Part shown: piece after piece, positions 1-64,000 of the stretch
Layout: every line of letters begins with the position of its first letter
How positions within the stretch are numbered: the stretch's first letter is position 1
From: Thermoplasmata archaeon
GTDB taxonomy: Archaea; Thermoplasmatota; Thermoplasmata; GCA-020350865
Assembly: GCA_020348445.1 (NCBI GenBank)
Contig: CP070751.1
Span: 4,653,060-4,717,059, forward strand
Direction of reading: 5' to 3'
Length of the DNA: 64,000 bases
Notes under the pieces: model-generated
The model's database searches: none
What the model was told of the DNA's origin: nothing
The model's input: only the letters and a program-made list of their open reading frames with translations
Made by a program: the position numbers and the translations under genes

Positions 1-843
1 CCAAATCCCGCCTGATTTCTCGTAGGCTCTCACCTCATTGGTGGTGCTTTCAATACCAATTACCACTTCGGTGTTTGCATCATTGTCTGAATCGCCTACT
101 GCAACTGAATGAACGTTGGTCGGGGTATCGGCAATGATATCTTCCACCCAAATACCACCTATATTTTCGTAAGCTCTCACCTCGTTGGTGGTGCTGGCCA
201 TCCCTATTATAACCTCTTCTTTTGTATCGTCGTCACAATCGGCAATGGCAACACAACGGACATGTGTGAGTGTATCTACAACAACATCCTCCACCCAAAT
301 ACCACCAGATTTTTCGTATGTCCGAACCTCGGAAGATGAACTATGTAAACCTATCACGACCTCATTTGCACCGTCATTATCAGCATCGCCTATGGCTAAT
401 GAGTATACATTATTTGGTGTATCGGCGATAATATCTTCAATCCATATTCCACCCACATAATTGTAAGCTCTCACCTCGTTGGTTGTACTCACCATGCCAA
501 CGACGACCTCGTTTAATTCATCGTTGTCACAATCGCCAATGGCCACGGCATAAATTTCGGCAGGAGCACTGACGATAACATCTTCCACCCAAACACCATT
601 TGATTTTTCATACGCTATCGCCTTTTGATCTGGACTCCATAAACCCACCACAACCTCATTTGTGCCGTCATTGTCAGCATCACCTATTGCAACTGAGGTG
701 ACAGCACTTTCCGTATCACATATGATCTTCTCCATCCAGTCTTGTGGATCTGCCGTTGCCTCCTCTGTGAACTGGGTCATTCCCACAAAAAACATGGCCA
801 CTACAATCCATGCGATAGGTCCATTGCCTCTTTTTTTGTGCAT
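1..843 (-). CDS. Secreted FG-GAP/VCBS-like beta-propeller repeat protein, truncated by the window edge
   Basis: ATG at 843 gives an open frame to position 1 (not in the ORF track because no stop is in the window). It reads MHKKRGNGPIAWIVVAMFFVG (signal peptide), then 49-aa repeats of type AIGDxDNDGxNEVVxG..STTNEVRAYExxGGIWVEDII. Confidence 0.85.
   Translation of the reverse strand, partial: MHKKRGNGPIAWIVVAMFFVGMTQFTEEATADPQDWMEKIICDTESAVTSVAIGDADNDGTNEVVVGLWSPDQKAIAYEKSNGVWVEDVIVSAPAEIYAVAIGDCDNDELNEVVVGMVSTTNEVRAYNYVGGIWIEDIIADTPNNVYSLAIGDADNDGANEVVIGLHSSSSEVRTYEKSGGIWVEDVVVDTLTHVRCVAIADCDDDTKEEVIIGMASTTNEVRAYENIGGIWVEDIIADTPTNVHSVAVGDSDNDANTEVVIGIESTTNEVRAYEKSGGIW
21..755 (-). repeat. Coding tandem repeat, 147-bp period, about 5 copies
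   Basis: Homologous anchors (cgtaggctct / cgtaagctct / cgtatgtccg / tgtaagctct / catacgctat) at 21, 168, 315, 462 and 609, exactly 147 bp apart. Confidence 0.9.
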
Positions 844-1091
844 CTTCTCACCCTTTCGAGTGCAGAGCTCTGTAAAACACTATAAAACTCTCCCTCAAAA
901 AAACGCTGGATGATTATCATTTGCTATATTTTCAAGGATAGGAAAGAGTTTTGATTCGCTGTTTTTTTGGGAAAGATCGTCATTATCTTTCGCATTTTTA
1001 CAAGCGGTTTTTATTTTTCAAAAGTGATAACGCCCTTATTTAATAGGTCTGGCCAAGATTTAGTATGCATAAAAAATATAATGCTGATCTA

Positions 1092-4000
1092 CTAATATGA
1101 TCTGCTCTTTTTCCTCTTTTTCTTGGTTTTAGTAATTATGAATATTCCCATGAATATTGCAGTGGGGATGAGGATTTCCTGAAATTCTGGTATAATTTCG
1201 GTCGGGCCGCCGCTTAACGGGAAGGAGGATCCGGTGATGTTGTCTTGGGTGGAGGTGAGGTTGAAATCCTTAGATTCTGTGATATTTATAAAATGATCAT
1301 CACCTGCATCATTTGAATCTGTGTCAAAAACTACGGTTATTAACATATGAGCCCAGGCCCATGCTTCTAAATTCATATCTGTAATGTCTATCTCGGTTAT
1401 GGCACCTGTTAATACTGTTCCACCTGTGTTTAAAAGGACCTCATCACCATCCAGGGAGCCCAAATTTGTACTATATGTCTCGTTGTAGATGAAAACCCTG
1501 CAGTCGCCGAACTCTCCACTGCCTCCATGGGTTATATTGATCTTTTGTATGGTGATATCGTCACCGACGCAGTAAATCGAGAAATTCAACATTTCATATT
1601 CTGTGAAATCTCCCCAGCCAATGGTGGGCGGGGCCAGATTTTGCTCATTAAAAACCGTGCCTACCCCCCTGGTACTCCGATCATCTTTAATCCAGACTCT
1701 GGAGGATAGGGGATATTCCCCCTCAACTCCCCTTCCTATCCTTTGATTCGAATAATCTTTGGTTTTATTGTTCCAATCCGTGGTCTGGAAATAAACCTTA
1801 AAATGTCCCGTGATATCCAGATCATTTACCGAAATCTGTGTTTCTAACCGCGCAAAATCGATTTTTGCCTCCACCTCGCCCTCATAAAACCATGCCCATT
1901 CAAAAGATGAAGAGCCTTCAAAAATAAGATGTTTTTTGGAGGTTATGTCACCGTATTTACCCTTGATCTCGATTAGATGGTCTGCTCCAATTCCGCCAAT
2001 GAAATAGCCGGTTGAGGATATATCATCACTGTCTATGAAAATGTAAGCGACATCCTCTCCAGTGTGTGGCGGTATAGAAGGAGGCGGTCCAATATATTTA
2101 CTAGCGCCAGTTACTATCTGCACGAGCCAGATATCAGATCCTCCTGCATCATAATCTATTACTCCGTCATTGTCATCGTCAGGATCGTCTGTATCAAGCC
2201 CGCCATCATTATCGAAATCAAACCTTGTATCCTCGAGTATACCATCGGATTCATATATCATAAGTTCTTCGCCAGTATCCACGATTATATATGTCGCATC
2301 GCCGTCTTCTATCTTCCAGTACCTCTCCAATATCTTATGCAATCTCGCTGTAAAAGTCAAAGGTTGTTCTTGATTTCCAAATACCCCCCTTAGAAATTCA
2401 TTAACCGGACCCTCCACTAGATGTTGCCGCAAATTGGATTCCAAATTAAACAGATACTCAAGATCTATATCGTGATAGTCATTTGCATCAAGAATTCCAT
2501 CCCCATCTGAATCCTTGGGTCCAGGTGGCTTGTCCGACGGTACCTCGACATAATTCCAATACGTGATGGGCGTTCCATATCCTATCTCACCGTCAACTTT
2601 TAGATAGAACGAAACCGCATCAGATGTGTTTGATACACCGTATTCGACAATATCTAAATTCCTGTTATCCACATCTTTTATGCTATCAATTACCCTGATT
2701 TTGTTCTCCCAGTCCAAAAATGCCCCATCTACTTTTATATCAACAGGCTCAGACCTAATATAGGATATATCACTTAAACCAGCAACTGGTCTGAGTTTCT
2801 TTAATGAGACTGTTCCAGTGTCGGTGATAATGTCGTGGGCGCTTGTGATTTTAAAGCCTATGGAATTCTCTGGCTCTGCAACATCGCTGATATCCACGAC
2901 AATGTAAAAAGCAATTGGGCTTCCCATAGAAATTTGTAATTCAGGTTGAAATATTGCCATACCCCCGGACATACTACCGGGTATTTGCTGATTCCTATCC
3001 TCGTTTTCGAGCCTTATTTCTGATATATCATGATCGTCTCCAGAACCTATCCTGAGAGCCTTCAGTTCGTTTAGGGTAACATCACTGTTTAAGGCTTCAA
3101 ATTCCAATCTCAGCAATCTATTGTTGTCTCCGCTGATTTTATTATTTCCCACCCCTTGCTGTTCAACTGATAGAACACCTTTTTCGTTACTGATTACGAT
3201 ATTGGAAAAATCCTCGGATCCATTCCAACTTTGCATATAGAACAGAACATCAACGTTTGCACCATTTTTCAAACCCAGTTCACGATGGTTTATTTGGGCC
3301 TCAAGTCTTGAATCTGATGCTGCTGCAGAAATATCACCCACCATCCTCCAGCTATTCCAATCCATATCATATGAACCATAATTACAAAGACTTGTTGAGA
3401 TTACCTCACCTTGCCATCCCTCCACCTTGATCATATAATCTGCACCAATACCCATGACCAGATAACCCGAGAATTGAAAGCAATCAGTATCTATGAAGAT
3501 ATATGCTGTGTCCATATGTTTTCCGCTATTTCGTGGCTCGCCCATAAGCATTTGTCCTCGCACTTCCACATAGAAGGAAAGCTCCCGCATTCTGCTATCT
3601 ACACCAAAGTTGACGATGTCCACATTGAGGTTTTGCGGTTGTATCTCGTCTTCCTCTGATAAAGTGGCTACACCTTCCCAATCATTGAAATTTCCGTCTA
3701 TATTGATTCCTTTTGGCGGTCCACCAGTATAAACGATAACATATGGAGATAATATTAGAAAGAATAGAATAAGAGGAACGATGATCAATCCCAGTTTACT
3801 CCCCTTCCTCTCAAATACCCCCTTTTTTTTCCCAAGACCGTTGGTAATTCCATTCCCATTGGTGATGCCATTTGTGATTCCCATCTTTGCCACTCGAAGG
3901 CCATTTGTAAGCCCGTTCGTTAGGCCATTGGTCAGACCGTCGGTCAGATCACGTTCCTTATCCCACCTCCCGTTGACAATTCCCGCAGAAAGAGCTGCTT

Positions 4001-4547
4001 CATACCTTTTTTCTGCTTTGATACCAGGACTTATCAAACCTATTTCTTCCTCTTTTCTTGGTTCTAGTTCCTCCTCTTCAACCTCCCTTTCCTTGAAGCT
4101 TTCAACTTCACGTGGCCCGAATATCTCTTCTGCTCTCCTTTGATCACAACCGCAGTTTGGACAGATGGTATCATCCAGTTCTAAAAAATATCCGCAAACT
4201 CGACATTCCTTTTCCTCTTTGTGAAAAGCTTCTTTAATCCCATCAAACTCGGTACCACAATCGGGGCAAACAGAAACTGGCTCGTCAAAAATCCTACCGC
4301 ACTCTGGGCATTCATACCCTTCATCAAAATATTTCATCTCATCCTCCACTTCAAATGTTACACCACAAACAGGGCACTCGCTCAGAGCCGATTTAAGTAC
4401 TGTTTTGCATCTTGGACATTCAAAATTGAATTCCTCTTCACCATATTCGATAAGATTAGCACCACAGTGCGGGCATTCTTCCTCTTCATCATCTACTAGA
4501 GCATCACAAGAAGGACATTTTATCTCCAAAGAACTGTACCTCCACAA
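1092..4547 (-). CDS. Membrane-anchored surface protein: 4 N-terminal Zn ribbons, GLTN repeats, TM helix, large acidic extracellular region with DxDxDG Ca-binding motifs, C-terminal PEF-CTERM-like sorting signal
   Basis: 1151 aa, TTG start. Eight CxxC motifs, then (GLTN/GITN)n, then hydrophobic LGLIIVPLILFFLILSPYVIVY. It ends IIPEFQEILIPTAIFMGIFIITKTKKKRKK. Confidence 0.8.
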   Translation of the reverse strand: MWRYSSLEIKCPSCDALVDDEEEECPHCGANLIEYGEEEFNFECPRCKTVLKSALSECPVCGVTFEVEDEMKYFDEGYECPECGRIFDEPVSVCPDCGTEFDGIKEAFHKEEKECRVCGYFLELDDTICPNCGCDQRRAEEIFGPREVESFKEREVEEEELEPRKEEEIGLISPGIKAEKRYEAALSAGIVNGRWDKERDLTDGLTNGLTNGLTNGLRVAKMGITNGITNGNGITNGLGKKKGVFERKGSKLGLIIVPLILFFLILSPYVIVYTGGPPKGINIDGNFNDWEGVATLSEEDEIQPQNLNVDIVNFGVDSRMRELSFYVEVRGQMLMGEPRNSGKHMDTAYIFIDTDCFQFSGYLVMGIGADYMIKVEGWQGEVISTSLCNYGSYDMDWNSWRMVGDISAAASDSRLEAQINHRELGLKNGANVDVLFYMQSWNGSEDFSNIVISNEKGVLSVEQQGVGNNKISGDNNRLLRLEFEALNSDVTLNELKALRIGSGDDHDISEIRLENEDRNQQIPGSMSGGMAIFQPELQISMGSPIAFYIVVDISDVAEPENSIGFKITSAHDIITDTGTVSLKKLRPVAGLSDISYIRSEPVDIKVDGAFLDWENKIRVIDSIKDVDNRNLDIVEYGVSNTSDAVSFYLKVDGEIGYGTPITYWNYVEVPSDKPPGPKDSDGDGILDANDYHDIDLEYLFNLESNLRQHLVEGPVNEFLRGVFGNQEQPLTFTARLHKILERYWKIEDGDATYIIVDTGEELMIYESDGILEDTRFDFDNDGGLDTDDPDDDNDGVIDYDAGGSDIWLVQIVTGASKYIGPPPSIPPHTGEDVAYIFIDSDDISSTGYFIGGIGADHLIEIKGKYGDITSKKHLIFEGSSSFEWAWFYEGEVEAKIDFARLETQISVNDLDITGHFKVYFQTTDWNNKTKDYSNQRIGRGVEGEYPLSSRVWIKDDRSTRGVGTVFNEQNLAPPTIGWGDFTEYEMLNFSIYCVGDDITIQKINITHGGSGEFGDCRVFIYNETYSTNLGSLDGDEVLLNTGGTVLTGAITEIDITDMNLEAWAWAHMLITVVFDTDSNDAGDDHFINITESKDFNLTSTQDNITGSSFPLSGGPTEIIPEFQEILIPTAIFMGIFIITKTKKKRKKSRSY
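3838..3952 (-). repeat. 12-bp-period coding repeat encoding TDGLTNGLTNGLTNGL...GITNGITNGNGITNG
   Basis: Seen in translation. Synonymous codons differ between units. Confidence 0.85.
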
Positions 4548-4756
4548 TATTCCCGATCTGAGCCATTAATGACTTTTATTCTATAAATTAGGTACACTAT
4601 TAACTCCCTTATATATTTTCTATATCAAAAATACATGCTTTCAATTCAATATTACATCTTTTATAACATGAGTTTCTCGAGTTATCATATAACAAGTTGA
4701 TATTTAATATATTGAGTTAAAGGTGAGAAAAATCTTAAAAATAGACCATCAATTTC

Positions 4757-5488
4757 TTAAGCCTTCTCGGATCTCCATTTTTCAAAATAATTGTACGGTA
4801 ACGTACCGAGCATGTTTCTACTTATTTCAAATTCCCCTCCAAGGGTGTCTATTACCTTTCTCATGGTCACATCGACCAATGATTCTGTAGAATGTTGGCC
4901 CAGTCTGGATTCGTAATGCTCAATTACCACATTAATTAGATCTGTTAATATATCCACAACTTCCTCGCATCTCTTCTCAGATATAGTCGCACCATTGAGG
5001 CTTTTTATGAAGAAATTCTTTGCATCTTCCAAATCACCCTCGAACAAAAGTGAATTCTTAACGGCATTTTTTTCAGTGTTTTCCAACTTTTCAAATCTTC
5101 CATCCACGAAGGAATCAACACTTTGTCCCACCACCTTTCTCGATTTTAGAAGGATGGTATAAAGAATTGCGAAAAGGACAATAGGTTTTTTTTCGGTTCT
5201 AATACTTTTCGCCATCAGGGTGGAGATATCAAATTCGATTTTGACCTTCGGACTCTTCACCTGATACTCGAACGCCTCCCTGGTTTTACCTCTTTTTATG
5301 CGTCTGTTCACCAAACCTAGTTCATAAAGCTCTGTAAGGTATTTTACAGCTGTAGCGATATGAATGTTAAGGTCTCTGGCCACCTCGCTTGCTGTTTGCC
5401 AATCGTTTTTATAGACGTTGATCATCACGTCCAAACAATGCTCCTTACCCAAAACAAACAGCATTCTTTTCATTGCTTCCTTTTTCAT
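4757..5488 (-). CDS. ArsR-like winged HTH transcriptional regulator with a C-terminal extension
   Basis: N-terminal TASEVARDLNIHIATAVKYLTELYELGLV HTH followed by a wing. Confidence 0.75.
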   Translation of the reverse strand: MKKEAMKRMLFVLGKEHCLDVMINVYKNDWQTASEVARDLNIHIATAVKYLTELYELGLVNRRIKRGKTREAFEYQVKSPKVKIEFDISTLMAKSIRTEKKPIVLFAILYTILLKSRKVVGQSVDSFVDGRFEKLENTEKNAVKNSLLFEGDLEDAKNFFIKSLNGATISEKRCEEVVDILTDLINVVIEHYESRLGQHSTESLVDVTMRKVIDTLGGEFEISRNMLGTLPYNYFEKWRSEKA

Positions 5489-5853
5489 TTAATTCTCCCC
5501 AAGGAGCTTAAGCGAGATTGAGTCCTTTTTTGTGGTATGGCTCATTCCACAAATAGTATGTTGATTTAATCTGTATAAATATTAATCGAAATAAAATCTC
5601 ACTTGTGATTCTCAGACCTGATATTCAAATAAAATTACCAGTTTTGATAATTTGTTCTTATTTTTTATCTATGAGAATGCCTTCTAAGATTGAAAACTAA
5701 AGAGCTTTTTTTTTTATGTAAAAAGTCCGGATTAATGGATAGGGACAAGGGGAATCAAACAGATATTTTCCACATACCAATCGAAATCTTATTAGAATTT
5801 TTTAAGATAGAACTTAAATAAGAATAAAATCATGTTGGGGGCGGTGTGAGAGC

Positions 5854-6396
5854 ATGAGAATGGTGGTTAGCGGAGTTCCTGGCGTCGGGAAAACCTCGGT
5901 TATGGAAGGGGTGGCCAAGGAAAAAGGGCTTAGCATCGTGAACTATGGTTCCGTTATGTTCGAGGTGGCGAAAAGCCAAGGTCTTGTAGAAAACAGGGAT
6001 CAGATAAGGAAACTATCAGTGGAGAAACAAAGGGATATCCAGGAGGCGGCTGCACAGAAAATATATGAGATGGGCGATGTAATAGTGGACACGCACTGCA
6101 CTATAAAAACCCACGGAGGATTTTATCCAGGACTGCCTGAATGGGTTCTAAGAAAGCTCAAGCCTGATAGAATCATTTTGGTGGAAGCAACACCCGATGA
6201 GATCGCCAAAAGAAGAGCAAAGGATGCAAGCAGGATTAGAGATGAGGATAAAGAGAGAGAGATATCGGAGCATCAAATGATGAACAGGTATGTTGCCATG
6301 GCCTATTCGATGCTAACAGGGGCATCTGTTAAAATAGTTTTTAACCATGATGACGGTCTCGAAGATGCCATAATGGAAGTACTGGATGTTTTTTAA
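5854..6396 (+). CDS. adkA: Archaeal adenylate kinase
   Basis: P-loop GVPGVGKTS; IVDTH motif; GFYPGLP; HQMMNR, typical of the archaeal AdkA family. Confidence 0.93.
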   Translation: MRMVVSGVPGVGKTSVMEGVAKEKGLSIVNYGSVMFEVAKSQGLVENRDQIRKLSVEKQRDIQEAAAQKIYEMGDVIVDTHCTIKTHGGFYPGLPEWVLRKLKPDRIILVEATPDEIAKRRAKDASRIRDEDKEREISEHQMMNRYVAMAYSMLTGASVKIVFNHDDGLEDAIMEVLDVF

Positions 6397-6425
6397 ATTT
6401 TTGATCAAAAGGGGATATGATGAAG

Positions 6426-6637
6426 ATGTGTGTCCCCCGATACTAACAGCCCTGTTCATAGATTGCGAGACGCACTCTCCCAGTCCTGACCCATATCGGG
6501 GGATTGTTGGATATCGGGGTTGTCCTGCAATCATATATTGATGACGCATCATCAGTCATGCAGGGACCCGTATGCGATATCTCACCTTGGCCTTGCTCCG
6601 TGTATCATCATTCAACACGGTCTTCGAACCGAGGCAG
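6426..6637 (-). ncRNA. Three-hairpin box H/ACA pseudouridylation guide RNA
   Basis: The minus strand folds into 3 hairpins. Each has a lower stem, an internal pocket and an apical K-loop or K-turn (tandem sheared G.A pairs). They are followed by AGA (6582-6580), ACA (6507-6505) and ACA (6431-6429), each 14-16 nt from its pocket. The pockets are complementary to conserved archaeal 23S rRNA sequences. Confidence 0.85.
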
Positions 6638-6797
6638 TTGTATATTGGGAGTTGAAGGTTATTAACGTTGCGGTTAGAAAGATATCGATGATTATAAATA
6701 TCAAATCTACCAGATATACTCTCCTCAATTATTAAATCCCACAACTTTTTATAGTGGGTGCGCAATTACACTCGATACTGTTTCTAGGAGAATATCC

Positions 6798-7076
6798 ATG
6801 AAAAGGCCCAGAAATATCAAAACGTACTGCAAATCCTGCCATAAACATACCACCCATGAGATAGAAAGGGTGAAAAAGAAAAAGGCAAATGAGCGGAAGT
6901 GGGGTCAGAGAAGGTTCAGACGGGTCACCGCAGGATACGGTGGCTTTCCCAGGTCAAAGCCTGAGGGCAGGGAAAAGCCCACAACACGGATTTTTCTCAG
7001 GTACAGATGCAAGGAATGCAAAAAGGCCTCGCAAAGACCCTGCATCAGGGCCAAGAAATTCGAATTCACAGGGTGA
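6798..7076 (+). CDS. rpl44e: 50S ribosomal protein L44e
   Basis: YCKSCHKHT...GYGGFPR...[15 protein letters not shown]. Confidence 0.95.
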
Positions 7077-7081
7077 ATCAT

Positions 7082-7279
7082 ATGGTTGAAGAGGAAAAGA
7101 AGACTAAGAGTAAATTTATAAGGGTCAAATGTCAGGACTGCGGTGGTGAGGAGTCCGGGCAGATAATCTTCAGCCATCCCTCGACAGTTGTTACATGCAA
7201 TGTTTGCGGTGCCACCCTCATAAAACCACAAGGGGGAAAAGGTAAGATTCGAGGAGAGATTCTGGGAGTTGTAGAATAA
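7082..7279 (+). CDS. rps27e: 30S ribosomal protein S27e
   Basis: ATG at 7082. [11 protein letters not shown]...[20 protein letters not shown]. Its stop overlaps the eif2a ATG. Confidence 0.93.
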
Positions 7280-8064
7280 TGCTAAGGGCAGATGAATATC
7301 CCGAGGTCGGAGAACTCATTATTGGCACCGTTCAGACCGTAAAAAATTATGGGGCCTTCGTTATCTTGGATGAATACGAGAACAAGGAAGGATTCATTCA
7401 TATAACAGAGGTTGCCACTGGCTGGATAAAATACATAAGAGACTACATCAGGGAAAGACAAAAGGTGGTATGCAAGGTTCTTCGTGTCGAGAAAAGCAAA
7501 GGACATGTGGACCTCTCCTTAAAACAGGTTAACGAGCATCAAAGACGTGAGAAGATACAGGATTGGAAAAATGAACAGAAAGCCAGGAAATTATTGGAAA
7601 TCGCGGCTGAGAAACTCGAGAAGAGCATTGATTTATGCTATGATGAATTTGCATCCGATTTGGTGGAGAAGTACGGTGGTTTATACAGGGCCTTGGAGGA
7701 GATCGCCATTAATCCTAACTTATTAAAAGAAGAAGGATTTTCGGGCAATTGGGTCGATATTCTAACGAGCGTGGCCATTGATAACATCACACCACCTTTT
7801 GTCAAGGTTAGCGGTTACCTTGATTTGACGTGTCCCACTCCTGATGGGATAGTCCAGATAAAAAATGCCCTGCTCGAGGCCGAGAGAAGCGAAGTAACAG
7901 AGCTTGTCGTTCAATATGTTGGAGCACCTAAATACAGGATCAAAGTCAACGCACCTGATTATAAAACCGCCGAAGAAGAGCTGAAAAAGGCAAGCGAAAG
8001 AGCGATAACATATATTAAAGAACATAATGGTAATGGAAGGTATTATAGGGAGATAAAGGAATAA
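7279..8064 (+). CDS. eif2a: Translation initiation factor aIF-2 alpha
   Basis: S1 domain (YGAFVILDEY..EGFIHITEV), KGHVDLSLK, YVGAPKYRIKV. Conserved operon position. Confidence 0.95.
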   Translation: MLRADEYPEVGELIIGTVQTVKNYGAFVILDEYENKEGFIHITEVATGWIKYIRDYIRERQKVVCKVLRVEKSKGHVDLSLKQVNEHQRREKIQDWKNEQKARKLLEIAAEKLEKSIDLCYDEFASDLVEKYGGLYRALEEIAINPNLLKEEGFSGNWVDILTSVAIDNITPPFVKVSGYLDLTCPTPDGIVQIKNALLEAERSEVTELVVQYVGAPKYRIKVNAPDYKTAEEELKKASERAITYIKEHNGNGRYYREIKE

Positions 8065-8237
8065 TGCGATCAATACTTAGAAAATGTGAAGATTGTGGTA
8101 AGTACACTTTAAAGGACATCTGCTCTTGTGGAAAGAAAACAATGGTGCCGATACCACCAAGGTTCTCACCGCAGGACAGATTTGGCGAGTACAGAAGGAA
8201 GTTAAAAGAAATCCATGGGAAAGAGAAAATGGTTTAG
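8064..8237 (+). CDS. nop10: H/ACA RNP protein Nop10
   Basis: 57 aa, below the ORF-track cutoff: MRSILRKCEDCGKYTLKDICSCGKKTMVPIPPRFSPQDRFGEYRRKLKE. The ATG overlaps the eif2a TAA. Confidence 0.93.
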   Translation: MRSILRKCEDCGKYTLKDICSCGKKTMVPIPPRFSPQDRFGEYRRKLKEIHGKEKMV

Positions 8238-8259
8238 AATTGAAAAAAAGTAAAAGGAG

Positions 8260-9033
8260 ATGAAAATTATGGAAAACGTCATCATAAATTACCTGCAAAA
8301 ACCTGATATAAATGATCCTATTCTGATCGAGGGTTTACCTGGTGTGGGCAATGTGGGCAAATTGGCTGCAGAGCATCTTATAGATCAACTGCACGCCGAA
8401 AAATTTGCAGATCTTTTCTCAAAACACTTCCCTCCACAGGTTCTGGTGGGGGAGGATGGAGTTGTGAAGCTGGTTAATAACGAGCTTCACTTTGTCAAGT
8501 CGTCCAACAAGGATGGCTTTGACCTGATCATCTTGGTGGGGGATTATCAAGGAATGACTCCCGAAGGCCAGTACGAATTGGCCAGCAAGATATTGGAGGT
8601 CGCCAGGGAGTTTAAAGTAAAGAAAATCTTCACCCTTGGTGGTTATGGTATGGGAAAGGTGATCGAGTACCCCAGGGTCCTGGGCGCCACCACCAACAAA
8701 GGGCTTGTGGAAGAGATGAGAAAATATGGCATCACATTCCCAAAAGGGGAGCCCGGAAGCGGAATCGTGGGTGCCAGCGGTCTTCTGCTAGGCCTTGGTG
8801 TACTGGAAGGAATAGAGAGTGTGTGCCTCATGGGAGAAACTTCCGGCTATTTTGCAGACCCAAAAGCTGCCCAGGCTGTTTTAGAGGTATTGACCAAAAT
8901 TCTCAATGTGAAGGTGGATTTCAAACAACTTGAATTAAAAGCCAAGGAATTGGACTACATGACATCCAAGTTAAAGGACCTGGAGACATCCATGATAGAA
9001 TCACAAAAGGAAGATTTGAACTACTTCGGTTAA
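8260..9033 (+). CDS. PAC2-family proteasome assembly chaperone
   Basis: IEGLPGVGNVGKLAAEHL, TLGGYG, GASGLLLGLG, MGETSGY. Canonical position after nop10. Confidence 0.9.
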   Translation: MKIMENVIINYLQKPDINDPILIEGLPGVGNVGKLAAEHLIDQLHAEKFADLFSKHFPPQVLVGEDGVVKLVNNELHFVKSSNKDGFDLIILVGDYQGMTPEGQYELASKILEVAREFKVKKIFTLGGYGMGKVIEYPRVLGATTNKGLVEEMRKYGITFPKGEPGSGIVGASGLLLGLGVLEGIESVCLMGETSGYFADPKAAQAVLEVLTKILNVKVDFKQLELKAKELDYMTSKLKDLETSMIESQKEDLNYFG

Positions 9034-9052
9034 ACTGCAATTACTACGCATC

Positions 9053-9376
9053 TTACAGCTTGCCTTCCTTGGCCTTTTTCTGGAGTCTTTTGGAGCGCTC
9101 TTTAGAGGAGAAGCCCGTGGCCCTGAGCAGGAACTCGTTTTTTGCCCTGATGGTCTTCATGACCTCGTCGTCGCCTACATTGGGGTCGGTTGCGATATCC
9201 ACGCATAGCTCCTTTTTGCTTTTGATCCAGGCTGTGATGGGTTTCATTGCCCCGTAGTTCGCCTTGAACTTGTCCCCGTCCTTTTCCACATTTCCGAAGA
9301 CCTCTGTCATTAGATTATCCAGCCCCAGATCTTCCAGGGTCTTGTAGTGTCCTCTTTTTATATCCAGTGTTTGCAT
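9053..9376 (-). CDS. Conserved archaeal protein (DUF5611-like)
   Basis: IKRGH N-terminus, YGAM, NEFLLRATGFSSKER C-terminus. Confidence 0.7.
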   Translation of the reverse strand: MQTLDIKRGHYKTLEDLGLDNLMTEVFGNVEKDGDKFKANYGAMKPITAWIKSKKELCVDIATDPNVGDDEVMKTIRAKNEFLLRATGFSSKERSKRLQKKAKEGKL

Positions 9377-9491
9377 ACATCCACCTCAATCTAAACGATG
9401 TAATGGATTCAAGCTTCAAAAAATTTTCTGAGAGATTTTTTATATTGTATCCTGGAATTAGGATTCTCATTGGGAATACATGATTCGGCCA

Positions 9492-10478
9492 TTACCCTCG
9501 TCTCTTCAACAAGACAACTATGATAATAATAAGCACAATTATTATTACCAAAACACTCAAGGCAATGAGTAAGAGGTTCTCCTCCACAAAGCTCTCCTCC
9601 TCTTTAGGAGGTGGAACCGAAATATCAGAATTGGGATTTGAACCTGCAGCCACCTCTTCACCATCAGTGTATGTATCATCGTCCGAATCTGGATCATTTG
9701 GATTTGTTGAATACAAAGATTCATTATGGTTGTTGAGGCCGTCATTATCGGGATCGTCGTCAGCATCTGAGGCATCCTTTGGATTTAAACCATTTTGCTC
9801 TTCCCAATCATCTGACATTCCGTCGCCATCATCATCAGTATCTTCGGAATCTGGGATACCATCCCCATCGAAATCATGAAAGGGTAGAACATAATCGTTA
9901 CCTGCAGATGTAAAGTCGACTCCATAGTAGCTTCCTGGCTCCTGTGCGAACCTCTCGTTTCTATGGGTTATTGCTTCTGGAGCAGCAAGTGTATCTCCTT
10001 CCTTGACATCTCCTATTCCCGCTTTTGGAATGTCTATATGAATATAGGCAGGTGTACCGTAAACTATTTGTCCAGAACAAACTCCTACTATGGTGTATGA
10101 GCCATCATTATGTTTGCCATATTCCCACTCCTCGGTTCCATTATCTTCCCTGTCAAGCCATGCGAACCATCTGTATTCCTCGGTATTACCTCCAAAATAC
10201 CACCTAACAGCATAATCAGAACCATCCTCCAGATCCTCTGCCGAGGGGATGCTAAGGATTTTAATGGTAATTCTAATATGAGTTTCCGATTTTTCGGAAA
10301 ACCATGCAGCCACAATATCCAAGTGATCTGCGTTACCCTCAGTGGGGTAGTGATTATCGATGGCATCACCTTCATCATCGGTGATCTCAGGTTCAGATTC
10401 ACTACCTGCACTGACATTCAAGCTTGAGATTCCGAATAAAAACATGACTATTATAGCTATTATTAACTCCCTCTTCAT
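9492..10478 (-). CDS. Secreted/anchored protein with TSP3-like Ca-binding repeats and a C-terminal TM helix
   Basis: Likely ATG at 10478 after a GGTGA SD. Signal peptide; DFDGDGIPDSEDTDDDGDG...DGEEVAAGSNP; ends in a TM plus KRRG. Confidence 0.75.
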   Translation of the reverse strand: MKRELIIAIIVMFLFGISSLNVSAGSESEPEITDDEGDAIDNHYPTEGNADHLDIVAAWFSEKSETHIRITIKILSIPSAEDLEDGSDYAVRWYFGGNTEEYRWFAWLDREDNGTEEWEYGKHNDGSYTIVGVCSGQIVYGTPAYIHIDIPKAGIGDVKEGDTLAAPEAITHRNERFAQEPGSYYGVDFTSAGNDYVLPFHDFDGDGIPDSEDTDDDGDGMSDDWEEQNGLNPKDASDADDDPDNDGLNNHNESLYSTNPNDPDSDDDTYTDGEEVAAGSNPNSDISVPPPKEEESFVEENLLLIALSVLVIIIVLIIIIVVLLKRRG

Positions 10479-10579
10479 CGTATTCACCTTCCAGTGGATT
10501 CCTCAGCTACTGAATGAAGCTGGAATTATATAAGATTTTGTGTATATTTTAGATATTGAGGAAGGAAAGAGATCGCGAG

Positions 10580-11590
10580 TTATCGTTTTCCTTTCACATA
10601 AAGGCCTACTACGAGAATGATTATTAAAAATATTATCACAAGAACAACGACCGCAATCACCATCATGTTCTCCTCTAAGAAGCTCTTCTTCTCCCCAGGT
10701 GGCTTAGATGAGTCAAGTAAGGGATTTGAGCCTGCAGCCACCTCCTCACCATCGGTGTAACCATCATCATCTGAATCCGAATCCTGTGGATCTGTGCCGT
10801 ATGAGTTTTCCTGGGTATTGTTGAGGCCATCGGAATCTGTATCCTCATCTGCATCAGAGGGGTCCTTTGGATCTAGGTCATTATTTTCTTCCCATTCATC
10901 AGTTAGACCGTCGTTGTCGTCATCTGTATCAAGAAAATCAGGTTCTCCATCCAAGTCAGTGTCATCTTCCAATGGAAGAACAAAATAACTATCTCCATTG
11001 AGATAATGAGTTACTTCCGTGGAACCGGCTTGGTAGTGAGGTAAGTATCCAACAGCAACATGGTATTCCTTTGGAAGAACGTCAATATCAAGATCAAATT
11101 CGAACAAATAGATATCAGTTTCATTATAAGGAAGTTTTTGACTTCCCGCTTCTTGATAATCGTCGTTCTCATCATAATAAAAGAAAACGAATCTAATCTC
11201 TTTTGGATATCCACCAACTATTGGATCGAAACTGAGATGCACACGACCTGTAATTGGGTCATCTGTAAAGTATAGGTTCCAGCCTCGTTCATATGTTGAA
11301 CTGCAATCGTCCCTTATATTAAAAGCGACGCCTGACCAACCATCGCCACCAGTGTATGTATCAGTCCATGTATCAGCTGACTCAGAATCATCCATTTCAA
11401 TATCAGCCCAATAACCCGTAGAGTCGCCATAATCCTTTATATGAAGATACAGTGTGTTTTTACTCCCGCAGGGACACCATCTTTCGTATTCTTCCTCTTC
11501 CTCTCCATCTCCACAAGATACTGCAGCCGAAATCACTAAACTGCTAAGAAGCATTGCAATTAGGACGAAAATAAACTCCCTGTTCATCAT
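10580..11590 (-). CDS. Paralog of the preceding TSP3-repeat membrane protein, with a different central domain
   Basis: Likely start MMNREF after GGAAGGTGAT. Near-identical Ca-repeat tail DGEEVAAGSNP and TM plus KGKR. Confidence 0.75.
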   Translation of the reverse strand: MMNREFIFVLIAMLLSSLVISAAVSCGDGEEEEEYERWCPCGSKNTLYLHIKDYGDSTGYWADIEMDDSESADTWTDTYTGGDGWSGVAFNIRDDCSSTYERGWNLYFTDDPITGRVHLSFDPIVGGYPKEIRFVFFYYDENDDYQEAGSQKLPYNETDIYLFEFDLDIDVLPKEYHVAVGYLPHYQAGSTEVTHYLNGDSYFVLPLEDDTDLDGEPDFLDTDDDNDGLTDEWEENNDLDPKDPSDADEDTDSDGLNNTQENSYGTDPQDSDSDDDGYTDGEEVAAGSNPLLDSSKPPGEKKSFLEENMMVIAVVVLVIIFLIIILVVGLYVKGKR

Positions 11591-11791
11591 ATCACCTTCC
11601 AGTATTATCCTCATCCCCCGAATGATGCCATAATTATTTAATATTTTGTATATTTTTCAGGTAGAAAGAAACCTCAATTAAAAAGGGGTCATCATCTGGC
11701 AATATATAATTTAGTGTTACCTCTGGGGTAGAACCATAGATAAATATTATTAAGGAGAATAGAAATTATCCCTTTGGATAGTGAACAAACC

Positions 11792-11950
11792 ATGAAATCA
11801 ATTGGGCTCTGCTTTCGCTGTGGTGCGCCCGCTATGCTGTCATGTCCATTATGTGGCAGGTTAATATGCAGATCATGTCGTGATCCTCAAATCGTGATTT
11901 GCCTCGACTGTGCAAATAAAAAACAGACAGGTTTTGAAAGGAAGTTCTAG
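11792..11950 (+). CDS. 52-aa four-CxxC zinc-finger microprotein
   Basis: MKSIGLCFRCGAPAMLSCPLCGRLICRSCRDPQIVICLDCANKKQTGFERKF. AT-rich promoter-like sequence upstream. Its stop overlaps the pheS stop convergently. Confidence 0.75.
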   Translation: MKSIGLCFRCGAPAMLSCPLCGRLICRSCRDPQIVICLDCANKKQTGFERKF

Positions 11951-13473
11951 ATATAAGGGGCGTTTTTAAGCCAATCTATATCATTGAAATACAGGCTTCG
12001 GATGTCTTTTAAACCATATCTTAACATCACGAGCCGTTCCAATCCCAGACCCCAGGCAAGAACCGGATGTTTCACCCCAAATGGATGTGTTACCTCTGGC
12101 CTGAAAATGCCTGCCCCACCGTACTCAAGCCATTTTCCCCCAAGTTGTATCTCCACCTCAAGGCTAGGTTCAGTATACGGGAAATAACCAGGACGAATTC
12201 TTATCTTCTCAAATCCCAGTTTCTTGTAAAATTCCGTCAATATCCCTATGAGCATCCTGAGATTGGCCTTCTCCTCCATAACTATGCCCTCGATCTGCTG
12301 AAATTCTGGAAGATGCGTTGAATCCAAAGCCTCCCTTCGGAAAACCCTACCTATTGAGAAGACCTTCACTGGGGGATTTGGATGCTCGGAAAGATATCTT
12401 ATGGTGTTCACAGTTGTATGGGTTCTAAGAATCGCCCGTTCAGCTTCCTTTACATCCCACCTGTATCTCCATCCTATCGAGGGGAGATCACCCCCATGTT
12501 CGTGCATGTCCTTTATCTTCTTGGCTGTGGTTTCATTGATCTTTAGTCTCCCGGGTTTTTTCAGGTAAAACGTATCCTGTGCATCCCTTGCAGGGTGATC
12601 CTGCGGAATGAACAGCGCGTCCATGTTCCAAAAACACGAGTGTATGAAGTCTGTCTCGATCTCAGTGAAGCCCATGGATAGGAAGATATCCCTTATCTTG
12701 TGAATCAACCGCTGCATTGGATGGACTGCTCCACTGTATATCTTGGGTGCGAATGTGCCTACGTCGTATCTTCTCAATTCCACGTCCTTCCATTTTCCTG
12801 TCTGCAACAATTCAGGTGTTAACTGAGACATCTGCTCTTTGATCTTTAGAGGCATAGATGATATCTCTTTCCCTAAATCAGTAAGCTTAACAGATCTAAG
12901 GACCATGGATCTTTCCTTGACTATATCCTGCCTGGACATGAGGGTTTTAATGACCTCAGAATTAACGTCATCTTCGGATAGCTCTCCCTTGGCAAGTTGT
13001 TCAATCAACTTCTCGTCCTCGCCTTTTGAGTCCATGGCCTGCTTGCCCCTCTCTGTGATCTCGATTAAGGTTTTACCCTCTTTCTTAGATATAGTGGCCC
13101 ATCCCTTTCTCTTCATCCATCCAACAGCTAACTGAACTTCGTTGGGCTTCAATTTACTGCTCCTTTTTAATTCCTGTACCTTCAGGATTCCTCTATTTTT
13201 CTTTAGAATCCGAAGAGCCCTTCTTTCGGGAAGGTCTTTGGTCGCCGTCTGTTTCTTAGCAAGGGAATAGTAATTTTTAACTCTCTCGCTCATCATAACC
13301 AGCTTCTTGGACTGAAGCCAGGAGGCTGCGTTCATGACTTCCACAAGCTTGGAGAATTTCCCGGATTTCATTACCTCCTCTGGACTGGTCTCTCCAAGTT
13401 CTTTTAAAGTCATAAGAAATTTCTTTTCTGCGTTGGATAGCTCTTCTATAATCTTATCTTTCACCCGGACCAC
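11947..13473 (-). CDS. pheS: Phenylalanyl-tRNA synthetase alpha subunit
   Basis: FWNMDALFIPQDHPARDAQDTFY, LRTHTT, FRREALDSTHLPEFQQIEG, YFPYTEPS, WGLGLERL. Confidence 0.97.
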   Translation of the reverse strand: MVRVKDKIIEELSNAEKKFLMTLKELGETSPEEVMKSGKFSKLVEVMNAASWLQSKKLVMMSERVKNYYSLAKKQTATKDLPERRALRILKKNRGILKVQELKRSSKLKPNEVQLAVGWMKRKGWATISKKEGKTLIEITERGKQAMDSKGEDEKLIEQLAKGELSEDDVNSEVIKTLMSRQDIVKERSMVLRSVKLTDLGKEISSMPLKIKEQMSQLTPELLQTGKWKDVELRRYDVGTFAPKIYSGAVHPMQRLIHKIRDIFLSMGFTEIETDFIHSCFWNMDALFIPQDHPARDAQDTFYLKKPGRLKINETTAKKIKDMHEHGGDLPSIGWRYRWDVKEAERAILRTHTTVNTIRYLSEHPNPPVKVFSIGRVFRREALDSTHLPEFQQIEGIVMEEKANLRMLIGILTEFYKKLGFEKIRIRPGYFPYTEPSLEVEIQLGGKWLEYGGAGIFRPEVTHPFGVKHPVLAWGLGLERLVMLRYGLKDIRSLYFNDIDWLKNAPYI

Positions 13474-13553
13474 TTCGTAGGGCCATAAAACAATTTAATG
13501 CTTTAAATATTTCCTTTTAATTCCTAAAAATTGTATTTGAATATCGCTTACTG

Positions 13554-13958
13554 TTATTTCTCCTTTAAAAATTCACCGAACTTCAAATCCGTGGTTCTAA
13601 TATGCAAAATAAGCCAATCTATAAGGAACCTCTGCACTTGTGATGCAAAATGTTCCAGGTCCTTTTCTGATTCCAGATTCTTGATCAACCTGCTGGTAGT
13701 ATTCTTGAATTTTTCATGCTCTTTTTTCTGATGCTCCAATCCCGGATAATCATATTTTCCCATATAGCTCTCTTCTGTGGCAAAGTGCATTTCCGCGTAA
13801 TCATCCATGAACCTGAGCATTGTGGCGATTTTATCCTTCCCCGTCTTATGTAAAATGCATTGTGCAAGTTCATCCAGTTTTATAATAAGTTCTTTGTGCT
13901 GGCTATCTATCTCTCCGATTCCTACTGATAGGCTATCCTCCCATTCAAAAATCGCCAT
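13554..13958 (-). CDS. Bacteriohemerythrin
   Basis: Likely ATG at 13958 after GGAGGT. W.DSLSVGIGEIDSQHKEL, HFATEESYM..YDYP, WLILHIRTTD. Confidence 0.9.
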   Translation of the reverse strand: MAIFEWEDSLSVGIGEIDSQHKELIIKLDELAQCILHKTGKDKIATMLRFMDDYAEMHFATEESYMGKYDYPGLEHQKKEHEKFKNTTSRLIKNLESEKDLEHFASQVQRFLIDWLILHIRTTDLKFGEFLKEK

Positions 13959-13973
13959 TAGCGATACCTCCAC

Positions 13974-15287
13974 CTACTCCCAAACAAGATACTCGCTTAT
14001 CTTGTTCCTTGCAGCCCTTCTCTTCTTGGCCAAATTTGAAAGAAAATCCTCCATGAGCTGTGCTGCATAGTTCTTGCACTCACCGCACATCCGCTCGCCG
14101 CTTTTACATGTTTCGAAGATGTTCACAAGCTCGTCATCATCCTCCACCAAATGATAAAGCATTAGTTCGTAGACTGTACATTCCTCTGGTTTTCCCCCGT
14201 GCTTCTTCTGCTCTTCAAGTGATATCGCACCCCCGGTTTTCGCGTTTTTTACCTTCTTAGCCCCCACTTCAGGCTCATCATTTAACATAATAACGCTTTC
14301 TGGTATGGAAGATGACATCTTACCTCCTGTAAGCCCTGACATGAACATGTTGTAGGCTGAAGAGGGGGGATAGAATCCGTATCCTCCAAATTTGAGTTCG
14401 ATGGGAATTAAAGTTGCATCTATTTTATAAATATCCTCGTTTTTGGCATCCTTGATGTACAGCGCCTTATACCCATAGTTGGTGTCAAACTCGGAAAAAC
14501 CATTTTCAGATAAGGCTCCTTGGGCAACGTCTAAAAGTTCATTTACATTCTCGTCGCCCTTTACAAAAACTCCCAGATAGCCATCAGCTGTTTCCTTTAC
14601 ACTGAAAAATCTGAAAGCAGCGGCGAGGTTTCTTGTGAGTCTCATATGAGGGTCCTGGTCCACTCCCACCGGCACCAAAGTAGGTCTTGGCCCGCCGTAT
14701 CTCTCAAGCTGAACATGCAGTATATCCCCCACCTGAACCAGAGGAGAAAAGACATGGGCCATATTTGTTGAATCCTCAAATCCATAAATAGCCTTCATTT
14801 CGGACCAATTGACCTTCTTACTCAGGGTGTAACCCAGGTTCTTTACAGCCTCTCTTTTTGATTGAAAGTATATCTCACAGTTATCAGGTTTCAATCCCAG
14901 TGCTATATAATTTAAAATGTAACTCTCTATTGCAATCTCCTTTGCTTCTTCGAGGCTAATATCTCTTGTGGCATAGGCCTCTATATCAGCCACAGCAACA
15001 AAAACCTCTGCGCCTTGGGACTGATAATATATTACCTGGTCAATTACCATCTTATTGCCTATGTGCATGTTTCCCGAGGGCATCAATCCCGTAAGTATCA
15101 CGAAACGCTTCCTGTTCATAATAGCATCCTTGATCAGCTCAAAGCCCCTGTGCCCGAAAATCGCACCTCTTCGAATGAGTTTGCAGGGATTAGGAAGACC
15201 TGTTGGATCATATGTCTGGATGCCGAACTCATCTCTCAGCCTGGCATAGTCTTCATATTGCGTTGATGACCAGGGATCTATCCTCAA
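13974..15287 (-). CDS. trpS: Tryptophanyl-tRNA synthetase (archaeal type)
   Basis: TGLMPSGNMHIGN (HIGH-like), VPVGVDQDPH, GLTGGKMSSS. Confidence 0.95.
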   Translation of the reverse strand: MRIDPWSSTQYEDYARLRDEFGIQTYDPTGLPNPCKLIRRGAIFGHRGFELIKDAIMNRKRFVILTGLMPSGNMHIGNKMVIDQVIYYQSQGAEVFVAVADIEAYATRDISLEEAKEIAIESYILNYIALGLKPDNCEIYFQSKREAVKNLGYTLSKKVNWSEMKAIYGFEDSTNMAHVFSPLVQVGDILHVQLERYGGPRPTLVPVGVDQDPHMRLTRNLAAAFRFFSVKETADGYLGVFVKGDENVNELLDVAQGALSENGFSEFDTNYGYKALYIKDAKNEDIYKIDATLIPIELKFGGYGFYPPSSAYNMFMSGLTGGKMSSSIPESVIMLNDEPEVGAKKVKNAKTGGAISLEEQKKHGGKPEECTVYELMLYHLVEDDDELVNIFETCKSGERMCGECKNYAAQLMEDFLSNLAKKRRAARNKISEYLVWE

Positions 15288-15353
15288 TTTTCATCCTCCT
15301 ATGCAGTGTTATAATAAATGCAAAAGCGTTTTCAAAAGTACTGTATATTGAAA

Positions 15354-16568
15354 TCATCTCCTAATCAGAACTGCCAACACAATGATTGCTACGACTACAA
15401 TGGCAATTGCACCCGCGATTATCGCCAGGTTATCTGCGAGCATTTCCATGAATTCCTCGAACCAACCTCCTCCTTCATCCTCATTGGCAGAGCTTAGACC
15501 AATTGCTTTTAGGGTCACAGGGTTTAGAATCGGATAAGTCTCATCTCCATCCTTCTCGTGAATAACTCCTCCGATTTTAACGATAAGAGTGGTACCGTTT
15601 TTCACGTTTTTTGGTGGAGTGATTGTAACTGTTATGTCCCTTTTATCTCCATTGGCAATGGTTGTACTATTGGGGTATAGAACAACAGACCAACTTTCAT
15701 CACCAGATGTAACGTTGAAGTTGAAGTCAACCAGGAATTCATCAGTTCCATTATTTCGGGCTATAACTGTGAAAGTTACAGGCTTTCCGCCATGGGTTTC
15801 CTTTTCGTCATCTGCCACAGAGAGCACGACGTTGTAGTCAATATCTCCTACCCCTCTAATATTATAAGAATCGCCTGGATTGGTGTGATGAGTATGTGCA
15901 AAATCTGTTGCCTGAGTTTTTGGATCACGCTGAGATCCAGAAGGACTGGCATCTGCGTTCCATATGGCTGCCCATGTGTTTATTAGAGACTTGCCTCTGC
16001 CCTTAAGTCCCGATCCGATTCCTACGGCCTCTTTATTAATCTCCCAGGTTATGATATTGTCCACGAAATTATTACTGTTTATACCTTCCGAAACAGCGGT
16101 CTCGGATCCTATTGTGTCTGAGCCTAGTCTATAGCTGACTGAACGAAGCTCCCAGGTCCATGTATTTGTAGGACTGTACATTCCACCTAATGAAAATGCA
16201 TATTGGATTGTAACCGCAACTGCATATCCCTTTCCATCAACATCAAAATAAACCTCATAATCATAGTTGTCACTGGGTTCCTGGCGAAGGTCCATCAATC
16301 CCGGTGGAGCACCTGCCATTTTAAGGTGTATTTCGAGGGTTTCGTTTGTGGGTTCTGGTCCGAACCATGCGGCCTCGATATCCCTAAAACTGGACCCCGG
16401 TTCACCAGTGCTCGTGGAATCACCTGTGGTGTCTTTTACCTCTGGATCGCTCTGATCGCCTGCAATTGCTGTGCAGAAAATGAAGTTTATTACAAATAAT
16501 AGTGCGATTAGAAGTACCACTGAGTTCTTGACATTCATTGCGATTACTCCCAAATATAAGTAAAACAT
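15354..16568 (-). CDS. Secreted protein with an Ig-like (NEW3/CARDB-type) domain and a C-terminal TM anchor
   Basis: Signal peptide; VTFTVIARNNGT..D...VVLYPNSTTIANGDKRDITVTITPP; ends in a TM plus RR. Confidence 0.65.
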   Translation of the reverse strand: MFYLYLGVIAMNVKNSVVLLIALLFVINFIFCTAIAGDQSDPEVKDTTGDSTSTGEPGSSFRDIEAAWFGPEPTNETLEIHLKMAGAPPGLMDLRQEPSDNYDYEVYFDVDGKGYAVAVTIQYAFSLGGMYSPTNTWTWELRSVSYRLGSDTIGSETAVSEGINSNNFVDNIITWEINKEAVGIGSGLKGRGKSLINTWAAIWNADASPSGSQRDPKTQATDFAHTHHTNPGDSYNIRGVGDIDYNVVLSVADDEKETHGGKPVTFTVIARNNGTDEFLVDFNFNVTSGDESWSVVLYPNSTTIANGDKRDITVTITPPKNVKNGTTLIVKIGGVIHEKDGDETYPILNPVTLKAIGLSSANEDEGGGWFEEFMEMLADNLAIIAGAIAIVVVAIIVLAVLIRR

Positions 16569-16792
16569 ATGATTGGATATAAAAGTTTCGAAGGCTTAAA
16601 AATGGTTGCAACTGGGTATTTAGGCCGTTTTTATAGGATTTCTAATCCGTCATTGATTTCCCAAGGCGAAAATATTATTATCCATTGAAGAGATGATCAA
16701 GTGGTAATTTTTCAAAATTACTGGTGAACCCCAACACCTAAAAATGGGGTGGTGGAAAGGATGGGGGCAGAACCTCATCCCCACATTTTTTT

Positions 16793-18469
16793 CTATCTGT
16801 GGGCAAAATAGGCCTCATATCCTCCCTCTTTCTGCTCAACCTTAATAAATCCAAACCTTTCGAACTGCACAACAGAACCAATGTCCTTTTCCAGAATGCG
16901 CTCGCAGATGCCTTCCTTTACCGAGCCGTCGGGCAGGTATAGTTTAGTGGGAATATTCTCCTCTCCGACCCAATGAATGATCTTCACCCCTTCTTTTAAA
17001 ATCGATAAATCGTCGCCTTTGTACTCTGCTTGTTCCTGGGAAATAATTTTGATGTTGCACAGGTCCTTTAATCTGAGCTTCTCTTCTGGTTTGACTTTTT
17101 TTATGTCGTCCTCTGTTACAAAAACTGTTATACCATCTTTACCTTCTAAAACGATCTTCCGAATCCCTCTTTCAGGATGATCAGGGTGAAGGGGTGCATG
17201 ACCTTCGAGTCTTTCTTCCCCAAAAATTATAAGTTGTCTCGGATTCCATACAAAGAAGTATCTGTTGGCCTCATCATCTACGATGTCTTTATTGTAAGCA
17301 TACAAATTGTCCCAAGAGAATTTTATGTCAACCTCTTTAATGCCCACCTCAATCCAATATTGCCTTATGGCTTTAGCAGAAATTCCCCTTCTGGCCATAG
17401 TCTTTAGGGTCGCGAGCCTCACATCATCCCATCCCGAGAATTCCCCTTTTTTTATTCCCTCCTTGATCACAGTGGTCTTAAGGGTGGTATCCACCATCTG
17501 GACCAGGCCGTAATGAACATAAATGGGTTTTTTCCATCCAAAATGATCGTATATAAATTCCTGCCGATATGTGTTATTCAGATGGTCCTTCCCTCTTAGA
17601 ACGTGGGTCATACCCATGAGATAATCGTCAATAGCTACTGAGAAATTGTAGAGGGGATACACAAGATATTTATCACCTGTCTTTGGATGCGGTGATTTTA
17701 CTATTCTGAGGCCCACGAAGTCCCTTACCGCCGGATTTGGGTGTAAAAGATCTGTCTTGACGACATATGATGCCTCATGTTCGTCAAAGGAGCCTGCGAG
17801 CATCCCATCCCACATCTCAAGCTGTGCTTCAACTTCCAAACCCCGATGAGGGCAGGGCTTCATTTTCAGTTTTGCTGAACGCCAGTCCTCCACATCGCAT
17901 ATGCAGATGTACGCCTTCCCCATTTCAAGTAGCCTCTTTGCATGTTCATAATATATCTCGAACCTGTCGCTTTGGAGCCCAAATTCGTGGTAATCCACAC
18001 CTAACCATTTCAGGTCTTCTATTATCGAGTCATAGGCCTCGGGTTCGATTTTTGCGGGATTGGTATCCTCAAGCCTGATGATGTATTTTCCACCATACCG
18101 TTTTACATATTCATCATTTAACACTGCGGCCCTTGTATGGCCGATATGCAACGGTCCTGAAGGTCCTGGTGCAAAACGCATAACAACTTTCCCTTCGACA
18201 TTTGGTAGATCAGACAATTCCATTTTCTTAGTAACCTTTCTTTCTAAAAGTTCAGGGGCTTCTTTTTCTAAAAGTTTCATCTGCTCATCTATGGAAAGTC
18301 CATTGACTTCGGTAACCATAGTTTTTATATCTTTCATTATATCCTTTATTTCGGATTTCAATTCTGGTTTTGCACTTATTACTTTACCTAACACGGATTT
18401 TTCATCTGCTTTACCATCATGCAAAATAGCGTTTTGCAAAGCATATTTTCTAATCAGTTCCTCTAGCAT
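16793..18469 (-). CDS. gltX: Glutamyl-tRNA synthetase (archaeal type)
   Basis: MRFAPGPSGPLHIGHTR, RLEDTNP, THVLRGKDH, VQFERFGF. Confidence 0.97.
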   Translation of the reverse strand: MLEELIRKYALQNAILHDGKADEKSVLGKVISAKPELKSEIKDIMKDIKTMVTEVNGLSIDEQMKLLEKEAPELLERKVTKKMELSDLPNVEGKVVMRFAPGPSGPLHIGHTRAAVLNDEYVKRYGGKYIIRLEDTNPAKIEPEAYDSIIEDLKWLGVDYHEFGLQSDRFEIYYEHAKRLLEMGKAYICICDVEDWRSAKLKMKPCPHRGLEVEAQLEMWDGMLAGSFDEHEASYVVKTDLLHPNPAVRDFVGLRIVKSPHPKTGDKYLVYPLYNFSVAIDDYLMGMTHVLRGKDHLNNTYRQEFIYDHFGWKKPIYVHYGLVQMVDTTLKTTVIKEGIKKGEFSGWDDVRLATLKTMARRGISAKAIRQYWIEVGIKEVDIKFSWDNLYAYNKDIVDDEANRYFFVWNPRQLIIFGEERLEGHAPLHPDHPERGIRKIVLEGKDGITVFVTEDDIKKVKPEEKLRLKDLCNIKIISQEQAEYKGDDLSILKEGVKIIHWVGEENIPTKLYLPDGSVKEGICERILEKDIGSVVQFERFGFIKVEQKEGGYEAYFAHR

Positions 18470-18659
18470 CGCGCCTAAAATGTATTAGTCAGTATAATAC
18501 TTTGTTGCTTTGCTTCTGTTTCAGATTTTAGATTATTATTCCTTCCTAATTGAATTATAATTTTAGGGCGGGCGGAGGGGGAAAGGAAGGATGGGAAGTA
18601 TCGACGAATCGATACCCTTTTATCCAACTTTGCCAATCAGCATCCCGCGTGGCGATACA

Positions 18660-19004
18660 ATGAAAAAGCACAACTTCGAAGAAATCAAATCCGAGGTGGT
18701 TGGGAAAGGCTGCAAAGGTGTCAATATAAGGTGGCTTGTAACCAAGGACATGGGTGCAGAAAACTTTGCAATGAGGATGTTCGAGGTGGAGCCTGAGGGT
18801 CACACACCGCTGCACTCCCATGAATGGGAGCATGAGGTTTTTGTACTCAAAGGAGAAGGATTGGTATTGGCTGCAACTGGTGAGGAGAAGATCAAACATG
18901 GGGATGTCATCTTCATGCCTGCCCATGAGAAGCACCAGTTCAAAAATACAGGTGAGGATAATCTAAAATTCTTATGTCTAATTCCCTATTTGGATGAAAA
19001 ATAA
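18660..19004 (+). CDS. Cupin domain protein
   Basis: Likely ATG at 18660. HTPLHSHEWEHEVFVLKGEG and HQFKNTG metal-binding cupin motifs. Confidence 0.88.
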   Translation: MKKHNFEEIKSEVVGKGCKGVNIRWLVTKDMGAENFAMRMFEVEPEGHTPLHSHEWEHEVFVLKGEGLVLAATGEEKIKHGDVIFMPAHEKHQFKNTGEDNLKFLCLIPYLDEK

Positions 19005-19053
19005 AAAAAAATAAAAAGAGGAGGGGGGAGATAATCCTCATAAATGGGGTTAA

Positions 19054-20136
19054 TTACCTTATCCAGGCTATCTCGTAATCGAAATCCTGTCCTATTGCAT
19101 CGTGGTCTGGATAAACGCTTGCCGCCATTTGGCTTGTTGGACTGAGAACATTGGGGGAGTGTACGCCTGTCATGATGACCATTAGGCGAAGTCTGTCGTT
19201 GAATTCATCTGCTGTCCTTGCGCCTAGTATTATGTTCGCCGAGGAGTCCAGTTCGTATGTTACGCTCTCTGCTACCTTGTTCACCGTTCTCAGTGCGAGT
19301 TTTGATCCACCTGTTATGTGTATCAGTGCGCCTGTTGCACCTGTGTAATCCACATCGAGCAACGGATTGTTCAATGCATCTATTACCACTTGTTCTGGCT
19401 CTTGATCCATGCCTTCTCCATAGAGCATCATTGCTGTCCCGCCTTCGCACATAATGGATTTCACATCCGCGAAATCCAGATTTATTAGCGATGGCTTTGT
19501 TATGGTCTCTGTAATGCCCTTTATGACCTCTGATATGAGTTGGTCCATCACCGAAAATGCCTGATCTATGGGTAGATTGGGAACGAATTCCAGTAGTCTG
19601 TTGTTGTCAAGTACTATTACGCTGTCCGCTCTCTTTCTGAATTTCTCAAGGCCGCTTCTTGCCTTGATTTGTCTTGCTCTTTCCACATCAAAAGGTGTGG
19701 TGGCTATGCCAACCACTATTGCACCCAAGCTCTTTGCTATCTCTGCCAGTATTGGTGCAGATCCAGTGCCCGTCCCACCCCCCATCCCAGCCGCGATGAA
19801 CACCAAATCCGCCTCGCCCAAAACCTCTTCAAGTACATCTTTTGCCTGATCTGCTGCATCCTCGCCTATCTCTGGGTGACCGCCTGCTCCTAGTCCCTTG
19901 GTGATATTCTTTCCTATGAGTATCTTCTTGTCTGCCTCTATGATATCCAAGTGTTGCTTGTCGGTGTTGACAGCAATTGTTTCTGCGCCATGAACCCCTA
20001 TGTTATGTAGTCTATTTATGCTGTTATTACCAGCTCCGCCGCATCCTATTACCAGGATTTTTGGGTCTCCGAACTCTTTATAGAGCGCCTCTCTCTCTGC
20101 TGCATATTTTGCTGCACTCGACACTATCGAGTCCAT
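19054..20136 (-). CDS. ftsZ: Cell division protein FtsZ (FtsZ2-type context)
   Basis: [35 protein letters not shown]. Confidence 0.97.
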
Positions 20137-20363
20137 GCTAACACCTCCGTTAGGCCTTTTAGGGGCGATAGGCCCCTCTCTTTACACATGACCTTTGGGC
20201 TAAGCGTAATACGCTGAACCCAGTGGCCCTTTTGCCGCTTACTCAAATCGCAAGCGGGTTTGAACAAAACAAGAGTATATTCTGTGTAAGTATTACATGT
20301 CAACTCCTGTTGTTAGTTCGCATCCCATCCCTTCTGACAACCCTTCTTATGAATTATCAAATA

Positions 20364-20711
20364 TCATAATTTTTCTTCGCTGAGGGTTCTTTCTATTCGA
20401 ACTCGTATGTATTCTCTGACTGCATGTCGGATCGCATCGTCAACTGATACGGAATCGCCATCTTCCACCAGTTGCTCCAGTCTAACACTGTCACCTTTGG
20501 GTAGTTCCACTGCGATCTTTGATATGTTCGTGGGCACGTCTTCTTCTTCGATGAATCGTTCAATGGCTTCTCTCACAACATCGGATTTGGATTTGAACTC
20601 TCCTTTTTCCACTAGTGCGTTGAGTTTATCGAGCTTATCCGCTGGTACTCTAACCGTTATCCTTTCGGTTTCTGAGCTGTCTTGGCGTCTCTTTTTCTCC
20701 TGTGCTGACAC
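20364..20711 (-). CDS. CdrS-like ribbon-helix-helix regulator with two tandem RHH domains
   Basis: ERITVRVP..KLDKLNALVEKGEFKSKSDVVREAI, then KIAVELP..SVRLEQLVEDGDSVSVDDAIRHAVREY. It lies directly upstream of ftsZ. Confidence 0.8.
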   Translation of the reverse strand: MSAQEKKRRQDSSETERITVRVPADKLDKLNALVEKGEFKSKSDVVREAIERFIEEEDVPTNISKIAVELPKGDSVRLEQLVEDGDSVSVDDAIRHAVREYIRVRIERTLSEEKL

Positions 20712-20754
20712 TGGACATCACTTTGAATTGCTGTTCGTAGATTGTCTTTGGGAA

Positions 20755-20787
20755 TCGTCAGACAACTTTTGGTGATTTGTCTGACAA
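20755..20787. promoter_or_regulatory. Paired palindromic operator TTGTC-N-GACAA over the start of the RHH gene transcript
   Basis: Perfect TTGTCTGACAA at 20777-20787 and TCGTCAGACAA at 20755-20765 (22 bp apart). Minus-strand TATA TTTATATA at 20816-20809. A third copy TTGTCTGACGT at 20919-20929. Confidence 0.6.
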
Positions 20788-21081
20788 AAGACTATATGTG
20801 TTAAGTGGTATATAAATCTTTCGTCTTCTGAGTGAAAAATATTATTTTTATGAATACTGGCTTTACTTTTATTATTACGGATTTTAAAGGTTTTTTGCAC
20901 TTCAATATTAATATCCAATTGTCTGACGTGACGTCTTATTCCCTTTATAGTATATATAACAACAGCGAAATGTTTATAAATGGGTATTTAAATCAAGTGC
21001 GAAAATGGGGGAGAAACGAAGATTTTAACATATCGAGGAAAAAGAACTTAAGGATAATCTGAACAAATCGGAGGAATAATA

Positions 21082-21630
21082 ATGGCTGAGATAAAAATCG
21101 AAAATGTAGTGGCATCAACCTCTCTCGGAGAGGAGCTGAATTTACAGGCAATTGCCTTGGCATTGGATGGCGCTGAGTACGAGCCTGAGCAATTTCCAGG
21201 ATTAATTTACCGTCTTAAAGAACCCAAGACCGCAACACTGCTCTTTCGGAGTGGAAAGGTTGTATGCACAGGTGCAAAGAGCTTGGATCATGTTCGAATA
21301 GCAATTGATACCGTCATCAAACAGATAGGCAAGGCCGGTATTTCAGTTACAAGGGATCCCAAAATAGAGGTCCAGAACATTGTGGCATCATCGGATTTAG
21401 GATGCGAGATAAATTTGAATGCCATTGCAATCAGTCTGGGTCTCGAGAGGGTAGAGTACGAGCCCGAGCAATTCCCGGGATTGGTTTACCGTATTTCAGA
21501 TCCTAAGGTCGTGGTGTTGCTTTTCGGCTCAGGTAAACTCGTTTGCACAGGTGCAAGACGTCCCGAAGATGTTGAGGCAGCAGTGGACAAGATCACGGAT
21601 GAGCTGAGAGCAGCTGGTCTTTTGCACTAA
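21082..21630 (+). CDS. tbp: TATA-box-binding protein
   Basis: Two repeats of NVVAS/NIVAS and YEPEQFPGL, plus SGKVVCTGAK. Confidence 0.98.
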   Translation: MAEIKIENVVASTSLGEELNLQAIALALDGAEYEPEQFPGLIYRLKEPKTATLLFRSGKVVCTGAKSLDHVRIAIDTVIKQIGKAGISVTRDPKIEVQNIVASSDLGCEINLNAIAISLGLERVEYEPEQFPGLVYRISDPKVVVLLFGSGKLVCTGARRPEDVEAAVDKITDELRAAGLLH

Positions 21631-21803
21631 ATCTTTTTACCTTTCTTATATTATTTTGATTCTTTCAAATTTGACCTCCACCATAAGGTCATTAAAAATA
21701 TGACCCTCTAACCTATCTTTAAAGGATGTAACATAATGGGGTGGAGGAAGGGGGTGGAGGGTGGGAATAGATATGAATTTAGAAGAGAAATGAGAGGAGG
21801 ACC

Positions 21804-22646
21804 ATGTCCATCATACCTATACTGGATAACCATATCCATCTACAGCCCTCAGGGAGAAATGTAGAGGCTGTTTTGGATTTTCAGAAGGCAGGTGGGACTC
21901 ACCTTATCGTCTCGCATCTCCCGCATAAAGGATTTAAAGTAACCATGCCAGAGCATTTCAAAGCACAATTTGATATCACATTGGATTTGGCAAAGTCGGC
22001 AAGAAAAAATTCAGATGTTAAAATATTTGTTACACTTGGACCCTATCCTGTGCAGTTGATCAGACTATCTGAACATATGCCCCTCGGCTTGGCAGTGGAT
22101 GTAATGAAGGCAGCTATGGATATAGCAGGGGATTATGTTAAAGAAGGTAAGGCAATTGCTTTAGGGGAGATAGGAAGGCCGCATTTTCCTGTTTCAGACG
22201 AGATTATGGAAGCATCCAATGAGATCATGAAATACGGGATGCAGATTGCAAAGGACATTGGATGTGCAGTTGTTCTTCATACCGAGAGTGGAACTCCAAA
22301 TGTCTGCAGGGATCTGGCCAAAATTGCAGATGGTGTTGGCTTCCCAAAAGAGAGATTGGTCAAGCACTACAGCCCACCAATAATAAGGCCCGAGGAAAAT
22401 TCCGGGCTCTTTCCATCAGTTTTGGCATCTAAGAAGAATATTGATGCTGCTGTACCCAAGGGTCTTCGATTTATGATGGAAACAGATTATTTGGACGATG
22501 CCAGAAGACCGGGGGCTGTTTTGGGAATAAAGACCGTACCAAAGCGGACAAAGGCATTATTAGAATCTGGTATGCTCAAAGAAGAGGACGTATTTGTTAT
22601 TCATAAAGATAATCCCGAGAAAATTTACGGGATAGAAATCCAATGA
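21804..22646 (+). CDS. TatD-family metal-dependent hydrolase
   Basis: DNHIH, GEIGRPHF, LHTES, KHY, METDYLDD..RPGAVLG. Confidence 0.85.
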   Translation: MSIIPILDNHIHLQPSGRNVEAVLDFQKAGGTHLIVSHLPHKGFKVTMPEHFKAQFDITLDLAKSARKNSDVKIFVTLGPYPVQLIRLSEHMPLGLAVDVMKAAMDIAGDYVKEGKAIALGEIGRPHFPVSDEIMEASNEIMKYGMQIAKDIGCAVVLHTESGTPNVCRDLAKIADGVGFPKERLVKHYSPPIIRPEENSGLFPSVLASKKNIDAAVPKGLRFMMETDYLDDARRPGAVLGIKTVPKRTKALLESGMLKEEDVFVIHKDNPEKIYGIEIQ

Positions 22647-22826
22647 AATGTTCAGTCCATATTTTTTTCAAAACTAGTAATCATACCTGATTTTCTGGTC
22701 AAAACCATTTAATTAATATTTGTATCTATTATAATTTTACTAATTGATATAAACTGTACAAATATAAGATAGATTTCAGAGATAATTGCTAAAGGAATCA
22801 ACTTGAACGAGGATAGCAAATAGGGG

Positions 22827-25800
22827 ATGGAACAGGAACAGGATTTAACATCAATAGTTAGAGGCCATCAGATGTACATCAAATATTGCTGCAAGTCATA
22901 TTCAATTGTTATAACTGCTATGTTAATTCTATCTTCTTTTTTTTCGATATTCTTTATGAATGGATTAAATACTGTTTCAGGTGATGCAGCCGACACCATC
23001 GCCTCTGTCTCAGGCTCGAATATCAATGATAATTTCGGCTGGAATGTCTCAGATTGCGGGGACGTAAACGGTGATGGATTCGAGGATGTTATAGTCGGTG
23101 CTCCAAGTTATAACAGCAATCAAGGAAGGGCCTATATCATCTTTGGAGGTCCTAGCTTCGAAGGAGATCTAGCAGCTGATTCCGCTGATGTTATTCTCGA
23201 GGGGAGTTGGGCAAATGCCCTGTTTGGATGGGATGTATCTGGAGCAGGGGATTTCAATGGAGATGGAATCAACGAAACAATAGTTGGAGCTCCAGGAAAT
23301 AATAGCAATACGGGAGCTGCTTATATCTTCTACGGTAGCAGTTTTTTAAGTGGAACAATAAGTGCAACCAATGCCAATGTTACAATTGATGGGGAGAATA
23401 GTGGTGATTATTTCGGAAGCTCTGTCTCGGATCTTGGTGATGTAAGCAAGGAAAACCCTGTTGATCATGTTGTGATAAGCGAGGTTTATGCTAATGGAGT
23501 TGATGAGACCTCACCTGATATCGGTGAGTTTATGGAACTTTATAATCCTACATCAGCTCCTATTCCACTTGATAATTGGGTAATCGAGGATAACGATGGT
23601 CACAGTTTTACACTCTTTGGGACCATTCCAGCCAATGGATTCTTCTTGATTGCAGTGGATAACTATCTTGGATCAACAGATCCTACTGAGGCTTCATGGC
23701 CACCACCTGATTTTGATTGTGGTTACACGGCAGGCTCGGTCTTTGCCAATTCCGGAGATGAAATAAGAATAAAGGATGATACAGGTGCGGTCATCGACAC
23801 CTTCGGATACAGTGTTAATGCAGAATGGTACGAAGGAACCTACCATCCTGCTTTACCCAATCCATGGGAGAGTTACGAGAGAAAACTTGGAGAGACATCA
23901 CCAACTGGTGGAAATGCGATAGACACCGATAACAATGGAAACGATTTTGCAGTAAGATCTGCAGCCGAACCACAAAACACAGCATCTGCAATTGAGATTC
24001 CCCCCAATCAAAGCATATACGATGATGTGATTATAGGGGCCCACGGTTGGGGAAATGACAAGGGAAGGGCCTATGTATTCTATGGAAGTAGTGGGAATCC
24101 CGTAGATGCCAGCAGTGCAGATGTCATTTTAACAGGAGAATCTGATAACGATCTATTTGGATTTACGGTTTCAGGGGCAGGTGATGTAAATTCTGATGGA
24201 TTTGACGATATTCTAGTGGGTGCACCAGGATATAACAACAACCGAGGCAGAAGCTACATATATCACGGTGCCCAGAATATGTCGAGCTGGACCCAGGATA
24301 TGATAATGGCACATTGGGATGAGAGCACCGGTGCAGTTTTTGATATTGCCAATGTGTATGCAATATATGAAAAAAGATGGCTTGCCCAATCTTTCACTCC
24401 TGATCAAGATTACCTTTTAACAAAGGTCTGGTTATACCTGGATAATATTGGAGATACCACAATATCCATTTCTTTAGAAGGAGATAACAACGGTCCAGAT
24501 GGGGTAATCCTTGCCCTAGCAAATCCCAAACCTAACATTCCCCCAGGTCCAAATCCTCTTACCTGGATGGAATTCGAGTTCACAAATCCATTCCAGGCCA
24601 CTGCAGGCACCATGTATTGGATAACTGCCCGGGCCACTGGAAAGAATACAAATAACTGCTGGGGATGGCTTCAGGATTTGGATTCCAATCCCAATTATTC
24701 AGGTGGTTATTCGGCTTTCTTGATCAATCCCCCTGGAACCTGGACCGAGGAGCCTGATTATGATTACTGGTTCAAGGTTATGGGTAAATTGCCTGGTGAA
24801 CTCACAGCCGATGTAACTCTTACAGGAGAAATTCAAGGAGACCGATTCGGTTGGTCAGTTTCAGATGCGGGTGATATCGGTGGGGATGGATTTGATGATG
24901 TGATTTTAGGTGCACCGGAAACTGCAAATGGAAATGCATATTTGATAAATGGAAGTACCATCATGAAAGATGTCACAGTTGCAGGAATAGATTGGGGAGA
25001 TGAAAAACAACGTGCAAATTGGGAAACTGGAGGAGATATGGAGGCTGCAGTTTACTCCGGTCAATTTGTTGCTCAGTCCTTCATCGCGCAGGAAACTTAC
25101 CTCCAAACTAATGTGAGCCTTTTGATCAAAGCTTTTGGGACCTCGGGAACTTTAACTGTTATGCTCATGGGAAGCTCAGGATCTTCACCAGATACGGTAC
25201 CAGATGGCACTGTTTTAGCCCAGGCACCTTCAATCAGCACTGGAAATGTTTCCTATGAATGGGCTGTATTTGAATGGATGGTACCATATATCTGCACAGC
25301 AGGCACAGAATATTTCATTGTAGGCGAAGGAACAGGAGCCGATACTTCAAACTGTTGGGGATGGTTTGGACAGCGAGGAGGAAATTATCCCGATGGAGAT
25401 TCAGCATACGACCAGGGTGGTGGTTGGACAGCATACGATGCTGATTTCTATTTCAGGGAGTTCGGAAAATCAGAAACCGCTCTTCCGAACATCACATTTT
25501 CAGGTGAATCACCAGGTGACAAGTTCGGATACTCTGTCTCCGATGCCGGGAATTTCAATGGAGATGCCTATGACGATGTAGTAGTGGGTGCTCCCGAAAA
25601 TGGAAACGGAAAGGTGTATCTTTTCAATTGCTCAAATGTTCTCCCTATTACAATTCAAGCAATCAATGCAAATTATTCTGCGTTGGGAGAAAACCTGCAG
25701 GATCGATTTGGATGGTCAGTGTCTAGAGCTGGGGATATCAACCAGTCCATGGGTTATGATGAAGTAATTGTAGGAACCCCATATCAGGATCCCAGTGGAA

Positions 25801-28800
25801 TCAGCGATGCAGGCAAGGCATATATTCTCTCAATGCCTGTCGGTGCCCCTATTCCACCTGTAGTGGATCTTCCCTTTAGGATAAACAACGACGCCGAGTT
25901 TGCTGCTATAGCGGCAGCTGAGGGTTGGGTTGGGGATGGAAGTGCTGGTAATCCGTATATTATCGAGAATTACGACATTGATGGGGGAGGTTACGGTTAT
26001 TGTATATATATAGGAAATACCACGGTGAGCTTCGTAATTAGGGACTGCAATTTGTATAATTCAAGCGGCAATCCTGGGATATATAATTGGGATTCGGGAA
26101 TTGCACTTTATAATTCTATGAATGGAACGTTGAAAGGCAATACCTTTGAGAATTGCACAGGCAATGCACTACATATTGTGGGAAGTACAAATATCAGTAT
26201 TTCCCAGAATGATTTCTTAAACAGCACGGGAAGCGGAATATATCTTGAATCGTCTGTAGGCAATAATATAGATGATAATACCTTTGATAACAACAACTAT
26301 GGATTGGAGATGAACTCAAACAGCGACTCCAATATAATCACTAACAACTCATTTACCAACAATTCGGAAGCAATGGATTTATGGTCATGTGATGGCAACA
26401 TCATATCAGGCAATTACGGGGATAACAACGGCATGTTCGCTTATCTTTTTAGTTGGTGTAATGGTAATGAGTTTCTAAATAACACCATTGTCAATTCCAA
26501 TACAGGAATTTACCTGCAAAGCAATTGCAATGGCAATACAATACAGAATAATACTATTTCAGATATTAACCAGGAAGGAATAATAATTGAAAGCTCGAGT
26601 TCTAATGTTTTAGAGGGCAATGATGTCCAAAGATGTGATACTGGACTTTATACAATTTTAGCCTCCCTCAACATCATATCCAATAACACATTCTCAAACA
26701 ATACAGATTATGGAATATACCTTGATCCAAGTTCTGACCAGAACACAATTTCCAACAACACAATCGCTTACAATGGAATCTATGGGATTCTCTTGATCAG
26801 CGCAGATCTCAATGTTATCATATACAATGACATTTTCAACAACTCTGAATATGGGATAGATGCGGAGGGCACAACAAATGATAATCAAATTCATCACAAC
26901 ATTTTTTCCGATAATAACGGAGGGGATGTGCAGGCCTTTGACGATGGAACCGACAATAGGTGGAATGATACCTCTGGTGAGGGAAATCTGTGGGGAGATT
27001 ACGAGGATAGATACGTCCCCCCAGCATCTAGTAACGGGATCGTATGGGATATCCCCTATGACATAAATGGTTCGGCAGGTGCTCAAGATCTATTTCCATT
27101 GGCCCTTTATCCATGGTATCAGGATCTTAGAATCGACAACGACACCGATTTTGCAGATACTGCGGCATTTTTCGGTTGGATTGGAGATGGAAGTAGTTCA
27201 AACCCATATATCATAGAAGGTCTCACAATTGACGCTGGAGGTTTAGGATACGGTATATATATCGGGAACACCACAGCCAATTTCATAATCCGCAACTGTT
27301 CTATCGAGAACTCAAATGGTAATTCAAATCAGTTCTTCCGGAATTCTGGAATTTATCTTTTCAATGTCACAAATGGTATCTTAGATAATAATGAGATTAA
27401 AGCCTGTGACGGAAATGGAATCAATATCGAATATTCAAAAGATATTGTTGTGACCAATAATACATGCAGGTACAACAACTGGAGCGGGATCTACACAGGG
27501 TATTACAGCAATATCACAATCTCGAACAATACATGCAATTTCAATAACTGGAGCGGAGTGTACCTCTGGTCCACAAACGATAGTTTTGTTATAAACAATA
27601 CCTGTTTGAACAACTCGGATGGCATAACCTTGGAATACTCCGATAATAATCTCATTGCAGATAACGTCCTAAATAACAATTCTTGGGAGGGGATATATGC
27701 GGATAATTCCCACCTAAACACCATAACTGACAACACATGTCTGAGAAATTATGATGGATTATATCTTTACTATTCTGATAACAACACTGTTTCGGGAAAT
27801 CAGTTCTCAAATAATACCCAGGGAGGATTTGGAGGAACAGGGATATTCTTGGACCATGGAGATTACAATGATATTCTCAACAACACTTGTTCTGGAAATA
27901 AAGAGGATGGGATATACATATTCTACTCAGATTTCAGTTTTGTTGATAACAATACATGCCAGGACAACCCCAATGACGGAATTTCAGTTTATAAGTCAAT
28001 TAACTGCACAATTTCCAACAACACAGTAACAGGAAATCAATTTGGTATCTTATTGGAAAACAGGTGCTTTGACATCATAATCGAGAATAACAACATTTCC
28101 TACAATCTTGATGACGGGATCTATTTCCTCATCCTGTGTATCAATAACACCATCAGAAATAATACCATAGAAGGCAATGGTGACGATGGGATTTATATGA
28201 ACGATAGAAATAGAGCCAACCTTATTGATAACAACACAATCTCCAAAAACGGAGGAAATGGAATCAACCTAACTGATGATTCAGATGAATTTATCATCAT
28301 ATACAATATAATCGCAAATAACACAGAATATGGATTACAGATTTTAGATAACGATTGCGAAAATAGTCTTATACATCACAATGGTTTTTACTTCAATAAC
28401 GGAAGCGGTGTTCAGGCCTACGATAATGGCTCAAATACCTGGGACGATGGATACCCCTCAGGTGGTAATTTCTGGACAGACTACATTGGTGTTGATTTTA
28501 ACAGCACACCAACACAGGATGTTCCGCCACCTGATGGATTCGGGGATACACCTTATGATATAGACGGCCCCAAAGGAGCAAAGGACAGGTATCCCCTGAT
28601 AACGTTCCCATGGTCCCCCCCACCTCCTGTTGGTCTACCTGAGATATCAAATGTTACGGCACTTCCTGATCCTCAAGAGACTGGAGGGTTTGTGAACATC
28701 ACCTGCAATGTGACAGATTCAGATGGAGTTTCTGAGGTTTGGGTGAATGTAACTTTACCCTCAGGCGGATTTATCAATTCCTCTTTGAATAAAGGAACAG

Positions 28801-31800
28801 GGGACTTTTGGTTCCTAAACTCACCATATTCAATTTTGGGTGTTCACGATTTTGTCATATGGGCAAAAGATGTGGCTGGGATTTGGAACGGCTCTATAGA
28901 ATATACCTTCACGATCCAGGACACAACACCACCAATGATTTTCAATGTTCTGAACCTACCTGATCCTCAGGAAGTGGGAGGCTCTGTAAATATTACCTGC
29001 GATGTTACAGATAATGTGGGTGTTATGGGAGTATGGGTAAATATTTCTCTACCTGATGGTGGATTTACAAATACCTCGATGATAAAGGATACAGGAAATC
29101 AGTGGTTCTATGAAGCTGTTTATATGCAGGTTGGTGGGTATTCCTTCACTATTTGGGCCAATGACTCTTCCGGAAACTGGGGTATTTCAATAAACAACAA
29201 TTTCCAAATTCTGGATACCACCTCACCCGTTATTTCCAATGTTTTAGATATTCCAGATCCGCAACTTACTGGAGGTTCCGTAAATATAACTTGCGATGTT
29301 ACCGATAATTTCGCGCTCTATGAAGTTTGGGTGAATATTTCTTTACCTGCTGGAGGATATATCAATTCCTCAATGATAAAAGGACCTGTTGATCAATGGT
29401 TCCTGGATTCAATCTATATCCCATTGGGTATTTACAACTACGTGATCTGGGCAAATGATACCGAGAATAACTGGGCCTCTTCTTCTGGACATACGTTTAC
29501 AATATTCGATGGAAATTCACCAGTTATATCAGATGTTCTTGACATTCCAGATCCCCAGGAGATAGGCGGCCTTGTCAATATTACATGCAATGTCACCGAT
29601 GATGTTGGTGTTTTGGAGGTTTGGGTGAACATCACATTGCCAAGCGGAGGTTACAGTAATGTCTCCATGAACAAAGGAGCAAGCGATGAATGGTTCCTAG
29701 AGTCGCCATATATAGCTTTAGGCGCTTATGACTATGTGATATGGGCAGGTGACACAAGCTCCAATTGGGTTAGTTCCACAGGTCACAGTTTTACAATCCA
29801 GGATACAACCTTACCTGTTATCTCAAATGTTATAGATACTCCAGATCCCCAAGAAGTAGGCGGTGCTGTCAACATAACGTGTGATGTCATGGATAATGTC
29901 GAGATATTTGGGGTCTGGGTGAACATAACCTCCCCAGGTGGAGGATTTGTAAACCTTTCAATGACAAAGGGAGTAGGTGATGGATGGTTCCACGACTCCA
30001 TATATCCAGTTCTTGGCTTACATGATTATGTCATCTGGGCAAAAGATTCATCAGATAACTGGGCTAGCTCATCTGGTTATAGCTTCCTAATTCAGGATAC
30101 AACTTTACCTTCCATTTCCAATGTGATGGATGTTCCTGATCCCCAGGAGGTTGATGGCAATGTCAATATTTCTTGTGAAGTTACAGATAATGTAGAAGTA
30201 AGTGGGGTTTGGGTAAACATCATGCTGCCAGGAGGAGGAACTGTAAATATATCCATGACAAAAGGACCTGGGGATACCTGGTTTTATGATATCCCTTACA
30301 CCTCCTTGGGCACCCATGATTATGTAATCTGGGCTAACGACACATCAGGAAACTGGATCTTTTCATCAGGTCACAGCTTCTTAATACAGGATACAATCCC
30401 GCCAGTGATATCCAATGTCTTGGATGATCCTGATCCTCAGGAGATACTAAATCGGGTAAACATCACATGTGAGGTGACAGATAATGTTCAGGTTTATGAT
30501 GTCTGGGTGAACATCACTTCACCTGGAGGAGGATCCATAAATATATCCATGACAAAAGGTCCAGGGGATACTTGGTTCTATGATGCCCCTTATGTCCTTT
30601 TGGGCATCCATTATTATGTAATATGGGCAAATGATACATCTGGAAATTGGATTGGCTCATCCGGTCACATTATCTTGGTTCATGATACCACCTTGCCAGT
30701 AATTTCCAATGTAGTAGCTACACCTGATCCACAAGATGTCGGCGAGAGGGTTAATATCACATGTGAAGTAACTGACAATGTGGAATTATTCAATGTCTGG
30801 ATTTACATCAATCTCCCGGGAGGGGGATTTGTAAATGTCTCCATGACCACGGGAGCAGGCGATATTTGGTACAACGATACAATACGCAACTTGGTAGGCA
30901 TCCATGACTATTTAATATGGGCCAATGACACCCAGGGAAACTGGAACTTCTCATCTGGGCATGGTTTTACAATCCAACAACTTGCTCCGTACGATATCAT
31001 TCTAATTTCTGGAGACGGGCAGAGCGGGACTGTGGGTACACAATTGGGAGCTCCTTTTATAGTTGAAGTTCGTGATAAATTTGGAAATCCTGTTCCAAAT
31101 GCCGATGTTTGGTTCAATATCACCCTTGGAGGAGGATCAATTGATATTTCAAGTCCTATATCAACGGATAATAACGGAAGAGGACAAGTAAACCTTACAT
31201 TAGGCACCACTTCTGGAACCAACACCGTTACTGCTGAAATAGCTGGCTTGGGAATCAATCAGGTTGTTTTCAGTGCTTTTGGAGATCCGGATATACCTGA
31301 TAGCATCGTCATCATCTCAGGAGATGGACAAATCGGCACAGTTGGTACTCAACTTGCTTTTCCATTGGTCATCGAAGTGCATGATCAGTATGGAAATCCA
31401 GTCCCAGGTACGAATGTCTGGTTCAATGCAACAGCTGGTTTTGGAATCTTAAGCACAGGTAATCCTGTATTGACCAATGGCAATGGAAGGGCGCAAACGC
31501 AACTCACGCTAGGAACATTTACAGGCTTAAATGCTGTTACCGCCGAAATCGTAGGTAATGGTATAACACAGGTTATATTCATTGAAACTGGAATTCCTGG
31601 TGCACCTCATGACATCGTGATAATCTCAGGCAACGGACAAATTGGCACAGTGGGCACTCGTTTAGCCCAGCCATTTGTGGTTGAGGTTACAGATATATTT
31701 GGTAATCCTGTTCCCAATGCCCCAACTTGGTTCAATATAACAAACGGAGACGGATCTCTTGACTCTGTCAGTCCCATAATCACAGATGCAAATGGTAGGG

Positions 31801-34130
31801 CTCAGGTCAATATGACCCTGGGAGAAGTACCTGAGGCAAATTCTGTATCCGCCGAGATAAGTGGCCTTGGAATAACACAAGTTGTATTTTCGGCTGTAGG
31901 AATTACCAATCGACCCGAGATCATAACACATATCTCCAACATAGAATTAACTGAGGATGATCCACCTTACACCCTGAATCTTTTTGCTTCTGCTTTGGAC
32001 GATGAAGACCTTCCGCAGGATTTGGATTGGATTATTACAGATTTTAATAGCTCCTTATATTCTATTGGTGGCCAGGGAACAAATACATTGGTTATTATTC
32101 CAAAACCAAACATGTTCGGAAACGATAACGTAACTTTGTGGGTTTCGGATTCTCAGGGTCTTTCTGACTCCCAGCCCCTATGGATCAATATAACGCCTGT
32201 TAATGATAAACCGTATTTCTTTCCAGAGCCTCCGGATTTGACAATAACAAAAGATATACCGTACACATTCAACTATGCTCCTTATATTCACGATATCGAC
32301 AACACCATAGATGAGCTTACTATTACAACCGATGATCCGGGTCGTGCAACCCCAGGAAGTCCCATAATCACATATTTGTACCCATCCTCCATGGTTGGCC
32401 AGCAGGTCTTTGTAACCTTGACTGTAAGTGATGGACTCGATAGTTCCTCTGTTGTAATCCGGATAAATGTGACCGAGGACAATGTACCTGTTTTAAAGAG
32501 TGAGCTACCAGATATTATCATGTATGAGGACGAGACCAAATTATGTGTGTTCGATCTCGATGAATACTTCTACGATCCTGATGGAGATGCCGTTTATTAC
32601 TCCTATGGGTACTCCCATATCAAAATAATAATCAACGACAACAACAGTGTCGATTTTATTTCAGAAACTGATTGGTATGGCCAGGAGACCGTCATATTCC
32701 GTGCTCGAGACCCGAACTTTGCCATTGTCGAGGATTCGATATTGGTCACGGTTTTCCCAGTAAATGATCCGCCAATTATCTCGGGCGTGCCAGATCTGGT
32801 CGTACACTACGATGCAGATTATTTCTTTGATCTCTCACCTTATATAACTGATGCAGACAACATCAACTCTGACCTCAGCTTAACATTCTTGGAATACTCA
32901 AGTGGGACCTGGAATTTATCAGAAAACATCAGTGTCTCTTTGGATAATAATCTGAAGATGATGGTCAACTACTCCATTGATTATCTGGGTAATAAAATCC
33001 AGGTTCAAATCGAAGTTTTTGACGGAACTGATTCAGCTTGGGAGACGATAAATATAACGGTTTCCGAAGACTGGCCTCCTGAATTGCACACAAATATCCC
33101 TGATATTATATTTGATGAAGATGAATACCTATCTGATCATATCAATGTCAACAACTATTTCATTGATAGAGACGGCGATGCCCTGTTCTTTACATACGGG
33201 CAGGAACATGTACAGATAATAATATATGAAAGCGGCAGTGTGGATTTCTTTGCTGATGAGAATTGGTTTGGCATGGAAAACATCACCATAAGGGCAACCG
33301 ATCCCTCCGGTGCCTTGGTGGAGGATATAATAATTGTCACGGTGCTTCCAGTAAACGATGCACCAGTTATAGAAAACATACCACATCAGGAAGGGATTGT
33401 GGGCACAACATGGGTCTTGGATCTAAGGCCATATCTTGATGATGTTGACAACAACATCACAGAGTTGGAGATATTCTGCGATTCTCCATATGTAACTGTT
33501 GTGGGAACGGTCTTGGTATTCCAATACCCGTCCGATGTGACGGAGGACATAGTTCAAATAATAGTAAGGGACCCTGATTCTGCCAATGCAACCACTGCGT
33601 TCAACGTTACACTTACCAAGTTAACGGCCCCTGGAAAGGATGAGTTTGATATCATGCCTTTTATTTGGACAATAATACTGATTATAATCGTTATAATCAT
33701 GGTAATTATTCTTTATATTTATCAAAAGGGAAAGTACGAGGTGGAAGAGGTCCTTTTAGTCTTTGGTCAAAGCGGTCTTTTGATATCTCACAAGTATAAG
33801 GGTGAAGAAGCAGATATAGACAGGGATCTTATGGCCAGCCTGTTTACCGCCATCCAGGACTTTGTAAATGATGTATTTGAATCCGGGGATTCCAAGGGAA
33901 CAAGGCTTAATGTCATGGAAATAGGGGATAGAAAGGTCATGATCGAGCGGGGCAAGTATACATACCTTGCGGCAGTGTTTAAAGGTGGAACATGGAGGCT
34001 TGAAACCAAATTGAAGGCGACTGTGGAGGATTTAGAAACCGAATACAGTGATGTATTCCAAGAATGGGAGGGGGATATGGAGGACTTCAAGGGAATAGAG
34101 GAGTATCTCGATGGGCTTGTAACAACATGA
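22827..34130 (+). CDS. Giant 3767-aa surface adhesin: 7 FG-GAP blades with inserted domains, parallel beta-helix (NosD/CASH) blocks, 8 Ig-like repeats, 3 Big_1-like repeats, cadherin-like repeats, TM helix, cytoplasmic C-terminal domain
   Basis: Seven FGxxVSxAGDxNGDGxxDxxVGAP motifs; NNT/NNx-rich helix; PDPQExGGxVNITC repeats; ISGDGQxGTVGT repeats; VNDxP motifs; TM IMPFIWTIILIIIIVIIMVIILYIY. Confidence 0.85.
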   Translation: MEQEQDLTSIVRGHQMYIKYCCKSYSIVITAMLILSSFFSIFFMNGLNTVSGDAADTIASVSGSNINDNFGWNVSDCGDVNGDGFEDVIVGAPSYNSNQGRAYIIFGGPSFEGDLAADSADVILEGSWANALFGWDVSGAGDFNGDGINETIVGAPGNNSNTGAAYIFYGSSFLSGTISATNANVTIDGENSGDYFGSSVSDLGDVSKENPVDHVVISEVYANGVDETSPDIGEFMELYNPTSAPIPLDNWVIEDNDGHSFTLFGTIPANGFFLIAVDNYLGSTDPTEASWPPPDFDCGYTAGSVFANSGDEIRIKDDTGAVIDTFGYSVNAEWYEGTYHPALPNPWESYERKLGETSPTGGNAIDTDNNGNDFAVRSAAEPQNTASAIEIPPNQSIYDDVIIGAHGWGNDKGRAYVFYGSSGNPVDASSADVILTGESDNDLFGFTVSGAGDVNSDGFDDILVGAPGYNNNRGRSYIYHGAQNMSSWTQDMIMAHWDESTGAVFDIANVYAIYEKRWLAQSFTPDQDYLLTKVWLYLDNIGDTTISISLEGDNNGPDGVILALANPKPNIPPGPNPLTWMEFEFTNPFQATAGTMYWITARATGKNTNNCWGWLQDLDSNPNYSGGYSAFLINPPGTWTEEPDYDYWFKVMGKLPGELTADVTLTGEIQGDRFGWSVSDAGDIGGDGFDDVILGAPETANGNAYLINGSTIMKDVTVAGIDWGDEKQRANWETGGDMEAAVYSGQFVAQSFIAQETYLQTNVSLLIKAFGTSGTLTVMLMGSSGSSPDTVPDGTVLAQAPSISTGNVSYEWAVFEWMVPYICTAGTEYFIVGEGTGADTSNCWGWFGQRGGNYPDGDSAYDQGGGWTAYDADFYFREFGKSETALPNITFSGESPGDKFGYSVSDAGNFNGDAYDDVVVGAPENGNGKVYLFNCSNVLPITIQAINANYSALGENLQDRFGWSVSRAGDINQSMGYDEVIVGTPYQDPSGISDAGKAYILSMPVGAPIPPVVDLPFRINNDAEFAAIAAAEGWVGDGSAGNPYIIENYDIDGGGYGYCIYIGNTTVSFVIRDCNLYNSSGNPGIYNWDSGIALYNSMNGTLKGNTFENCTGNALHIVGSTNISISQNDFLNSTGSGIYLESSVGNNIDDNTFDNNNYGLEMNSNSDSNIITNNSFTNNSEAMDLWSCDGNIISGNYGDNNGMFAYLFSWCNGNEFLNNTIVNSNTGIYLQSNCNGNTIQNNTISDINQEGIIIESSSSNVLEGNDVQRCDTGLYTILASLNIISNNTFSNNTDYGIYLDPSSDQNTISNNTIAYNGIYGILLISADLNVIIYNDIFNNSEYGIDAEGTTNDNQIHHNIFSDNNGGDVQAFDDGTDNRWNDTSGEGNLWGDYEDRYVPPASSNGIVWDIPYDINGSAGAQDLFPLALYPWYQDLRIDNDTDFADTAAFFGWIGDGSSSNPYIIEGLTIDAGGLGYGIYIGNTTANFIIRNCSIENSNGNSNQFFRNSGIYLFNVTNGILDNNEIKACDGNGINIEYSKDIVVTNNTCRYNNWSGIYTGYYSNITISNNTCNFNNWSGVYLWSTNDSFVINNTCLNNSDGITLEYSDNNLIADNVLNNNSWEGIYADNSHLNTITDNTCLRNYDGLYLYYSDNNTVSGNQFSNNTQGGFGGTGIFLDHGDYNDILNNTCSGNKEDGIYIFYSDFSFVDNNTCQDNPNDGISVYKSINCTISNNTVTGNQFGILLENRCFDIIIENNNISYNLDDGIYFLILCINNTIRNNTIEGNGDDGIYMNDRNRANLIDNNTISKNGGNGINLTDDSDEFIIIYNIIANNTEYGLQILDNDCENSLIHHNGFYFNNGSGVQAYDNGSNTWDDGYPSGGNFWTDYIGVDFNSTPTQDVPPPDGFGDTPYDIDGPKGAKDRYPLITFPWSPPPPVGLPEISNVTALPDPQETGGFVNITCNVTDSDGVSEVWVNVTLPSGGFINSSLNKGTGDFWFLNSPYSILGVHDFVIWAKDVAGIWNGSIEYTFTIQDTTPPMIFNVLNLPDPQEVGGSVNITCDVTDNVGVMGVWVNISLPDGGFTNTSMIKDTGNQWFYEAVYMQVGGYSFTIWANDSSGNWGISINNNFQILDTTSPVISNVLDIPDPQLTGGSVNITCDVTDNFALYEVWVNISLPAGGYINSSMIKGPVDQWFLDSIYIPLGIYNYVIWANDTENNWASSSGHTFTIFDGNSPVISDVLDIPDPQEIGGLVNITCNVTDDVGVLEVWVNITLPSGGYSNVSMNKGASDEWFLESPYIALGAYDYVIWAGDTSSNWVSSTGHSFTIQDTTLPVISNVIDTPDPQEVGGAVNITCDVMDNVEIFGVWVNITSPGGGFVNLSMTKGVGDGWFHDSIYPVLGLHDYVIWAKDSSDNWASSSGYSFLIQDTTLPSISNVMDVPDPQEVDGNVNISCEVTDNVEVSGVWVNIMLPGGGTVNISMTKGPGDTWFYDIPYTSLGTHDYVIWANDTSGNWIFSSGHSFLIQDTIPPVISNVLDDPDPQEILNRVNITCEVTDNVQVYDVWVNITSPGGGSINISMTKGPGDTWFYDAPYVLLGIHYYVIWANDTSGNWIGSSGHIILVHDTTLPVISNVVATPDPQDVGERVNITCEVTDNVELFNVWIYINLPGGGFVNVSMTTGAGDIWYNDTIRNLVGIHDYLIWANDTQGNWNFSSGHGFTIQQLAPYDIILISGDGQSGTVGTQLGAPFIVEVRDKFGNPVPNADVWFNITLGGGSIDISSPISTDNNGRGQVNLTLGTTSGTNTVTAEIAGLGINQVVFSAFGDPDIPDSIVIISGDGQIGTVGTQLAFPLVIEVHDQYGNPVPGTNVWFNATAGFGILSTGNPVLTNGNGRAQTQLTLGTFTGLNAVTAEIVGNGITQVIFIETGIPGAPHDIVIISGNGQIGTVGTRLAQPFVVEVTDIFGNPVPNAPTWFNITNGDGSLDSVSPIITDANGRAQVNMTLGEVPEANSVSAEISGLGITQVVFSAVGITNRPEIITHISNIELTEDDPPYTLNLFASALDDEDLPQDLDWIITDFNSSLYSIGGQGTNTLVIIPKPNMFGNDNVTLWVSDSQGLSDSQPLWINITPVNDKPYFFPEPPDLTITKDIPYTFNYAPYIHDIDNTIDELTITTDDPGRATPGSPIITYLYPSSMVGQQVFVTLTVSDGLDSSSVVIRINVTEDNVPVLKSELPDIIMYEDETKLCVFDLDEYFYDPDGDAVYYSYGYSHIKIIINDNNSVDFISETDWYGQETVIFRARDPNFAIVEDSILVTVFPVNDPPIISGVPDLVVHYDADYFFDLSPYITDADNINSDLSLTFLEYSSGTWNLSENISVSLDNNLKMMVNYSIDYLGNKIQVQIEVFDGTDSAWETINITVSEDWPPELHTNIPDIIFDEDEYLSDHINVNNYFIDRDGDALFFTYGQEHVQIIIYESGSVDFFADENWFGMENITIRATDPSGALVEDIIIVTVLPVNDAPVIENIPHQEGIVGTTWVLDLRPYLDDVDNNITELEIFCDSPYVTVVGTVLVFQYPSDVTEDIVQIIVRDPDSANATTAFNVTLTKLTAPGKDEFDIMPFIWTIILIIIVIIMVIILYIYQKGKYEVEEVLLVFGQSGLLISHKYKGEEADIDRDLMASLFTAIQDFVNDVFESGDSKGTRLNVMEIGDRKVMIERGKYTYLAAVFKGGTWRLETKLKATVEDLETEYSDVFQEWEGDMEDFKGIEEYLDGLVTT
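28640..30990 (+). repeat. Eight coding Ig-like repeats with a 294-bp (98-aa) period
   Basis: The cctgatcc anchor is at 28665, 28959 and onward to 30723, a span of exactly 7 x 294 bp. Confidence 0.9.
30984..31910 (+). repeat. Three coding invasin/Big_1-like repeats of about 309 bp
   Basis: (A/I)PxxIxxISGxGQxGTVGTxL...VxDxxGNPVP begins near 30984, 31293 and 31602. Confidence 0.85.
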
Positions 34131-34226
34131 CAACCTATGGTGATTTTCTGGAGTTGTTACTTTTTTTCCTTTAAAATTCCCAAAATTAAGCTGTAAAATC
34201 GAAAGGAGGTAATTCCAATCCGATTC

Positions 34227-35183
34227 TTAATATTCATCCACTGGGGTCATTTGAAATTTTCCTTCCTTTACACCGTATAATCTTTGTATCTTTTTTATTG
34301 AGTGCTTTTGCTTTAGATCCTTTACCATCAAAGTTGCATAAGAACCTAGGGGCTTAAAACCAATTTGCCCAAGCATATTGATTTGATGAATTCCAGCTGT
34401 CCATTCAGATAACATGTATTTTGGCTTGAGTTTAAGTTCCAGGGCCCTAATGCATCTGCTGATATCCTTCTTATTTGGGCAGCAAAGCTCTCTGATTTTT
34501 AGGATATCTTTCTCCTTACCAACCAAAGCATACCCAATTGAAGATTTCTTATCTTTAAAAACATGAACCTTACTTTGGGGCATCCAGGTCCAGGCGTTCC
34601 TCACTTGTAAGAAATTTTCGGGTCTATGGACAAAACCGTAAAGCCCTTTTGAATATTTGGTAAATATCTCGACCAATTCATTGTTTTTTATCTTGGAGGA
34701 AAGGGTGATCTTGGAATTGGACTTTGAAAGGGATTTGCATTCCCTCAATCCCCAATATGAACTTGCGAAATCTTTGTAGCCAAGTTCATTATACAAGTTA
34801 TAAGCAACTAGAGATTTTCCTGTTACCAAGAATGAATATCTTATGTTTTCACCGCTGAGTCTATCATGAGCCTCTTTCATCAATTTCATTGCCAATCCTG
34901 ATCTTGCTGCATCAGGTCTAGTACACACTCCCCAGATAAAACCAACTTTTTCTTTCCCAGATGTACATTCCGTATCTACTGTGACTATACCTACTTGACT
35001 TAAAACCTCATTTCTTTCAACGGCATAAAATGCAAAATATTCTGGAACACGCTTATCCACTTTCCGAATATTTTTCACCTCGTTTGGACTAAGAAACCAC
35101 CCAAAACATCTCACGTTTAATTCTAGGACCTGATCCCCGCCCACTTCATCATATTCAAGAATTTTCATGAAATCAACAACCAA
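34227..35183 (-). CDS. GNAT-family (Eis-like) acetyltransferase
   Basis: Motif A VCTRPDAARSGLAMKLM and motif B AYNLYNELGY. Confidence 0.8.
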   Translation of the reverse strand: MVVDFMKILEYDEVGGDQVLELNVRCFGWFLSPNEVKNIRKVDKRVPEYFAFYAVERNEVLSQVGIVTVDTECTSGKEKVGFIWGVCTRPDAARSGLAMKLMKEAHDRLSGENIRYSFLVTGKSLVAYNLYNELGYKDFASSYWGLRECKSLSKSNSKITLSSKIKNNELVEIFTKYSKGLYGFVHRPENFLQVRNAWTWMPQSKVHVFKDKKSSIGYALVGKEKDILKIRELCCPNKKDISRCIRALELKLKPKYMLSEWTAGIHQINMLGQIGFKPLGSYATLMVKDLKQKHSIKKIQRLYGVKEGKFQMTPVDEY

Positions 35184-35206
35184 ATAAAATTGATATACCC
35201 CCGATC

Positions 35207-35482
35207 TTAATATCTGACCTCAAATTTGGTAAATTCCCCTGTAAACTCCTCCCACTTCACATCTGCTCTATTTACTTTGGCATAAGGCTGCTGTGTTTTA
35301 CACCATTTAATCAGTTTCTCAATATCCTCTTTCTCACCCTCAAAAACCGCACCAACGCTACCATCCCACATGTTCTTTACCCAGCCGAAGACTCTAAAAC
35401 GCTCAGCTGCATCCCTTGTATTGGCCCTGAAGAATACACCCTGGACCTTCCCCTTGAAGGTTACAGACGCTCTCGCTTTCAT
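35207..35482 (-). CDS. acyP: Acylphosphatase
   Basis: ATG at 35482. GKVQGVFFR and GWVKN.WDGSV. Confidence 0.93.
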   Translation of the reverse strand: MKARASVTFKGKVQGVFFRANTRDAAERFRVFGWVKNMWDGSVGAVFEGEKEDIEKLIKWCKTQQPYAKVNRADVKWEEFTGEFTKFEVRY

Positions 35483-35620
35483 GCAATTGGAATATCTTAT
35501 TAAAATTAAAAGATTTTTGGTTAAGGTGATAACAAATGAATTATCTTCCTGAGTCGGCATGATGTCAACTCATAATGGAGTTGTGGATAGGATTAACAGA
35601 ACAAAATCCTATAAACGTTT

Positions 35621-36340
35621 ATGCTTATACTGGTTGCGAGAATGATTATTATGATGAATTTACACAACCATACAACTTTCTCGGATGGCAGGTTCTCCCC
35701 CAGAGAAATAATCGAGGCAGGTATTGAGGCTGACTTTGCACATATCGCAATTACAGATCATTATATGACCAATAAAGTGGATTCCATACCCTATGATGGC
35801 CTCATGAATTACATACAAGATATCCGGGTATTGAAAGAGGAATTTCAGGACAAAATCATTGTTTTATGCGGTGTGGAGATAGATGCGTGCAAAAAGCGCA
35901 CTGACTTTGCAAAGATGCCGTACGAGGATCTCAATAAACTCGACCTTGTACTTTTCGAATATGTTCAAAATGATATCTGGAACGGAATGCCATTATGGGA
36001 ACTTTTAGGAATTAGGGAAAATATCAAACCACCGGTTGGTCTTGCACATAATGATATTGGTAAAAATTTCTCGCATAGCAAATATGATGAGTTGATAGCT
36101 GTTTTAGAAGCAAACAACATTTTTATTGAGCTTTGCCCAAGCTTGAGGAACTCGAAACTCAACACCCCATTTTATCATTTTGCAGAGGGCTTCTTCGCCA
36201 GTTTAAGGGATACAAAGGTGCTCATATCCATTGGCACCGATACACATACAAACCTAAAAAATGTGGGTAATATCGGCGACGCCATGGATTTTATAGAAAG
36301 ATATGGACTTCAGGATAATCTGATAACAAAGATTTTTTAG
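35621..36340 (+). CDS. PHP-domain hydrolase
   Basis: NLHNHTTFSDG, AITDH, GVEI, GTDTH. Start is probably at 35651. Confidence 0.85.
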   Translation: MLILVARMIIMMNLHNHTTFSDGRFSPREIIEAGIEADFAHIAITDHYMTNKVDSIPYDGLMNYIQDIRVLKEEFQDKIIVLCGVEIDACKKRTDFAKMPYEDLNKLDLVLFEYVQNDIWNGMPLWELLGIRENIKPPVGLAHNDIGKNFSHSKYDELIAVLEANNIFIELCPSLRNSKLNTPFYHFAEGFFASLRDTKVLISIGTDTHTNLKNVGNIGDAMDFIERYGLQDNLITKIF

Positions 36341-36957
36341 CGAGCCTTGCCCAACAATTTCCAGGTCCGAACTCCTCTTTGCACTGCTGTTATATGACCC
36401 GCGATGGCGAACCAGATCATTGCGTATTCCATTGGTGTAAAGAGCCATATTTTCCCGTTTAAAGTTATATAGGCCAGTAACTGGATCAATGGAACAATAA
36501 TGAGAACAACAAGCCTGTCCGCCCGTCCTAGTATTCCCCCGTAGTCCCTACCACAACCCAGTGCCTGAGCCTGGGTTCCCATGTAACTTGCTAAAATCAC
36601 GCCAAGCATCGCCAAAAGCCCAATGAACCAGTCACAATGGACTGAAAGCATTATTCCCCCTATTATGATAACATCAGCATACCTATCGAGGGTGTGATCC
36701 AAAAAATCTCCTCTTTTGGAGGTCTTATTCGTGAGTTTGGCGACCTTACCATCCAAGGCATCGAAAAGCGCATTGAATATTATACATAAAACCGCCAATA
36801 GTAACAACCAGATATAACTTAAATAGAAGATTATCCCGGCAAGAACCGCAAAAATGAATGCCACCCAGGTAATTGTATTGGGATTTACTCTTCTAAGCCG
36901 CTTGGCCAAGGGCAACAGGAAGGGATCCGCACTTGATCTATAATTGTTTAGAACCAT
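36337..36957 (-). CDS. CDP-alcohol phosphatidyltransferase (archaetidylinositol-phosphate synthase-like)
   Basis: DALDGKVAK...GDFLDHTLDRYAD signature and GGILGRADR. Confidence 0.9.
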   Translation of the reverse strand: MVLNNYRSSADPFLLPLAKRLRRVNPNTITWVAFIFAVLAGIIFYLSYIWLLLLAVLCIIFNALFDALDGKVAKLTNKTSKRGDFLDHTLDRYADVIIIGGIMLSVHCDWFIGLLAMLGVILASYMGTQAQALGCGRDYGGILGRADRLVVLIIVPLIQLLAYITLNGKIWLFTPMEYAMIWFAIAGHITAVQRGVRTWKLLGKAR

Positions 36958-37075
36958 TAAACAGACCTTCTGATTGAAATTCGGATGTAGTTATTGATTA
37001 TTCGTATTTTAAGATATTGCCAATATAAACCAACAACCTTTTTAAACCGATTACCCATTTGGGTTGGGGGATTGT

Positions 37076-38188
37076 ATGACAAAGGTTACAATAAGTATCA
37101 TAAAGGCAGATGTAGGAGGCTGGCCTGGCCACGCAACCGTACATCCGAGACTCATGGAAATCGCAAGGGATATGCTGTCTAAGGCTGTTGAAGGGGCAAT
37201 CATTTCGGACTTTCATGTTACGCACTGCGGGGACGACCTGGAGCTTATAATGAGCCATACAAAAGGGGATAACAACAAACATGTGCATGAGACGGCATGG
37301 AACATTTTCACAACGACCACGAAAGAGGCCAAGGCCCTGAAACTCTACGGGGCTGGACAGGACATGCTGTCCGATGCCTTCTCAGGTAATGTTCGAGGTA
37401 TGGGACCAGGCATTGCCGAGATGACTTTTACTGAAAGGAAGGCCGAGCCTGTTGTGGCTTATATGATGGATAAAACCGAACCTGGGGCATTTAATCTTCC
37501 CATTTTCAGGATGTTTGCTGATCCATTCAATACAGCGGGTCTTATCATAGATCCTAACCTGCACCCAGGTTTTATGTTCGAGATATGGGACATTATGGAG
37601 AGTAAAAAGGTCATGATGTCCTCACCAGAAGAGATGTACGATATTCTGGCCTTAATCGGGGCTAAGGGAAGATATGTTATAAAAAGGGTCTATCCCAAAG
37701 AGGGAGGGAAATTGCCGGCAAACGAGCCTGTGGCCGTGATATCCACTGAAAAGCTCTACAAGATAGCAGGCGAGTATGTTGGAAAGGACGACCCAGTTGC
37801 GGCGGTAAGGGCCCAATCAGGTTTACCTGCCCTTGGTGAGGTTCTGGAGCCCTTTGCATTTCCGCATCTTGTATCAGGATGGATGAGGGGCTCACATAAC
37901 GGGCCATTAATGCCAGTGAGTGTGAAGAATGCCACATGTACAAGATTCGACGGCCCTCCAAGGGTCGTGGGTCTGGGATTTCAGGTTTCGGATGGGAAGC
38001 TGGTGGGTCCAGTTGATCTGTTCGACGACCCAGGCTTTGATTACACAAGGGAAAGGGCACAGCGAGTTGCCGAGTACATGCGAAGGCACGGACCCTTCGA
38101 ACCGCACAGGTTACCTCTTGAAGACATGGAGTACACCACCTTGCCCAATGTGATGAAGAAGCTGAAAGACAGGTTCGCGAAGGTTTAG
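37076..38188 (+). CDS. fbp: Bifunctional fructose-1,6-bisphosphate aldolase/phosphatase (class V)
   Basis: IKADVGGWPGH, CGDDL, YGAGQD, GKDDP, GWMRGSH, PFEPHRL. Confidence 0.97.
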   Translation: MTKVTISIIKADVGGWPGHATVHPRLMEIARDMLSKAVEGAIISDFHVTHCGDDLELIMSHTKGDNNKHVHETAWNIFTTTTKEAKALKLYGAGQDMLSDAFSGNVRGMGPGIAEMTFTERKAEPVVAYMMDKTEPGAFNLPIFRMFADPFNTAGLIIDPNLHPGFMFEIWDIMESKKVMMSSPEEMYDILALIGAKGRYVIKRVYPKEGGKLPANEPVAVISTEKLYKIAGEYVGKDDPVAAVRAQSGLPALGEVLEPFAFPHLVSGWMRGSHNGPLMPVSVKNATCTRFDGPPRVVGLGFQVSDGKLVGPVDLFDDPGFDYTRERAQRVAEYMRRHGPFEPHRLPLEDMEYTTLPNVMKKLKDRFAKV

Positions 38189-38259
38189 TAGAAACATAAG
38201 TCATTGATCTTTACTCATTGTTGATTTAAATAACCACCGAGAATGGATTTAGATAGACA

Positions 38260-39087
38260 TTGAAAAAGATAGGATGGGATAAAATGGCCAGCTCGATAGC
38301 CGCCTTAAGGGGCGTTATTACATTCGCTGTTGTCCTGGTTATCTTACTAATTATTGCTGTAATCATCACTGCAATTTTATCCAGAAAAGGTAAGAAATAC
38401 CTTGGCAGAATAATAACAGGCTGTTTGCTCATTATTTTTTCTTTATCACTTATTATAGGATTTTGGAGTTTTATGGGTATTATGGGACCTGCACAGAGCG
38501 CAGAAGATGTTGCTTCCCAAGAGCAAGAGGGTAATTTTAAGGACCACGATGAAGGTGATATCGTTACCATAAGGGATACAATATCCAGAATTGATACTAA
38601 ACCCATCTCCAATAAGACATACGTTATAATCTGGTTTGACAGTTCTGGCAGTGGGGATGATGACTTCAACGTTACTTTTAGGGATGATATACGGGGTGAT
38701 TACAATGAAAAAGATGTTGTGGTCGTTTTCCTCGAGGTGGTTTATATAAACGCCACTAGCGATATCGAGATACTGAGATACCATGCCCCCGGTAAGGAAT
38801 TGGGTGCAAGATCTTTTCAGATTTACCCTTCGCTTTTTGCTGATATCTGGTTTTGGCTCCTTCTTCTCATCGGGATAGTTGAGCTTGTCCTTGGAATCCT
38901 TGGATGGAGAAAGAAGAAACCAGAGGGGGAATCTGAAGAAGAATCCTCCGAAACAAAAGGAACTGCAAAGAAAGGGAAAGATGAGCTTCCAGATGAAAAT
39001 GCCTTACTCGTAGATTCGCAGGATTCGGGTTCCCAAAAAGAGCCATTGATTACAGATAAAGAAGGATTGCCTGATGATGAAACTTAA
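38260..39087 (+). CDS. Hypothetical membrane protein (2 N-terminal TMs, external beta domain, C-terminal TM and acidic tail)
   Basis: Hydrophobic segments visible in the translation; no family recognised. Confidence 0.6.
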   Translation: MKKIGWDKMASSIAALRGVITFAVVLVILLIIAVIITAILSRKGKKYLGRIITGCLLIIFSLSLIIGFWSFMGIMGPAQSAEDVASQEQEGNFKDHDEGDIVTIRDTISRIDTKPISNKTYVIIWFDSSGSGDDDFNVTFRDDIRGDYNEKDVVVVFLEVVYINATSDIEILRYHAPGKELGARSFQIYPSLFADIWFWLLLLIGIVELVLGILGWRKKKPEGESEEESSETKGTAKKGKDELPDENALLVDSQDSGSQKEPLITDKEGLPDDET

Positions 39088-39124
39088 AAGAAGCGATAAA
39101 CCGCAAAGAAAGCCGCTTTTATCA

Positions 39125-40294
39125 TCAATTTTCTGAAGGTTTCACGATTCTCTTTTCTCTTTTGAAGACCAGATATTTGCTACCAAAGAAGTTCACTAGC
39201 ATCACGATTATGATGGCGATGAGCAGAACGAATCTTTCAATGGATAAAAGGGATACAAACAAGTTCACCAATGGTCCTTTATAAGAGCTCCATGCATCCT
39301 GATATGTCAACATGGTGTCGATAATCAATGTTCTTATCAACCACGCACCTAAAGCAACTGCAACGAACATGAAATACTGCTTTGTAACCTTGCTTTTTCT
39401 GCGTTCCTTATCCTGGAATGTCCACACTTTATTAAGAGCATAATTGAAGGTCACAGCAGCGCCGAATGAGATGGTCTGAGAGTACAGCGTTCCAGTTATT
39501 TGACCATAGGCATTTAGAAAGAAGCTGTAATATACGAGGGAGAACACACCCAAATCCACAAAAATCCCAAGGCCGCCAACAGCGCAGAACTTAAGAAATT
39601 GATAAAAAGAGCTGTCTTTGTGGAAATAAAGGCTCAATGCGTGGGATAGGTAGTTTTTTACAACCTTGGCACCGAGCTTGCTTTCCCCGTAGGCCCTATT
39701 CTTAAAAACGTATGGCTCCTCGACTAAATGCTCATAGTTGCCTTTAACAATTATTTCTAAACCAATTTTATATCCCTTCGGTTTTAGCTCGACACCTTCT
39801 ATTACCTCCCTCTTCAGCATGAAAAAGCCTGACATTGGATCCTTGACCTTCGTAACCGGTCTTGCGATGAGAGACGCGCATTTGGACACTATCTTTCTTT
39901 TCATGGTCCAATTCTCGATTCCCCCACCCGGAACATGTCTTGAGCCTATTACGAGTTCTGCTTCTTCATTCTGTATATGTTTCAGCATTTTGGGGAGAAC
40001 TTCTGGTGGATGACTGAGATCTGCGTCCATCACACACAGCACATCACCTTTTGCACTCTCCATGCCTTTTATTGCAGCTGAGGATAGACCGCGCTCGTTC
40101 TTTCGGACGATGACTTGGATATTATAACTGCTTTTTAGGTCTTCTGCCACTTTCGCTGTACCGTCCGGGGAGTTGTCGTCAACGATTACGAGTTCTCCTT
40201 CTATCTTATTTTCATCCAGCACCTTGAATATTCTTTTGACTAGCTGGGGGATATTTTCCTTTTCATTGTATGTTGGCACTATGATAGAAAGCAT
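39125..40294 (-). CDS. Dolichol-phosphate hexosyltransferase (GT2, DPM1-like) fused to a GtrA-like membrane domain
   Basis: True start probably MLSIIVPTYNE at 40294. IVDDNSPDGT, VMDADLSHPP, DPMSGFF; C-terminal QFLKFCAVG..DLGVF..FNYALNKVWTF. Confidence 0.9.
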   Translation of the reverse strand: MLSIIVPTYNEKENIPQLVKRIFKVLDENKIEGELVIVDDNSPDGTAKVAEDLKSSYNIQVIVRKNERGLSSAAIKGMESAKGDVLCVMDADLSHPPEVLPKMLKHIQNEEAELVIGSRHVPGGGIENWTMKRKIVSKCASLIARPVTKVKDPMSGFFMLKREVIEGVELKPKGYKIGLEIIVKGNYEHLVEEPYVFKNRAYGESKLGAKVVKNYLSHALSLYFHKDSSFYQFLKFCAVGGLGIFVDLGVFSLVYYSFFLNAYGQITGTLYSQTISFGAAVTFNYALNKVWTFQDKERRKSKVTKQYFMFVAVALGAWLIRTLIIDTMLTYQDAWSSYKGPLVNLFVSLLSIERFVLLIAIIIVMLVNFFGSKYLVFKREKRIVKPSEN

Positions 40295-40355
40295 TTGTCC
40301 ACACTCGAATGTCCTCTTGCCTCGGCACGGTGTAAGAAACCCTGTGGTATAAAGT

Positions 40356-40475
40356 TTACCTGTTTTGGTTGTTTTTGCATGGCTTCCCTTGCAGGTCGTT
40401 TTTTCCACAAGAAGGACAGAACATTGCCTTCATTGGGAGATTTGTTCCACTATTTGGACAGAAGACACCTTTCAT
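40356..40475 (-). pseudogene. Degenerate zinc-ribbon ORF (39 aa)
   Basis: MKGVFCPNSGTNLPMKAMFCPSCGK after the SD-like GGAAGGATGA. The first CxxC is broken (C to S). An A6 run follows, and another frame continues as a Q/P-rich linker. Confidence 0.45.
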
Positions 40476-40647
40476 CTAATCATCCTTCCAATATATTAGG
40501 CCGCCATTTGCCTCCTAAATTCTTGAAACTCGATTCCATTATATCTCAAGGTATATTTGCATTTTCTTTAATCATTAAAAATTTTCACTAGACATTCCAG
40601 TCATCAACCAGAAAATCTTTTATCCCATTATACTTTATACCACCTAT

Positions 40648-41988
40648 ATGGATATAGAAAGAGAGGTTCTTTTAAAGATAGAACCAAAGGAAGATGAGAA
40701 CAAACACATATTAAAAGTTATAGAGAATGTGAAAGTTGAGATTCAAAGAGTAGCAGAATCACTTGGATTAAGTGTTGAGCCTATTTTGGTTGGTTCTGTT
40801 GCGAAGGACACACACTTAACAGACCCAGATATTGACATTTTCGTGATGTTTCCCCCCACAACTAAAAGACAGGATTTAGAGCTGTACGGATTGAAGATAG
40901 GCAACGCTGTTTTGAAGAAATGCGAAAAGAAATATGCCGAACACCCATATGTATATGGCTATTACGATGATCTGAAAGTTGAAATCGTCCCATGTTATAA
41001 AATCGAAGATCCTTTACAGAAAATGAGTGCCGTGGATAGAACTCCCTTTCATACCAACTACATTATTAAAAATCAAAAACCTGAGCAGAAAAATCAAGTT
41101 AGACTCCTTAAGCAGTTCTTAAAGGGCATTGGTATTTACGGGGCTGAGGCCGAAATTGAGGGATTCTCAGGATATCTATGTGAATTGCTCGTGCTGAACT
41201 ATGGTGATTTCAAGAATATTGTTGCTCATGCCAAAGATTGGAAAAAAGGTGTGGTAATCACATTTGTAAATGGAGATTTCAGGGAATTTAACGAGACCTT
41301 GATAGTCGTGGATCCAGTGGATCCCGAAAGGAATGTGGCATCCGCTTTATCTGAGGAGAATTTCGCGACTTTCATCCATGCATGCAGGGAATATTACGCA
41401 AAGCCAAGATTCGAGTTCTTCTTTCCTAATGACATCACTCCTGAGCCCATAAAGATCCTGAAAAACAAAATAGAAAGGAGGGGAACGACTTTACTTTGCA
41501 TAATTTTCGATACCCCACAGACCCTTCCTGATATATTGCATTCACAACTTCGAAAATCCATGCGGGCCATTGCGAACCTCTGCGAAAAATATGATTTCAA
41601 ATTCATAGGTTCAGATTATTTTGTAAATACTGAGGTGATGTTGTTATTTGAGTTCGAAGTATATTCCCTACCCCAAACGAAAGTACATAAAGGACCACCT
41701 GTATGGCATCCAAATGCCTCGGATTTTCTTCAAAAATGGACCTGCTCCTCGAAACTCGTTTCGGGTCCTTACATAAAAAACGGCAGTTGGTATGTGGATA
41801 TAGAAAGGGATTTTAAAAACGCAAGGGAACTTATTGAGGCAAAACTCGGCACTTTAAGCCTTGGCAGACATATAAACGGATCAGTAAAAAAAGGATATAG
41901 AATCCTTAAGGGCATAAAGATCGTTGAGGAACGTTACGCCGGGTGGTTGACCATGTTCCTTAATAAAAAATTTAGATGGGAATACTGA
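40648..41988 (+). CDS. cca: Archaeal (class I) CCA-adding enzyme
   Basis: LVGSVAKDTHL.DPDIDIF, AEHPY, SAVDRTPFH, GFSGYLCELL, DPVDP.RNVA. Confidence 0.96.
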   Translation: MDIEREVLLKIEPKEDENKHILKVIENVKVEIQRVAESLGLSVEPILVGSVAKDTHLTDPDIDIFVMFPPTTKRQDLELYGLKIGNAVLKKCEKKYAEHPYVYGYYDDLKVEIVPCYKIEDPLQKMSAVDRTPFHTNYIIKNQKPEQKNQVRLLKQFLKGIGIYGAEAEIEGFSGYLCELLVLNYGDFKNIVAHAKDWKKGVVITFVNGDFREFNETLIVVDPVDPERNVASALSEENFATFIHACREYYAKPRFEFFFPNDITPEPIKILKNKIERRGTTLLCIIFDTPQTLPDILHSQLRKSMRAIANLCEKYDFKFIGSDYFVNTEVMLLFEFEVYSLPQTKVHKGPPVWHPNASDFLQKWTCSSKLVSGPYIKNGSWYVDIERDFKNARELIEAKLGTLSLGRHINGSVKKGYRILKGIKIVEERYAGWLTMFLNKKFRWEY

Positions 41989-41990
41989 AA

Positions 41991-42695
41991 TCAGTAAACA
42001 TTGAATCTTCCAGATAAGGATGCCTCATGATCGTTTATGTCTTTCGCAGAAATAATGTATTCATGCATCCCTTGACGAAGATCATATAAAACATATGAGA
42101 ACTCATTATCTTCGATACGGTTCATTCGACCGCTTTGGATTTCTATAAAACTCTCCCCCTCCTTTCTTTTGATCGTTATTTTAACTGTATCCTTGTCAAC
42201 CTCTACATTATCGACTATTATGACGTTAATGCTTACGTTTACATTGTAGTTTAATAGATCCACATTGGTCTCGTTTAGCTTGGTCCAATTTCCTTGGCTC
42301 CCAAAATATATTGTATCTTTTTCTATTGTTGGCGAACTAAAGTCCGAAAAAGGTGGATTACTTAATAGAATCCAGATAGCGAGCCAAGTGAACAGATACA
42401 TTATAATATTGCCTGCCCATTGTTTATTTTCAATCAAGGAAGTATCAATACCAATTAAGGGGTAAATGTGCCTTAAGAAAATAATTGCTATAAAACCGGT
42501 CAAAGCAGCTAAAGCGATGTCTGCATAAGTTAAACCAAAAGACACTACGCCCATTAATACCGCATAACCAAATGTCACGAAGAGGATTTTTGAATCTCTT
42601 ACTTCCTTTCTTAGAAATTCCTCTTCATCAAACTCGGGCATCTTGAATTCATAGGTTTCTTCTTCTTCCTTTACCTTTCTCCTTTTCTTCGCCAT
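41991..42695 (-). CDS. Hypothetical membrane protein
   Basis: FKMPEFDEEEFLRKE N-terminus, 3-4 TMs, C-terminal beta domain. Confidence 0.65.
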   Translation of the reverse strand: MAKKRRKVKEEEETYEFKMPEFDEEEFLRKEVRDSKILFVTFGYAVLMGVVSFGLTYADIALAALTGFIAIIFLRHIYPLIGIDTSLIENKQWAGNIIMYLFTWLAIWILLSNPPFSDFSSPTIEKDTIYFGSQGNWTKLNETNVDLLNYNVNVSINVIIVDNVEVDKDTVKITIKRKEGESFIEIQSGRMNRIEDNEFSYVLYDLRQGMHEYIISAKDINDHEASLSGRFNVY

Positions 42696-42880
42696 AATAG
42701 TTCGGTAATGGTGCAGAGGATAAAAATGTTTTCTAAAGATTAAAAGCGGGCGTTAGGGAATTTCTAGTTTATAATGATAGCGAAGGACGTGAGGGGTGTT
42801 CAAGGTTAAGAAATAATTGATGTGTCAACATAACTTGAATACAACGCACGTCCGCGTATTAAATTAATATAAAAGTTAAG

Positions 42881-42955
42881 CGGACGTGAGGGGATTCGAA
42901 CCCCTGATCCACGGCTTAGGAGGCCGTTGCCCTATCCAGACTAGGCCACACGCCC
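42881..42955 (-). tRNA. tRNA-Arg (anticodon CCT), intronless, CCA not encoded
   Basis: GGGCGTG TG GCCTAGTCTGGATAGGGC A ACGGC CTCCTAA GCCGT GGATC AGGGG TTCGAAT CCCCT CACGTCC G forms a full cloverleaf. Confidence 0.97.
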
Positions 42956-43168
42956 TTTCTTTTTTATCTGTAAAGCTATATTAGATAATTAATTTTCTGA
43001 AAGCCTTGTTCGTGCTCTTATTTTCTTTTAATGTTAAAATGATAGGGTGGTAAAAAAATAAAACAATCCTTTTTTGCCGAATTCAAACTTATTGAGATTT
43101 CATTATCATAAAAAGCGTATCTTAAATAAAGTTATAAAAAATAAAAATTACCTCCTCCCCGGAAGGTT

Positions 43169-43192
43169 AAAGGCCCCACATGGGGACCCTTT
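43169..43192 (-). terminator. GC hairpin just downstream of the Lys-rich gene
   Basis: AAAGG-GT-CCCCA-TG-TGGGG-CCTTT inverted repeat on the minus strand. Confidence 0.45.
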
Positions 43193-43206
43193 AGGTTGAA
43201 GAACAT

Positions 43207-43359
43207 TCATCTTTTCTTCTTCTTTTTAGTGCTCTTCTTCTTCTTTGTTGTTTTCTTCTTTGTTGTCTTCTTCTTTTTGGTACCCTTCTTCTTTGTTGTT
43301 TTCTTCTTTTTGGTACCTTTCTTCTTTGTTGTCTTCTTCTTTGTTTTCTTCTTCGCCAT
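43207..43359 (-). CDS. 50-aa lysine-rich protamine/H1-tail-like microprotein
   Basis: MAKKKTKKKTTKKKGTKKKKTTKKKGTKKKKTTKKKTTKKKKSTKKKKKR. SD GGTGA upstream, a TATA-like TTTTTAAA about 70 bp upstream, and a hairpin downstream. Confidence 0.8.
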   Translation of the reverse strand: MAKKKTKKKTTKKKGTKKKKTTKKKGTKKKKTTKKKTTKKKKSTKKKKKR

Positions 43360-43524
43360 CTCTCTCACCACATCCTTTTATGCATATAGGTGTGTGATTA
43401 AGTAGAGGTAATACTTTAGTGGTTTAAAAACTTTTGTAAAAAATTTACTTTTTCATCTGTTTTTTTATCATAAAAAAAACTTTTTTAAAAATTAATTATC
43501 TATGTTCTGCAGAAAAATTTATTG

Positions 43525-44229
43525 TTAACTTTGAATTATCTTAGCTTTCCCGTGCTTACATAGAATCCTTGCGTATTCCAAGGGTAATGTTATCGTATCA
43601 TCTTTTTTTAAATTGAATATTCTTTCCTCTGTTTCGAAGGAGGGAATATCCTCTAAGATTAGAATTACAGGATTTTCTTTGTGAGAATCATCGATTTGTA
43701 AGTTACTTTCATCTATCATTTTCATATCTTCTTTTGTTAGATTATTTTCTTCGAAAATACTTTCTTTAGTTAGATCTTTCTCCATGGTTTTTTGGCCAAG
43801 GGATGATGTCTTTTTTATTTCGCATGCATCTTCTTTGGCATTTAATATAATGTTCGAACGATTCTTAATTAGCACCTCAACGAGGTTATTAAAAGCATTC
43901 TTTTCCTCGATTGTCATTAGATCGATTTTTGGATTCCCTCCGTTTGCAGCAGATAATGCTAACAATACTATCTTCCTTTCTCTGAGCTCATAAATTTCCA
44001 AAATCCTTTTTTCTGACTTATGGAATTCGTCCTCAAGCATTAGGGTTCTTGGGGATGCAGGATCATTTTTACGTTCCTCAATATAATTGGATCTTAATTT
44101 TTCTATGTAGTCCATGATATTTTTAAAGAAATGCGGAGGTAGTTTTGTGAGAGTTGCAGAATTCCGTTCTTCACGATATACCTGTGCTATCATTTCAAAA
44201 TTGAATGTCTTATCTTCTCTTGGCATCAT
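43525..44229 (-). CDS. GINS-family DNA replication protein
   Basis: YREERNSATLTKLPPHFF...IYELRERKIVLLAL helical A-domain plus a C-terminal beta B-domain (ILEDIPSF...LKKDDTITLP..ARIL). Confidence 0.75.
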   Translation of the reverse strand: MMPREDKTFNFEMIAQVYREERNSATLTKLPPHFFKNIMDYIEKLRSNYIEERKNDPASPRTLMLEDEFHKSEKRILEIYELRERKIVLLALSAANGGNPKIDLMTIEEKNAFNNLVEVLIKNRSNIILNAKEDACEIKKTSSLGQKTMEKDLTKESIFEENNLTKEDMKMIDESNLQIDDSHKENPVILILEDIPSFETEERIFNLKKDDTITLPLEYARILCKHGKAKIIQS

Positions 44230-44380
44230 GCCTACATAGATAAAGTCATATTAGGAATTTTTGAATGTTAATTATTTGCTCAATTACATTCTCACCGCAT
44301 ATTTTATTTACCACTCTAACAATCTCCCGTAAGGAATTAAGTGAGAAAATAGGCCTAATAATTCACTTGGGGATAACAAC

Positions 44381-45055
44381 ATGAACGATAGTGAAAAAAA
44401 GCAAGATACAATTCCAGCTATAAACGTATACAAAGGATTACCCATGATAAAAGGCAAAGAGGGCTATGAACCCATGGAGGATAGTGAAAGAGAATATATA
44501 AAAATTGAAGATTTGATGGATAAATTAAAGGAGGACTTCAAAAGGGTATTCATTGTCGATTTAAATGGTATCAACAGAGATAAACCACAACTTGAATTGA
44601 TAAAAAGATTATCAACCAAGATGGAACTGTGGGTAGATGGCGGTTCAAGGTATGCAGAGGGTGCAATCGATATCCTCATTGCTGGATCCGAGAAAGTGGT
44701 CCTAGGTACCAAAACATTGAGGAGTATAGAGGAATTGGATAAGGCTTGTGAGCTCTCTCAAAATATCGTCCTTGGTATTGATTACGATAAAGGAATAGTA
44801 AGCCCAAAGAAGAAAATCAGAGAGATGTCAGCTCGCCAATTGGCAAATGAAGCAAAGGATATTGGAATAGAAGATCTTATTTTCAGTGATTTGGCACATA
44901 TAGCTACTGAGGATTATTTTAGCTTAGATGTGGGTAAAACGCTGCTAGATAGTGAAATGAACATCTATTTCCACGGTAGATTCGAAAGCGGTCTAGAAAG
45001 GTTCAAAGGAATGAATCTAGCAGGACTTGTAGTGGAAGTGGAAACACTGATTTAA
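44381..45055 (+). CDS. HisA/HisF-like TIM-barrel protein
   Basis: IVDLNGI, WVDGGSR, ILIAGSEKVVLGTKTL. Confidence 0.75.
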   Translation: MNDSEKKQDTIPAINVYKGLPMIKGKEGYEPMEDSEREYIKIEDLMDKLKEDFKRVFIVDLNGINRDKPQLELIKRLSTKMELWVDGGSRYAEGAIDILIAGSEKVVLGTKTLRSIEELDKACELSQNIVLGIDYDKGIVSPKKKIREMSARQLANEAKDIGIEDLIFSDLAHIATEDYFSLDVGKTLLDSEMNIYFHGRFESGLERFKGMNLAGLVVEVETLI

Positions 45056-45067
45056 TTTCTCGGGGAT

Positions 45068-45556
45068 ATGGCTATGAATGAACTTATGGAGGCACTTATT
45101 TATTTATTCCAAAGAAAAGGTAAAAAAGTTCTCTCCGAGAAAGAAATTATACTTTCGGCATCAATGGACCTTGGTTGGTTTACACCCGATGAGGCGAAAC
45201 AACTTGTTGATGTCTGTCTTGAATTGAAGCTTTTAACAAAAGAGGATACCGGACTTTCACCAAGCTTCGATTACAAAGATCACAATATCCCAATAGATTT
45301 CACACCTAGTAAAAACATATTGCAGTTGGAAGCTCAAGAGCCGTTGCTGTTTTCGGTTATTCGTCACATTGAGTCTAAAACCAACCTCAAGCGCAGTCCA
45401 ATTTTGGCCGAGATCAATAAAAAACAGAACTCTTTGGATGTGGAAATCGAGGTTGCTGCTATGCTTGTCGCCCAAAAATATGATGTTGACATTTTGGGAT
45501 TTCTCAGAGAAGCAGAGGTTGAAATCTTCAAAAGGGCACAAAAAAGGAACGGATAG
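45068..45556 (+). CDS. Conserved archaeal protein (DUF2240-like)
   Basis: SMDLGWFTPDEAK...P.FDY...IPIDF.P and EVAAMLVAQKY.VD. Confidence 0.75.
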   Translation: MAMNELMEALIYLFQRKGKKVLSEKEIILSASMDLGWFTPDEAKQLVDVCLELKLLTKEDTGLSPSFDYKDHNIPIDFTPSKNILQLEAQEPLLFSVIRHIESKTNLKRSPILAEINKKQNSLDVEIEVAAMLVAQKYDVDILGFLREAEVEIFKRAQKRNG

Positions 45557-45564
45557 AGGGGATT

Positions 45565-46059
45565 TTATCCCTTCTTTATTTTTATGAAATCACCAAGGGT
45601 CATACCTTTTGCTTCCTCCTTGCGCTTGGGTGGGGAAATTGCGGCAACCTTCTCCTTGAGGGATATATCAAGGGCCTTTTCCAGTTTCTTTATTAACTTT
45701 TCATCTGGAATCATATCCCCTGCTTCGAGCTTTGCCACCACAGATTTTTTCTCATTGATCTTCTTACCAAGTTCCTCCTGACTCAATCCCATAGATGTCC
45801 TGGCTAAACTAATTCTCTTTGGGTAGTCCAATGCTAATTCTTCTTGGGCCTTCTCAAAAACATCCTTGGTTGTTCGCCTTTTTTCCCTGCGCTCCAACCT
45901 CTCTGTTATTGTGGGTGTGTATGTATGCTCATCTGCCCCCTTTGTCATTGGATGATCCTGTCCAAATTTTGCACATTTTGGGCATACACTGAGATTTGAG
46001 CCTTCAATTGTGATTTCCTTTAAATTAGGAACATCCACTCCACACATCTCGCATATCAT
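45565..46059 (-). CDS. mbf1: Archaeal multiprotein bridging factor 1
   Basis: ATG at 46059. CEMCG...IEGSNLSVCPKCAKFG Zn ribbon, an HTH (ARTSMGLSQEELG), and TLGDF. Divergent from pan. Confidence 0.92.
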   Translation of the reverse strand: MICEMCGVDVPNLKEITIEGSNLSVCPKCAKFGQDHPMTKGADEHTYTPTITERLERREKRRTTKDVFEKAQEELALDYPKRISLARTSMGLSQEELGKKINEKKSVVAKLEAGDMIPDEKLIKKLEKALDISLKEKVAAISPPKRKEEAKGMTLGDFIKIKKG

Positions 46060-46161
46060 GTTCAATCCTCGATAAGCTGAACAAAAGATATATATCATTG
46101 GTATAATATATAACTAACCGTACAGAATGATGATATAAAGACAGAAATAAATGACTTTGGG

Positions 46162-47379
46162 GTGCGCATCATGGATGAGGAAGATGCCAAGAAGACCTCT
46201 GATAATCTCCCTGAAAGAGTAGCTGCTCTTGAGAGCCAAAACTCAGAGCTCATTAAGGACACTAAAAAGATCGAGAACGAAAAACGTTATTTAGAGAGTG
46301 AACTGACACATTTACAGGGTGAAGTTAAACGCCTTAAGGCTGAAATGGAGAGAATGAAGGCTCCGCCACTGATAATTGGCACCATAAGGGGTGTTTTGGA
46401 AAATGGGAAGGTTGTGGTAAAAAGCACCACTGGGCCTACTTTTATCGTAAACTGTGCCAGCCACATTCCACAGGAGACTGTTATCGTGGGCTCTCAAGTG
46501 GCATTGAACAAACAGACCCTTTCGATCATGAGCGTGTTACCTCCATCAAAGGATCCCCTCGTTATTGGCGCCGAGATTATCGAAAAACCGGAGGTTACAT
46601 ACGAAGAGATAGGCGGCCTAGAGGAACAGCTTCGGGAGATCAGAGAAGCTGTCGAGGAGCCCATGATAAAACCAGAGTTGTACAAGAAGGTGGGGATAGA
46701 TCCACCAAAAGGAGTGTTGCTCGTGGGTCCACCCGGAGTGGGAAAAACCCTTCTGGCAAAGGGTGTGGCAAACAAAACAAACGCAACATTCATAAGGTTC
46801 GTGGGCTCAGAACTGGTTCAAAAATATATAGGTGAGGGGGCGAGGTTGGTTAGGGAATTATTTGCATTGGCTAAGGAGAAATCCCCAACAATTGTATTCA
46901 TAGATGAGTTGGATGCTATTGGGGCCAAGAGATTGGAAGTTGCCACATCCGGTGACAGAGAGGTTCAAAGAACCCTGATGCAGCTTCTGGCCGAGCTGGA
47001 TGGCTTCGACCCCATTGGCGATGTGAAATTGATTGCAGCAACCAATAGACCTGACATCCTTGATGAGGCTTTACTTCGACCCGGTAGGTTCGACAGGATA
47101 ATCAGGATCCCCATACCGAGTTTGGAAGCCAGGATCGAGATTTTCAAGATCCATACCAGGAAGATGAACATAGCAAAGGATGTCGAAGTCGAGGCTCTCG
47201 CAGCCAAGTGCGATGGAGCAACTGGTGCTGATATAAAATCCATGTGCACCGAAGCAGGAATGTTCGCGATAAGAGAGGGCCGAGACTCTGTTGAGATGGG
47301 AGATTTTGAGAAGGCCGTGGACAAGGTGAGGGGTGGGGAGCTGCTTAAAGCCCAGGAATCGGGAGTTATGTTCGCCTAA
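46162..47379 (+). CDS. pan: Proteasome-activating nucleotidase
   Basis: N-terminal coiled coil, [27 protein letters not shown]-terminal HbYX-like MFA. Confidence 0.96.
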
Positions 47380-47459
47380 CTTTTTTCTCTATAAGGCCCG
47401 TTTGAATGCGTCATTCCAATGGTTAATTATAAGAACATCCTCTTCATTTCCTGGTTCAG

Positions 47460-48527
47460 ATGCAACAGATTCTCGATGATATGGATGAGATAAAAAGGCT
47501 AGATACAGAGGACATGCTGGGCTTTGTTCAAAATTTTCCAAAACAGATCGAAGAAGCCAAGAGCATCTCAGAGAGAACAGATTTGGAGGTTTTTCAACCC
47601 CATCAGATATTAATCGCCGGTGTTGGAGGCAGCGCCATTGGTGGGGATATTCTCGCAAGTTGGCTATTTAAAAGAATAAATATTCCCATATTCGTGAACA
47701 GGGCATATAAGCTGCCGACCTTTGTGGGAGAAAAAACTCTCCTTTTTACAGTGAGTTATTCAGGAAATACAGAGGAAACTCTCAGTCTCTTTGATGAGGG
47801 TATAAAAAAGAGGTGTAGGATAGTTGCAATTACCTCAGGAGGGGAGTTGACAAGGCGCTGTAAAGCAGAAAATGTGAAGTTGATCTCCATCCCATCGGGA
47901 AAACCACCTAGGGCTTCGGTTGCCTATCTTTTCATGCCCATAGTGGTGACGTTAAAGAAGTTGGGAATCTACGATTCTGATAGGGAGGTTGCAGTTGCAA
48001 TAGATAACTTAAACGCCCTAAAAGGGAAATTGGTACCTGAAAATCCCACTGATAAAAATCCTGCAAAACAGATTGCGCAACAACTCCAGGGTGAAACCCC
48101 AATAATCTACGGATTGGCCATATTTAATGCCATTGCCAGGAGGTGGCAGACACAATTAAATGAAAATTCTAAGGTACTTGCATGGCACAGCACCTTTCCA
48201 GAAATGAACCATAACGAGATCGAGGCATGGGCCCACGACGGTAACTCCAATAAGTTCACAGCTGTGCTATTGAGGGATAACTTCAAGATGGAGGGCAGAC
48301 TGCAAAAGCGTGTTTCGTTAACAAAAAACACGATCTTAGAAAAACATGCAAAGAAGGTAATAGAGGTTGTAGCTGAGGGTGGAGAGGAAAAGGATTACCT
48401 TGCCAGGATGCTGTATTTGATGTATCTTGGTGACTTCGTGAGCATATACCTTGCGATCCTGCGTGGTGAGAACCCCACTCCCGTTTCTGCAATTGAAGGA
48501 TTTAAGAGGGATTTAGCGGGTTTCTAA
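47460..48527 (+). CDS. Bifunctional phosphoglucose/phosphomannose isomerase
   Basis: GVGGSAIGGD, SYSGNTEETL, TSGG, PPRAS, QLNENSK, PEMNHNEIE. Confidence 0.93.
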   Translation: MQQILDDMDEIKRLDTEDMLGFVQNFPKQIEEAKSISERTDLEVFQPHQILIAGVGGSAIGGDILASWLFKRINIPIFVNRAYKLPTFVGEKTLLFTVSYSGNTEETLSLFDEGIKKRCRIVAITSGGELTRRCKAENVKLISIPSGKPPRASVAYLFMPIVVTLKKLGIYDSDREVAVAIDNLNALKGKLVPENPTDKNPAKQIAQQLQGETPIIYGLAIFNAIARRWQTQLNENSKVLAWHSTFPEMNHNEIEAWAHDGNSNKFTAVLLRDNFKMEGRLQKRVSLTKNTILEKHAKKVIEVVAEGGEEKDYLARMLYLMYLGDFVSIYLAILRGENPTPVSAIEGFKRDLAGF

Positions 48528-48627
48528 ACGCTTTTGGGATTATAGAAAAATTTAATTCCCTGTAGTTGTTTAATAAATTTGAAAAAGACGGACCTGGCTT
48601 TAAAGAAATGGTATGTAGAGGGAAACC

Positions 48628-49911
48628 ATGGATAAAGAAACCAGAGAGCTTTTGGCTAAATTGTTCACTTCCCAATTAGAGCAGCTTGCAAAGGAGAAGG
48701 ACATTGATTGTGGCTTGGAGCCTGATAGGATCGACTACCTCTCGATTCTCGGTGGTAGCGACCAAATCACAAGAGAAGATGTGGAACGTTACATCGGCGA
48801 AACCGAGACAGATTCTAAAAAAGTGGAGGAAGGCGAAGAATATTTTGGGGAAATAGAAAAAATATTAAAAGATTTTAAAAGCCAAGGCTCCATTTTCGAA
48901 AGGGCAGATGGATTGTTGCAGGGTATACAGCGCAACTTTGAAGATGGTAACCTACAAGGTACAATTTCCCAGGGTGTTGAGGGTTCTGGTCTAATAGAGG
49001 AAACTGCAGAATTGTATGATAAAGTGAGAAAGGCCTATATCATATATGCATTCAGACAATTGATAGGTGATGTCAGGGATTGCGGCATTGAGATCGGAGA
49101 GGACGAGCAACTGGCCTTGACAGCTGCAGAGCATCTCCATAAAGGTGAGAAAGAGGAATTGGATGAAATTCTCAAGCAAATAGTGGGTAAAGCTGAATAT
49201 CTAACGAGTGAGCAGGCGAAAAAGATGAAGGAATTGATATCATCTGTTGAGGAATTCATAAATCAAACGAGGGATTTGGGAGCCAATATCAAAGAGGCAA
49301 GGGAACATTATGAAAAGGCAGAGGAGGCTTTCAATACAAAGGCCTTCAAGAAGATGAACTACTTCGCAACCAAGGCAAGAAAGGCCGCAGAAGACGCAAG
49401 ATCTGATCGAATCAAGGGAATATCAGATTCATTGATCTTTGTAAGATCTATTTTGGATGATGCAAGGGAGATCGGCGCCGATGTAACAGATGCCGAGAAT
49501 ATCTATTCCAAAGCTCACACCGCTTTTAAAGAGGAGGATTATGTTCAATCCAAGGCCTTGATTAAGGAGGCCGAGCAATTGGCCCTGCAACTCCAGGACG
49601 CTCAGATTCAAAAGGCCCTGAGCCTGAGAAAGCGTCGAGTTAGTGATGAAGCTTCAACGGGCAAAGTTGTCGAGGTGGAGCCTGAGACACCCCCTGCGCA
49701 ACAAAGAAGATTTATGCGGGCTTATCCTCCGCCACCGCCATATTCACAGCCGTACCAAAGACCTGCTATGCGACCATCCACAAGACCACCTGCGCAGGGT
49801 ATGCGCAAAACCAGGTGCCCAAACTGCGGGCAGAGCTTCCCTACGAGAGCGGGAGACGGACCAAAAAAGGTTGAGTGCCCGTTTTGTGGAATGAGAGGCC
49901 TGATGCCTTAG
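48628..49911 (+). CDS. Hypothetical coiled-coil protein with a Pro/Gln linker and a C-terminal Zn ribbon
   Basis: Helical repeats (xGADVxEAExxxxKA), a PPPPPYSQPYQ linker, CPNCG...CPFCG. Confidence 0.65.
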   Translation: MDKETRELLAKLFTSQLEQLAKEKDIDCGLEPDRIDYLSILGGSDQITREDVERYIGETETDSKKVEEGEEYFGEIEKILKDFKSQGSIFERADGLLQGIQRNFEDGNLQGTISQGVEGSGLIEETAELYDKVRKAYIIYAFRQLIGDVRDCGIEIGEDEQLALTAAEHLHKGEKEELDEILKQIVGKAEYLTSEQAKKMKELISSVEEFINQTRDLGANIKEAREHYEKAEEAFNTKAFKKMNYFATKARKAAEDARSDRIKGISDSLIFVRSILDDAREIGADVTDAENIYSKAHTAFKEEDYVQSKALIKEAEQLALQLQDAQIQKALSLRKRRVSDEASTGKVVEVEPETPPAQQRRFMRAYPPPPPYSQPYQRPAMRPSTRPPAQGMRKTRCPNCGQSFPTRAGDGPKKVECPFCGMRGLMP

Positions 49912-49917
49912 TTACTT

Positions 49918-52713
49918 TTATAGCGGCACTTCCCATGTTTTTTCGAATTTCGAGTGAACATAATAGCCAGATCCAGTCTTAAAATAATCCTCTTCGTTCA
50001 TCTTCTCCCACTTTTGTGAAGAGGCGTTGAAGGTCCAAATGGCATTTACATCATCTGTGAAATTGAGATTGTTCAGGCCATCTGTCCTGTTACGGTTTAA
50101 AATTGTGGGGTAGCCCACAAGGTTCCATCCTGGATAGAGTGTTATGGATTGTTGTGATGATATTTCTTCCCCGGTGATTATCAATGTGGTTCCACCGGGC
50201 TCTGTGATATGAATCCATAAACCCATTTTATGATCTATATCTTTTAAATCGTTTAGATGATCTGGCTTTTGTGTATGGTGATGTTTCCAGGGATCTTCAG
50301 TTTCAGAAGAATCGTACCACGAAACTGCATCGTACTTGCCAGAAATAGATGTTAAGACTGTATCCAATGAAGTATCGCTCTGAATCAGTGGAAGGGATAT
50401 AAGGTTCCAACCGAACTGCAAGGGGATTTCAAATGATGGGGGCAGGGGCTCGATTGTGATTTTAACAACAGATAGGTTGTTGCTATTTTGCTCATCTGTG
50501 TCCAATAATGTTGTGGAATATATCTTGTAGTCCCCGATCTCAGTGAAGGTGTAATCCCAGCTTAACTGTTGGGTTTGATCCTGACCCATAATGCCGGCGG
50601 TCTGTTTAATCACAGGTCCATACACTGTAGTTTCTTCCGGGAAATCGGCCGATATTAAAACATCATCTATAAACCAACCGTCATCAATAACTCCCTCATC
50701 TGATGTGAACCTGAACCTTACCCTAACATCATCGCGACCTATGAAATCTCCTAGTGGAATTACTGCCTTTTCAAAACTGGTGGGTCCATCTCCGTCGAAA
50801 CAGGCCATGTTTATCCATTTGACTCCATTGTATACATCGACACTGCCGTAATCATAAGATTCTTCGATTTTGTATTTGTGATAGAAGCTAAGGTTGGCAT
50901 CAGTGGCCCATTTAAGACTAAAAGATGGCGGGTGCAACAACTGTGCAGTTATATTGGAATACATGGAGCTAGAGCCGCACCACCAACTTCTTGTTGGGCT
51001 ATGTGAACTTGTTGTTACTATTTTCCAACTATCTGGCGATGATGAACCGTCCAGATCCACAACATCCCAGTTGGAAGCGCCGCCTTCCATATTATCCGAA
51101 AATATGGTCTGCCTTACAGGAGGGCCCAACTTTCTTATCTCCAGGGAGGTGTCGAACCCGAACAGGCCGTTGCGTCCGAAATTCTTTGCAGTGGATTTTA
51201 TCAAATAATTACCAAGGGGGTATTTTCCCCCATCCAAGAATGTGTCAATTGAGACCATCCCCACATCATTGAAATATGGTACATTAACAGTGAATATTAA
51301 CGAGGCTGTGACCGAGTTGTTGCCTTGGGAGGTGACGTTTGCCTTTATTATGTATTCACCACCGCTTTCTCCGCCTGGAACCGTTACACTGAGAGTCACT
51401 GAGTCAGAGGCTCCGCTGGAAAGGAACATTGTCTCAGAACTAAGGTCAATTGTCCAACCAGGAATCGCGGACGCTGATATATTATAAGTATCATCTAAAG
51501 CTCCATCATTTGTAATTGAAATCGTAAATTGCTTGGTCTCTGACTGATTGATCACCTGTGAGGCATACGGTGTGGATAAGGAGAAATGATAATCCATTGC
51601 CTGAAATGGATTGTCCGCGATTTTGCATAGATACAATGCGGCCTCGATATTATCCTCGCATACTGGGAGAACCTTGTCCTGCCGCGGATGAAAGAGATCG
51701 TATGGGATAGTTACAGCTGGATCACCCAATATAGCATCATTTATTACAGGATACAGCTCGAAGCAAAATGCATAGATGCCCATTTCTCCGTACAGCCAAT
51801 CATCGTCTGATCCGCTCGTCATGTATAAATCGCTACCTTCAATTGGTATATAACGGGATTGAGATGAGTTGGCCTTGTTGGTTATTAAATCCGACATTTT
51901 ATTTGCCACAGCCCAAAACAGGTCGTTATCTTTTGATTCATTGTATGTATATCCCCATGGATAAAGAATCAACTGGCCGTAGCTGTGATATGATATGGAA
52001 AAAACGAAGTTGTGCTGTTTTACAAAATCCCGGATTGCACGGGTCTCGTTCTCTGAGAAAGGTTCAGTGCCCCTGTAAACTTCTGATGATGTATCATCGC
52101 TTGCTCCTGCACCACCCCACATGTAATCGTAGTTCCTGTTCAGATCGACTCCATAATTGCCATCGCCGTTGTCCCTCCTGTTTTTCCGCCACCCGGCTTG
52201 TTGATGTTTATGATTAGAGGGATCGTCTTCGGGACTGTCGTATTGGCGGCCATCAGGATTCACACAGGGAACAACCCAGATTTGTCTGTTGTCCACTATG
52301 TTCGTGATGGTGGTGTTAGTTGCATAATTGTCTGTAAGATAGTTTAAGATGTACAAGCAGACCTCTATTGTCAGCCATTCCCTAGCATGGTGATTGCCAT
52401 TAAAGTAAATCTCAGGCTCGTCTTCTTCTGTGTCTGGATTGTCGGAGACCTTCATTGCCCAGATATCTCTTCCCTCGTAACTCTTTCCGATGCTCACCAA
52501 TTTCGTGATGCCTGGATGTTCGATTGAGATTTGAACAAGTTCTGCCACTGTTTCATTGAGGCTGTGATAAGAGGTCGTGCCCAGGGGTTGGGGGTCGTCT
52601 GCGGCTGCGATCTCCACAAAATCGATTCCAAGAATAGAGCTTCCCGGCATTACAAGAACGAAAATTGAGATTGTTAATGTCAGTACTCTCTGTAATTTAG
52701 TTACTGGTGCCAA
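49918..52713 (-). CDS. Secreted M14 zinc carboxypeptidase (carboxypeptidase T-like) with Ig-like and MAM/InhA-like domains and a GWNL C-terminal domain
   Basis: HHAREW (HxxE), WRKNRR, DLNRNY, SYHSY, FELYP, SWWCG...ESYDYG...DDGWFIDDV. Confidence 0.92.
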   Translation of the reverse strand: MAPVTKLQRVLTLTISIFVLVMPGSSILGIDFVEIAAADDPQPLGTTSYHSLNETVAELVQISIEHPGITKLVSIGKSYEGRDIWAMKVSDNPDTEEDEPEIYFNGNHHAREWLTIEVCLYILNYLTDNYATNTTITNIVDNRQIWVVPCVNPDGRQYDSPEDDPSNHKHQQAGWRKNRRDNGDGNYGVDLNRNYDYMWGGAGASDDTSSEVYRGTEPFSENETRAIRDFVKQHNFVFSISYHSYGQLILYPWGYTYNESKDNDLFWAVANKMSDLITNKANSSQSRYIPIEGSDLYMTSGSDDDWLYGEMGIYAFCFELYPVINDAILGDPAVTIPYDLFHPRQDKVLPVCEDNIEAALYLCKIADNPFQAMDYHFSLSTPYASQVINQSETKQFTISITNDGALDDTYNISASAIPGWTIDLSSETMFLSSGASDSVTLSVTVPGGESGGEYIIKANVTSQGNNSVTASLIFTVNVPYFNDVGMVSIDTFLDGGKYPLGNYLIKSTAKNFGRNGLFGFDTSLEIRKLGPPVRQTIFSDNMEGGASNWDVVDLDGSSSPDSWKIVTTSSHSPTRSWWCGSSSMYSNITAQLLHPPSFSLKWATDANLSFYHKYKIEESYDYGSVDVYNGVKWINMACFDGDGPTSFEKAVIPLGDFIGRDDVRVRFRFTSDEGVIDDGWFIDDVLISADFPEETTVYGPVIKQTAGIMGQDQTQQLSWDYTFTEIGDYKIYSTTLLDTDEQNSNNLSVVKITIEPLPPSFEIPLQFGWNLISLPLIQSDTSLDTVLTSISGKYDAVSWYDSSETEDPWKHHHTQKPDHLNDLKDIDHKMGLWIHITEPGGTTLIITGEEISSQQSITLYPGWNLVGYPTILNRNRTDGLNNLNFTDDVNAIWTFNASSQKWEKMNEEDYFKTGSGYYVHSKFEKTWEVPL

Positions 52714-52911
52714 AATTAGCCCCCTTTTTAAAGAACAATATATAGGCCAGGGTATTTATAATTTAAGACATGCAGCCCAACTCAGATTATTTCATTAATT
52801 TTTCATTTATTGATAAGAATTTCTTTTTAAGCTCTATCTAGTTAGAAAAACGAAAAGAAAAGGCAATAAGTATTTAATTCTGCAGATGAATATGGTAATT
52901 AAGGTGAATCG

Positions 52912-53142
52912 ATGCCAAAAAATCCCACCATTCCAAAGCGATTCTGGGAGGATGCACAATGGGTCAGGAATAACTATTCAGAGCTGTTAAGAAAATACCC
53001 TGATAGATGGATTGCCGTAGTGGGTAAAAAGGTTATATGTTCAGGGAAAAATCTAAGCAGAGTAAGAAGTATAGCAAAAAGGAAGACATCCCGATCGTTG
53101 ATCTACTCGACTTACATCGGATGCGGGCATCATGTCTACTAG
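52912..53142 (+). CDS. DUF5678-like small protein
   Basis: WVRNNYSELLRKYPDRWIAVVGKKVICSG. Overlaps the downstream protease start. Confidence 0.7.
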   Translation: MPKNPTIPKRFWEDAQWVRNNYSELLRKYPDRWIAVVGKKVICSGKNLSRVRSIAKRKTSRSLIYSTYIGCGHHVY

Positions 53143-53586
53143 AATAAAATTGCATTTTGTTGAGGCTGTTTTACAGGAACTCTCTAAGGAAGAGGAATAT
53201 GAACTAACCAGATTAATGGGTTGGGTAGTATTTAGGACTACAAACCATTGGTCTGAACCCATGGATGCAATTATCGATACTGGGGCTCATACATCAATTT
53301 TACCAAAAACAATCTGGAAAGGATTACAACAGAAATACAAGATTCATATGATATTCAAGGTATCTCTACTAGACCAGAATGTAAAATACCCTGCAAGGTT
53401 GGAACCGTAACCGCGAGGTTTATCGACGAAACAAATAATACTTCAGATGAAATAAAAATGCGAGCATTTTTAGCATTAACTGATGAAGTACCGTTAATAA
53501 TAGGATTCAAGGATGTTCTATCCAGATTTAAGGTTTGTTTTGATCATAAAAGAAATAATGCTTATCTTGAAGAGTTAAAGATTTGA
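53132..53586 (+). pseudogene. Frameshifted retropepsin-like aspartyl protease
   Basis: IIDTGAHTSILP in the first frame. Near 53329 the sequence shifts to a frame reading TEIQDSYDIQGISTRPECKIPCKVG...VPLIIGFKDVLSRFKVCFDHKRNNAYLEELKI*. Confidence 0.75.
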
Positions 53587-53696
53587 AAAAACATTGTACT
53601 CAACCGTATAAAGATATTACTCAATCTTATAGTGTGACATTTAACTCCTGTGTAATTTTATCACGTATTTATTAATCCTGATCTACCTGCAATTTA

Positions 53697-54143
53697 TCAT
53701 ATGAGTTTCCTTTTCTTGAGTTCATTTTCAATTAAATTGAAGAATTTCTCGGCGCTTGTTACTGCCTTTTTTGCCTCAAGCTGCGATATCAAACCCGAGG
53801 TATCATAAACCACCCTGTGTCGTTTTCTTCGCATTCTGTCCAAAATCACGATAATTTCCTTGGCTTTGCCACTTAAAACTGCCTCTGCGAACCTCACTGC
53901 TGAGATATGCTGAGCTTTTCCAAATGGACGATATCCCATTGAGAACATCAAAGCACGAGCACTCTGTAACATGGAATTATAGGCAATAGAGAAGGCCCAG
54001 TCAGGATTATCTTTGGATAATGATTTTGAAGTTCTTAAATCTCTTTTTGCTAAAGCCATACACTCTTTGACTCTTTTTTTATCGATGGGGATTTTTCCGA
54101 TCAATCCCTCTTTCTCCAGATCAGCAAGTTTCACTTCCTTCAC
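53697..54143 (-). CDS. HEPN-domain protein (toxin-like)
   Basis: AFSIAYNSMLQSARALM..GYRP...H, and RHRVVY (Rx4Y variant of the HEPN motif). Confidence 0.85.
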   Translation of the reverse strand: MKEVKLADLEKEGLIGKIPIDKKRVKECMALAKRDLRTSKSLSKDNPDWAFSIAYNSMLQSARALMFSMGYRPFGKAQHISAVRFAEAVLSGKAKEIIVILDRMRRKRHRVVYDTSGLISQLEAKKAVTSAEKFFNLIENELKKRKLI

Positions 54144-54693
54144 CTACTAGGAATATCCTTGGGCTTTCAAAGACATTTTTAATGAAAGGATCTTTTCTTT
54201 TAAGTCTTCTTTTAACTTCATCTTCACTGAATATTACATAGTTGATCTCTCTGGAAAGCTTTTTTTCTAGGGTATTTAGACCTTCTATAATTCCATTCTC
54301 ATCAACTTTTCCCACAATAAACAGATCGATATCGGAAAGTAATCTTTCTTTCCCTTCAGCCCATGAACCGTATATGAAAGCCAGTTCGATGTTCTTATCT
54401 TTTTCAAGTATCTGTTTCAGTTCGTTTGCGATTCCATCTGTCTTGATGAATATCATCTTCAATTCCTCATAGATTGGGAGTTTATTGTTAATTTGGAAAT
54501 ATCTTTGATTTCCCTTTCTCCGTGACAGCAGGATCCCAAGCTTTTTCAATTTATTCAGTTCTCTTCGGACAGAGTTAAAGTTCTCCTCAATCCTCCTCGC
54601 AATTTCTCGGACGTAGAACTCCTCGTCTGGATGCGAGAAAAATAAACTAAGGATTTTACTCCTAGTTCTGGAGCCCATAAGTTCCTCAAGCAT
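54121..54693 (-). CDS. wHTH-fused minimal nucleotidyltransferase (MNT antitoxin-like)
   Basis: N-terminal YVREIARRI HTH and YGSWAEG....SDIDLFIVG. Overlaps the HEPN gene by 23 nt. Confidence 0.88.
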   Translation of the reverse strand: MLEELMGSRTRSKILSLFFSHPDEEFYVREIARRIEENFNSVRRELNKLKKLGILLSRRKGNQRYFQINNKLPIYEELKMIFIKTDGIANELKQILEKDKNIELAFIYGSWAEGKERLLSDIDLFIVGKVDENGIIEGLNTLEKKLSREINYVIFSEDEVKRRLKRKDPFIKNVFESPRIFLVGEGSETC

Positions 54694-54736
54694 GAGTAAA
54701 TAATGTACTCAATCGTATAAATATTTTACTCAACTT

Positions 54737-56677
54737 TTATAGTGGGATATTCCAAACCTTTGTAACCCTGGAATGTATCCAATATCCTTTACCTATCTCG
54801 AAATAATCTGTGGCTTCATCGAGCTTAACCCATTTCTGGGTTGAGGCATTATAAGTCCAGATTGCATCAACATCACTCCCGAAATTCAAGGTATCCAAGG
54901 CGACAACTCGAGTTTTATTGGTTTTAGATGGGAATCCAACGAGATTCCATCCTGGATAGAGTGAAATATCTTGATTAGATGTCAGCTCATCTCCCATAAC
55001 TACTAATGTCGTACCCCCAGGATCCGTGACATGGACCCATAAACCCATCGTGTGATTGATATCATTCAAATCATTTAGATAGGAAGGTTTTGAGATATGA
55101 TGGTGTTTCCAGGGATCGTTGGTGTCTGTTATGTTATACCATTGGACGGCATCATATTGATTTTCGATGGATTGAAATACGGTCTTTAGATTTGGATCAG
55201 ATTGAGGCCTGGGTAATGAGATTAAATTCCAGCTTGTTTCCAGGTCTAAAAGAGTGCCTTTATGAAGAACGATATCTATAGTTTTGCTTTCGTCGATAAA
55301 AGGTTGGGCGTACCCTACTAAGGTATCGTTCCATGCTACTATTTTGTGTGGTGTATGGTAGGTTTTCTCACCTATATTATTTCCATCAGTATCTTGCTCT
55401 ATATATTCTGTAATAGTAAGCCATCTGATTTGGCCATTTGAATCTGTAATGAAAGTTTGGTCATAAGAGCCGTTCAGGTTGTCTTCAATTTTAACTTGGG
55501 CATATGAGACTGGATTCCCTAGGTAGTCTACGATGTTTAAGTGGAGATACCATTGGACAATTAATTTTGATGCGGAATCCTTGAATTTAGTTCTTGTTTT
55601 ATTGAAAATTGTATTTATTGTTTTAATGTAAGATCCGTCTTCAAGATGAAAATCTTCCCAATTTGAGTTCGATATCGAACAGTTTGTATAAATATCTCTT
55701 GATTTGGTTGAAAGAACACCATCTTTTCTATTATTCTCAATACGGTTATTTATTATTTTATTTTGAGATAGATGGAGAGCCCAAATACCATATTCATTGT
55801 TAGAGATAATATTGCCTTCAATAATATTATCTATACCAGCTAAAAATATACCTTCCCAATTGCAGCCAGTAATCTCGTTATTAGTTACATTATTATAATT
55901 TGATGGTCCGCAGAACTCAATACCCGCAGTATAACCATTTGAAATCTTGTTATTTGTAATGATGTTGTGTGATGTATACTCTAGTTCAAAACCCCCCTTT
56001 GTTATAATATTATCTTTGAAAAAGTTGTTCGATCCTTTTAAAAGCCATATAAGTCCGCTATTAGAAAGATCATTGGCAATGATGTTGTTCCAACTAGAAG
56101 AATCAAAATCAATAGGACCTTGGGATCCCGTAATTATATTATCAGTAATATCTATATTTGAAGATGCATAAAGATGGATACCATAGCATGAATCCTTTAT
56201 TATATTATTTGTTATTTGGATATTTAAAGAAGAATAAATATAAATACCATAGTCCCCCTCGATAATTGTGAGACCTTTTATATTCACCCAATCTGCATCA
56301 ATATAAATAACATGATCCAATAAATATCCATAAATAATCGTCGTATCTCTGTTTTGCCCAACTAGATTTATTGATTTTTTAATCACTACATTCTCCCAAT
56401 AATTTCCACTATAGACATAAACGGTATCCCCATTTTTAGCTGCATTCACTCCATCTTGAATGCTCGTGTAATCTGCCCCTCCACTGTCATCAACATAAAT
56501 CGTATCGCAACTAACATTAAGTACAATCTCAAAATGAAAATCAATGGCAGCAAATATGGCCAGAACTAGTAGAATAACAATGGATAAATTCGCTATCTTT
56601 ATCGATAACCTTTGTCGCAATTTGGTCCTCCTTAATTTTTCTATTATTAAATATAATATATATGCTTTGTCTATCAA
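54737..56677 (-). CDS. Parallel beta-helix (NosD/CASH) surface protein with a GWNL C-terminal domain
   Basis: IYVDDSGGADYTSIQDGV, NN-rich repeats, and a C-terminal WNLISLP...GWNLVGFP. Confidence 0.8.
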   Translation of the reverse strand: MIDKAYILYLIIEKLRRTKLRQRLSIKIANLSIVILLVLAIFAAIDFHFEIVLNVSCDTIYVDDSGGADYTSIQDGVNAAKNGDTVYVYSGNYWENVVIKKSINLVGQNRDTTIIYGYLLDHVIYIDADWVNIKGLTIIEGDYGIYIYSSLNIQITNNIIKDSCYGIHLYASSNIDITDNIITGSQGPIDFDSSSWNNIIANDLSNSGLIWLLKGSNNFFKDNIITKGGFELEYTSHNIITNNKISNGYTAGIEFCGPSNYNNVTNNEITGCNWEGIFLAGIDNIIEGNIISNNEYGIWALHLSQNKIINNRIENNRKDGVLSTKSRDIYTNCSISNSNWEDFHLEDGSYIKTINTIFNKTRTKFKDSASKLIVQWYLHLNIVDYLGNPVSYAQVKIEDNLNGSYDQTFITDSNGQIRWLTITEYIEQDTDGNNIGEKTYHTPHKIVAWNDTLVGYAQPFIDESKTIDIVLHKGTLLDLETSWNLISLPRPQSDPNLKTVFQSIENQYDAVQWYNITDTNDPWKHHHISKPSYLNDLNDINHTMGLWVHVTDPGGTTLVVMGDELTSNQDISLYPGWNLVGFPSKTNKTRVVALDTLNFGSDVDAIWTYNASTQKWVKLDEATDYFEIGKGYWIHSRVTKVWNIPL

Positions 56678-56821
56678 AATAACATTTTTCTATATTAAAA
56701 ATACAATTAATAATGAATACTTATGAGACCCGAGTTTCCTATCTTCGAGGTCGAGTGTTCTACTTCCGAGACTTATTTTACCTTCCTTTCCATTTGCTCA
56801 TAAATACTTTATTAAAAAATC

Positions 56822-57394
56822 CTAAGCCCGCCCATAACTTTCCCCAGAAACCACCCCTGATGCAATCAAATGCGCCACCCTAATTGGTTCAGGAAGAGCA
56901 CCTCTTATCGTGGATTGATCGATGATTCTTTTTACGTCCTCCAAGTCCATGCCAGTGAACTTGACAAAGATTGGTTTGTGCGCGGTCTTGATTTTAAAAA
57001 GCTCTCCCTTTTTTATTATGTCCAGTCTTTTTTGCCAATCTTCAAAATGCTCTTTTAGGGCCTTCTCCATGGCCTCGAAATTTGGCTCCTCCCGCGTTAT
57101 CGTGATCACTGGCAATCCGATTTTTTTATGAAGTTCATCAATATCAATAACATTAAAGCCGCCCAAGGCCACTCCGTCCAGCATCACGAGCTTCAACTGC
57201 TCCTTATATCGGGATGAGTTTATCATAGCCTCGAGCTTATCGCAGGCATCGCTTCCATCCACCTCAACCTCTGTTTTTAATACTGCCTCGATGTACGACG
57301 GTATCCTAGTTACCACTCCAATGACCGTTGTTTTTTTATCACCGAATTTGAATGGTGCGTCATCGATTCCAAGAACCCTGACCTGCGGCTTCAT
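56822..57394 (-). CDS. DUF99/UPF0215 (endonuclease V-like) protein
   Basis: RVLGIDDAPF, VDGSDA, MLDGVALGGFNV, LPEPIRVAHLIA. Confidence 0.88.
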   Translation of the reverse strand: MKPQVRVLGIDDAPFKFGDKKTTVIGVVTRIPSYIEAVLKTEVEVDGSDACDKLEAMINSSRYKEQLKLVMLDGVALGGFNVIDIDELHKKIGLPVITITREEPNFEAMEKALKEHFEDWQKRLDIIKKGELFKIKTAHKPIFVKFTGMDLEDVKRIIDQSTIRGALPEPIRVAHLIASGVVSGESYGRA

Positions 57395-57421
57395 ACATCC
57401 ACCTTTTTAGTCAAACAATCA

Positions 57422-57778
57422 TCATTTCAAAAGGGGGAGTTCCCCAGTAATGGGATCCACCAACTCATTTGGAGCAGGACCTATACCCAAACATGTAACA
57501 GTCTCAGGCGGAATTTCTGTTAGTCCAGCATCTGTTATAAGATAGGTTGGTAATTTCCTGGATTTAGCTACCCTTTCCAAATCGAGAAGCTCATCCAAAT
57601 CCTCCACCCTTACCACCACCTTCTTTCCCCCTTCGCTCTGCCATTTTTTGAACCAGTTGGTATATGATTTCTTTGCCTCAAAGGCACAGCCCACTGCAGC
57701 ATGGGATGCCTGGGCTGCTATCTTCCCGCATGAGAGGTCGAGGTCGTCCCTCACCGCTATTATCATCTTGTATTTCAT
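57422..57778 (-). CDS. pth2: Peptidyl-tRNA hydrolase 2
   Basis: ATG at 57778. GKIAAQASHAA, KKVVVRV, ITDAGLTEIPP.TVTCLGIGP. Confidence 0.95.
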   Translation of the reverse strand: MKYKMIIAVRDDLDLSCGKIAAQASHAAVGCAFEAKKSYTNWFKKWQSEGGKKVVVRVEDLDELLDLERVAKSRKLPTYLITDAGLTEIPPETVTCLGIGPAPNELVDPITGELPLLK

Positions 57779-57798
57779 GATGTTCACGAAAATCCATT

Positions 57799-58377
57799 TC
57801 AATAAAGCTGCCTTGCTCGAAGCTTCTCCAGCTCCTTGATCCTCTTGTCTATCTCAGAAAGACGCTTTTGGGCCTTGTGGCTCTTTTTTTGATAGTACTC
57901 CATCATATCCTTGGTCTGCACCCTTGATTTCCTCTCGAAAGCTTTTATGTCCCTTCTCAATTTGTAGCGCTCCTTTGTCAGCTTCTGGAACTCAAGTAAA
58001 GTCTTGTCCTCCAAAGGCCCTAGGTTGTACTCCACGATATCGGTCTGCGGTAAGGGGCGCTCCAACTTCGGATGCAGTTTACCAAGAAACTGATAAGCGC
58101 CACGATACCAACCCAGAATAAAGAACAGAAGCGACAACCCGCCCAAAGAAAGCCAGATATTCAATTCATTGAAACCCACCAACTGAGGACTGCCAAGGAC
58201 AAAGCCCACCAATACCGAGATAACGACGCTCATGACAGCCCCCATGACAGCCTGAAAGAATAGCCCCATCTCTGTATCGAGCTCCTCTGGCCTTGGGAAA
58301 AGCATGCGCATCAACGTAAAACCAGGCAGGAAAAAAATGAGGAGCAAACCAAAAGCTATTCGTATAAATTCCAACAT
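57799..58377 (-). CDS. DUF1616-like membrane protein with a basic coiled-coil tail
   Basis: RIAFGLLLIFFLPGF.L...LFP and three TMs. Confidence 0.7.
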   Translation of the reverse strand: MLEFIRIAFGLLLIFFLPGFTLMRMLFPRPEELDTEMGLFFQAVMGAVMSVVISVLVGFVLGSPQLVGFNELNIWLSLGGLSLLFFILGWYRGAYQFLGKLHPKLERPLPQTDIVEYNLGPLEDKTLLEFQKLTKERYKLRRDIKAFERKSRVQTKDMMEYYQKKSHKAQKRLSEIDKRIKELEKLRARQLY

Positions 58378-58591
58378 CGTTTATCCTCTTAGAGACGAGT
58401 AAATTATTGATATTTAAAGGTTTGGGCAAGGGAGCATGTAAATTATCGTCAATAGATTCCACCATGCTCAGATGATTTACATAAGAGGATTATTGTATGG
58501 TTACACTTATACAGATAAATGATCCTTCGCAGATAACTTTTAAAAGGTCTAGGAGATTACCCTATTTACTTTGAAGTGGGAGAGGATATGA

Positions 58592-59476
58592 ATGGTTGCA
58601 AATATAATTAGTGGTAAGGAGATTGCAAAATCCATACGTGAAGAAATAAAGGTAAAAGTGGATGAACTGAAGGAAAAGGGAATCACACCAGGTTTAGCAG
58701 TTGTTTTGGTAGGTGAGGACCCGGCATCTCAGGTTTACGTTAGAGCCAAGGGAAAGGCCTGTGATAAGCTAGGCATCTACTCAGAGACCACCACATTACC
58801 TGCAGAAACAGGTGAAGATGAACTGTTAAAGCTCATAGAAAAACTGAACGCTGACGAGAAGATCCACGGCATACTCGTACAGCTACCTTTGCCCAAACAT
58901 ATCAATGAGACCAAGGTACTCATGGCAATAGATCCAGATAAGGATGTGGACGGCTTCCATCCAGTAAACGTTGGAAGGATGCTAGTTGGAGATGAATGCT
59001 TCCTCCCATGTACGCCCCATGGAGTTCAGGAGCTGCTTATCCGCAGCGGCAACGACCCAGAGGGAAAGCACGTCGTGGTAGTAGGAAGAAGCAATATTGT
59101 TGGAAAACCTGTTGCTGGAATTCTAATGCAGAAGAAGGATGGAGCCAACGCCACAGTTACCATTGCCCACAGCAGGACAAAGAACTTAACCGAGCTTACC
59201 AAATGCGCTGACATCATTGTGGCTGCAATTGGAAAACCGGAATTCATCAAGGCCGACATGGTCAAAGAAGGTGTAGTAATAATAGATGTCGGAGTAAATC
59301 AGGTGGGTGAGACACCCGAGGGAAAACGTATCCTGAAAGGTGATGTTGACTTCGAGGGAGTAAAGGAGAAGGCCTCTGCAATAACCCCAGTGCCAGGTGG
59401 TGTCGGCCCAATGACAATAACAATGCTCATGCAGAATACTGTAAAGTCAGCCCAGCAAAAACTGGGTGGTGCCTGA
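58592..59476 (+). CDS. folD: Bifunctional methylene-THF dehydrogenase/cyclohydrolase
   Basis: GILVQLPLP, KDVDGFHP, PCTP, GRSNIVGKP, TPVPGGVGPMT. Confidence 0.97.
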   Translation: MVANIISGKEIAKSIREEIKVKVDELKEKGITPGLAVVLVGEDPASQVYVRAKGKACDKLGIYSETTTLPAETGEDELLKLIEKLNADEKIHGILVQLPLPKHINETKVLMAIDPDKDVDGFHPVNVGRMLVGDECFLPCTPHGVQELLIRSGNDPEGKHVVVVGRSNIVGKPVAGILMQKKDGANATVTIAHSRTKNLTELTKCADIIVAAIGKPEFIKADMVKEGVVIIDVGVNQVGETPEGKRILKGDVDFEGVKEKASAITPVPGGVGPMTITMLMQNTVKSAQQKLGGA

Positions 59477-59627
59477 TACAAGATGATACAAGATATTTCT
59501 AAAGGCCAGGCAAAAATACAGATTCTCAATTGGGGGCAGTTGTCAAGAATAATTCACGGCAGCTAATTTGTAATTTCAAAAGAAGGGGGGCAATCCAAAA
59601 TCGCCATTTCCTAAGAAAGGTGAAACA

Positions 59628-62600
59628 ATGACATCAATTAAAGTGAAATTAGATGGAAATGAGATTCAGGCCTCAGCTGGCCAGACTATAATTGAGGTAT
59701 GCAGGGAAAATAACATCCAAATTCCAACTTTATGTTATGACAAGCAATTAACTCCCATTGGTAATTGTGGAATTTGTGTGGTGGAAATTAGGGGATACGG
59801 CATGGTTGCCTCATGTGCAACCAGGGTGGGAGAAGGCATGACAATTGAGACGAAAAACCCCAATGTCTTATCGGCCCGCAAAAAGCGATTGGAAGAACTG
59901 CTTTCCCATCACTATGGAGACTGCATTGCACCCTGTATCATGACCTGCCCTGCTGGCGTGGACATTCAAGGTTACATAGCTTTGATTGCAATTGGGGCTT
60001 ACAAAGAAGCCTATGACTTGATGCGTGAATGCATTCCTCTCCCAGCAACAATTGGACGCATCTGTCCTCATCCCTGTGAAGGTGTATGCCGAAGAAATAT
60101 CGTTGACCAACCTTTATCCATCTGCAAATTGAAAAGATATGCGGCAGATAGCGTGATTTTAAATGGTGAGGAGCAAATCCCAGAAGTTGAATCCAAAAGC
60201 GGTAAGAAGGTTGCCGTGGTTGGTTCAGGTCCTGCTGGGCTTTCTGCTGCATATTACCTTGCCCTAATGGGTCACGAGCCCGTGATTTTCGAGTCTTTAC
60301 CCAAACCCGGAGGCATGCTTCGTTACGGAATACCCGATTACCGCCTTCCACAGGATGTCCTTGATTTGGAGATAGAGAATATTCTAAAGCATGGCATCAC
60401 CCTGAAAACTGGGATGACTCTTGGTAAGGATTTCACAATTGATTCACTCTTTACAGACGGGTATGATGCCATATTTCTTGCAATTGGTGCGCATAAGAGC
60501 TACAGCATGAGAATCGAAGGTGAAGATCTTGAGGGTGTTCATCTTGGAACCGATTTTTTAAGAGATGTAACATTTGACAAATCCCCGGATATCAAAGGGA
60601 AAAAGGTGGTGGTCATAGGGGGAGGTAACACGGCAATTGACACCTCACGCACCGCTTTGCGTTTAGGTGCAGATTCTGTAACGATCCTCTACCGCCGCTC
60701 AAGGGTGGAAATGCCTGCCAGCGATTGGGAGATAGAGGAAGCTGAGGAAGAGGGTATTGAATTACATATATTGGCTGCTCCAAAAAAAGTAATTGGAAAG
60801 GATGGGAAGGTAAGTGTCCTTGAATGCATTAAAATGGAATTGGGCGAGCCTGATGATAGCGGAAGGAGAAGACCGATTCCAATAGAAGGTTCTGAGTTCA
60901 CGTTAGATGTGGATGTCGTGATAGCCGCAATTGGACAGGTCGCAGATCTCTCCTGTTTACCTGAAGAAAGCAAGGTTGAGGTTACCACCTGGAATATAGT
61001 TGCTTACGATGATTCTCTAATGACAAAAAGAGTAGGAGTTTTTGCAGGTGGGGATTGTGTTCTTGGTGCCGCAACTGCAATTGAGGCAATAGCACAGGGA
61101 AAGAAGGCTGCTGAGTCAATTGACATTTTCCTAAAAGGTGAAGGGCAAGAGACCAAAGAAGAGCTCATCAATGTTACAAAAGGCCTGTGGGAGGATATAG
61201 ACAAAAATGAACTTGCCCATGTTGAATCCCAGGAAAGATATAAACTTCCAACTTTAACACCTAGTGAAAGAAGAACCAATTTCCAGGAATTTGAATCTGG
61301 ATTTTCTGAAAATGATGCAAAGTCCGAGGCTGCCCGCTGCCTGGAATGCGGCTGCAAAGCTGCTTTGGACTGTGAACTGAGAACCCTGGCTTCTGAATAT
61401 GAAGTATATCCTACAGACACAGTGGATGAACCCTATTATCCTGTGGATTATTCTCATCCCTTTATCGAGCGGGATCCAAACAAATGCATTGCATGCGGGC
61501 TTTGTGTTGCCACATGCAGGGAGCTTCAGGGAGTGGGGGCAGTAAGCATGTCCTACAGGGTCAACAAATTAGAGGATATTTGCGAACACTGTGGTCATTG
61601 CGTGGCTGCATGTCCCACAGGGACCCTAGTCTCAAACAAAGCCCTTGTACCCTCACACGAGGTCAGGACCATATGTCCATATTGCGGTTGCGGATGTGGT
61701 ATGTATCTGGGAGTCAGGGGAAATCGAGTTGTCAACGTAAGAGGCGATTTTAACAATCCCTCAAATTCTGGAAGACTCTGTGTAAAAGGGAGGTTCGGGT
61801 ACGATTTCATAAACCATCCTGATCGGTTGACTGATCCTCTTATGAGACAAAACGGGGAATTTGTCAAGAAAAGTTGGGAAGAGGCCTTGGATTTTGTTGC
61901 CGAGAAATTCTTAAAATACAAGCCCGAAGAGGTGGCAGTGCTTTCATCTGCAAGATGCACAAACGAGGAGAACTATGTGGTTCAGAAATTTGCCAGGGCT
62001 GTTTTAAAAACCAATAGTGTGGATCACTGCGCAAGGCTTTGCCATGCTCCAACTGTAGCGGGGCTGGTGAAAAGCTTTGGAAGTGGGGCCATGACTAACT
62101 CCATCGGAGAGGTAAGGGATGCAAAATGCATCTTCTCCATCGGCTCCAACACAACAGAGACACACCCTATAATCGGATTGGAAGTAAAGCGTGCCGTGCA
62201 AAACGGGGCCAAGGTTATTGTGGCAAATCCCAAAAGAATAGATCTTGTCAATATCGCAGACATCTGGCTTCAGCAAAGACCAGGTAGTGATGTGGCCCTT
62301 CTTATGGGGATGTGCAAAGTCATTCTTGATGAAGGCTTGGACAAACAGGATTTCTTTGAAGTGAGATGCGAAAACTTCGGGATCTTTAAAGATTCACTTG
62401 CAGATTTCACCCCCGAATTCGTGGAAAAGGCAACTGGAATTGAATGGGAGAAGATTGCCGAGGCAGCGAAAATATATGCAAAGAACTCTCCTGCTTCCAC
62501 ACTCTTTGCCATGGGAATAACACAGCATTCCCACGGAACAGACAATGTCCTTGCTGTGGCGAACCTCGCCATGCTTACCGGAAACGTGGGAAAGGAGAGT

Positions 62601-63680
62601 GCAGGGGTAAATCCACTTCGGGGGCAAAACAACGTTCAGGGTGCATGCGATCTAGGGGCTTTACCAAATGTGTATCCTGGGTACCAGCGTGTGAATGATG
62701 AAGCCGTGCAAAAGAAATTCGAGGATGCCTGGGGTGTGGAACTGGATCCCAATCCCGGTCTCACAGTTACAGAGATAATTGATGCTGCACACAAGGGACA
62801 GATCAAAGCCCTGTATATTGTTGGTGAGAATCCCATGCTCTCTGATCCTGATATAAATCATGTGAGGGAGGCACTTCAAAAACTTGAACTCCTCGTGGTA
62901 AATGATATATTCCTTTCAGAAACTGCACAATTTGCCCATGTCGTGTTTCCTGCGGCAAGTTTTGCAGAAAAAGATGGTACATATACCAATACAGAAAGGA
63001 GGATCCAGAGAATCAGAACCGCAATCGAGCCTGTGGGTAATAGCATGCCTGATTGGTGGATAGTAGGTGAGGTGGCGAGGCACATGAATGCAAAGGGTTT
63101 TGAGTTTGTCAATGCATCTGATATCATGGATGAGATCGCTTCAGTTTCACCCATTTATGGCGGTATAAGTTTCCAAAGAATAGAGGATGTGGGCCTGCAG
63201 TGGCCCTGTCCAAATACTGATCACCCCGGTACAAAATTCCTGCATGAAGATAAATTTTCAAGGGGTCTGGGTTGCTTCCAGCGTTTGGAGTACAGGCCTC
63301 CTGCTGAGCTGCCTGATGAGGAATATCCACTTGTTCTAACCACAGCGCGTATGCTGTATCACTTCCATACAGGTACAATGACCCGAAAGGTGGAGGGTTT
63401 AAATGTCATCCGCCCCACAGAAAGGGTTGAGATCAATCCTGGTGACTCGGAAAAGTTGAATATCGCTCATGATGAGAAAATCAATATAATCTCCCGCCGC
63501 GGTAAAATCACAGGGAAAGCCTTTATAACAGAAAATGTCCCCCCTGGGGTGATTTCCATGAGCTTCCATTTTGCCGAAACACCTACAAATGCCCTGACAA
63601 ATCCCGTGCTAGACCCAGTCTCAAAGATCCCTGAGCTGAAAGTGTGCGCCGTTAGAGTGGAGAAGGTGAAAGACCAATAA
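59628..63680 (+). CDS. Fused NAD(P)-linked Mo/W formate dehydrogenase alpha: [2Fe-2S] + GltD-like flavin/NADPH module + 2x[4Fe-4S] + Mo-bisPGD domain
   Basis: NCGICVV..SC; GRICPHPCE; GSGPAG; GGGNTA..YRRS; CPYCGCGC; DHCARLCHAPT (Cys ligand); LRGQNNVQG; PELKVCAV. Confidence 0.9.
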   Translation: MTSIKVKLDGNEIQASAGQTIIEVCRENNIQIPTLCYDKQLTPIGNCGICVVEIRGYGMVASCATRVGEGMTIETKNPNVLSARKKRLEELLSHHYGDCIAPCIMTCPAGVDIQGYIALIAIGAYKEAYDLMRECIPLPATIGRICPHPCEGVCRRNIVDQPLSICKLKRYAADSVILNGEEQIPEVESKSGKKVAVVGSGPAGLSAAYYLALMGHEPVIFESLPKPGGMLRYGIPDYRLPQDVLDLEIENILKHGITLKTGMTLGKDFTIDSLFTDGYDAIFLAIGAHKSYSMRIEGEDLEGVHLGTDFLRDVTFDKSPDIKGKKVVVIGGGNTAIDTSRTALRLGADSVTILYRRSRVEMPASDWEIEEAEEEGIELHILAAPKKVIGKDGKVSVLECIKMELGEPDDSGRRRPIPIEGSEFTLDVDVVIAAIGQVADLSCLPEESKVEVTTWNIVAYDDSLMTKRVGVFAGGDCVLGAATAIEAIAQGKKAAESIDIFLKGEGQETKEELINVTKGLWEDIDKNELAHVESQERYKLPTLTPSERRTNFQEFESGFSENDAKSEAARCLECGCKAALDCELRTLASEYEVYPTDTVDEPYYPVDYSHPFIERDPNKCIACGLCVATCRELQGVGAVSMSYRVNKLEDICEHCGHCVAACPTGTLVSNKALVPSHEVRTICPYCGCGCGMYLGVRGNRVVNVRGDFNNPSNSGRLCVKGRFGYDFINHPDRLTDPLMRQNGEFVKKSWEEALDFVAEKFLKYKPEEVAVLSSARCTNEENYVVQKFARAVLKTNSVDHCARLCHAPTVAGLVKSFGSGAMTNSIGEVRDAKCIFSIGSNTTETHPIIGLEVKRAVQNGAKVIVANPKRIDLVNIADIWLQQRPGSDVALLMGMCKVILDEGLDKQDFFEVRCENFGIFKDSLADFTPEFVEKATGIEWEKIAEAAKIYAKNSPASTLFAMGITQHSHGTDNVLAVANLAMLTGNVGKESAGVNPLRGQNNVQGACDLGALPNVYPGYQRVNDEAVQKKFEDAWGVELDPNPGLTVTEIIDAAHKGQIKALYIVGENPMLSDPDINHVREALQKLELLVVNDIFLSETAQFAHVVFPAASFAEKDGTYTNTERRIQRIRTAIEPVGNSMPDWWIVGEVARHMNAKGFEFVNASDIMDEIASVSPIYGGISFQRIEDVGLQWPCPNTDHPGTKFLHEDKFSRGLGCFQRLEYRPPAELPDEEYPLVLTTARMLYHFHTGTMTRKVEGLNVIRPTERVEINPGDSEKLNIAHDEKINIISRRGKITGKAFITENVPPGVISMSFHFAETPTNALTNPVLDPVSKIPELKVCAVRVEKVKDQ

Positions 63681-63761
63681 GTGGATGAGAATTCCCCAAA
63701 ATACCCCGTTTTTTAGCCAAATTAATCCAATACTTTAACCAATCTGAAGCAAAAGTATATT

Positions 63762-63779
63762 AACATGTATGTACATGTT
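63762..63779. promoter_or_regulatory. Perfect 18-bp palindrome next to TATA boxes (putative operator of the next gene)
   Basis: AACATGTA-TG-TACATGTT, preceded by AAAAGTATATTAA and followed by TATATAAA (63783-63790). Confidence 0.6.
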
Positions 63780-64000
63780 CCCTATATAAAGCCTTTAGGA
63801 CGATAGGAGGTGAGGATTCACTTCATATGTCTGCAAAAGCGGATTTATCTGGAGGGGATTCTTCTGCTGAAGTGGCATATGGGGTGATTCTTCTCCAATT
63901 ACTGTACTTTAGGCTAGCAGAGAAATTTCAGTGATCTCAGAGGTGGAATTATGAGGAATGGGACAAGGGGGGGTAAATCCCTCAAGAGAGCGAACACTAT

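What the first reader, a model, noticed from the sequence alone, without database searches (positions are those of the whole stretch)
6426..6637. Unannotated three-hairpin H/ACA guide RNA predicted to pseudouridylate 23S H69 and the peptidyl-transferase centre, beside the nop10 operon
Seen on the minus strand. HP1: stem TGCCTCGGT/GCCAAGGTG, pockets TCGAAG and GCAAG, K-loop CCGTGT-TGA-ATGAT-GAT-ACACGG, box AGA. HP2: stem TATCG/CGATA, pockets CATACGGGTC and AACCC, K-turn-like CCTGCA-TGA...ATGAT-TGCAGG with a UGCG-capped apex, box ACA 14 nt from the pocket. HP3: 10-bp stem TCCCCCGATA/TATCGGGGGA, pockets GGGTCA and GTTA, K-turn with a 3-nt UAU bulge, box ACA 16 nt from the pocket. Established: archaeal H/ACA RNAs have 1-3 such hairpins, bind L7Ae at the K-turn and use Cbf5-Nop10. 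Inferred against archaeal 23S consensus recalled from memory: HP3 reads UAAC-[U]A-UGACCC (H69, E. coli-equivalent 1915). HP2 reads GGGUU-[U]A-GACCGU (about 2586). HP1 reads CUUGC-[U]N-CUUCGA (about 2496, weakest). The RNA is divergent from the operon that carries nop10.
Basis: partly seen in the sequence, partly recalled or inferred. Interest (0 to 1): 0.82.

Follow-up and report, generated by a model that had tools for sequence, protein, structure and literature searches.

The report
Three-hairpin archaeal H/ACA guide RNA

Summary
On the minus strand at 6426-6637 there are three hairpins. Each has a lower stem, an internal-loop pocket, an upper stem ending in a K-loop or K-turn, and a 3' ANA box.

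It is not a new kind of RNA. Rfam's HgcG model (RF00064 = Pab40/Pf7) aligns end to end at 53.6 bits (E 7.6e-14). That is below the curated cut-off of 77 bits, which would explain why it is unannotated.

A model built from relatives finds one copy in 130 of 151 genomes of the class and 104 of 121 of the phylum. The stems covary strongly; the pocket sequences do not.

- **Hairpin 1** pairs around E. coli position 2496. This is the experimentally verified Pab40 motif 1 site.
- **Hairpin 3** pairs around U1915 in H69, the Pab40 motif 3 and Haloferax sR-h45 site. A guide change matches an rRNA change in one family.
U2586 is still a likely second, and ancestral, target.

Adjacency to the nop10 operon is confined to the genus. 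Verdict: a new member of a known family, of moderate interest.

The parts
6659..6666 (-). A/T-rich TATA-like box (GTTAATAA), about 25 nt upstream of the first hairpin; inferred promoter
   Evidence: Read directly. The 17-mer CCGCAACGTTAATAACC is identical in a congener, and other relatives have an A/T box at a similar distance. The Rfam model's 5' flank aligns here. Function is inferred, not shown.
6583..6636 (-). Hairpin 1. P1 6636-6628/6591-6583; 5' pocket UCGAAGA 6627-6621; P2 6620-6615/6603-6598; K-loop 6614-6604; 3' pocket AGCAAG 6597-6592
   Evidence: P1 and P2 covary (helices 1 and 2, all 11 pairs with changes on both sides). The pockets pair 5+6 bp with CUUGC[U]A-CUUCGA at E. coli 2496. 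Only 3 of 400 shuffled guides score as well.
6580..6582 (-). ANA box of hairpin 1 (AGA), 14 nt after the guide G that pairs next to the target (n+15)
   Evidence: Relatives have ACA, AAA or AGA here.
6510..6581 (-). Hairpin 2. P1 6581-6575/6516-6510; 5' pocket CAUACGGGUC 6574-6565; P2 6564-6559/6529-6524; K-turn-like UGA...UGAU with apical stem 6558-6530; 3' pocket ACAACCC 6523-6517
   Evidence: P2 and the apical stem covary (helices 4-6). P1 is kept with 55 different sequences among 74 relatives. The pocket cores GGGU and ACAAC are conserved without covariation (helix 3).
6505..6507 (-). ACA box of hairpin 2, at a fixed 16 nt from P2
6433..6503 (-). Hairpin 3. P1 6503-6494/6442-6433; 5' pocket UGGGUCA 6493-6487; P2 6486-6481/6454-6449; sheared G-A pairs 6480-6478 with 6457-6455; UAU bulge 6460-6458; distal stem-loop 6477-6461; 3' pocket GUUAG 6447-6443
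   Evidence: Eight of the nine P1 pairs have changes on both sides (helix 7). GGGUCA and GUUA are near-invariant in 74 relatives. They pair 4+6 bp with UAAC[U]A-UGACCC at E. coli 1915.
6427..6433 (-). ACA box of hairpin 3 (ACACACA; the first ACA abuts P1, n+15 from the target)
   Evidence: GGGACA, GGGAUA or GGGCAUA is conserved in relatives.
6407..6410 (-). T run (UUUU) about 20 nt after the ACA box; possible archaeal terminator, shared with the convergent adenylate kinase gene
   Evidence: Read. Inferred only.

Best explanation
The interval encodes a single-copy box H/ACA small RNA of about 210 nt with three guide hairpins. It is the Thermoplasmatota orthologue of HgcG/Pab40/Pf7/Afu-4.

Mechanism, inferred from the well-studied family:
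- L7Ae binds each K-loop or K-turn.
- Cbf5-Nop10-Gar1 bind the lower stem and the ANA box.
- The two strands of each internal loop pair with 23S rRNA on either side of an unpaired uridine, which Cbf5 isomerises to pseudouridine.

Predicted targets, in E. coli numbering:
- Hairpin 1: position 2496, next to the peptidyl-transferase centre.
- Hairpin 3: U1915 in helix 69.
- Hairpin 2: the A loop of helix 92. This would be U2554 with two further unpaired bases, or U2555. U2586 is a probable weaker or ancestral second site.

Shown here: the anatomy, the homology, the covariation, the complementarity, and the co-variation of guide with rRNA. Inferred: transcription, RNP assembly and the modifications themselves.
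For: **Family.** RF00064 aligns over its full length at 53.6 bits, E 7.6e-14. Homologues were found in 18 of 41 relatives with the Rfam model. My own model R1 found them in 130 of 151 genomes of the class and 104 of 121 of the phylum, nearly always as one copy.

**Structure.** 92.6% of cells are paired and 33 of 44 pairs have compensatory changes; the controls score far lower. The two 'helices' made of pocket letters never covary, as expected of guide sequence.

**Geometry.** P2 is 6 positions long in all three hairpins. The distal G-A pair is the 9th position from the base of P2 in each, matching the 9-10 stated in PMC7075261. ANA lies at n+15 for hairpins 1 and 3.

**Proteins in this genome.** Nop10, Cbf5, Gar1 and L7Ae.

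**Targets.**
- The best-scoring site in a same-order 23S is E. coli 2496 for HP1, 1915 for HP3 and 2555 for HP2.
- The first two equal Pab40 motif 1 (Psi2588, seen in vivo and in vitro) and motif 3 (2016, active in vitro) (PMC2377435). HP3 also equals sR-h45 SL2 (PMC7075261, PMC2584109).
- All 6 genomes of family f16, whose H69 reads UGACUC, have the guide GAGUCA. The others have UGACCC with GGGUCA.

**HP2, from 54 guide/rRNA pairs in 24 families.**
- A-loop pairing exceeds U2586 pairing in 50 of the 54.
- In 16 genomes position 2586 is C, yet the pocket cores are kept.
- Where rRNA has U2551C (f14, f19), the guide has G opposite it.
- Where rRNA has GCCC changed to GCCG (G075), the guide has GGGU changed to CGGU.
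- Duplex energies for this guide are -8.4 and -6.6 kcal/mol at the A loop, against -5.4 and -5.4 at its own 2586 site.
Against: - There is no transcript or modification data.
- The match is below Rfam's gathering score.
- This assembly holds only the last ~330 nt of 23S (from about E. coli 2566). No congener has domain V either. The HP1, HP3 and A-loop targets are therefore read from a same-order genome and from class-wide conservation.
- Complementarity alone is weak for HP3: 63 of 400 shuffled guides score as well, and the 4-bp 3' arm contributes only -0.6 kcal/mol.
- An A-loop target puts the uridine at n+16 or n+17 from ACA. That is outside the 14-15 nt rule of PMC2377435, though within the 17 tolerated in PMC7075261.
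- By homology, stem II is the U2586 guide in haloarchaea. In family f15 the guide pairs 5+11 bp with the 2586 site. The distal CCC of the 3' pocket tends to decay where 2586 is C. U2586 is therefore not excluded here.
Confidence: 0.9

Rival explanations
1. Hairpin 2 guides only U2586, as the first reader proposed and as its homologue does in haloarchaea. On this view the A-loop complementarity is a by-product of the two rRNA sites sharing GGGUU.
For: - sR-h45 SL1, the stem II homologue, makes Psi2605 (= E. coli 2586) in vivo and in vitro (PMC7075261, PMC2584109).
- Muller et al. expect the same site for Pf7 and Afu4 motif 2 (PMC2377435).
- ACA spacing is exactly n+15 for U2586.
- Family f15 guides pair 5+11 bp with their own 2586 site.
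- The distal CCC of the 3' pocket is degraded in f4, G079, G108, G099 and G127, where 2586 is C. It is intact in G134, a relative of G099 and G127 that has U2586.
Against: - This organism's own rRNA gives only 5+3 bp, with an extra unpaired base.
- rRNA positions 2588-2593 vary among relatives (GACC, CACC, CAAC, UACC, AAAC) while the guide core stays GGGUC.
- The 16 genomes with C2586 keep AUGGGUC and ACAAC.
- The invariant guide C next to P2 has no partner in this model.
- The compensatory changes opposite rRNA 2551 and 2560 only make sense for the A loop.
Confidence: 0.2
2. The RNA is functionally coupled to the neighbouring rpl44e-rps27e-eIF2alpha-nop10 operon through a shared divergent promoter region that co-regulates the guide and the RNP protein.
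For: The RNA start lies about 160 bp from rpl44e on the opposite strand, and nop10 lies in that operon.
Against: - Only 3 of 80 Thermoplasmata eIF2alpha loci, all of the same genus, carry the RNA upstream.
- In one congener the RNA sits beside adenylate kinase without rpl44e.
- The operon itself is conserved everywhere without the RNA.
Confidence: 0.07
3. It is not an RNA gene. The hairpins are terminator or intergenic palindromes, or the interval encodes one of the small ORFs that overlap it.
For: Mechanical ORFs of 51-79 aa overlap the interval. Both strands fold about equally well.
Against: - There is a strand-specific covariance-model match.
- Compensatory changes occur in the stems.
- Loop-length changes in relatives are not multiples of three.
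- The ANA boxes and G-A motifs are conserved on one strand only.
Confidence: 0.02

Closest known systems
HgcG / Pab40 / Pf7 (Rfam RF00064) of Thermococcales, and Afu-4 of Archaeoglobus
   Same: - Three consecutive H/ACA hairpins in the same order, each with a K-loop or K-turn and an ANA box.
- Full-length covariance-model alignment.
- Motif 1 and motif 3 pockets are aimed at the same rRNA sites: Pab 2588 = E. coli 2496, and Pab 2016 = E. coli 1915 (PMC2377435).
   Different: - The score of 53.6 bits is below the family cut-off of 77.
[quoted passage not shown] Its 3' pocket reads ACAACCC, where the model consensus has UAACCC.
- This gives 6-7 bp with the A loop. Position 2555 is the site originally proposed for Afu-4 motif 2 and later dismissed on spacing rules (PMC2377435).
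Haloferax volcanii sR-h45 (two-hairpin H/ACA RNA)
   Same: SL2 is the stem III homologue and targets H69. SL1 is the stem II homologue (PMC2584109, PMC7075261). It may be the only H/ACA guide in its genome, as may be the case here: no HgcE or HgcF match was found.
   Different: - sR-h45 has no hairpin 1 and has a 56-nt linker.
- SL2 leaves UNUN unpaired and makes both Psi1940 and Psi1942. Here the guide A pairs with U1917, so only 1915 is in the canonical position.
- SL1 targets U2586 with typical geometry. Here that site is poorly matched.
Eukaryotic snoRNAs for the same rRNA positions: snR191/U19 (H69), and, from my own knowledge and not checked here, snR46 (yeast Psi2865 = E. coli 2496) and snR10 (yeast Psi2923 = E. 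coli 2554)
   Same: The mechanism is the same, and so are the functional centres of the large subunit. An A-loop target would match the snR10 site.
   Different: The eukaryotic guides are two-hairpin H/ACA RNAs without K-turns. There is no detectable sequence homology, and the yeast equivalences are recalled rather than tested.

Membership tests
Archaeal box H/ACA guide sRNA | Hairpin made of lower stem, internal-loop pocket and upper stem | tested here: met
   Three such hairpins. The stems are supported by compensatory changes (HP2 P1).
Archaeal box H/ACA guide sRNA | K-turn or K-loop with tandem sheared G-A pairs, 9-10 positions above the base of P2; P2 of 5-6 bp | tested here: met
   P2 has 6 positions and the distal G-A pair sits at position 9 in all three hairpins. 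The UGA/GA letters are invariant or nearly so. The rule is quoted from PMC7075261 and PMC2377435.
Archaeal box H/ACA guide sRNA | ANA box 3' of each hairpin, about 15 nt from the target position | tested here: met
   The boxes are AGA, ACA and ACA. Spacing is n+15 for HP1 and HP3. For HP2 it is n+15 with U2586, or n+16/17 with U2554/2555 (tolerance up to 17 in PMC7075261).
Archaeal box H/ACA guide sRNA | Bipartite complementarity to rRNA around an unpaired UN | tested here: met
   Pairing is 5+6 bp for HP1, 4+6 bp for HP3 and 6-7+4 bp for HP2 (A loop) against a same-order 23S. Guide and rRNA co-vary in f16, f14/f19, f15 and G075. Single-genome significance is modest: 3, 63 and 19 of 400 shuffled guides score as well.
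Archaeal box H/ACA guide sRNA | Cbf5, Nop10, Gar1 and L7Ae encoded in the genome | tested here: met
Archaeal box H/ACA guide sRNA | Expressed as a stable small RNA, with pseudouridine present at the predicted sites | not testable with these tools
   No transcriptome or modification data are available. The organism is known only as a metagenome-assembled genome.
Rfam RF00064 HgcG (Pab40) | Covariance-model score at or above the gathering score (77 bits) | tested here: not met
   53.6 bits, E 7.6e-14, full model 1-276. One of the 18 relatives' matches reaches the cut-off, at 78.7 bits. It is a homologue by E-value and architecture, but outside the curated family boundary.
Rfam RF00064 HgcG (Pab40) | Three hairpins whose first and third pockets address the Pab 2588 and Pab 2016 sites | tested here: met
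   with the numbering bridge Pab 2678 = E. coli 2586 and Pab 2016 = H. marismortui 1956 = E. coli 1915 from PMC2377435 and PMC2584109.

The most novel reading that the evidence does not exclude
Hairpin 2 of this phylum-wide RNA is a two-site guide whose emphasis shifts by lineage. In most Thermoplasmatota it would install a eukaryote-like pseudouridine in the A loop (E. coli U2554/U2555), a modification I do not know to have been reported for Archaea. It would keep the ancestral U2586 site where the rRNA allows. Lineages whose A loop mutated (f15, and partly G075) have re-tuned the 5' guide strand to U2586. That would be a documented natural case of guide and rRNA co-evolution with target switching.
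Probability: 0.45. Interest if true: 0.5.

Novelty: new member of a known kind. Interest (0 to 1): 0.35.

Why it matters
It fills an annotation gap. A near-universal, single-copy H/ACA guide RNA of Thermoplasmatota scores below Rfam's cut-off and so is probably missed by standard pipelines. The model built here, R1, finds it in about 86% of the genomes sampled.

It predicts three pseudouridines in functional centres of the large subunit for a phylum with almost no modification data.

The guide/rRNA pairs across 24 families also bear on an old ambiguity about stem II of this family, A loop versus U2586. They point to the experiment that would settle it. It does not reveal a new mechanism.

Tried and rejected
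1. Rfam at gathering threshold over the whole window found only a tRNA. The permissive scan was needed.
2. The organism's own 23S could not be used. The assembly is 353 contigs joined by runs of N and holds only the 3' end of the 23S. A DNA search of four congeners found no domain V.
3. Two whole-class searches with the archaeal LSU model failed on the server. A 751-nt BLAST query was used instead.
4. Conserved synteny with the nop10 operon was tested and rejected.
5. Fold energy as evidence was rejected, because both strands give z of about -2.
6. RNAalifold's pairing of GGGU with ACCC in HP2 and of CAG with CUG in HP3 was rejected as structure. These pairs never covary and lie inside the pockets.
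7. Other Pyrococcus H/ACA families (HgcF, HgcE) gave no match in this genome. The controls were also silent, so this is uninformative.
8. The paper describing Afu-4 (Tang et al. 2002) is not held. Statements about Afu-4 rest on PMC2377435 and PMC2584109.
9. Earlier notes of this scan near the locus concern other features and did not bear on this one.

Full report
**What is there.**

- HP1 (6636-6583): lower stem UGCCUCGGU/GCCAAGGUG, an internal loop of UCGAAGA and AGCAAG, a 6-bp upper stem CCGUGU/ACACGG closed by the K-loop UGA-AUGAU-GAU, then AGA.
- HP2 (6581-6510): lower stem GAUAUCG/CGAUAUC, loop strands CAUACGGGUC and ACAACCC, upper stem CCUGCA/UGCAGG, then U-GA opposite GA-U and an apical stem capped by UGCG. 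ACA follows 16 nt after the upper stem.
- HP3 (6503-6433): a 10-bp lower stem, loop strands UGGGUCA and GUUAG, an upper stem of six positions, tandem G-A pairs, a UAU bulge and a distal stem-loop. ACA abuts the lower stem.

The unconstrained fold gives the same three hairpins. The energy z-score is only -2.1, and the opposite strand folds as well, so energy is no argument.

**What it is.**
- A permissive Rfam scan of 6300-6800 aligns the whole HgcG model (RF00064, the Pab40/Pf7 three-hairpin H/ACA RNA of Pyrococcus) to 6426-6692 on the minus strand. The score is 53.6 bits, E 7.6e-14, below the curated cut-off of 77 bits. The default scan of the window had reported only a tRNA.
- The same model finds one match each in 18 of 41 related genomes.
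- From 16 of these I built an alignment (A1) and a covariance model (R1).
- R1 finds the RNA, nearly always as a single copy, in 130 of 151 genomes sampled from the class (59 of 66 genera) and 104 of 121 from the phylum.
- These tallies, and the tally, include one unpublished genome (G097). No sequence from it was used, and no other claim rests on it.
- The organism is a Thermoplasmata archaeon. Its nearest named record is a 'Methanomassiliicoccales archaeon' MAG.

**Structure support.**
- On 38 sequences aligned to R1, 92.6% of cells form standard pairs and 33 of 44 pairs show changes on both sides.
- The covariation score is 0.559, against 0.184 for shuffles (0 of 500 reach it) and at most 0.093 when partners are slid by 1-3 columns.
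- The alignment was fitted to the model, which favours it. The gap to the slid controls is nevertheless large.
- The two predicted 'helices' made of pocket letters (GGGU/ACCC in HP2, CAG/CUG in HP3) never covary. They depart only by unpaired cells, as expected of guide sequence held by an external target.
- The lower stem of HP2 was missing from the model. It is present in relatives with 55 different strand sequences among 74.

**Family rules.**
- In all three hairpins P2 has six positions and the distal G-A pair is the ninth position from its base. This matches 'H2 of 5 or 6 bp' (PMC2377435) and '9-10 bases' (PMC7075261).
- The ANA box lies 14 nt after the guide base that pairs next to the target in HP1 and HP3, which is the typical n+15.
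- The genome encodes Nop10 (in the window), Cbf5, Gar1 and L7Ae.
- An A/T-rich box, GTTAATAA, lies about 25 nt upstream of HP1. It is conserved in a congener, and relatives carry similar boxes. A T run follows about 20 nt after the last ACA. Both are inferred signals.

**Targets: material used.**
- The assembly is 353 contigs joined by runs of N. It holds only the last ~330 nt of 23S, starting near E. coli position 2566. No congener has domain V.
- I therefore used 23S genes of relatives and numbered them by alignment to E. coli rrlH.
- A scan of a same-order 23S plus a 16S with this RNA's pockets puts the best site of each hairpin at E. coli 2496 (HP1, CUUGC[U]A-CUUCGA, 5+6 bp), 2555 (HP2) and 1915 (HP3, UAAC[U]A-UGACCC, 4+6 bp).
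- Shuffled guides reach these scores in 3, 19 and 63 of 400 trials respectively. Complementarity in one genome is therefore only suggestive, above all for HP3.

**HP1 and HP3.** The case rests on homology and co-variation.
- Pab40 motif 1 makes Psi2588 and motif 3 modifies 2016 in P. abyssi (PMC2377435).
- With Pab 2678 = H. marismortui 2621 = E. coli 2586, and Pab 2016 = H. marismortui 1956 (PMC2377435, PMC2584109), these are E. coli 2496 and 1915.
- The stem III homologue in Haloferax, sR-h45 SL2, makes Psi1940/1942 in vivo (PMC7075261).
- Across 74 guides the HP3 pocket is GGGUCA/GUUA almost everywhere.
- In the six sampled genomes of family f16, H69 reads UGACUC and the guide reads GAGUCA. 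This is one compensated event in one clade.
- The HP1 pockets (GAAG/GCAA) are kept in most families but replaced or lost in f4, f8, f11, f14 and f19.

This organism's own rRNA reads GGGUU-U-A-CACCGU. That gives 5 bp with AACCC and 3 bp with GGU, and leaves an extra unpaired base.

**HP2: evidence for the A loop.**
- The A loop of helix 92, GGGUUG-U2554-U2555-C-GCCC(A/G)U, pairs with the whole 3' pocket (CAACCC or ACAACCC) and with GGGU, plus more in many relatives.
- In 54 genomes from 24 families with both guide and rRNA, A-loop pairing exceeds 2586 pairing in 50.
- Position 2586 is C in 16 of them (f4, G023, G079, G026, G108, G099, G127, f14, f19). The cores AUGGG(U/C)C and ACAAC persist there.
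- rRNA 2588-2591 varies (GACC, CACC, CAAC, UACC, AAAC) without any matching guide change.
- Where rRNA has U2551C (f14, f19), the guide has G opposite it. Where the stem changed from GCCC to GCCG (G075), the guide changed from GGGU to CGGU.
- The first base of the 3' pocket varies (A, C or U), and f14 has A at 2555. U2554, with two further unpaired bases, is therefore the more general candidate. A UNN configuration was shown to be functional in PMC2377435.
- Duplex energies for this guide are -8.4 and -6.6 kcal/mol at the A loop, against -5.4 and -5.4 at its own 2586 site.

**HP2: evidence that keeps U2586 alive.**
- Stem II is the proven U2586 guide in Haloferax (PMC7075261).
- The spacing for U2586 is exactly n+15. 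The A loop needs n+16 or n+17, outside the 14-15 rule of PMC2377435 although within the 17 tolerated in PMC7075261.
- In family f15 the A loop has changed (U2551G, U2555C). Its 5' guide strand, CGCGAUGGUU, pairs 11 bp with 2588-2598, including a lineage-specific rRNA substitution.
- The distal CCC of the 3' pocket is degraded mostly where 2586 is C. One within-family contrast exists: G134 against G099 and G127.

My reading is that the A loop is the main HP2 site in this organism (about 0.6) and that U2586 is a plausible second site. Related genomes are not independent, so these counts are descriptive.

**Neighbourhood.**
- The RNA lies between adenylate kinase (NF003122, 243.7 bits), which converges on it, and rpl44e-rps27e-eIF2alpha-nop10-PAC2, which diverges from it.
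- The arrangement is not conserved. R1 finds the RNA upstream of eIF2alpha in only 3 of 80 Thermoplasmata loci, all of the same genus. In one congener rpl44e is not beside it.
- The proximity to nop10 is therefore best regarded as incidental.

**Verdict.**
It is probably wrong, or incomplete, for the third.
- The RNA is a new, sub-threshold member of a known family rather than a new class.

Confidence in each part:

| Claim | Confidence |
|---|---|
| It is an H/ACA guide of the HgcG lineage | 0.9 |
| HP3 targets 1915 | 0.85 |
| HP1 targets 2496 | 0.8 |
| HP2's main site is the A loop | 0.6 |

Noticed in passing
family f18 genomes G028, G047, G090, G098, G133 and others (no window coordinates): The R1 model finds no copy of the RNA in any of the 12 (class sample) or 3 (phylum sample) genomes of family f18, which are small and about 99% complete. 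These genomes still encode Nop10 (5 of 5) and a weak Gar1 (3 of 5). Either the guide has diverged beyond recognition, or the proteins serve guide-independent functions there.
   Followed up: partly
L029 (G031) and L034 (G021) 23S genes, just after helix 69; L027 (G024) near E. coli 2476: Several relatives carry insertions in 23S: about 700 nt and about 270 nt immediately 3' of H69, and about 60 nt in domain V. These are probably rRNA introns or expansion segments. In many further genomes the BLAST match starts only after H69, which suggests the same thing.
   Followed up: no
window 6395-6415: The inverted repeat CCCCTTTTGATCAAAAA lies between the stop codon of adenylate kinase (5854-6396, +) and the 3' end of the guide RNA (-). 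It could act as a two-way terminator.
   Followed up: no
window 4757-5488 (-): A 243-aa ORF has no Pfam match and only weak N-terminal similarity to winged-helix regulators (Sta1/Lrs14, TFE-alpha; E 1e-5 to 4e-4). It is conserved next to adenylate kinase in two congeners.
   Followed up: partly
phylum-level R1 hits, e.g. G161, G171, G180, G203, G240 (130-160 nt): Some lineages of the phylum give full-model matches that span only 130-190 nt. This suggests versions of the RNA that have lost or shortened one hairpin, as in the two-hairpin haloarchaeal form.
   Followed up: no
G000 assembly as a whole: The 5.16-Mb 'single contig' is 353 contigs joined by 100-N spacers. Congeners are 2.3-3.7 Mb. 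The rRNA operons are almost entirely unassembled: only 16S positions 1344-1467 and 23S positions 2721-2973 are present (Rfam model numbering).
   Followed up: partly
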